From positions 1-30,922 of IMG/VR virus record IMGVR_UViG_3300010268_000085: a stretch of DNA of 30,922 nucleotides. The stretch is one strand, 5' to 3'. Positions 1-30,922 of this stretch are shown here, piece by piece (positions within the stretch are counted from its first letter, which is position 1; the number at the start of each line of letters is the position of its first letter). The notes beneath the pieces were generated by a model. That model worked only from the letters and a program-made list of their open reading frames with translations. It made no database searches and was not told the origin of the DNA. The position numbers and the translations under genes were made by a program. Origin of the DNA: a virus. Lineage: Duplodnaviria > Caudoviricetes.

Positions 1-1
1 A

Positions 2-313
2 GATTATTGGTATTATATCAAACAAGTAAGAAAGCATAATAGACAAATACACAAAGCTAAAATATTAAAAGGTGGCATAAGAAAATTAAATCAAGCTCCT
101 TATTTAGTAAAAGGTTTTAGGTTGTTTGACAAAGTAAAATACAAAGGACAAGAATGTTTTATATTTGGTAGACGCAGTTCTGGTTATTTTGATTTAAGAA
201 AACTTGATGGTACAGTTATTCATAGGAGTGCCAATTGTAAAGATTTAAAACTTATAAGCAAGGCAAAAACATTATTGTGGGAAAGGAGGGAAGGCGTTTC
301 CTCCCCAACTTAA
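2..313 (+). CDS. iscB: IscB (IS200/IS605 RRXRR-HNH RNA-guided endonuclease), C-terminal part; 5' end lies outside the window
   Basis: The frame is open from base 2 and reads DYWYYIKQVRKHNRQIHKAKILKGGIRKLNQAPYLVKGFRLFDKVKYKGQECFIFGRRSSGYFDLRKLDG, a typical IscB C-terminus. It ends inside an IS end hairpin. Confidence 0.85.
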   Translation, partial: DYWYYIKQVRKHNRQIHKAKILKGGIRKLNQAPYLVKGFRLFDKVKYKGQECFIFGRRSSGYFDLRKLDGTVIHRSANCKDLKLISKAKTLLWERREGVSSPT

Positions 314-343
314 AGAAGTTGGGATCTCCACGCCTTAATTTAG
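291..343 (+). mobile_element. IS200/IS605 (IscB element) subterminal hairpin and end
   Basis: Palindrome aaggcg-tttcctccccaactt-aaag-aagttggg-atctcca-cgcctt, followed by TTAG|ATGA. Matching TTAG|ATAA junctions occur at 7889 and 22162. Confidence 0.75.
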
Positions 344-1894
344 ATGATGAACGTAGCTAAGTATAAAGATATCTTAAAAATATACGAGCGCATCGACTTA
401 TACAGAGCTAAATACAGGCACAATGACTTTACCCCTCATGCATGGTGCTTCCACGGCAACCAGGCACAAGGATGGATAGGTACATGCCAGAATGGCTACC
501 TAAAAGTAAACGGCAAAATCGAATACAATAGAGCTTTCTCAATCAATGCCGCAACATACAAGTATATAACATTAAGGTTCGTAATCCCTGGTATTTCACC
601 CAAATACAAAAGACTTAAACTAACACTAAACTATCAAACACAAAGCGGCACATTTAAGAAAGAAACAATAGTGCCATACGACAACCAGGCAGTAACCGCA
701 CTAATAGACATGTCAGGCGAAGGCAGCTGGAGCGGAACAGTTAATGATATTATCATAAGCTTCAGCATAGAGACAACAGAGAACGTATGGACTAGCATTA
801 CATCAGAGGTCAGATGCGAATACATAAAAGTAGACAAAGAAAATGTGTTCGTAGGCGTAATACAGCCTGCAACTATCACAACAGAAGACGTCAACACGTT
901 CAGAAGCAAGATAGAGACCTTCGCAAAGCAGCAAATAGACTGGTACGGCCCGGATGAAGTAAGACACTTCATAGATACTATAAAGAAGAAAGATATAGAC
1001 GAAGCCAATGAAAGAATAACCACTTTAAAACCATATAACGGCTGTGCCACATGTGACAACTACCAGTGCGGATGCGACATGGCATCGTACGGATATGTTC
1101 CATGCCAAAGGTGTAATGCATGTAATCAACACAGAGGATGTTCTTCTTGTGACTATACATGTTACGAAGAAGCAAGAACCTGTGGATGTAATAGCAGCTG
1201 CTATAGCTACAGCAGTTGTTCATGTAATGGAAGATGCTACTCGCAAGAACCGTGCAGATGCGACGGTAGCTGCTATTCATATAGCACTAAATGTTCTCAA
1301 TGTCATACCTCGCGATATAGAGCAGAAATATACTGTCCTTGCAACGTTTCATGCTATGGTTACTCATGTCAATTACAGTACGGCGAAACAGTACGTACCG
1401 ACTGCAACTACTGCGATGTATGGAGCGACGCCGGTTGTGCGCAATCAGACAAAGGCAGCGGCTGTAAGTGCAACAGCAAATGTTACTCAGAAGGGAAGTA
1501 CGACGGCGATTGGACATGCAAAAAGACTTGCGACAAACACACATGTATATGTGACTCGGGTGACTCAAGCCGGGCAGAACTTATATGCTCAATATGCGAC
1601 AGAACATGTTATGCACAACAGAAGGACAGCGGATGTACATCTGGTTATGGTGAAGTAACATGTACATGTGATTATAGGTGTTACGGCCAGTCATCGTGCT
1701 CGTGCAATAGCGGCTGTTATCTACAGCCAAGATCGTGTACATGCGACAGAAGATGTTACGGATACCAGGGATGCCAGGTGTGCGACGTTTGCGACCTATA
1801 TAAAGCGTGCACATGTAATGCAACCTGTCACCAGCAGTCGTGTGAACAGTGCCATAAGACAAGCTACTCGTCAGTAATCGAAACACTACAGTAA
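344..1894 (+). CDS. Cys-rich repeat protein (N-terminal beta-rich domain plus C-terminal CxC[DN]xxCY repeats); putative radical SAM substrate or virion fibre protein
   Basis: 516 aa with ~56 Cys in aa 233-516 and eight exact CxC[DN]xxCY units plus variants. It is adjacent to a rSAM/SPASM gene. Confidence 0.75.
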   Translation: MMNVAKYKDILKIYERIDLYRAKYRHNDFTPHAWCFHGNQAQGWIGTCQNGYLKVNGKIEYNRAFSINAATYKYITLRFVIPGISPKYKRLKLTLNYQTQSGTFKKETIVPYDNQAVTALIDMSGEGSWSGTVNDIIISFSIETTENVWTSITSEVRCEYIKVDKENVFVGVIQPATITTEDVNTFRSKIETFAKQQIDWYGPDEVRHFIDTIKKKDIDEANERITTLKPYNGCATCDNYQCGCDMASYGYVPCQRCNACNQHRGCSSCDYTCYEEARTCGCNSSCYSYSSCSCNGRCYSQEPCRCDGSCYSYSTKCSQCHTSRYRAEIYCPCNVSCYGYSCQLQYGETVRTDCNYCDVWSDAGCAQSDKGSGCKCNSKCYSEGKYDGDWTCKKTCDKHTCICDSGDSSRAELICSICDRTCYAQQKDSGCTSGYGEVTCTCDYRCYGQSSCSCNSGCYLQPRSCTCDRRCYGYQGCQVCDVCDLYKACTCNATCHQQSCEQCHKTSYSSVIETLQ

Positions 1895-1917
1895 ATATCA
1901 AGAGGAGGGAAAAACCG

Positions 1918-2265
1918 ATGTTCTTAAAATCACATAATGCCACGGTTACTTTTGACGGTAATCTTGTACCTTCTTTGTATAGTATCAAATTTGACGTAGA
2001 TTACAAAAACCCAGTATTAGCCCCATCAGTGATTGAGTGTGTATTTTGTCTTGATAAATATCCTCTCGCCGCGCTCAAAGAAAGCGGCACAAAAATAGAA
2101 ATAAAACTAAGAGATTGTGATGGGAATGACAAGATAGTAATTACATTCAAAAAAGCAGTTCTTGTATCGGAATCTATAGGTTTTATGCTGCTTGACGATA
2201 CAAACGAAGAACTGTATCTAAAAGCCATCTTTGAAGCAGGGTATCCTGAGATAGACAATAAATAA
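1918..2265 (+). CDS. Hypothetical protein, possibly tail-tube-like beta fold
   Basis: 115-aa ORF with RBS GAGGAGG and an alternating beta-strand pattern (ATVTFDG...IEIKLRDCDGNDKIVITFKKAVLVSESIGF). The fold guess is weak. Confidence 0.55.
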   Translation: MFLKSHNATVTFDGNLVPSLYSIKFDVDYKNPVLAPSVIECVFCLDKYPLAALKESGTKIEIKLRDCDGNDKIVITFKKAVLVSESIGFMLLDDTNEELYLKAIFEAGYPEIDNK

Positions 2266-2286
2266 TATAACCGGAGGGAAAGACTG

Positions 2287-5040
2287 ATGGATCTAAGAAA
2301 GAATAAGGCTCTCACGCCTGTCGATTCTGGTTTTCCTATTAGCGCTATCACAATAGACTTAACTACTCGTTGCCCGCTTGCGTGCGACTACTGCTTTAGC
2401 GGAGTATGTAAAGAATACCAGGCAAAAGACCTGACCCCTGAAATGGGCAAAAAAATTATTGATTGGCTGTTTTCGAAAAGTACCCATGGAGACAGTAAAG
2501 AACTCGACATATCATACTGGGGCGGAGAACCTTTGCTTAAATGGGACCTTATGAAAGAACTTACACTGTACGCTGAGGAGAAGGCAAAAAAAGCCGGCGT
2601 ACGTGTAATATTTGGCGGGACCACAAACGTCGTACTATTGACTCCTGATAAGTTTGATTTTCTCGACGAACACAACATAAGGTTTCTCCTTTCAATAGAC
2701 GGTACACAGGAACATCATGACAGGCACAGAAAGTTTAGAAATGGCAAAGGTTCGTGGGAAGTTGTCGACAGGAACGCCACAGAAATACTAAAGCGCTGGC
2801 CAGATAGCCAAGTGCGCCTGTCATATTCCGTGGAAAACCTAGACGGTATAATAGATGACCTAAATTATCTGTATGACAAAGGGTTCCACGACATAGTATA
2901 TTCTCCTGTATCGGAAGGCAACTGGACAGAAGAACGCCTAGAAAAACTAAAAGAAATGTGGGACAAAATTGCCGACTGGTACATCGAAAAAAGAAAAGCA
3001 GACAAGCCCATAAGGCTCAAATTCCTGGAAGATGCATGTAGGCATTTAAACGGCCAACCATGTGGCCCGGGCTCTCCATGCGGCGCAGGCAGAGGCTATG
3101 TATGTATAACAACTGAAGGTGCAATATATCCGTGCGTCAAGCCAGAAACTTTAGTCCGCACATCTAGCGGAATGAAACAGATTAAGGATATCACAGAAGG
3201 TGAATATGTACTTACTCATACAGGGCAATACCAGGAAGTTACAAAACTATGGACCAAGCCATACGACGGGATCATGTACAAGATTACTCCGTATTATTTC
3301 AACATCCCAATAGAATTCACGCCAGATCACCCAGTATACGCAATTAAAGGATCTGAGTGCAAGTGCTGGCATGACAGATACGAACCTGACTGCACAAGGA
3401 CTAACAAAACTGAATGCAAATATAAGTTCTATCAAGACTATAACGCACAATGGATAGATGCAAAAGATATTACTACAAAAGACTTTCTGATCTACCCTAT
3501 CAATAGAACAATCTGCAATATCCCGACGTTCTCTATTGAAACAGAAGGACAAGCAAAGTATATATCTGAATTTACGCCGGATGCAGACCTTATGTATTTA
3601 CTCGGCTGGTACGTCGCAGAAGGCCACACCCAGTACGGACAGACAATCTTTACGCTGTCTCCATATGAAAAAGACATAGCTGAGAAGCTCAATGAAATAT
3701 GCTTAAAAACCTTCGGAATAAGCGGCAGAATATCGGAAGAAGACAATAAGGTCAGACTTATCATATTAAGCGTTGGGCTTGCTAAATGGTTTGAAGAACA
3801 GTTTGGCAAAGGCGCGCTCTGCAAAAAGCTGCCAGACTGGATAATGACTGCACCGCCGGAGCTGCAGCTATACCTGATACGCGGAATGTTCTATGGCGAT
3901 GGCGGAAACGACAGAGGAAAGTCGGCATTCTATAGGACAATATCAGCAGACTTAGCAAACCAGATGAAAGAGCTGCTGCTACGCCAGAATACCGTGCCAG
4001 CTATAAGAATATATGAGCCATCCAGACACAAAGACGGCATTGAACGACAAAGAGAGTATAGAGTATATGTTTGGAATACAGACGACTGCAAAAAGCTATT
4101 CTCGGACCACTGGGTGTTTAAAGAAAAAGTTGGCAAAAAATCAAGGAAGCTCGGATGGATAGACGGCGATTATCTGTATTTGGCCGTACGCAAAGTAGAG
4201 ACGGTTCAATACACAGGAAGAGTATATAACCTCGAAGTTGCCAATGATAACTCATATACTCTCGAATCAATATGCTGTCACAACTGTCATAGATTCCACA
4301 AGATGGACCTGGACGATGCAATTCCGTGGTACGAACAAGAGACTTGCTTAGGCCACATTGATTATGGCATTCTTAACCAAGAGTGGAGAGAGAAGTTCAC
4401 TAAATGGGACCCGAGAAAAGACCTTCCTGAGTCATGCCATAGTTGTAAAGCTTATCTAGTTACATGCTGCGGTGGATGCTGGGCGACCAACTGGGACATT
4501 AATAAGGCGCTCAACAAAGTACCATATATGAACTGTGTCGCTGAGCTTGCTACTATTGCTCAGGCTGAGAAAGCAGCAAGAGAACTCGGAGAAGGATATG
4601 TAAGATCGCTAGTTGGTATACCTGGCAGAATATCATCACTTCCACCCGCACAAGGATGTCAGTGTTACAATGTACACGATGACTTATACGGAAGACAGGT
4701 AGTAAATAGAAGCGACCCGTACTCATGTCTGTGCAATATGTCAACATATGGCATACGCCCTGAGCCCACACGCGGATGTGACTGCTACAATGTAATAGAC
4801 AATGTGCACGGATACGACAGAGGATATTTCGATATGAGCGGTGCGACGTGCAGAAGATTCCAAAGAAGCCCGCTCGACGATGCAATACAGTACCTCGAAA
4901 ACATATCAGACAGGCTCGACAAGCTTACTCAGGAAGAAATGGAGAAGATCAACAGATTCATGAACCTAAAGATGGAAGTCGATGCCAAGGAAAAAGAGTT
5001 TAAAACTCTCCAAAATATAACAGAGTCAATTGAAAAATAA
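2287..5040 (+). CDS. Radical SAM/SPASM-domain maturase containing an intein
   Basis: CPLACDYC (CxxxCxxC), WGGEPLL, TTN, SIDG; SPASM cysteines PCGAG...GAIYP[intein]CHRF...CHSC...CCGGC...C; RBS GGAGGG. Confidence 0.92.
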   Translation: MDLRKNKALTPVDSGFPISAITIDLTTRCPLACDYCFSGVCKEYQAKDLTPEMGKKIIDWLFSKSTHGDSKELDISYWGGEPLLKWDLMKELTLYAEEKAKKAGVRVIFGGTTNVVLLTPDKFDFLDEHNIRFLLSIDGTQEHHDRHRKFRNGKGSWEVVDRNATEILKRWPDSQVRLSYSVENLDGIIDDLNYLYDKGFHDIVYSPVSEGNWTEERLEKLKEMWDKIADWYIEKRKADKPIRLKFLEDACRHLNGQPCGPGSPCGAGRGYVCITTEGAIYPCVKPETLVRTSSGMKQIKDITEGEYVLTHTGQYQEVTKLWTKPYDGIMYKITPYYFNIPIEFTPDHPVYAIKGSECKCWHDRYEPDCTRTNKTECKYKFYQDYNAQWIDAKDITTKDFLIYPINRTICNIPTFSIETEGQAKYISEFTPDADLMYLLGWYVAEGHTQYGQTIFTLSPYEKDIAEKLNEICLKTFGISGRISEEDNKVRLIILSVGLAKWFEEQFGKGALCKKLPDWIMTAPPELQLYLIRGMFYGDGGNDRGKSAFYRTISADLANQMKELLLRQNTVPAIRIYEPSRHKDGIERQREYRVYVWNTDDCKKLFSDHWVFKEKVGKKSRKLGWIDGDYLYLAVRKVETVQYTGRVYNLEVANDNSYTLESICCHNCHRFHKMDLDDAIPWYEQETCLGHIDYGILNQEWREKFTKWDPRKDLPESCHSCKAYLVTCCGGCWATNWDINKALNKVPYMNCVAELATIAQAEKAARELGEGYVRSLVGIPGRISSLPPAQGCQCYNVHDDLYGRQVVNRSDPYSCLCNMSTYGIRPEPTRGCDCYNVIDNVHGYDRGYFDMSGATCRRFQRSPLDDAIQYLENISDRLDKLTQEEMEKINRFMNLKMEVDAKEKEFKTLQNITESIEK
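3133..4284 (+). mobile_element. Intein with LAGLIDADG homing endonuclease (384 aa)
   Basis: N-terminal CVKPETLV, block B TPDHPVY, LAGLIDADG-like motifs LLGWYVAEG and LIRGMFYGDG, block F VYNLEV, C-terminal HN followed by +1 Cys. Confidence 0.92.
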
Positions 5041-5058
5041 CGTGATTTGTGGTATAAT
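5030..5058 (+). promoter_or_regulatory. sigma-A/sigma70-type promoter upstream of ruvC
   Basis: TTGAAA-17 nt-TATAAT with extended -10 TG. Confidence 0.7.
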
Positions 5059-5074
5059 ATAGGGGGAAGCAATA

Positions 5075-5596
5075 ATGGTCTTGGGGCTAGACTTAAGCTC
5101 TACCAATACGGGATATGCAATTCTTGATGGAACATCTCTTGTGACATATGGATCCATCATTCCCGGTAAAAACGCAAATCATCTGGAAAAACTTCTGTAT
5201 GTATATAACGAAATAGAAGGAATATTAGGTGCATATCACATTGATTACGTCGCCATTGAGGATCAATGCTACACTAATAACGTCGACACATTAAAGCTCC
5301 TGGCCAGAATATCCGGGGTTGTCATGTTGTGTGCCAAGCAGCATGACATACCCGTCTCCCTATATCCGGCCACAACAGTAAAGAAGCACTTTACCGGGAA
5401 TGGACAAGCAACAAAGGAAGACATGATAGCAAAGGCGCTCGAGCTTTATAATCTTCAAAGGTGTCTAGTAGATGATAACATCTGCGACGCCATTGGCATT
5501 GCTTACACGCATGTCACATATCAAGAAACCCCTAAGCCTGTACATAAAAAGAAAAAGAAAAAACTACGTCGGTCAAAGCCGACGAAAGGAGGCTAG
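5075..5596 (+). CDS. ruvC: Holliday junction resolvase RuvC
   Basis: VLGLDLSSTNTGY, AIEDQ, TVKKHFTGNGQATKEDM, DAIGIA. Confidence 0.88.
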   Translation: MVLGLDLSSTNTGYAILDGTSLVTYGSIIPGKNANHLEKLLYVYNEIEGILGAYHIDYVAIEDQCYTNNVDTLKLLARISGVVMLCAKQHDIPVSLYPATTVKKHFTGNGQATKEDMIAKALELYNLQRCLVDDNICDAIGIAYTHVTYQETPKPVHKKKKKKLRRSKPTKGG

Positions 5597-5601
5597 CATG
5601 T

Positions 5602-5931
5602 ATGAAGATATACACAGACTACATCGACGTTGAGCTAACGGTAGAGGAATTTGAAAACATCTTAAATAAAGGCATACTTACTGAGTTCATAAATATCGTA
5701 GCCTCCCTGTCAGAAAGAATGAGGATGCAGGATTTAGAGGACGTGATGGGAGAAGTAAATTCCTTAGTGAGGAAAATAATAAGCGGTGATGTCAAGCCTC
5801 AGAGTACGTGCAGAATATACCATTACGATCCTGATAACCAGTTCTACGAAGAAGGGCTGGACGAAGACAACGAGACTGTTAATAGAATATACTACAGCAT
5901 ATTCGAGAATGGAGTAAGACGCTATGAATGA
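5602..5931 (+). CDS. Hypothetical protein
   Basis: 109-aa ORF with RBS AAGGAGG, overlapping the next gene. Confidence 0.6.
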   Translation: MKIYTDYIDVELTVEEFENILNKGILTEFINIVASLSERMRMQDLEDVMGEVNSLVRKIISGDVKPQSTCRIYHYDPDNQFYEEGLDEDNETVNRIYYSIFENGVRRYE

Positions 5932-6772
5932 TATGGGACTGTATCATGAATTCATCAACGGTATTGGATCAAGCCAATACAAAGAGCCAAACTACAGCCT
6001 CATTGATGAGCTTGTAATGAAATATCAGAGTGGCAGCGAAGAGGCTGCGGAAGAACTTATCCGCCAGCTCGCTCCTTACATGCTTAAATTCTTTAAAATC
6101 ATAAGGCTTGGCATCATAGACTTATCAGATAAAGATTCAAGAAAGTTCATATCACTGTTTATCGACGATCATAAGATACGTTCAAAACTAAAAGCTGCAT
6201 ACCAGCCTGCTGAAGCAAGAAAAGAAGCATATCAGGCGGCGCAGACAATACAGATATTATGCACAGATATTCCGTCGGAAGATATTATACACGAGCTAAT
6301 TGTAATTCTTTTGACTCTCGCAAGACGGTTCACAAAGAAAAGGTCAAAGGTAAACTTCTGTGGTTATCTATGTAATGCATACAGATTCGAGCTAGCGAGG
6401 CGTATTAAGGCAATGACGACAGACCCATTGTCCTACCGCGCTGACCTTAATCTTTCTTACAACGACCAAGAATATTTGAATGAGGAAAACCCTGTAGAAG
6501 ATAATATACAGGTATATGTAAATGAGCCGCTCGTTGTTATAGAGGAGGAACTTGGAAACAGCTGGATACGCGGTATAACATGCAGCGAAAGATTTGCTAA
6601 GCTGACGCCGCTACAGCGCATAATACTTAAGATGCATTATCTTGATGGGGAAGGAGACACCGCCATAGCTGACAGACTCGGTATCCACCGAAATACAGTA
6701 AGAGAACAGAGGATGAAGGCAGAGGAAATACTACGAGATTCAGAGGATGATGCCGATGCCAAAGAAACGTAA
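5924..6772 (+). CDS. Phage RNA polymerase sigma factor (sigma70 family)
   Basis: Region 2-like (LVMKYQSGSEEAAEELI; NFCGYL...FEL) and region 4 HTH (LTPLQRIILKMHYLDG...IADRLGIHRNTV). Confidence 0.8.
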   Translation: MNDMGLYHEFINGIGSSQYKEPNYSLIDELVMKYQSGSEEAAEELIRQLAPYMLKFFKIIRLGIIDLSDKDSRKFISLFIDDHKIRSKLKAAYQPAEARKEAYQAAQTIQILCTDIPSEDIIHELIVILLTLARRFTKKRSKVNFCGYLCNAYRFELARRIKAMTTDPLSYRADLNLSYNDQEYLNEENPVEDNIQVYVNEPLVVIEEELGNSWIRGITCSERFAKLTPLQRIILKMHYLDGEGDTAIADRLGIHRNTVREQRMKAEEILRDSEDDADAKET

Positions 6773-7292
6773 AATAACTTACTGTGTTTTATGTGGTACA
6801 CCGATAGAATACGCGACAAAAAAGCCATTAAGGTGCCAGCATTGTAAAGACATTAAACTGTCTACTAGAAGCACGGCGCCGAAGACCAAATGGAAAAAGG
6901 AAACAGCTATGTTTAGTATCATGAGTGAGTTACTCCCCGGTGTAGAGTACATAGTAAACGGGTACTACTCATGGCTTATAAGCCCTAAAGGAAAGCCAAT
7001 GCAGCTTGACTGGTATAGCCCTGAAATAAATCTTGCAGTTGAGCTAAATGGACAGCAGCACTACCAATATACAAAATACTTCCATAAGACAAAAAGAGAA
7101 TTTGAATACTTGCAGCAATGTGACAAAATAAAGGAAACCGTATGTAAGGCACGCGGGATTACGCTCTTACCTGTGCCATATAACTCAAAAGTGACGCATA
7201 AAATGATTATCGACATGCTAAAGGAAAAGAATGAAGAACTGTATAATAGGCTTGTTCGTAACGGGATATTAAAGCTGCCCAACAACAAGTAG
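6747..7292 (+). CDS. Zn-finger plus Vsr/DUF559-like PD-(D/E)XK endonuclease
   Basis: CVLC...CQHC, then LDWYSPEINLAVELNGQQHY...DKIKETVCKARGITL. Confidence 0.7.
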   Translation: MMPMPKKRKITYCVLCGTPIEYATKKPLRCQHCKDIKLSTRSTAPKTKWKKETAMFSIMSELLPGVEYIVNGYYSWLISPKGKPMQLDWYSPEINLAVELNGQQHYQYTKYFHKTKREFEYLQQCDKIKETVCKARGITLLPVPYNSKVTHKMIIDMLKEKNEELYNRLVRNGILKLPNNK

Positions 7293-7304
7293 GAGGTAAT
7301 ATAT

Positions 7305-7481
7305 ATGTTTGAAAGGAAATTCGCAGCACTTCCGCGATATATAGAATACAGGTGTGGGGTGTGCAAAAAAGTAATATATAGCCTCGAAAGACCGAAGCTA
7401 TGTCCTCATTGCAGCACAGATTTCATGAAGGAGGCATTACTCACATGTATAATGGATGAGGTTCCTATAAGAAGGATATAG
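7305..7481 (+). CDS. Small zinc-ribbon protein (58 aa; not in ORF track)
   Basis: RBS AGGAGGT; MFERKFAALPRYIEYRCGVCKKVIYSLERPKLCPHCSTDF...; two CxxC. Confidence 0.7.
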   Translation: MFERKFAALPRYIEYRCGVCKKVIYSLERPKLCPHCSTDFMKEALLTCIMDEVPIRRI

Positions 7482-7657
7482 AACAACCGCATCAAGAGAG
7501 TTACAGAAAACTTAGCCGAAAGCCCACGACTTTAGCCGTTGGGATGAAGGCTAATGTTTGCTAAATCACTTGATAAAATATGAAATATTTATCTGTATTT
7601 GTTTTAGTTATAGTACAAGATACTATTCTACCAGAAAAATTTCTGCATAACATATAG

Positions 7658-7686
7658 TTGACAAGGTGATAACACTATGATATAAT
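7658..7686 (+). promoter_or_regulatory. Consensus sigma-A promoter
   Basis: TTGACA-17 nt-TATAAT with extended -10 TG. Confidence 0.85.
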
Positions 7687-7704
7687 AATTATGGTGGTGA
7701 TAGT

Positions 7705-7860
7705 ATGGCTATATCACAAGACAAAGTGAGGACAATTATCACAATACCCAAGGACCTTAAGAAAGAGCTAGAGAAAATAGCTAAGCAGGACAATAGAAGT
7801 TTTAACAACCTAGTTATTAAAATTCTAAAAGATTTTGTTAGCAATTCATCTCCCACTTAA
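7705..7860 (+). CDS. Ribbon-helix-helix (Arc/CopG-like) DNA-binding protein (51 aa; not in ORF track)
   Basis: MAISQDKVRTIITIPKDLKKELEKIAKQDNRSFNNLVIKILKDFVSNSSPT; RBS GGTGGTGA; ends in an IS hairpin. Confidence 0.8.
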   Translation: MAISQDKVRTIITIPKDLKKELEKIAKQDNRSFNNLVIKILKDFVSNSSPT

Positions 7861-7908
7861 AGAGGGGGGTCTTCTTGCTATTTTCTTAGATAAAAAAGGG
7901 GAGAGACG

Positions 7909-8409
7909 ATGAATACTGAATTAATGTTTAGTAGTAAATCAGACGAATGGGAAACACCGCAAGATTTATTTGACAAACTTAATGAAGAATTTCATTTTAC
8001 ACTAGACCCATGTGCTACACATGAAAATCATAAATGTGATAAATATTATACTAAAGAAGATGATGGACTAAGTAAAGACTGGACGTGTGAAACGGTATTT
8101 TGCAATCCTCCTTACGGTAAAGCAATAGGTAAATGGGTTGAAAAATGCTATAAAGAAAATTTAAAAGGTGTTACTGTGGTAATGTTAATACCAGCACGCA
8201 CAGATACATCATGGTTTCACAAATACATATATAATAATCCTAATGTAGAAATAAGATTTTTAAAAGGTAGATTAAAATTTGTTAATAGATTGTTACCTTC
8301 TTGGAATGAAAATGGAGAATATAAATTATCTCCTGCTCCATTTCCAAGTATGGTTGTAGTGTTTAAAGGTAATACGGATACCAGAAATGGACTTCCGACT
8401 ACCACCTGA
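7909..8409 (+). CDS. Phage DNA N6-adenine methyltransferase (Dam-like)
   Basis: DEWETPQDLF, FTLDPCA, FCNPPY (motif IV), LIPARTDTSWF, GRLKF, APFPS. Confidence 0.9.
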   Translation: MNTELMFSSKSDEWETPQDLFDKLNEEFHFTLDPCATHENHKCDKYYTKEDDGLSKDWTCETVFCNPPYGKAIGKWVEKCYKENLKGVTVVMLIPARTDTSWFHKYIYNNPNVEIRFLKGRLKFVNRLLPSWNENGEYKLSPAPFPSMVVVFKGNTDTRNGLPTTT

Positions 8410-8486
8410 GAAACCCCTGACTTTAGTCATGGGGAGTGCAAGTAAGTGGCAAGATCTTATTTCTTATTTGTTAGAGAGAGGAGGGT

Positions 8487-9227
8487 TTGCTTGCTATGAT
8501 TGACCCGCATACCAACGATATGATGGAATTTATGTCTAAGCACTTATATAATATGCTAACCCTTGGTCTTCACATGGGAAAAACCGTTGATGTTACAGGG
8601 CTTAGACGAATAGGTAAGACAACCGTTCTTACGAGATTTGCAAGAGAGCGCAATATACCGATAGTAGTGCCATTCATGACAACATATGATATGTATATAC
8701 GCAGAGGATATGATAATACACACTGGGTCGGTTCTACATCGTCCAGGCTTCGAACAATAAACTTATGCGTTGTTGAAGAACTTACAGATATAGACGAACT
8801 GCTAAACAACGGAGTATACGTCTTAACAGGATATTACACGAGAGTAGGCGATACACGCCAGCGCGACGACACAATAGATGTACGCACACAAAGTTTATAT
8901 AAATTTTTCAACAGACACCTGTATAAATTACTAGAAGAAGGATCCAGAACTCGCGAGTTAATACAAATGTCATGCTTCAAGCGCATAGGCAAAACAACAG
9001 CGCTTGTCCAGTTTGCTAAAGACCACAATATACCTGCGATTGTTGAAACCGATAGTGTTGCCAATAATATGCGTTTTCTATCGGGATACGATAAGATATT
9101 CTCTATTAATGAGATTGACAGTAAAATACGGTCGTGTGTCATAGACGAATATGTTAATGCGCATGATATAACTAGCATGGGTATAAAAGTAATAACTGGA
9201 TATTATACTGAGGTTCCACGTTGGTAA
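8487..9227 (+). CDS. Hypothetical protein with a tandemly duplicated P-loop-like domain
   Basis: Two ~115-aa repeats, each with RIGKTT, NIPxxV, CVV/IxE and TGYY. Confidence 0.65.
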   Translation: MLAMIDPHTNDMMEFMSKHLYNMLTLGLHMGKTVDVTGLRRIGKTTVLTRFARERNIPIVVPFMTTYDMYIRRGYDNTHWVGSTSSRLRTINLCVVEELTDIDELLNNGVYVLTGYYTRVGDTRQRDDTIDVRTQSLYKFFNRHLYKLLEEGSRTRELIQMSCFKRIGKTTALVQFAKDHNIPAIVETDSVANNMRFLSGYDKIFSINEIDSKIRSCVIDEYVNAHDITSMGIKVITGYYTEVPRW

Positions 9228-9234
9228 AATTTAC

Positions 9235-9263
9235 TTGACATTCGCTTTCATGTATGATAAAAT
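9235..9263 (+). promoter_or_regulatory. sigma-A promoter
   Basis: TTGACA-17 nt-TAAAAT with extended -10 TG. Confidence 0.75.
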
Positions 9264-9350
9264 ATAATACGTAAGGTACAGCGAAAAGCTGCCGGCGCAC
9301 GGCGTCGCATTTTTTAAAAAAAATATATACAGATAGAGTGAGGTTTCGGA

Positions 9351-10187
9351 ATGAGCCAGGATAGCAAATACTTTGGACGCACTTCTTTAATAGAAATTCT
9401 CCATGAACAGATAATAGAAAACAACAAACAAGAATCAGATAAACATGATCCATGTAAGTTTTACCCCTCTTCTGTAGGTAAGTGCCTAAGGGCAATAGTT
9501 TATCAGATGCAGGGATACGTTGGCGCACAGCCCGACGGAAGACTTCTACTTATCTGCGATAACGGAACATATTTTCACGAAAGAATAGAGAAGCTCTTTG
9601 AATCTACAGGACTTCTCATTGCAGCAGAAGTATCATTTAAAGTTCCCGAGTTAAGACTTTCCGGCAGAACTGATGCCATCATAAGGAATTTTCTTGACCA
9701 TAAGTCTTCCAGTAAAGTTATAAAACTATACAGAACAGTTAAAGAGATAAACGAGGAAACAGGCGAAGAGATTGAAAGAGACGAACTTGTTTACGAAGGC
9801 CCTGATAACGATGTGATAATCGTAGAGCTAAAGTCAATCAGCGACTCTGGCTTTAAGTACATAGAGCGTACAGGCCCCAAACAGGCTCATGTAATGCAGC
9901 TTATGCTCTATATGCATGTAACCGGCATAAAACAGGGGCTAATCCTCTATGAAAACAAGAACGACCAGAGGATGAAGGAGTTCTTTATAGGCTATGATCC
10001 CGAAATGGCAGAAAAGATCATGAATAAGATAAGGCTTGCAAATAAGCACGTAGACGAAGGAACGCTTCCTGAAAAGGAGTTCCAAAGGACTGACTTTGAA
10101 TGTATGTACTGCGAATATAAGGATCTGTGCTGGCCTATAAAGAGCAAAATTACAATCGAGGATATTATGCGTATAGAGGGCATATGA
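9351..10187 (+). CDS. Cas4-like/RecB-family PD-(D/E)XK exonuclease with Fe-S staple
   Basis: PSSVGKC, GTYFH, SGRTD, VELKS, QLMLYM, C-terminal CMYCEYKDLC. Confidence 0.85.
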   Translation: MSQDSKYFGRTSLIEILHEQIIENNKQESDKHDPCKFYPSSVGKCLRAIVYQMQGYVGAQPDGRLLLICDNGTYFHERIEKLFESTGLLIAAEVSFKVPELRLSGRTDAIIRNFLDHKSSSKVIKLYRTVKEINEETGEEIERDELVYEGPDNDVIIVELKSISDSGFKYIERTGPKQAHVMQLMLYMHVTGIKQGLILYENKNDQRMKEFFIGYDPEMAEKIMNKIRLANKHVDEGTLPEKEFQRTDFECMYCEYKDLCWPIKSKITIEDIMRIEGI

Positions 10188-10253
10188 CGCTGAGAAAATA
10201 ATGCGTCTTTTGAGCCCTGAAAGGCTCACTACGCTCTAATAGAGTAAAATTTT

Positions 10254-10288
10254 GGGCGGGACCCGGCAAATTAAGCCGAGTCCCGTCT
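10254..10288. terminator. Probable bidirectional intrinsic terminator between convergent gene blocks
   Basis: Stem-loop gggcgggacccggc-aaattaa-gccgagtcccgtct at the +/- strand switch. Confidence 0.7.
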
Positions 10289-10294
10289 TATTGT

Positions 10295-10615
10295 TTACAG
10301 GAATGTGGAGCTGTCGTCATAAATACTGCTATCAAATTTTGCAACCTTACCGGCCAGGACTTTAAGATCGCTCTCGCGTAGATTTGCATACCCGACGACG
10401 TTTGAGTCCTTATCACGTATTTCAATTAAATCATTGCTTGTCTTATACGGGCTAAATTCGCTGTCAGCTGTATACATGCCGCACATCCTGAAAATAACAT
10501 AACAGTCTTTGGATATGATTGTATACGTCGGTTCCTGGTCACTTGCAGTACTTATCATTGCAACCACATATTCTTTGCCATTATACTCAACAATCTGATC
10601 CAGATTCAAAGCCAT
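10295..10615 (-). CDS. Hypothetical protein
   Basis: 106-aa ORF with RBS AGGAGG. Confidence 0.6.
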   Translation of the reverse strand: MALNLDQIVEYNGKEYVVAMISTASDQEPTYTIISKDCYVIFRMCGMYTADSEFSPYKTSNDLIEIRDKDSNVVGYANLRESDLKVLAGKVAKFDSSIYDDSSTFL

Positions 10616-10631
10616 CCTTTATTCCTCCTAG

Positions 10632-12434
10632 TTAGTGTTTGCGCTTTCTTATCTTGCGTTTAGCAACGAGCTTCCTTACGAGATGGTTTGTGAGATTACT
10701 GAGGTATTCAGCTTCATCCTCTGTGTTCTCAATAATCTTTTCTGCTGTACTTTTCTTTTTGTATAATGTATCAAGGATTCGTTCGTCTAGGCTGTCCAGA
10801 GATATCAGATTAATCACGCTCACACTTTCATGCTTAGAATCAAGCCTGTGTATACGAGCATTCCTCTGATCCCATACAGCCGGATTCCATGGAAGGTCTA
10901 CGTTTATGGCAAGGCTTGCTTCAGGGAGATTTACGCCGTAGTTTGCACTGTCAGTGGCGACCAGGAAATTTATATTATCAGATGTCCTAAATGTGTGTAC
11001 GCTTTGTTGTTTCTCAATAGCGCTCATTTGCCCGTTTACAATGCATACGCCGCCAAGAGATTTTATTCTGTCAACTATTAACCTTTGCATGCGTTCAAAC
11101 TGGGTGAATATAACTGCTTTTCCGTCAGGGTTACTTTCCCTGAATTCGGATAGTATATTTACCAATTCATCAAGCTTTGGGCTTCTTTTATCAATCTCGT
11201 ATTTTTTGACATACTTCTGAGCAAGTTTCGACTCGCTCATTAGAAGCAGCTCTGGCGTATCACATACTTCCTGAAGCATTACAAACATACCAAGAATATT
11301 ATTTGCCCTGGGATGCTGCTTGATGATATTGCCATCTTCATCTCTTACTGTATACTTGCTCACTTCTTTAATAAGCTCATACAAGTCGTTTCTGATTTCC
11401 TCATGAAGCTGAGCCTGTTCTGAATACATCTCGACGTAATAGTTCTTTACAATCATGTCAGGAAGCTCGGGTGCGACGTCCCGCTTTAATCTTCTTAACA
11501 TATAAGGAGCTATTCTTCTGTGTAGTTCGTCGAGATTCTTATATCCCAGAATCATATTAGGCTGGCGGAACTTTTCACCTATTATCATATACCTGTTTCT
11601 GAACTTCCACCAGTCGCCAAGGATTTTTGGATCTACCCACCTGAATATATTAAACAGTTCTTCAGGTCTATTTTGCATGGGCGTTCCTGTGGCAGCCCAT
11701 TTATATTGTGCATCAAGCTGGATCACAGCTTTAAACGTCTTGGACTTAAAGTTCTTTATTCGATGGCTTTCATCAAGTGCAATGATATCCCATTTTATTT
11801 TTGACAATATATCTATGTCATTGCGTACAAGCTCATAGTTGATTATGGTGTAGAGTATATCGCCATTTTCTATTAGCTTATAAAGCTCTATACGTTCTTC
11901 CTTGTCGCCATCAATAACAGCATAAGAGATATCATACTCTTCTACGTCGAGGAATTTCTCTATTTCTTCTGCCCATTGGTACTTTAGTGTGGCTGGACAC
12001 ATAATAAGTGCCCTGTTGACCTTACCTTTGCGGTATAGCTTATATGCCGCGGCTATTATCTGCGATGTCTTGCCAAGCCCCATTTCATCTGCAAGCATAC
12101 ATCTTCCCATGTCGCATAGAAAGTTTATACCCACTATCTGAAACGGGTAAGGCTGCAACAGGAGCTCGTCCAGGAAAGACGTATCGGTGGATATCGTACG
12201 CGGTACAGTACGCACATTGTCTCTTAGTACCTCTTCCCAAACGAGCTCTTTTTTGTCGAATAACTTTTCCAAGCAGCCCTTCTCGGAAACGGGTATGGTC
12301 CAAAAGGAGGATTCTTCGAACTTCCTTCCTGGAATCGACTTAATCCTCGATATCACGCTTTTAAATTGCTCATTAGATAGATATGATTTAAGTCTTAACT
12401 CTATTCTATCTCCTACCTGTTTAGCAATTATCAA
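10632..12434 (-). CDS. SNF2-family helicase/translocase with N-terminal HARP-like domain
   Basis: LADEMGLGKT, DESH, ATGTPMQN, GVNL, PWNP..WDQRNARIHR. Confidence 0.93.
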   Translation of the reverse strand: MIIAKQVGDRIELRLKSYLSNEQFKSVISRIKSIPGRKFEESSFWTIPVSEKGCLEKLFDKKELVWEEVLRDNVRTVPRTISTDTSFLDELLLQPYPFQIVGINFLCDMGRCMLADEMGLGKTSQIIAAAYKLYRKGKVNRALIMCPATLKYQWAEEIEKFLDVEEYDISYAVIDGDKEERIELYKLIENGDILYTIINYELVRNDIDILSKIKWDIIALDESHRIKNFKSKTFKAVIQLDAQYKWAATGTPMQNRPEELFNIFRWVDPKILGDWWKFRNRYMIIGEKFRQPNMILGYKNLDELHRRIAPYMLRRLKRDVAPELPDMIVKNYYVEMYSEQAQLHEEIRNDLYELIKEVSKYTVRDEDGNIIKQHPRANNILGMFVMLQEVCDTPELLLMSESKLAQKYVKKYEIDKRSPKLDELVNILSEFRESNPDGKAVIFTQFERMQRLIVDRIKSLGGVCIVNGQMSAIEKQQSVHTFRTSDNINFLVATDSANYGVNLPEASLAINVDLPWNPAVWDQRNARIHRLDSKHESVSVINLISLDSLDERILDTLYKKKSTAEKIIENTEDEAEYLSNLTNHLVRKLVAKRKIRKRKH

Positions 12435-12439
12435 CTTAA

Positions 12440-12640
12440 CTATCTCCTTCTAATCCATGGTTCAGGTCCCATGGGCTCAGGTTTGTAATAGTCGGCGGTA
12501 AACTCCTTGTCCATTACTTTGCCAAGGTAGACTTCAAGTTCTTTGGTTTGTTCTATGCATTTCTTACCTGCTACTCCTTCGACGGCTACTTCCATTGTGC
12601 CGTCTTTTTTTATGGTAACCTTGATCTTTTCCTGTGCCAT
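12440..12640 (-). CDS. DUF2997-family protein
   Basis: IKVTIKKDGTMEVAVEGVAGKKCIEQTKELEVYLG...TADYY, in the usual context with DUF1257 and an AAA ATPase. Confidence 0.8.
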   Translation of the reverse strand: MAQEKIKVTIKKDGTMEVAVEGVAGKKCIEQTKELEVYLGKVMDKEFTADYYKPEPMGPEPWIRRR

Positions 12641-12911
12641 TTAAAACCTCTCTTTCTATATCAAGTACTTTTCTTAAACGACTGACGATGTCGGCGGTGT
12701 TAATTTCCATGCCAAGAGCTTTTCTTTTAAGCCTGCTGATACTTTCAGGTTCTGTGCCCTTGGCAAGTATGTCGTTGACGACTTTTTCAGGTATATCTAT
12801 GCCGTCAAATACCTGCCAGTATAGCAGGAGTAACAACTTGTAGTTCTTACGGGCAGCAGGGACCTGCTTTATCAAGTACGCTACCCGTTCTTCCTTAGTC
12901 TTTAGATCCAT
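12564..12911 (-). CDS. Hypothetical protein
   Basis: 115-aa ORF translationally coupled to its neighbours. Confidence 0.6.
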   Translation of the reverse strand: MDLKTKEERVAYLIKQVPAARKNYKLLLLLYWQVFDGIDIPEKVVNDILAKGTEPESISRLKRKALGMEINTADIVSRLRKVLDIEREVLNGTGKDQGYHKKRRHNGSSRRRSSR

Positions 12912-13288
12912 CTTGTACCGACTACTACCAAGTTGCCTTCCTCGTCAGTCTCATATGTGGGTGTATACCTGTTCCTTATCAGCCAATTTGTCACCTTATG
13001 TTTTCCGTGGAGCACATTGAGCTGTTCCTGGAATTCGGTTGTACTTATACCCGTTCCATAGAAATCAGCTTCAATCTTGAACGAGCCGTCTTCTTGTTCC
13101 TTGAAGCCTATATTCAATACATTTCCGTCCTTCTTAACTACCAGGTCGGTTTCCATTCGCCAGCTGAATGCACTCAAGGTGCGTCTTTCTTCGGATACTT
13201 CATAGCCCATTTCCTCAAGAGCTTTAATGAGGGCGTCCTTATCATCAATTCTTACATTAAGACGAGTCTTGTGTGACATACTACGCAT
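12902..13288 (-). CDS. DUF1257 (Ycf35-like) protein
   Basis: MSH...IDDKDALIKALEEMGY...IGFK...DGSFKIEADFY. Confidence 0.8.
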   Translation of the reverse strand: MRSMSHKTRLNVRIDDKDALIKALEEMGYEVSEERRTLSAFSWRMETDLVVKKDGNVLNIGFKEQEDGSFKIEADFYGTGISTTEFQEQLNVLHGKHKVTNWLIRNRYTPTYETDEEGNLVVVGTRWI

Positions 13289-13715
13289 CTTCTCCTTTCT
13301 CTTTCTTATATTTGTTGTAGATATTTGTTATGATTTGTTCTCTTAGCTGTTTTATCCGCTTGTATTTTCTGAGTGAGTCCGGGGCGAGCTTTGACTCGTC
13401 AATGTTATTTTCGATTAGTTCTATTAAGTTGCTTGCATATTCAGCAAATTGTTCAATTGGGGACATCATATAGTTGAACATCATAAGGTTTTGAACCTTT
13501 TCCTGGAAATCAAGGAAAGCGAGCCTTATCTGCTCAATTTCATCAAGTGCTTTTTCTACTGCAAACTTTTCTTCCTCTGACGAGAACTTCAAAGGCTTAT
13601 CAGGTACGCTTTTGTCGCTTTGCTGTGGCGTACTCTTTTTTCTTTCCTTGTCAACTTCCATATTGTCAAGTATATTATCTACTAACTTTTTGTATTTTTC
13701 AAGTTCGTCGGACAA
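13281..13715 (-). CDS. Hypothetical helical protein
   Basis: 144-aa ORF abutting the AAA gene. Confidence 0.55.
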   Translation of the reverse strand: MSDELEKYKKLVDNILDNMEVDKERKKSTPQQSDKSVPDKPLKFSSEEEKFAVEKALDEIEQIRLAFLDFQEKVQNLMMFNYMMSPIEQFAEYASNLIELIENNIDESKLAPDSLRKYKRIKQLREQIITNIYNKYKKEKGEDA

Positions 13716-15284
13716 TCATATTCCCCCTTTCGAGGACGCCATCTTGGCTCTGTTCTTTCTGCACCATTCTCTGATTTCGTTGATTTGGTCTTCCATTGTC
13801 TTTGACAAAGGAACAGTAGCTTTCATAGCGTTTATTATATCGAATGTAGAGATATCAACTCTTCCCATATACTCAGAATATACATCGTACAAAGCAGCCT
13901 CGATTGAAGCCTCAATGTCGGCACCTGAGAAACCTTCAGAACCCTGTGCAAGTTCATCCAGATCAAACTTTTCAGGGTCGCGGTTCCTCTTTTGCAGATG
14001 GATCCTAAAGATTTCCTTGCGTTCTTCCATAGATGGCAAGTCTACGAAGAATATATCATCAAACCTTCCTTTGCGGAGAAGTTCAGGAGGCAATTGCTTG
14101 ATGTCGTTTGCAGTAGCAACGACAAATACGTCGCTATTTTTCTCAGATAGCCAGGTAAGGAAGGTAGCGAAGCATCTTGCAAGCGTTCCGGCGTCAGAGA
14201 AGTTGCTAGAGCCTGTACCTGAAAATCCCTTTTCTATTTCGTCAATCCATAATACGCAAGGCTGAATGGCTTCTGCAACAGCAATCGCCTTACGCATATT
14301 TTCTTCCGAGCTTCCTACTATGCCCTGCATTACTCTGCCTACATCGAACCTTAAAAGCGGCATATCCCAGTAATTTGCTACTGCCTTACACATCAATGTC
14401 TTACCGCATCCAGGTACACCGAGCAATACTAGGCCCTTCGGTGCGGGAATACCGAATTCCCTGGCCTGTGGAGTAAATGCGTGCTTCCTTTTACGGATCC
14501 AGTCTTTGAGATTGTCCATGCCGCCGACTTCTTGCAGTTTATCGGTAGCTTCGTAGTACTCGAGTATATCGGATTTCTTTATGATCTGTTTTTTCTGTTC
14601 CAGGATTGCTTCTGGTTTGAGCCTTCCATGTTCAATATATGAAGCCATCAATGCATCTTCAATTTCATTGGCTGTAAGGCCCTTACAAGCTTTAATGATA
14701 TCGTCTTTTATATCCTGCAAATGAAGAACTTCCTTACCCTTGTCACGCATATAATCTATAATGCCGGTAACAATATCCGAAATCTCCTCTGGCGTCGGCA
14801 GGGTATAGTCTATTACTGTAGTGAGCTTTTCCATTTCGACAGGAATCTTAAGCACGGAAGAAATTATAATTACGGGGGTATACGATGACTTCAGTGTGGT
14901 AACAACATCCTTTAGCATACGTACCACGCCTGCGTCCTTTAAGAATGTGTGAAAATCATACAGTACGAAGATTGCGTCCTGGGAGCAATTCTGTATTACA
15001 TCGAGTATAGCAAGCGGGTTTTCTGACAGATCTCCTTTACTGAGTATAACTTCGTCATCGGGCTTTTTGGAAATAAAATACTTTGATTTTGTTGTTATCG
15101 TGCCGTGTATTGGCTTAACGCCCGATGCCATTGACCATGTACACAGCGGAAACTTGAGCGACTTTGCGATAGAACATACAGTATCAAGTACTCTTGTTTC
15201 CTCATGCGAAACCACGTATATAATATCATTCCTAGCCCCTATGGCGTTGGCCAGTTTGTGCAGATTGTTCATAGTTTTTGCCAA
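13716..15284 (-). CDS. AAA+ ATPase, Ycf46-like
   Basis: SHEETRV N-domain, VGGMDNLKDW, GVPGCGKT, WIDEIEK, ATANDI..LPPELLRKGRFD. Confidence 0.9.
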   Translation of the reverse strand: MAKTMNNLHKLANAIGARNDIIYVVSHEETRVLDTVCSIAKSLKFPLCTWSMASGVKPIHGTITTKSKYFISKKPDDEVILSKGDLSENPLAILDVIQNCSQDAIFVLYDFHTFLKDAGVVRMLKDVVTTLKSSYTPVIIISSVLKIPVEMEKLTTVIDYTLPTPEEISDIVTGIIDYMRDKGKEVLHLQDIKDDIIKACKGLTANEIEDALMASYIEHGRLKPEAILEQKKQIIKKSDILEYYEATDKLQEVGGMDNLKDWIRKRKHAFTPQAREFGIPAPKGLVLLGVPGCGKTLMCKAVANYWDMPLLRFDVGRVMQGIVGSSEENMRKAIAVAEAIQPCVLWIDEIEKGFSGTGSSNFSDAGTLARCFATFLTWLSEKNSDVFVVATANDIKQLPPELLRKGRFDDIFFVDLPSMEERKEIFRIHLQKRNRDPEKFDLDELAQGSEGFSGADIEASIEAALYDVYSEYMGRVDISTFDIINAMKATVPLSKTMEDQINEIREWCRKNRAKMASSKGGI

Positions 15285-16251
15285 CCTCGTCTACCTCCAT
15301 TGCCTTGTCGATCCTCTTGAAAGCGTGTTCCATGTACTGCTTGCTACATGAGCGAACCGCAGCTGTTTTTGAGAGCATTGATTCTATTCTGAAGTCGACT
15401 TTCTTAATTGGTATTATTAACTGCTTACTCTGTAGCAGTTCTGGATTGTCGTCAATAGGTATATACCACTGTTTCTGGCCCTTATCAATCCTAATAAACT
15501 TTAAGTCATTCGTATTGTTATCCATCTCAAACACATTGTTATCCATCTCAAACACAAGGCTGTCGGTGCTACTGGTAAGGGGTTTGCCTGTGAACTCGAT
15601 AGCGATATTTGCTTCTGGATCACTGTACACGAACTTTGCGTCGCGTAGCGTCCCAATAAGCTGATTATGAATATATTTCGGAATCTTTACAGAAATCTGT
15701 GTACTGGCAGGCGATTCTTTTCTTACAGACATGGTCAGCCCGGAAAATGCACCACTTACCGTGTCACCGTTATATATAAAGCCTTTTCCGTTACTCAGAA
15801 CATATTCCTTGCCTGCTCTTACATATAGTCCTCCTATGCCACGTACATTCAGTTTATGGCATAGTTTAACTATACAAGACTGCATTAACTGGTCAATTTC
15901 AGGGTGCTGCCACAGATATCTTTTTGGCTCCTGCATTACACACTCGGCCATTATTTCCTTAAACTTTTCCTTACTTATAGGTTCTTCTATGCGTACAGCA
16001 TTGTCGCCTCTTCCGTATAAGTCATCGTGTACATTTTTATCTGTTACGTACCGTCTTATAAATACGCAGAGTTTTAAAGTATCTGGATCGGATGTGGTGT
16101 CCTTAAACATTGAATCCGGCGTCATTGCCGCATAGTGAGTCAGGTCTATTACAGACAGCTCATACGATTCGTTTACCTTCATCCTCGCGCCGTCATAACA
16201 TGGGTAGCCCTCGAGCTTCTGCCAGTTTATATAGTATTTGTCCTTATCCAT
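15232..16251 (-). CDS. Hypothetical protein
   Basis: 339-aa ORF coupled to the upstream gene; contains an exact 7-aa tandem duplication. Confidence 0.6.
   Translation of the reverse strand: MDKDKYYINWQKLEGYPCYDGARMKVNESYELSVIDLTHYAAMTPDSMFKDTTSDPDTLKLCVFIRRYVTDKNVHDDLYGRGDNAVRIEEPISKEKFKEIMAECVMQEPKRYLWQHPEIDQLMQSCIVKLCHKLNVRGIGGLYVRAGKEYVLSNGKGFIYNGDTVSGAFSGLTMSVRKESPASTQISVKIPKYIHNQLIGTLRDAKFVYSDPEANIAIEFTGKPLTSSTDSLVFEMDNNVFEMDNNTNDLKFIRIDKGQKQWYIPIDDNPELLQSKQLIIPIKKVDFRIESMLSKTAAVRSCSKQYMEHAFKRIDKAMEVDEVGKNYEQSAQTGQRHRG
15514..15555. repeat. Exact 21-bp tandem duplication
   Basis: attgttatccatctcaaacac twice (VFEMDNN twice, in frame). Confidence 0.9.
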
Positions 16252-16825
16252 CCATATCTACTTCCTTGCCTATAACCCTTAGTGTGTCTTCTTCTGTCCA
16301 GAGTATTATTCTGCCTTCATCGAGCGATTTTTGCACATTAATCATTCTCTGATTAGATGATCCTATAAAATTGGGCTTTTTGCCTTTGGCGCCAATTGGT
16401 ACAATTGGCATAAGGAGCTCTTGTATAAACGGGCCATCTACGAGCATATCTATGTTCTCAAGAAGATCCTGTGCATACGGGAACAGATATGGCAATTCGT
16501 CTGCTGTGTACCCGGAATAGCAGACAATTACAAAGCCTTCGTCCCTTAATGCCTTAGCAAGATAGGATAATTCCTTTGCCTGGAGGAAAGGTTCCCCGCC
16601 GCCAAAGGTTACCCTTCTATAAGGGACGTTGCGTATGAAATCCCAATATAGCTCCTTAATAAAAACCCTTGTACCAGCATCGAAAGACTGAAGGTCTTTA
16701 TTAAAGCACCCCGGACAGCGCTTATAGCAGCCAGTAACAAAGAGTTCTGTAGAAATCCACGGTGCACACGTCTTTGAATGATATTCAACTGTATCTATGC
16801 GAAGCGTAAGATCTGGCAAGTTCAC
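16244..16825 (-). CDS. nrdG: NrdG-like radical SAM activating enzyme
   Basis: LFVTGCYKRCPGCFN, VTFGGGEPFLQ, YSGY, IDMLVDGPF, GSSNQR. Confidence 0.8.
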   Translation of the reverse strand: MNLPDLTLRIDTVEYHSKTCAPWISTELFVTGCYKRCPGCFNKDLQSFDAGTRVFIKELYWDFIRNVPYRRVTFGGGEPFLQAKELSYLAKALRDEGFVIVCYSGYTADELPYLFPYAQDLLENIDMLVDGPFIQELLMPIVPIGAKGKKPNFIGSSNQRMINVQKSLDEGRIILWTEEDTLRVIGKEVDMDG

Positions 16826-16862
16826 GGAATCCCCCCCCCTGCCTCCGGGTATTTAGAACGTA

Positions 16863-17771
16863 CTATACCACTTTATCGTCATTAGGATTATACCGTTCAA
16901 GTACTAATTTACCCTCTTGGACCTGCTTCATTATATTGCCATAGTCGTGATCTTTATGAACGCGGCCTATATGCGTCTTAAGGCCGTTTCTTCTATCGTC
17001 TTTTGGATCATAAACCTGTGGAAGCTTACATATGGGACAAAGAACCAATGGCACGCCTTTGCTTATAGCCTGTCTTACCTTATTCTCAAGATAGTGTTTC
17101 ATCAAAGTCTGCTTGCCCTTTTCTGTGCGACTCCATTTGCTTATCAGTTCCAGTCTATGCTTCTTGCTACATTTAGTACAATGATTCCCTCGCCATATTG
17201 TCACGCCGCATTTTAAGCACTGCCTTGAACTTGATGTATGCAGCTTAATACCATACTGTTTACATAAGGACATAATAGCATATTCACTTACATCAAAGTA
17301 CTCGGCAACTTCTTTCCGAGACAACTGTGATGCTGCGGCCCTGAGTTCATTGATATCTATATTTTGCGTATTAGATCTCTTCCTTTTTGTATAGACCTGA
17401 GGTCTTTGACGTTTAATTTCATGCAGTTTTTTATATTCCTTGCATATCTCCTGTGCCTGGTGTTTACTTATACCGAATATTTGCGATATTTCTTCCAATG
17501 ACAGTGGTACCTTTTCATTATACCTTAAGTGTCCTATCATTTCTATTCGATTCATGTTTACTTGTGTAATTTTTGATTCACGTTCCTTGTTCTTGGTTCT
17601 TGCTATCTTAATAAGCCTGTTGTGGCTCTTGTACCCATCTATTATAATATCAACATGTTTTTTGCTTAATTCTCTGCCGTATCTTTTTCTTATATTATTT
17701 GTTTCAAATTCAGGTTTTTCACCAAAGTGATACGTCAATATGGCACCAATTTGTGCTGGTGTAAACTTCAT
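16863..17771 (-). CDS. Multi-HTH / Zn-finger DNA-binding protein (start revised to MKFTPAQ)
   Basis: Two HTH-like segments (SLEEISQIFGIS; SRKEVAEYFDVS), CLKC...CTKC, CPIC...HIGRVH; RBS upstream of 17771. Confidence 0.6.
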   Translation of the reverse strand: MKFTPAQIGAILTYHFGEKPEFETNNIRKRYGRELSKKHVDIIIDGYKSHNRLIKIARTKNKERESKITQVNMNRIEMIGHLRYNEKVPLSLEEISQIFGISKHQAQEICKEYKKLHEIKRQRPQVYTKRKRSNTQNIDINELRAAASQLSRKEVAEYFDVSEYAIMSLCKQYGIKLHTSSSRQCLKCGVTIWRGNHCTKCSKKHRLELISKWSRTEKGKQTLMKHYLENKVRQAISKGVPLVLCPICKLPQVYDPKDDRRNGLKTHIGRVHKDHDYGNIMKQVQEGKLVLERYNPNDDKVV

Positions 17772-17872
17772 AGCAAACCTCACATCCCCTTTCCTTACAT
17801 TATATACTATACTTGAAAAATGGGGTATACGAAGATGCCCCAATGCAAATAAGAGGATCATATCAATACTTG

Positions 17873-18079
17873 TTACTTTTTCTTTTCTTCTATCTCGAGA
17901 TCATTTGTGAGAGGAGACTGCTTAACTATTACTACATCGTCCTCGTCTTCTTCATAGAAGTCAGTCAGTATGTTCTGCTCCATTGCAGCTCTCGCATTTT
18001 TTACTTTCGTATAGATCCTAAGATTTCTTTGAAGTTCTAAGTCTTCCATTATTCTACTCCCCCTGGTGACAGACGACAT
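17873..18079 (-). CDS. Hypothetical protein (start may be the internal Met of MEDLEL)
   Basis: Short acidic ORF in an operon context. Confidence 0.45.
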   Translation of the reverse strand: MSSVTRGSRIMEDLELQRNLRIYTKVKNARAAMEQNILTDFYEEDEDDVVIVKQSPLTNDLEIEEKKK

Positions 18080-18239
18080 ACCCGCATTTAAGGCATTTGT
18101 ATGCGTCCTTTATTTCATATATAGGACCAGGTATCATGGGATCTTCTTTGTTCTCCAAGAATACCGTGTACTCTATTTTCACAAACTTCACGCTATCGTT
18201 ACACGATGGGCATTTAAAAAATCTATTAATGAGTGCCAT
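18054..18239 (-). CDS. Small zinc-ribbon protein
   Basis: CPSC...CLKC; RBS GAGGAG. Confidence 0.6.
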   Translation of the reverse strand: MALINRFFKCPSCNDSVKFVKIEYTVFLENKEDPMIPGPIYEIKDAYKCLKCGYVVCHQGE

Positions 18240-18843
18240 CAGTGTTTTCCTCCTCTAGCTCATTGAGCCTATTTTCAAGTTCTCTTATTCTGTCTTTTAA
18301 GACCTCAATCTGTTGTACAAAAGCCAATTCGTCCTCGAAATCTTTTATAACAAATACATTGTCACAGCCTTTAAATCCAAATACAAGATACCATGAACGT
18401 CGTCCGGCGAGATACGCTTCTGACTTTATCTTCTCCAGCTGGCTCTTATGGACCGTGAACGTCTTCTCGCCCTTTGAGGTAACGGTTCCACGCTCCTTGC
18501 ACTCGATGAGATCTTTCGCTGTAACGATATCACCCGGCATAGACCATATAGCTCCGCTATTAGGTCTGCGGTAAGCAATATTCCTTGGATTACTGGAGGC
18601 ATTGTGTACCTGGGAATTATCCTTCGCCAGTTTCTTCTGTATACGCTTCTGTACACGCTTCTCAAAGTTCATACCCTCTTTCGGCTTCTTCTTAATGCCT
18701 TCAGCCTTTCTTTTAGCTTGTTTTTCCTTTAGTTCCATCCACCTGGGACGTTTAAACAGGCGTTCTCCGTCACACAGGTAGCACAAACTATTGTTCGTGC
18801 ATATACTATGTTTTTCTTTGTCACACTTAGGGCTAAGATCCAT
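18226..18843 (-). CDS. Hjc-type Holliday junction resolvase / PD-(D/E)XK nuclease
   Basis: GMNFEKRV, RRPNSGA, GDI, IECKE; N-terminal Cys cluster. Confidence 0.7.
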   Translation of the reverse strand: MDLSPKCDKEKHSICTNNSLCYLCDGERLFKRPRWMELKEKQAKRKAEGIKKKPKEGMNFEKRVQKRIQKKLAKDNSQVHNASSNPRNIAYRRPNSGAIWSMPGDIVTAKDLIECKERGTVTSKGEKTFTVHKSQLEKIKSEAYLAGRRSWYLVFGFKGCDNVFVIKDFEDELAFVQQIEVLKDRIRELENRLNELEEENTDGTH

Positions 18844-19283
18844 TATAAGCTCGCCTCGACTTTAAATAGTGACAAGAATGTTACGATGGATTCCTTTTTT
18901 CGTTCTATTATATCGAGCAGTGTCTCGACCTGTTCTTTCTGTTCTCTTGATTTTGCTTCCATATCAAACAGATTAACCGTTTGGCCATCTTCTGTACGAT
19001 AACTTTCAAGTGCCATAACGCCATTTGCCCGTCTTGCAGATTCGCTTGAACCTGTTCTTCCTTTAGCTTCGATCCTGTATATTAACCTTTGTAATGCGGC
19101 GTCCCTGGCCTTTACTCTACCGTATATTGGCCTTAAGTCTTCATATATCTTCTGAAGTTCACTTTGGATGTACTTTACTCGTCCCGGATCCATGTCTGGA
19201 GTTATTGTAAGGGACCTTATGCGTCTTTCAAAGTCTTGCATTGTGTTGTTCCATTGTTCATCCGAAGGCAGCTGTATACTCAT
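18843..19283 (-). CDS. Hypothetical coiled-coil protein (possibly UvsY-like recombination mediator)
   Basis: All-helical 146 aa, between the kinase and resolvase genes. The function is a guess. Confidence 0.5.
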   Translation of the reverse strand: MSIQLPSDEQWNNTMQDFERRIRSLTITPDMDPGRVKYIQSELQKIYEDLRPIYGRVKARDAALQRLIYRIEAKGRTGSSESARRANGVMALESYRTEDGQTVNLFDMEAKSREQKEQVETLLDIIERKKESIVTFLSLFKVEASL

Positions 19284-19987
19284 TTTCCCCCTCCTATTAA
19301 TTTGCGTATATTATCAAGCATCTCATTGGCCGGGACGTCTGCGTCGATTACATAGTCAAACATCATATAGTCAAGAGACGTCTCTGACGGGTGGTTTAGT
19401 TTTGATTCTTCTATTCTACCATATAGTTTCTTTAATCGTTGTTCTTGTACCTCTCTTGAAACATGGAGTCGTATCAGTACAAAACCATTGTTTCGAAGCA
19501 TTTCGAACTCATTGGGAAACCGTAGATCATCGACAACTATTTTCCCGTCAAAGCCTTTTATCTTTTTTTCTACCGCGTTTACCCATATATTGTCATTAAC
19601 GTACCTGCGCATGTAATCCGTGCCAACTTTTTGCAACATATCACGTATGCGATCGGTTTTCTTAGAACCCATTGGGTCGTAGTAGATCACGTCAGAGAAT
19701 TCTTCCATTATAGCGAACACTTGGGTAAGTGCGTCTCCGTATTCTTTCTCATTCAATGTAATGCGGTCAAGATCATCGGAGATGGCCTTAAGCAGTGCCA
19801 CCTTCGCAGCCTGCGGAGCATTCGTATTTCTTATACGGTTAAAATTTGCTATGTCTCTGCACAAGAACTTAACTTCATCACCGAAGCTCATTCTAACATA
19901 GTCGAACTCCGATATCAGCATATTCGCTACGGTTGTCTTACCAGAGCACATTTTGCCCGAAATTGCTATTTTGTCAAAGTTACCCAT
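19280..19987 (-). CDS. Deoxynucleoside monophosphate kinase
   Basis: ISGKMCSGKTTVA, SFGDEVK, RDMLQKVGT, VVDDLRFPNE, HPSE. Confidence 0.88.
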   Translation of the reverse strand: MGNFDKIAISGKMCSGKTTVANMLISEFDYVRMSFGDEVKFLCRDIANFNRIRNTNAPQAAKVALLKAISDDLDRITLNEKEYGDALTQVFAIMEEFSDVIYYDPMGSKKTDRIRDMLQKVGTDYMRRYVNDNIWVNAVEKKIKGFDGKIVVDDLRFPNEFEMLRNNGFVLIRLHVSREVQEQRLKKLYGRIEESKLNHPSETSLDYMMFDYVIDADVPANEMLDNIRKLIGGGK

Positions 19988-20029
19988 AGACCTTACTTAT
20001 TCCCCCATAACTCATATATCTGTATGGGC

Positions 20030-20362
20030 TTACCTTTTAAGTCTGACTTTGAGCTCATTAAGCATTACAAGTACCCCATACAGTCTATTAGCGATACCAT
20101 CTATAAGTTCTGTTATATCGTCAGAATCGCCCACATAGTATATAGTGTCCGGTTTCGTCCTGCTGTGCGACTTGACGACCTTTATCATGTTCTTCTCTTT
20201 GAGTTTTTGTATCATCCGCCACGTAGTGGATGTAGAAAGGTTAAGTTCGTCTGCAATATGTGACAACGGAAGCTGTATTCCATCTTGTGTTTCTTCAGTT
20301 TTTCGCTTGATATAATCTAGGACTTCCGTTTCTGGTCTGGTCATAAAGTACCTCCCTTCCAT
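20030..20362 (-). CDS. Winged-helix transcriptional regulator
   Basis: LSHIADELNLSTSTTWRMIQKLKEKNMIKV. Confidence 0.75.
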   Translation of the reverse strand: MEGRYFMTRPETEVLDYIKRKTEETQDGIQLPLSHIADELNLSTSTTWRMIQKLKEKNMIKVVKSHSRTKPDTIYYVGDSDDITELIDGIANRLYGVLVMLNELKVRLKR

Positions 20363-20367
20363 TTTCT

Positions 20368-20396
20368 ATTATATACTGGAAAGGAAGTCTTGTCAA
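20368..20396 (-). promoter_or_regulatory. Consensus sigma-A promoter
   Basis: Minus strand TTGACA-17 nt-TATAAT. Confidence 0.85.
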
Positions 20397-20450
20397 CCGT
20401 TTTTCAGGTAGTATTTCATGTACTTAGTAAGAAAAAAAGAGGCTGTATTT

Positions 20451-22094
20451 CTACAGCCTCACTCTGTTAATCTGAGCTACGTGTGCACCCGTGCCTTCGA
20501 TCTCATACTTCAGGGCTTCAAGTACTGCTTCACTCCAGCCATAGAAGTATGCTACGCTTGGCTCATTGTCGCTTGCTATTCTGGGTCTATACGGTGCTAC
20601 GTCTATTATGAATAGCCTTGCATCGGGGTTAACCATTCTTCTGTATTTCCTAAACAGCTGCACAACCGGGGTGCCAGCATTTTGCTGTTCGTCAGTAATT
20701 ATAATTATATTGTCAACTTTTATGGGTCTGCTTGTCCTTTCTGATCGAGGAAAGTTAGCATGATACTTGGAAGCAAACATACTTAAGCCGCTCCTGCCAA
20801 CTTCTCCGAGCAGGTGTTCTATTGAAACACCAACATTTGTGCCGCCGCCGCACAGATCTACACACCTAGATACGTTCGTCATGACAGAGTCACTCATGTC
20901 TATCTGCGGGTGAACCAGAGCTGTATTAAAGCACAAGAATATTGCGTCGTTGGACTTTTTTAGTGCGGAAATACCCAGCAGTGCCCCAATCTCAATATAA
21001 TCACCGCTCATTGAGCCGGATATGTCAAGGAATATAGCATTTCTACCTAGCAGCATATCTACGTTCGACAAGGACAGATCAAGTGCTCTGTTAAGTGCTT
21101 CCTTAATATTTCTGTTGCCGTTATAATTCTTATAAGCTGTCGTAAATCTGAACGGAAGCATCTTCGAATTCCTGATCACATCCGGGTTAGTAAGTCTTTC
21201 AACGACGTGTTCAACATTGCTTGGATTGTTAAATACACCAGCGGCCTCGAGCGTATTTAAGTGTCTTACCAATGCGAATATTGGCATCTGGTACATAAGG
21301 CTTTCCCAGATCTCGCGTGTCGGCTTAATAATACCGGTAACGATTTCGTACGGGAGTCTGCCGCAGGAAATGAGCTCATTTGCTCTCTTCGTAAACTCAA
21401 TATCGTCGTACTCATTTCTGTGCTGCGCCAGGATCTTTAGATCTTCGATTGCGCGTACCTGGTCAAGAACACTGGATACTTCTTTTCGTGTAAGGTACCT
21501 AAATAGGTCTGACTGGAAGCTATTCTTCGGGATCGGGTGGGTTTCTCTGATTATATCGCTGAGTGTCCACTTACCTGTTCCTTCTCCACCGCCGTACTTA
21601 ATAGCGTGATACTGAGATAAACCTTCGCCCTTGTGGTTCGTGAGCCAATTGTTTATAGCTCTCTTAACAGTGCGTCCAAAGCCCTTACCGTTTCTCAGGT
21701 TTCCTATGACAGTAACAAAGTCTGTCAGGTCATTCGGTGTCAGAATAACCTTATTAAATGCTGCGTGGAAGTAACTCTTGTCATTGCATAGCGACAGGTA
21801 TGCAAGGCCTACTATTGGCTGCAGCCTCATAAAACCATGGTTTCTTGCATACGTTATGGCCTTTGCCATAAACTTCGGATTTGTGTCCTTCATCTTTTCG
21901 TGCAATGCAAGAGAATACTTGAACAGCTCGTTATCCGACATATAATAGGTATTGCCCACTGTATTCGTCATAACCATCTGTACGTACTGTTCAGACAGGC
22001 TTACGTTGTATGCCGGATAACCGTCAAAGTTCTTCGTGTCGGGAAGGATTATACCTTCATTTCTTCTACCAAACAGATTCTTTGCTCTACTCAT
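20451..22094 (-). CDS. rsr: Ro60/TROVE-domain RNA-binding protein with VWA domain (start probably MSRAKN)
   Basis: NFDGYPAY, YARNHGFMRLQP, KGFGRTVKRAINNWL, YHAIKY, MPIFALVRHLNTL, SKMLPFRF, VWA MIDAS DISGSM, GGGTN, ITDEQ. Confidence 0.9.
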   Translation of the reverse strand: MSRAKNLFGRRNEGIILPDTKNFDGYPAYNVSLSEQYVQMVMTNTVGNTYYMSDNELFKYSLALHEKMKDTNPKFMAKAITYARNHGFMRLQPIVGLAYLSLCNDKSYFHAAFNKVILTPNDLTDFVTVIGNLRNGKGFGRTVKRAINNWLTNHKGEGLSQYHAIKYGGGEGTGKWTLSDIIRETHPIPKNSFQSDLFRYLTRKEVSSVLDQVRAIEDLKILAQHRNEYDDIEFTKRANELISCGRLPYEIVTGIIKPTREIWESLMYQMPIFALVRHLNTLEAAGVFNNPSNVEHVVERLTNPDVIRNSKMLPFRFTTAYKNYNGNRNIKEALNRALDLSLSNVDMLLGRNAIFLDISGSMSGDYIEIGALLGISALKKSNDAIFLCFNTALVHPQIDMSDSVMTNVSRCVDLCGGGTNVGVSIEHLLGEVGRSGLSMFASKYHANFPRSERTSRPIKVDNIIIITDEQQNAGTPVVQLFRKYRRMVNPDARLFIIDVAPYRPRIASDNEPSVAYFYGWSEAVLEALKYEIEGTGAHVAQINRVRL

Positions 22095-22161
22095 AAATAT
22101 TACCCCTTTCCACCTCATCTATGAGGAAAATATATTATTAGAATCAGTTTTTCGGCTTTAT

Positions 22162-22209
22162 CTAATAATAGCAAGAAGATACCCACCTCTATAGGGTGGG
22201 GTAGTTGAC
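22162..22209. mobile_element. Collapsed 48-bp IS200/IS605 mini-element (left and right ends sharing one hairpin)
   Basis: TTAT|ctaataatagcaagaagatacccacctctatagggtggggtagttgac. The left part matches the end at 7839-7889 (reverse complement) and the right part matches the end at 23930. Confidence 0.6.
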
Positions 22210-22220
22210 TTTAATAATTA

Positions 22221-22445
22221 TCACTCCTTTTTACCTTCAATTAGTTTATTAATTTCTTCACTTAATTTTTCCTGCAATTCAGCAACTTCATCAAAGCTAT
22301 ATCCACTACATGGATATTTGTACTTATCCACAAAAAATTTTATATTTTCATTATTAGCAAAATATAATGCACCTGCAATAATGCCCAATTCTTCTTCGGA
22401 TAATTCTAATGAAAACACTCTTTTTGTAAATACTCTTGATTGCAT
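22221..22445 (-). CDS. Hypothetical AT-rich protein (start at MQSRVF)
   Basis: RBS AAAGGAG; lower GC than its neighbours. Confidence 0.55.
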   Translation of the reverse strand: MQSRVFTKRVFSLELSEEELGIIAGALYFANNENIKFFVDKYKYPCSGYSFDEVAELQEKLSEEINKLIEGKKE

Positions 22446-22549
22446 ATTACACTCCTTTCTTGGTATTACCAGAACCACCTTATCGAGTGTATTGCAGTTT
22501 TACTGCCACTTTCTCGATTTAAGCCGCCAAACCGACTTTTATTATTACA

Positions 22550-23134
22550 TTAAGAGCTTACTGCTTTTCTGAGTTCTTCGTCAGTACCATTATTTTCACT
22601 AACTGCCTGTGGCATAGCCGATCTTAACAATTCTTCAAGCTTAATCCCTGACCATTTTTCTACCCATTTCTGTCGGGCTAGCAGTATTAATGTATTCGAG
22701 TTGCCAAGATACATCTGCATTCTTGTATCAGTGATGAGCCCCTGTCTGTAAAGTTTTCTGCATATCTTTGAGCCGAATTGTTCTGCTTTATCATAATCAA
22801 TCTCTTTCCCTGATTTCCATTGCAGGTAATGGTGTACCTGGCAGAATGCTACCTTTGCCAGCGCTGACCAGTAGTCAATACCCAAAAATGATGCGTAGTC
22901 TATAATTGCGTCGATATATAGGTATATCTTTACATCTTTCGCACCATCCTCGGGTGTCATCAGTTCGCCAAGGAAGAAGCTTCTTTTTTTATCAACACCA
23001 ACACACAAATTTATCAGAGACATAAGCTCGTCCTGATTGTAACGTACTCCAGATTTGTTTATAGCACGTGACAGGAACAGCGATGTCTCATGCAATAAGT
23101 CTTTGATGATATCATTTCCGTTTTCCATGTACAT
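22550..23134 (-). CDS. Hypothetical protein, degenerate metallopeptidase-like
   Basis: IYLY...LAKVAFCQVHHYLQW resembles an HExxH helix without HE; RBS AGGAG. Confidence 0.5.
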   Translation of the reverse strand: MYMENGNDIIKDLLHETSLFLSRAINKSGVRYNQDELMSLINLCVGVDKKRSFFLGELMTPEDGAKDVKIYLYIDAIIDYASFLGIDYWSALAKVAFCQVHHYLQWKSGKEIDYDKAEQFGSKICRKLYRQGLITDTRMQMYLGNSNTLILLARQKWVEKWSGIKLEELLRSAMPQAVSENNGTDEELRKAVSS

Positions 23135-23152
23135 GCTCCTGCTTTGTCGTTA

Positions 23153-23656
23153 TTATTTGCTATACCTGTCTGCTACACTTGAGGCCGCAACAGGATACTC
23201 ATAACCTTTGTCCATAAGTCTTGATGTGTCTTTTATGCATGCTTCAAACCCGCAGCTTTCTATATATCTTACAAGTTCTTTTATGAGCATTGAGGTCTTT
23301 CCTGTCTTCCCTATATCAAGGTGTATTACTACATCAACAGGAAAGTTTTCGCCTGATATTATTTTGTCTTTGAACTGTATAGCAACTTCGAGACTCCTGG
23401 ATGCCTCGTCATAGATTTTTTCACGGAGGCTTATGTCCCGTTTCTTTACGGTAGTTATCTCAGTAAAGAATATGCATCCTTTACCTACTCTGTGAACTAT
23501 GATTGCAGATACAAGCTTTAGACTATCTCCGTGTTGCTGTGAGTCACAGCCTATCATGACGTGGTATTCCGAGTCCGGCTCAGACATAATGTATTCCTTT
23601 ATCTTTTCAAAAACCTCATCTAGTGTAAGCCAACCGTAAGTAATACTCCTATACAT
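23153..23656 (-). CDS. RNase H-like YkuK/DUF458 protein
   Basis: IGCDSQ, AIIVHRVGKG, EASRSL, IHLDIG..GKT, AASSVADRYSK. Confidence 0.85.
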   Translation of the reverse strand: MYRSITYGWLTLDEVFEKIKEYIMSEPDSEYHVMIGCDSQQHGDSLKLVSAIIVHRVGKGCIFFTEITTVKKRDISLREKIYDEASRSLEVAIQFKDKIISGENFPVDVVIHLDIGKTGKTSMLIKELVRYIESCGFEACIKDTSRLMDKGYEYPVAASSVADRYSK

Positions 23657-23659
23657 AAG

Positions 23660-23930
23660 TATTTACCTTTCGACTATTAGACTTAGCAAATCGCTTGGCG
23701 TAATACAGCCGCCTTTAATTGATACAGTGTTGTCGGCATGCAGCTGTCCATCATATAAAGATTCAGGGGTATTGTATTCTAGCAGGTGCTTAATACCAAC
23801 ATGACCACCCCCATAATTTTGGTTTGTGGAGTGCGTGAGCACGTTAGTATTATATAGCTTAGCTCTGAGTGTTGAAAATATCAACTAAGGCTTTTGCAAG
23901 CCTCCGTTTCTATAAACGGGGGTAGTTGAC
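23660..23930 (-). ncRNA. Orphan omega-RNA/HEARO-like element beginning at an IS200/IS605 end
   Basis: Minus strand begins gtcaactacccccgtttatagaaacggaggcttgcaaaagccttagttga and ends taatagtcgaaagg, both like IscB omega-RNA termini. The interior is atypical and no iscB follows. Confidence 0.55.
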
Positions 23931-23937
23931 TCTCTTC

Positions 23938-24513
23938 TTAGGCAAGGATTTCTTCGAAGAACCTTTGTATCTCCCACCAGTTGTGTACTCTTTTTAAATG
24001 CGTATATTCGTGATTCCACGGACACGGTCCGTCGTACAATAGACCAATTCTACTTGGCCTTTTGTTTGTAAACGCCTCTATATTATCGCCGGAGTCGTCT
24101 ATCAGAACATCCCCGTCAAATAACGCTTTATTATTTATAAATATGATATTTCTTGACGGTATATGCGGGAAGTGTTCAATTAGCCACTTCGTCTTATCCA
24201 TAGCAACTTCGGAACAGTATGATGTTACTATGTATATGTCCTGCTTCTTTTCCTTAATGAGCCACCTTGTAACTTCCTGTGAGCCTTCATTTGGTCTTAT
24301 GTCTTCATAGAAGAATCCCGGCCTTAAGAGTATTTCCATAAGTCCGTGGGCACCACATTCAGGTTTTGTGATCTTGTACCAGTCCCACATCGTTAGGTCG
24401 TTAAGTGTCAAGTTGTCGTCATATTCCTCATTATAAATCTTTAGCCATTTTTCGTTCATGTTGCTTAATGTAGAGTCAAGGTCTATTCCTATTATCATCA
24501 TCCTTTCCTCCAA
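23938..24513 (-). CDS. 5'(3')-deoxyribonucleotidase (HAD family)
   Basis: IGIDLDSTL, IVTS, KTKWLIEHFP, DVLIDD, PWN, RVHNW. Confidence 0.88.
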   Translation of the reverse strand: MEERMMIIGIDLDSTLSNMNEKWLKIYNEEYDDNLTLNDLTMWDWYKITKPECGAHGLMEILLRPGFFYEDIRPNEGSQEVTRWLIKEKKQDIYIVTSYCSEVAMDKTKWLIEHFPHIPSRNIIFINNKALFDGDVLIDDSGDNIEAFTNKRPSRIGLLYDGPCPWNHEYTHLKRVHNWWEIQRFFEEILA

Positions 24514-24874
24514 GTATCCAGTTGTTTTGTCTCTTTTTATAAGTTTTATTTATCATTCCAAGTACTTCTTCTGGCAAGAATTTTACTGGTACATAGCCTT
24601 CTTCAAACTCTTCTGGATCCAGCTCATACTCGTCGAGTATGTCTTGTGGAATATCATCAAGTCTTATAGCTTCAAGCTTTTCATCGTCTTTTAATTCGAG
24701 TATCACAAGCAGGTCAGTAAACATCATGTCAATTTCTTCGAGAATTTCGTTTCTTTCATCAAGGTCTTTGGCTGCAATAATTTGGTCGACAAGGCGGCAG
24801 AGATCCTTTTTCATCTCATTAATATCAAGTTCTTCCCACATTTTACGGAATGGATTATCAATAAATTCAGGCAT
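24476..24874 (-). CDS. Hypothetical acidic protein
   Basis: 132 aa, strongly D/E-rich; RBS GGGGGA. Confidence 0.6.
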   Translation of the reverse strand: MPEFIDNPFRKMWEELDINEMKKDLCRLVDQIIAAKDLDERNEILEEIDMMFTDLLVILELKDDEKLEAIRLDDIPQDILDEYELDPEEFEEGYVPVKFLPEEVLGMINKTYKKRQNNWILGGKDDDNRNRP

Positions 24875-24888
24875 TGTTCATCCCCCAG

Positions 24889-25095
24889 TCATTTTCTGTC
24901 TTTTCCGAAGTCAGCGGGTAAACTATGGCCATCTCCGCGTGTCCATTGTGTTCTATCTTCGTCTTTATCATGGTAGATTGTTGAGTCCGGCGCGCGCTTA
25001 CCGGGATTTGCTTTCATGCCTTTCGGGATGGTCTGGCCCTTACTGCTTGTTTTCTTTCCTTTGTAAAACCTGCTGTAGTTAGCCTTCTGTGACAT
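24889..25095 (-). CDS. Small basic hypothetical protein (start at MSQKAN)
   Basis: RBS AGGAGGT upstream of 25095. Confidence 0.55.
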   Translation of the reverse strand: MSQKANYSRFYKGKKTSSKGQTIPKGMKANPGKRAPDSTIYHDKDEDRTQWTRGDGHSLPADFGKDRK

Positions 25096-25106
25096 GTGCA
25101 CACCTC

Positions 25107-25874
25107 CTATTCTATTGTCCAAAAGTCCCATACGTGACCTCTATTGACATATGCATACGGCATATAAAAGTATCCATGGTCACCCCAGTTCTTTCCCCAG
25201 GAATTGCGTATGATTAGATATCCCTTATAGCCGACTAGTATGTTAAAGTACAGATCTTCATAGCCTACTACAGCTACGGCATGGTTGCCTACATGCTTCT
25301 CGCCGGCGATATTGATATTCATCTCGCCATTCTGGCCAGTATCGAAGAAACTTTCATATACTTCCATTCCAACTAGTACTGGCTGTTGCCTGAACGCCAG
25401 GCATTGTTTGATCTGTAACAGGCTATGTAATGACCGATACGCATTTATCTTGTACTTTGCTGCGTTTTCGTGTACTGCATTTGTCGGAGGTTCTTTAAAT
25501 CTTTCTATTATGTACGGCATATACTTTTCTTCGCATATACCATACTTATGAAGTGCTTTACATATCGTCCTGATCGAGGCACCGCTGTCTTCGTCAACTT
25601 TGCCTTCAATTACGCGTTCCATATAATAAAGATATAACTCTGATAAATCGAGTTTTGGATCTTTGGCCAGCATGGTTCTTGCAAAGGCACCAGCATGCCC
25701 TGTGCATGCACCGAGAGACAGCTGATCTGTAGGTTTAGGACATTTGTCTCTTAAATCGACTTTTCGAGGAAGACGCAAGTGTTGCACTGACTGTGCTACG
25801 TCAGAAAAGCTAAGATCTCTTAAATCAGGTGTATCCCTTCGCAGGTTAAATACGTGCCCATTGACTGTGTTCAT
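25107..25874 (-). CDS. Papain-family (C1) cysteine peptidase
   Basis: LPRKVDLR, DQLSLGAC, HAVAVVGY, IIRNSWG..WG..GYFYMPY. Confidence 0.92.
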   Translation of the reverse strand: MNTVNGHVFNLRRDTPDLRDLSFSDVAQSVQHLRLPRKVDLRDKCPKPTDQLSLGACTGHAGAFARTMLAKDPKLDLSELYLYYMERVIEGKVDEDSGASIRTICKALHKYGICEEKYMPYIIERFKEPPTNAVHENAAKYKINAYRSLHSLLQIKQCLAFRQQPVLVGMEVYESFFDTGQNGEMNINIAGEKHVGNHAVAVVGYEDLYFNILVGYKGYLIIRNSWGKNWGDHGYFYMPYAYVNRGHVWDFWTIE

Positions 25875-26859
25875 ATACTACTGCCTCCTCCATAGCTTTT
25901 CCGATCTCCTGACCAATCAACTGCAAAACATCTATAACAACAGAATTACCAAATTGCTTATAGGCTTGATTATCACTTTTACATATTTTGTAGCTGTCAG
26001 GGAATCCCATTAACCTTGCACATTCTCTCGGATGTAATTTTCTAGTTTTCCCATTAATTAAGTATCCTCCGGTCTTGGCAAATACACCTCCACCATCAGC
26101 CGAAAGCGTTATTGCTATGCCTTTTACGCTGTATATCCTTTCGCCTTGACCGCCTTTATTTACTATTCCTAATCTAATTGGTTTATTACTGTACTTATTA
26201 TCTTCAACTCCATTGAAATAAGTATCCGGTCGCTGTACGTATAGATGCTCTACCAAACTTTCGTCTTTTATTAAAATATCTTCAACATGTTTTTTTAATG
26301 GAAAAGGCCTAGGGAAATAAAACTTTTCTACAGCCAAATCGTTTCTAAAGCAAACCATGTAAATACGCTCTCTCTTCTGAGGAATTCCATAATCAGCAGA
26401 ATTCAGAACTTTCTGATAAAATTTATATCCTAATTCTTCCATTATAGTTTTAACAACCGATAAAGTTCTGCCATTATCGTGAGAAGCAAAGTTCTTAACA
26501 TTTTCCATAAAAACAACCTTGGGTTTTTTGGCTTTCACAATTCTTGCGACATCAAAAAATAATGTACCTCTACTATCTTCAAATCCACGCTGTTTCCCAC
26601 TTATTGAGAAAGCCTGACATGGAAATCCAGCACATAGAATATCATGATCAGGAATAGAGTTTTCATCTACTTGAGTAATGTCTCCATCAGGGATATCTCC
26701 AAAATTCTCGATATAAACTTCTCTAACCGCTTCATCCCATTCGCTTGAATAAACGCATTTTGCACCTAGCGATTCCAAAGCAATTCGAAAACCACCTAAT
26801 CCTGCAAATAAATCTATAAATGTATAGCCAGAAAGCAACTTTTTTTCAATATCAATCAT
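25846..26859 (-). CDS. C5-cytosine DNA methyltransferase, M.HhaI-like (likely GCGC)
   Basis: FIDLFAGLGG, AGFPCQAFS, ENV, QKRER. The target-recognition region KGGQGERIYS..GIAITLSA.GGG.FAKTGGYL matches my recollection of M.HhaI. Confidence 0.92.
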   Translation of the reverse strand: MIDIEKKLLSGYTFIDLFAGLGGFRIALESLGAKCVYSSEWDEAVREVYIENFGDIPDGDITQVDENSIPDHDILCAGFPCQAFSISGKQRGFEDSRGTLFFDVARIVKAKKPKVVFMENVKNFASHDNGRTLSVVKTIMEELGYKFYQKVLNSADYGIPQKRERIYMVCFRNDLAVEKFYFPRPFPLKKHVEDILIKDESLVEHLYVQRPDTYFNGVEDNKYSNKPIRLGIVNKGGQGERIYSVKGIAITLSADGGGVFAKTGGYLINGKTRKLHPRECARLMGFPDSYKICKSDNQAYKQFGNSVVIDVLQLIGQEIGKAMEEAVVYEHSQWARI

Positions 26860-26934
26860 TGTAAACCTCCTAAAAAAAAGGTGGTATCCAACATTCTTTT
26901 CTTTTTCTGTTCAAAAATCTTGGTTTTCTATATC

Positions 26935-27174
26935 TTATTTTTCTGTTTCTTCTACTACGTCTAAACATACGTCTTTCATCAAGCTTCTTTTTAATTCCTC
27001 CTGGACTTTCTCAACAAACGACAGTGTCTTTACACTGTTAATAAAGTCTGGGTTTGTCTCGAGCAGGTATATACCCATCATTTCTGAAACCAAGGTCACA
27101 TAACCGAACTGTGACAGTTCATCGGCTATTTCCTGTGATACTTCATTTACTTTGACAAGGTACGGCTTTAACAT
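26935..27174 (-). CDS. Hypothetical protein, possibly protease propeptide/I9-inhibitor-like
   Basis: 79 aa; YLVKV...[10 protein letters not shown] pattern; RBS AAGGAG. Confidence 0.5.
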
Positions 27175-27207
27175 ACTTTTTACACTCCTTAAGAGCCATA
27201 AACGGCG

Positions 27208-27450
27208 TTATTTGACTTCAATTATATAGAAGTTCTTCACAATCCATTCCTCTTCATGTATATCCATGTGATCTTTTCCATCCCATGGACTTAGCCAGTG
27301 CTTTGCTCCCACATCGTCTATGGTATACCACCCGCGATCTTTTTCCCCAAGCTCATAGGTTGCTATGTATTGCCTGTCTGCAGAAAAGTGTTTACGCCCG
27401 TTTATGATAATATCTCTTTTAGGTACAAGGATTGCTCTTACTCCGCGCAT
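27208..27450 (-). CDS. Hypothetical protein
   Basis: 80 aa; RBS AAGGAGGT. Confidence 0.6.
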   Translation of the reverse strand: MRGVRAILVPKRDIIINGRKHFSADRQYIATYELGEKDRGWYTIDDVGAKHWLSPWDGKDHMDIHEEEWIVKNFYIIEVK

Positions 27451-27597
27451 TGTTAAGACCTCCTTAGCTAAAGCTTACCTCAAGATTACCTCCTGCGCCA
27501 CCGCCTATCTATAGCGGTGGCACCTAATAATATATGTACGGCCCCTTGCGGGGCCATAGTGAAAGGAGACATATGATGTGGAGGTTTTACCCTGACC

Positions 27598-27674
27598 TGG
27601 CTGACGTGACAAGACCTGGACCTGCGACACCCGGTTCTGGAGGCCGATGTTCTTGCCAGCTGAGCCACACGCCA
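27598..27674 (-). tRNA. Degenerate tRNA-Trp(CCA) / pseudo-tRNA
   Basis: Acceptor TGGCGTG/CACGTCA plus G-CCA, anticodon loop CTCCAGA. The T loop is TCCAGGT and the D and anticodon stems have mismatches. Confidence 0.65.
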
Positions 27675-27677
27675 ATG

Positions 27678-27944
27678 TCATTTGTATGCCCTCTTAATAT
27701 ATTCCTTAACGAACTCAGGAGTGTGTGGTCTTATACAATTACTGCAATCCTTTACTCCGTTGCTTAGGATTGTGTAATCACCACCACATTCATCAAGTTC
27801 GTATAATGGACAGTAACAGAAAATACAGTTAATGTGCTCTACGCCATCATGGCATTTCCTGCATATAGAGCCAGGTTGCTTGTACAAATCTGTGGTAGCC
27901 TCAATTATTCTGTTTATGTGTAAGTCTCTATACTTGTCAAGCAT
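27678..27944 (-). CDS. Cysteine-rich small domain (zf-like) protein
   Basis: CH...[10 protein letters not shown]...CGG...[10 protein letters not shown]. Confidence 0.8.
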
Positions 27945-27953
27945 GACTGCCTC

Positions 27954-28460
27954 CTACCACGATGGATGGAATACTGTCTCGCCATCGACCCATTTTTCTA
28001 TAAACTGCTTTGATAAACCGCCGAGCCTTACCATTTTTTCTATTCTCTTTTTATTATCACTGTAAGAGAGATTCTCCGGTATCAATTTTAATCCTGTGTC
28101 GTTTAGTCCTTTTCTTTGATAGGCAATTTCTATTAGGTCAATTGCATATACTTCTTTTTCTTCATCATACGTGAACTTAAGAATGTCTTTCTTGTCTATG
28201 AAAACAGTTGTATCGTCATTACACATAAAACGTACGCCATCATTAGTGTATGCGTAGATATGACCTACCTCAACGCCAAATGTCTTGTTTATCTTGTCGA
28301 TATCCCAGCGTTTATCCTTCTTCTTTATGATTCTTGCAAACTTCATAAAGGTATCACAAAACATACTCGGATCATCATCAACATCACTTTTTGTAAAGTA
28401 TTCCGTTAACTTGCTATGGGTCGGTTTTGCGCACCTGTAAAGATACATATCAAGTCCCAT
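27954..28460 (-). CDS. Phage hypothetical protein (MGLDMYLY type)
   Basis: N-terminal MGLDMYLY, EIAYQRK, C-terminal SW. Confidence 0.65.
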   Translation of the reverse strand: MGLDMYLYRCAKPTHSKLTEYFTKSDVDDDPSMFCDTFMKFARIIKKKDKRWDIDKINKTFGVEVGHIYAYTNDGVRFMCNDDTTVFIDKKDILKFTYDEEKEVYAIDLIEIAYQRKGLNDTGLKLIPENLSYSDNKKRIEKMVRLGGLSKQFIEKWVDGETVFHPSW

Positions 28461-28485
28461 GTCTATCTTCCTTCCGCAAATGCTA

Positions 28486-28827
28486 TTACCTTTTCGATAT
28501 ATGTACGGAAACCAGTGCTGCGACCATAAGAAGCCCTAGTTTTATATACACTGATTGTACTGTATATACCGAAAAACATATTCCAAGCCACAACAGTGTA
28601 ATTGTAACTACTTTCTTGCCAACCGACATTGTACAGGTCTTATACTCTGTTATGTATTGTCCAAAGATCTTGTGGTTTATAAGCCAGTCGTGAAGGCGTC
28701 TTGAGCTTCTTATGTAGCAGGCAGCAGAAAGAAGCAAGAAAGGAGTTGTCGGTAATATAGGGAGCGCCATGCCGACTGTGCCAAGGATTAAGGATATAGT
28801 TCCTATTATTATTAAAAGTATCCTCAA
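28486..28827 (-). CDS. ybaN: YbaN/DUF454 membrane protein
   Basis: LPILPTTPFLLLSAACY.RSS..LHDWL..HK.FG.YI. Confidence 0.85.
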   Translation of the reverse strand: MRILLIIIGTISLILGTVGMALPILPTTPFLLLSAACYIRSSRRLHDWLINHKIFGQYITEYKTCTMSVGKKVVTITLLWLGICFSVYTVQSVYIKLGLLMVAALVSVHISKR

Positions 28828-28870
28828 TTATATATCACCTTCTTTCTGCTGCCTGTGCTGATATACCCAG

Positions 28871-29104
28871 TTATACTTCAATTTTCTTTCTTCCAACTAT
28901 GACCGGCTCAGGTCTTTTGGAAGCGCATCTTGGGCACATCATAACTTCTTTGGCTATTTCTGTACCAGTCGGGATTTTCTTTACCCTTCCAGTGCGTTCA
29001 TCTATTATTGGAGGGTATGTAACTGTCCTGATTTCTGTTACAACTTTTGTTGCCTTAGTCTTTGGTTTCTGAGGCTTTTTACAGACCTCACAAATGAATG
29101 ACAC
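28871..29104 (-). CDS. Zinc-ribbon hypothetical protein
   Basis: CEVC...GTEIAKE...CPRC. Confidence 0.65.
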   Translation of the reverse strand: MSFICEVCKKPQKPKTKATKVVTEIRTVTYPPIIDERTGRVKKIPTGTEIAKEVMMCPRCASKRPEPVIVGRKKIEV

Positions 29105-29107
29105 TTG

Positions 29108-29281
29108 CTATTCCCCCTTATAAAACTTATATGAATCACATGATAAACATTCGTTGCTATCGGGTTCTCCTGTTATATTATTTAGGTTTTCGCAGTCTGG
29201 AGAACATGGTATACTCACGTCAAGACTGCATGGTTTTTTACACTTAAAGCATGGAGAACCACACCAATTAGGATGAGGCAT
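29108..29281 (-). CDS. Small Cys-rich protein (57 aa, 8 Cys; not in ORF track)
   Basis: RBS GAGGAGG; MPHPNWCGSPCFKCKKPCSLDVSIPCSPDCENLNNITGEPDSNECLSCDSYKFYKGE. Confidence 0.65.
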   Translation of the reverse strand: MPHPNWCGSPCFKCKKPCSLDVSIPCSPDCENLNNITGEPDSNECLSCDSYKFYKGE

Positions 29282-29318
29282 AAGCCTTCCCCTCCTCTCT
29301 CAATACAAATGTATGTAC

Positions 29319-29408
29319 TGCGAGGAAATCTTTGACCAGGGTGCATGTTTGGTGTACAACATGGATTAGCAGTCCACTGTACGAAGTAACCCTGATCACC
29401 ACCTCGCA
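29319..29408 (-). ncRNA. Candidate Y RNA (no tRNA-like domain)
   Basis: ugcgagg-uggugaucaggg-uuacuuc...cccugguca-aagauuu-ccucgca. It shares the terminal helix and GUUACUUCG with the YrlA-like RNA. Confidence 0.65.
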
Positions 29409-29437
29409 CAAAATAGGTAGGAGTGTGCTTTATGTAC

Positions 29438-29495
29438 GACGAGGAAACTGACGACAAAAGCTTTGTCCCAGTGCAACCCTTATCCATACCTCGTC
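29438..29495 (-). ncRNA. Candidate minimal Y-like RNA
   Basis: gacgaggu...ggguugcac...guuuccucguc, with the same terminal GAGGU/UUUCCUC helix. Confidence 0.45.
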
Positions 29496-29523
29496 CTAAC
29501 GAAAGGGGAATATACTGTGATAA

Positions 29524-29597
29524 TGGCTGTGGGGGATGGAATCGAACCATCATTACCAGATCCAAAGTCTGGTGTCCTGCCGTTGAACGACCCTACA
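29524..29597 (-). tRNA. tRNA-Gln(TTG)
   Basis: Cloverleaf; anticodon arm CCAGA-CTTTGGA-TCTGG; GGTTCGATTCC; encoded CCA. Confidence 0.9.
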
Positions 29598-29602
29598 ATA
29601 CA

Positions 29603-29755
29603 AACACGAGGAAATTAGTGTGCACGTATATGACAGATGCTCTACCAGCTGAGCTATATACGGAAACCCGTATAATCGGAATCGAACCGGTGATCCTCTG
29701 CTTGATCTTTTAACCTTCCAAGAGATCGAAGTAACGCGCACTGCCACCTCGTGTT
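29603..29755 (-). ncRNA. yrlA: YrlA-type Y RNA with circularly permuted tRNA-like domain
   Basis: Terminal 9-bp stem aacacgagg/cctcgtgtt. Order is T arm (ccggttcgattccg), loop-closed 7-bp acceptor stem (tatacgg-gttt-ccgtata), D arm (tagctcagctggtagagc), with an open anticodon stem gcaga/tctgt. A Ro60 gene is in the same window. Confidence 0.85.
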
Positions 29756-29814
29756 ATTCTATACTAAAAAGTAGTGTCCTATTAGTTCCATAACCAATTC
29801 ACTATGTGACTTCA

Positions 29815-29892
29815 TGGTAGGAGTGAAGGGACTCGAACCCTCAAAACCTGGTTTCTAAAACCAGTATGTATGCCAAATTCCATCACCCGAGC
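29815..29892 (-). tRNA. tRNA-Leu(TAG)-like, short variable loop, mismatched acceptor stem
   Basis: Anticodon arm CTGGT-TTTAGAA-ACCAG; acceptor GCTCGGG vs CACTCCT pairs at only 3 of 7 positions. Confidence 0.7.
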
Positions 29893-30117
29893 ATAAATAT
29901 TCGCATCCTATAAACCCCCTACTCCATTTGGAGATATGCCTATCTTCCAAGGTCTTACAAACTTAGATGCGTGGAATCAGGGAGGGTTCGCACTTGCCCA
30001 GCGTTGACCCAATTTTAAAACACCCTGATTCAAGTTTTTCATCTGTGTTTCATAGGTTGGCAAGTTTCTAAACAACACCTTACACAGACTTTTAGAGGCA
30101 TATATTAAGGATATGTA

Positions 30118-30195
30118 TGGTGTTCGGGAAGGGATTCGAACCCTCAGAACTCGGATTTTAAGTCCGATACGTATGCCTGATTCCGTCACCCAAAC
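30118..30195 (-). tRNA. tRNA-Leu(TAA), short variable loop
   Basis: Acceptor GTTTGGG/CCCGAAC; TCGGA-CTTAAAA-TCCGA; 5-nt variable region; A-CCA. Confidence 0.85.
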
Positions 30196-30214
30196 ATATA
30201 TTAAAGTTATGTAA

Positions 30215-30301
30215 TGGTGTAGGTGAGTGGAATCGAACCACCTTCGTCCAAAATGGACACGGATTAAAAGTCCGTTGCCTCACCAATAGGCTACACCCCA
30301 C
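30215..30301 (-). tRNA. tRNA-Lys(TTT) with long variable arm
   Basis: ACGGA-CTTTTAA-TCCGT, followed by a GTCCA-TTT-TGGAC variable stem-loop; GGTTCGATTCC; A-CCA; the acceptor needs a bulge to pair. Confidence 0.75.
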
Positions 30302-30351
30302 AATCCTGAACCCTGTATTCAGACTTCTATTGGTTGCTTTCCCAATATGTA

Positions 30352-30735
30352 TGGTGGAGATAATGGGAGTCGAACCCACGTCCACAATGCTTACTCACTG
30401 CAAGTCTTCTTACGCCATAGTCACTGTTTTATACAATTTCCTCAAACCCAGTGACAAGGTTGTAAGGAAATCGGGGTAAATACCCACTTTTGAATGGAGT
30501 TTTCAACCATTGAAAGAATTACTACTTTCCCAATGCTCTCTCATACATACAGGGAAGGAATATCTATTCTTTGACCTCAAGCGTTATCCGATATTCAGGG
30601 AATACTGTTTTGGGTAGCCCTATTAGGCTACAAGTGCTAAACTGTTGTCAGCGTTTATTTTAGGTTGATTTTATAGACTGTTCCTGTCTAGCGGACTTAC
30701 AGTTTTAGGCACCGTGTCGAAACCACTTTATCCCC
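30352..30735 (-). ncRNA. ssrA: tmRNA; tag peptide (A)ADNSLALVA
   Basis: 5' GGGGATAAAGTGGTTTCGAC; resume context ATAAAC-GCT; tag ORF 30652-30623; 3' GACGTGGGTTCGACTCCCATTATCTCCACCA. Confidence 0.92.
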
Positions 30736-30750
30736 ATAATCTTTATGTAA

Positions 30751-30828
30751 TGGCGGAAGGTAAGGGATTTGAACCCAGCAAATGCTGCCTTGAAAGGGTA
30801 GTGTGTTAAGCCACTTCACCAACACGCC
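30751..30828 (-). tRNA. tRNA-Glu(TTC)-like, mismatched acceptor and T stems
   Basis: CTACC-CTTTCAA-GGCAG; acceptor GGCGTGT vs ACCTTCC; T stem CTGGG vs CCCTT. Confidence 0.7.
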
Positions 30829-30836
30829 ATGTTTTT

Positions 30837-30911
30837 TGGTGCAGAAAGAAGGACTCGAATCTCCAGTATCCAGAGTCAAATTCTGGTGTCTTACCCTTAG
30901 ACGATTCCCCA
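30837..30911 (-). tRNA. tRNA-Gln(TTG)-like, mismatched acceptor and T stems
   Basis: CCAGA-ATTTGAC-TCTGG; acceptor TGGGGAA vs TTTCTGC; T stem GGAGA vs CCTTC. Confidence 0.7.
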
Positions 30912-30922
30912 ATATTTTATGG

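Follow-up and report, generated by a model that had tools for sequence, protein, structure and literature searches.

Near one end of a Caudoviricetes virus record (IMG/VR IMGVR_UViG_3300010268_000085, positions 1 to 30,922; this whole stretch of 30,922 nt is here called the window), a radical SAM/SPASM gene lies close to a gene for a Cys-rich protein, which raises the questions of whether the enzyme modifies that protein, by what chemistry, and where the product is used. The ORF at 344-1894 (+ strand) encodes a protein of 516 amino acids, here called the carrier, with a helix, a CBM-like β-sandwich, three helices and a 56-Cys array. It contains 59 Cys in total, 56 of which are within residues 233-516. 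The initial annotation described about 56 Cys in CxC[DN]xxCY repeats, and all the motifs and variants that it quoted were located in the ORF. Eight exact motifs start at residues 280, 292, 304, 331, 374, 440, 452 and 465, and the variants CTCNATCH, CSSCDYTCY, CSICDRTCY and CGCDMASY are found at residues 242, 266, 415 and 489. Shuffled tails contained on average 0.019 and at most 2 strict motifs (n=20,000), versus the eight observed.

The carrier has no sequence match in Pfam, NCBIfam, PHROG or PDB, and neither the single sequence as a query against IMG/VR and INPHARED nor alignment A3 as a query against IMG/VR gave a match; one search retrieved 12 non-self homologs and another 87 matches. A β-rich N-domain followed by a helical linker had been suggested, and the AlphaFold2 model agrees, predicting a β-sandwich at about residues 33-165 (440-838, + strand; pLDDT 71-92 across residues 41-160) and then helices. 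The top Foldseek matches to this predicted domain are CBM28, CBM22, CBM6 and others (E about 1e-5, 9-17% identity). Its ESM Atlas feature matches are all under 0.8 and serve as a lead only. The model gives no usable structure for the Cys tail (pLDDT about 22).

The enzyme gene (2287-5040, + strand; 917 amino acids) is separated from the carrier gene by one gene of 115 codons. It is interrupted by an intein with a LAGLIDADG endonuclease (residues 283-666; 3133-4284, + strand), located directly before the auxiliary-cluster Cys C667. The intein has an N-terminal Cys, a C-terminal His-Asn, a +1 Cys, and Hint and endonuclease domains, and homologs without it read uninterrupted across the insertion site. 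The N-extein (2287-3132, + strand) contains the radical-SAM core (PF04055, E 2e-13), with the CxxxCxxC motif at C29, C33 and C36, and the first auxiliary-cluster Cys, C265. The C-extein (4285-5040, + strand) completes the seven-Cys SPASM domain (C667, C717, C720, C727 or C728, C731 and C750) and adds a motif-bearing tail and a helical end. The seven Cys align with the AC1 and AC2 ligands of CteB and are each present in 94-120 of 120 homologs, with one AC2 Cys missing from 26 of them, while an eighth is present in only 28. The absence of an N-terminal RRE, already remarked upon, holds: the CxxxCxxC motif begins at residue 29, so the 28 residues ahead of it leave no space for one, and 13-43 residues precede the motif in the 99 of 120 homologs in which the start is present. 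The enzyme's own tail (residues 791-858; 4657-4860, + strand) carries 7 Cys in substrate-like units, and 110 such units occur across 62 of the 120 homologs.

The enzyme had been proposed to form thioethers in the manner of PapB and CteB, and its closest profile and structure matches, along with its SPASM Cys pattern, point to the same assignment. The best NCBIfam match is PapB (freyrasin; NF047865, cut-off 340), with 214 bits for the intein-split enzyme, 236 for the intein-less homolog P0124 and 207-261 for six others. It is followed by the SCIFF (TIGR03974; 174 bits, cut-off 425) and QhpD (TIGR03906; 150 bits, cut-off 453) maturases, and the best PDB match is CteB (5wgg, E 4e-67). The enzyme falls under every NCBIfam family cut-off. 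PapB and CteB have the same auxiliary-cluster Cys pattern, but PapB-type enzymes act on a short leader-bearing precursor (PapA) with CX3D motifs, whereas the putative substrate here is a leaderless protein of 516 residues with spacings of +3, +4 and +5. QhpD forms Cys-Asp and Cys-Glu thioethers within a protein subunit, QhpC, and is similar in having a protein substrate; however, its target is an enzyme subunit that receives three links, and a leader and an RRE are involved, while window-type arrays have up to 99 Cys. Against the CXXX-repeat maturases (TIGR04115, cut-off 350), window-type enzymes score 104-175 bits, and the target spacing is 2-3/4/5-6 rather than CXXX. They score 62-90 bits against the anaerobic sulfatase maturases (TIGR03942, cut-off 349), which differ in having fully ligated auxiliary clusters.

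CrpC, which cross-links the 29-kDa protein CrpA in Methanococcus voltae (TIGR04463; PMC13692751, 2026), is likewise a seven-Cys SPASM enzyme, and the large protein encoded next to it carries repeated Cys motifs in which the Cys precedes the acceptor. In that paper, thioethers are demonstrated by MS for CrpA. Unlike the window enzyme, CrpC possesses an RRE, and it relies on the N-terminus of CrpA. The window system is viral rather than archaeal, its partners are mostly Tyr, Asn and Asp rather than of the C-X-X-Q/D type, and many tail proteins of phages bear its motif as a portable tag. The window enzyme scores 61 bits against TIGR04463, for which the cut-off is 525. The word “phage” is absent from the main text of the CrpC paper, and virus-related terms are absent from three of its supplements.

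The initial annotation had made the pairing dependent on homologs of the two genes co-occurring elsewhere, and they do. Starting from the enzyme, a motif protein is present at 17/21 independent non-seed loci flanked by at least 8 kb and at 40/62 of all non-seed loci, compared with 0/49 and 0/50 of the outgroup radical-SAM loci; the window's own record, L119, was excluded from these counts. The enzyme family corresponds to one side of a branch with an SH-aLRT of 98 in a quick tree. Starting from the motif, the enzyme is encoded on 9/11 contigs; a first scan with a DNA pattern gave 16 loci, 8 of them without a true carrier. No qualifying motif protein was found at four non-seed long loci (L017, L039, L181 and L205). 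L007, a record of 37.7 kb with a completeness rating of 100%, encodes a 14-motif protein, and its only radical SAM enzyme (L007:8150-9151) belongs to a second, distant family. GTDB yielded no clearly cellular case, since of its 11 matches only L026, a 2.6-kb contig, has a true carrier. All enzymes in INPHARED are distant, with no more than 33% identity. Judged by gene content, the pairing of enzyme and array is general and extends to dozens of other phages.

What is newly found is a sequence code that gives every array Cys its own downstream partner. The array (residues 233-508; 1040-1867, + strand) is built from units of the form C1-x(1-2)-C3-p4-x-x-C7-p8-x-p10, with a spacing of 2-3/4/5-6, and for every Cys a separate partner from N/D/Y/H/W/E/Q can be assigned at +3 to +5 (56/56; shuffles, mean 70.5%, maximum 47). 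The general partner class (Asn/Asp/Tyr/His/Phe/Trp/Glu/Gln, downstream at +3 to +5), which makes up 40% of non-Cys tail residues, was picked after the discovery set from 9 offset windows and 11 residue sets; in two held-out sets, 1697/1714 (99%) and 642/663 (97%) of the Cys were matched, versus 70-73% in shuffles, and with upstream offsets 84-89% were still matched. Over 539 units, the class occupies p4 in 534, p8 in 538 and p10 in 507, and neither Gly, Ser nor Leu occurs at p4 in 951 three-Cys units. When C7 is lost, p10 residues in the class drop from 457/480 to 49/94 in the discovery set and from 367/379 to 32/77 in a held-out repeat with 43 proteins, and p8 is also slightly relaxed (84/94 in class). 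These motif statistics do not include L009, six chance ORFs of low complexity or the array of L027, which is of a different kind. The near twin L118 differs from the window at 20 tail residues, none of which is a Cys, and all seven changes at assigned partner sites remain in class. Partners are also swapped between near-identical strains, as in N334Y, H399E and Y325H. The rule is satisfied by 7/7 Cys in the enzyme's own tail. Cys arrays beside outgroup enzymes obey it unevenly, from 4/25 to 16/16, and the rule is therefore neither trivial nor unique to the window enzyme family.

Three other origins of the pattern were considered and rejected. A codon artifact would be suggested by the NAY codons common to Asn, Asp, Tyr and His, but a single transition leads just as well to Ser and Gly, which are missing from p4. 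Variation by a diversity-generating retroelement would also yield Ser, Thr, Ile, Gly, Ala and Val. A pairing of p4 with C7 of the NxxC type does not fit, as p4 is in class in 94/94 units even without C7.

The array has a period of 11-13 residues with Cys six apart, which is reminiscent of the insect antifreeze β-helices, and solenoids often contain ladders of Asn and Tyr. It could thus be a disulfide-bonded or ladder-stabilized β-solenoid with structural Asn/Tyr stacks, and the enzyme would have another substrate. We regard this as highly improbable: array Cys counts have no even bias (58 even, 60 odd), C7 alone is missing in 171 internal units, a turn/ladder class of N/D/S/T/G matches 85% of the Cys versus 83% in shuffles, and the enzyme family and the array co-occur specifically.

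With 20% Cys in CxC and CxxC spacing, the array could also be a metallothionein-like metal or Fe-S strip, in which Asp, His, Tyr and Glu would join Cys as ligands, and the enzyme would load or trim it without cross-linking; Asp, His, Glu and Tyr are common metal ligands. Metal binding is the function suggested for CrpA in the available part of its description (PMC13692751). This explanation is very unlikely, since the non-ligating Phe occurs at p4, p8 and p10 in 15, 19 and 38 units, Ser, Thr and Met are nearly absent from these positions, and neither a strict one-to-one, downstream-only pairing nor a ranthisynthase-type enzyme would be expected. Of the earlier suggestion that the protein is cross-linked or metal-loaded, the first half is thus favored, because there is exactly one partner per Cys, and the second is disfavored.

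Because the enzyme travels with the arrays and every Cys has its own partner, the phage enzyme likely joins each array Cys by a thioether to its partner, in a carrier that is probably located in the tail; we hold this combined reading with fair, not high, confidence. A ranthipeptide-type modification of the array is thereby predicted. Splicing of the intein would restore auxiliary cluster 1, in which, as in CteB, three Cys of the protein would leave one iron open, and a substrate Cys would ligate this iron. The 5'-deoxyadenosyl radical would then abstract a hydrogen from a CH2 adjoining a carbonyl or an aromatic ring (the Cβ of Asn, Asp, Tyr, His, Phe and Trp, or the Cγ of Glu and Gln), where the resulting radical would be resonance-stabilized. 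Formation of each C-S bond would change the mass by -2 Da, up to -112 Da for the window carrier. Links of C1-p4, C3-p8 and C7-p10 in a standard unit would turn an otherwise unstructured tail into interlocked rings arranged as a chain. Being proof against reduction, these rings would take the place of disulfides and would be made in an anaerobic cytoplasm. The motif itself would be the recognition signal, with no leader or RRE required, and the array could therefore be grafted onto unrelated tail proteins at either end or in the middle.

The code predicts one thioether per Cys, about half of them to aromatic residues. An Asp/Asn type of partner had been envisaged, which proved too narrow, as the code also takes in Tyr, His, Phe, Trp, Glu and Gln: aromatic residues are 26/56 of the assigned partners in the window, and an Asp at +4 is assigned to only 8/56 Cys. 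Parts of this chemistry have precedents in the available sections of the literature. PapB/CteB-type systems link Cys to a downstream Asp Cβ or Glu Cγ in nested rings, as proposed here, and PapB accepts CX0-6D and is active without its own RRE (PMC9413430, PMC12715619). NxxcB forms a thioether through a radical at the Asn Cβ (PMC9389541), Asn being in the partner class here, and DarE and the dynobactin enzyme activate the Cβ of Tyr, His, Phe, Trp and Asn for ether or C-N links (PMC10705402, PMC11002830). These three act on short secreted peptides rather than a full-size protein, and in the available sections none is reported to join a Cys sulfur to an aromatic Cβ. No radical-SAM thioether to a Tyr, His or Phe Cβ was found in the literature search.

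The enzyme may instead modify the array by a different or divided chemistry, in which only Asn, Asp, Glu and Gln would be cross-linked by the window enzyme, while the aromatic residues would be linked at ring carbons or Cα, served by the second radical-SAM family, or packed on free Cys. PapB did not cross-link a substrate with Asp changed to His, according to the available part of PMC10739248. The second radical SAM/SPASM family occurs at 14/30 long family loci, is the sole such enzyme in L007, and could do part of the array chemistry. Moreover, N/D/E/Q alone match 999/1714 held-out Cys, exceeding the 49% in shuffles. However, one and the same position can hold Asn, Asp, Tyr, His or Phe, and near-identical strains can differ there, an interchange most simply explained by the use of a single type of atom. 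In addition, the 31-kb window and 16/30 long loci have no second enzyme within reach. A different or divided chemistry is thus unlikely, and we retain thioether formation to the whole partner class.

Where the cross-linked carriers would be used is indicated by their relatives. Carriers range from 62 to 1571 residues, with up to 99 Cys per array. Of 56 scanned against PHROG, 14 match tail families (central tail fiber J, 8; baseplate, 1; collar, 2; tail protein, 2; tape measure, 1, weak), and none matches another named category. Tail or head genes are among the scanned neighbors at 18/21 loci. The array is a portable module on J-like tail tips, baseplate, collar and C1q fiber proteins. The substrate had been described as a full-size protein and not as a secreted peptide, in agreement with a 516-residue carrier and with the genes adjoining the carrier-enzyme pair, among which no transporter or peptidase was found, as stated earlier. 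A papain-like gene lies on the opposite strand, 20 kb from the pair.

The window carrier itself is probably part of the virus tail. In L118 and L116 the carrier lies between DnaB/primase/PhoH and RuvC/sigma genes, and since this is a replication block, we infer the virion role from the relatives and the CBM-like head domain. It is conceivable, although unlikely, that the chemistry is as proposed but the window carrier acts in or on the host during replication. The conserved position in L118 and L116 and the lack of a PHROG tail match fit such a role, as does a profile comparison between the window helices and the N-terminal helical region that other carriers have, which was not significant (probability 1-2%). 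Against it are the predicted CBM-like domain, the absence of a signal peptide or membrane segment in a crude hydropathy scan, the tail modules that house most related carriers, and a tail that diverges faster than the enzyme (pN/pS 0.68 vs 0.12, from small counts). The adjoining 115-residue gene (1918-2265, + strand) also speaks for a tail location, as a lead only, in that it resembles phage tail-tube (T4 gp19-like) proteins: its ESM Atlas feature score to viral clusters is 0.94, and PF06841 is found on 16% of the members of one cluster. Among the loci compared, only the window and the near twin L118 have this gene. Upstream of the carrier in L118, no promoter-like site exceeded chance expectation. 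Part of each of the two genes is covered by RNA-library contigs in run X1, with patchy coverage in three other runs, and such contigs cannot show transcription. A location in the virus tail is preferred for the window carrier.

Taken to its full extent, the proposal is that a leaderless tag in dozens of unrelated phages with several tail types is converted by a dedicated RRE-less enzyme into continuous interlocked thioether rings, one for each Cys and as many as about 100 in a protein, of which half would run from Cys to the Cβ of Tyr, His or Phe and which would armor tail tips, fibers and baseplates, and that the enzyme staples its own tail as well. We give this broader proposal slightly less than an even chance. 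The literature search found the stapling of virus tail parts described nowhere, and found no RiPP-type post-translational chemistry on virions. The sequence code makes the cross-linking claim testable residue by residue on short synthetic peptides. If true, phages carry RiPP-type enzymes that mature their own particles, and this would account for a class of orphan radical-SAM genes located in the tail regions of phages. It would also extend the thioether synthases to aromatic acceptors, and provide a leaderless, position-independent stapling tag with its enzyme for rigidifying proteins.

The ORF at 344-1894 (+) encodes 516 amino acids with 56 cysteines at residues 233-516, and all eight of the motifs quoted in the initial annotation were found in it (8/8); shuffled tails contained at most two strict motifs, compared to eight in the actual sequence. 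An AlphaFold2 model, with a 13-row alignment as input, consists of a helix, a beta-sandwich (aa 41-160, pLDDT 71-92), three low-confidence helices and an array without structure. The beta-rich domain proposed from the sequence is predicted with confidence, the helical linker is of low confidence, and the Cys tail was modelled without structure. The beta-sandwich is best likened to carbohydrate-binding modules (CBMs; Foldseek, E about 1e-5). In L118, the near twin of the window, and in the more distant locus L116, the gene for this array protein (the carrier) is preceded by those for primase, DnaB and PhoH and followed by that for RuvC. Since the carrier gene is located outside the tail module, a putative virion role rests on its fold, its relatives and a 115-aa neighbor that resembles tail-tube proteins, the last being a lead only. 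The end of a mobile element (1-347) abuts the start codon of the carrier; it is missing in L118, and RNA-library contigs carry the same element in other contexts.

The array is placed at the C-terminus in 50 of 107 carriers, internally in 26 and at the N-terminus in nine, and it makes up a whole mini-protein in 22. Tail families in PHROG, such as central tail fiber J, baseplate and collar fibre, were matched by 14 of the 56 scanned carriers, none of which matched any other named PHROG category, and further Pfam domains include C1q, F5/8 and collar. Tail or head genes are found near 18 of the 21 loci with scanned neighbors (132 ORFs, picked by hand). Some J-like tail proteins apparently consist of two genes with the break inside the Cys array, leaving units in each half (L127:90-2125, L128:2120-4155 and L205:2124-3440).

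A LAGLIDADG intein interrupts the gene for the radical SAM/SPASM enzyme (2287-5040, +) directly ahead of C667. The top profile matches of the enzyme are the PapB, SCIFF and QhpD maturases, every one under the cut-off, and by the respective cut-offs it is not a member of the PapB, SCIFF, QhpD, CXXX-repeat, CrpC or anSME families; we infer that it works like these enzymes. Its best match in PDB is CteB (E 4e-67), and its seven SPASM cysteines line up with the CteB ligands given in the consulted part of PMC10177961; these are kept in 120, 120, 116, 94, 116, 120 and 116 of 120 homologs, respectively. The absence of an RRE, noted initially for this one enzyme, extends to its homologs, as none of the 99 with an intact start have space for one. 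The family is a hot spot for inteins, which occupy no fewer than five distinct sites adjoining cluster-binding cysteines (proteins P0065 and P0100, and loci L153:3226-5586, L169:8882-11245 and L185:849-3717), of which that in L153 is identical to the site in the window. A 57-base, Cys-containing intein segment (3358-3416) is lacking in L118 and in one RNA-library contig (run X1).

The initial annotation proposed a search for co-occurrence of the two genes in phages as a check. Three DNA-pattern scans for the motif gave 36 loci, reduced to 11 contigs with true carriers, nine of which also encode the enzyme family, at a distance of 22-35 kb in three. Of the others, L110 ends at the contig edge. 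L007 is a real exception: it is rated complete and contains the array, and its radical SAM/SPASM genes are limited to another, distant family. Among 185,579 prokaryotic genomes, a single true carrier was identified, on a 2.6-kb contig. From the enzyme side, with the best 80 matches per scan and loci clustered at 90% identity, a motif protein was present in 46 of 71 family clusters compared to 0 of 50 other radical-SAM clusters. The association holds in 40 of the 62 family clusters that remain, among the same best 80 matches per scan, after omitting nine that were known from the motif side or represent the twin of the window, and in 17 of 21 with at least 8 kb of flank, versus 0 of 49 other radical-SAM clusters. 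Membership was defined by a profile score of 300, or 225 where a contig end cuts the gene, and in a quick tree of 91 cores, a branch with SH-aLRT 98 separates the 68 family rows, including the window, from the others. Ten carriers, five of them of the window type, equal a listed enzyme in exact longest-contig size, which is circumstantial.

The unit in 64 discovery carriers is C1-x(1-2)-C3-p4-x-x-C7-p8-x-p10, where p denotes a proposed partner position. The partner class (N, D, Y, H, E, F, Q and W) consists of residues with a CH2 beside a carbonyl or an aromatic ring, a position at which radicals are stabilised. With C7 present, the class occupies p4 in 534, p8 in 538 and p10 in 507 of 539 units, and the non-partner positions p5, p6 and p9 in 33%, 5% and 19%. 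A separate partner at +3 to +5 can be assigned to every array cysteine in the window (56/56; 20 Tyr, 14 Asp, 8 Asn, 6 Gln, 5 His, 2 Glu and 1 Trp), compared to a mean of 70.5% and a maximum of 47 in 2,000 shuffles, the class and the offset window having been chosen post hoc. One-partner matching covered 2043/2065 cysteines in the discovery set, 1697/1714 in the held-out set and 642/663 in 26 further proteins that form the third set, although the held-out sets were retrieved by profiles built from these repeats, and relatives among the proteins are not independent data points. Alternative three-position offset windows match 65-89%, and Glu and Gln partners occur almost exclusively at +3. The tails of the window and L118 differ at 20 residues, none of them Cys, and all seven changed partner sites stayed in class.

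When C7 is replaced, p10 in class drops from 457/480 to 49/94 internal units of the discovery set (within-protein permutation, p 5e-5), while p4 stays in class in 94/94 and p8 relaxes little (84/94). In 43 held-out proteins, p10 fell from 367/379 to 32/77. A search for units without C1 gave 16 matches, of which by eye nine were CxxxC starts and two were outside arrays; p4 in the remaining five is G, V, V, G and G, and this small set points to a putative pairing of C1 with p4 and, by elimination, of C3 with p8. The tail of the enzyme itself fits the code (7/7 Cys in the window), with p10 in class in 29/29 tail units with C7 versus 6/81 without it. An exact 27-base inverted repeat (4669-4695, +; 16009-16035, -) encodes, in frame, the same nine residues in this tail and in an unrelated 339-aa ORF (15232-16251), which also contains an exact 21-base tandem duplication (15514-15555).

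These patterns bear on what happens to the array. Loading with metal is disfavored, since Phe occupies partner sites, and so are disulfides, since Cys counts lack an even-number bias and C7 is lost alone. One partner per Cys, always downstream, together with a ranthisynthase-type enzyme, is what thioether crosslinking would predict, and we consider it fairly probable that the family enzyme joins each Cys by a thioether to its own downstream partner in a probable virion protein. This proposal is least secure in its aromatic acceptors and, for this phage, in the virion location. In the portions of the sources consulted, NxxcB acts on Asn (PMC9389541), DarE and the dynobactin enzyme activate an aromatic C-beta (PMC10705402, PMC11002830), and a 29-kDa protein is a substrate for the thioether reaction of CrpC (PMC13692751). 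The literature searched, in which subscription journals are mostly not covered, contained no report of a Cys-to-aromatic C-beta thioether or, including the consulted part of PMC12801897, of a virion protein modified by a radical-SAM enzyme from a phage. Five virus-related terms were absent from three supplements of PMC13692751, whose other supplementary files could bear on the point.

Beyond the pair, the window, which comprises a complete virus record of 30,922 bases, encodes RuvC, a sigma factor, methylases, an SNF2 helicase, a TROVE protein, tRNAs and a tmRNA. L118, located on a 126-kb contig and 98-99% identical, provided the genes upstream of the window. Judging from the sigma factor, the tmRNA and an NrdG-like activase, the host would be an anaerobic bacterium. 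The TROVE/Ro60-like gene (20451-22118) is followed further along by a tRNA cluster and the phage tmRNA (27598-30910).

Many family loci contain an accessory cassette with a second radical SAM/SPASM family (14/30 long loci), an HxGH protein with a weak pantoate-ligase match (12/30) and a GNAT-like protein (9/30), for example at L006:5074-7601, L003:4674-7248, L005:13180-16303, L007:8150-9897 and L187:7522-13327; neither the window nor any of 50 outgroup clusters contains members of it. Arrays beside other phage radical-SAM clades have spacings such as CxxxCQ and CNCNYCT (L027:2614-3513, L043:12606-13481, L044:6458-7360, L210:11196-11738, L217:11348-11947, L230:11334-12554, L234, L240 and L269), and some of these phages are large (230-250 kb).

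The observation is real, the proposed chemistry is of a known kind, and its biological setting is undescribed in the literature searched. The present analysis contributes a partner code together with tests of it by covariation, the CBM carriers of the window type, and L007 as an exception. Since sister enzyme clades adjoin Cys arrays of other spacings, the system would, judging from these sequences, belong to a broader strategy of phages that has further branches.
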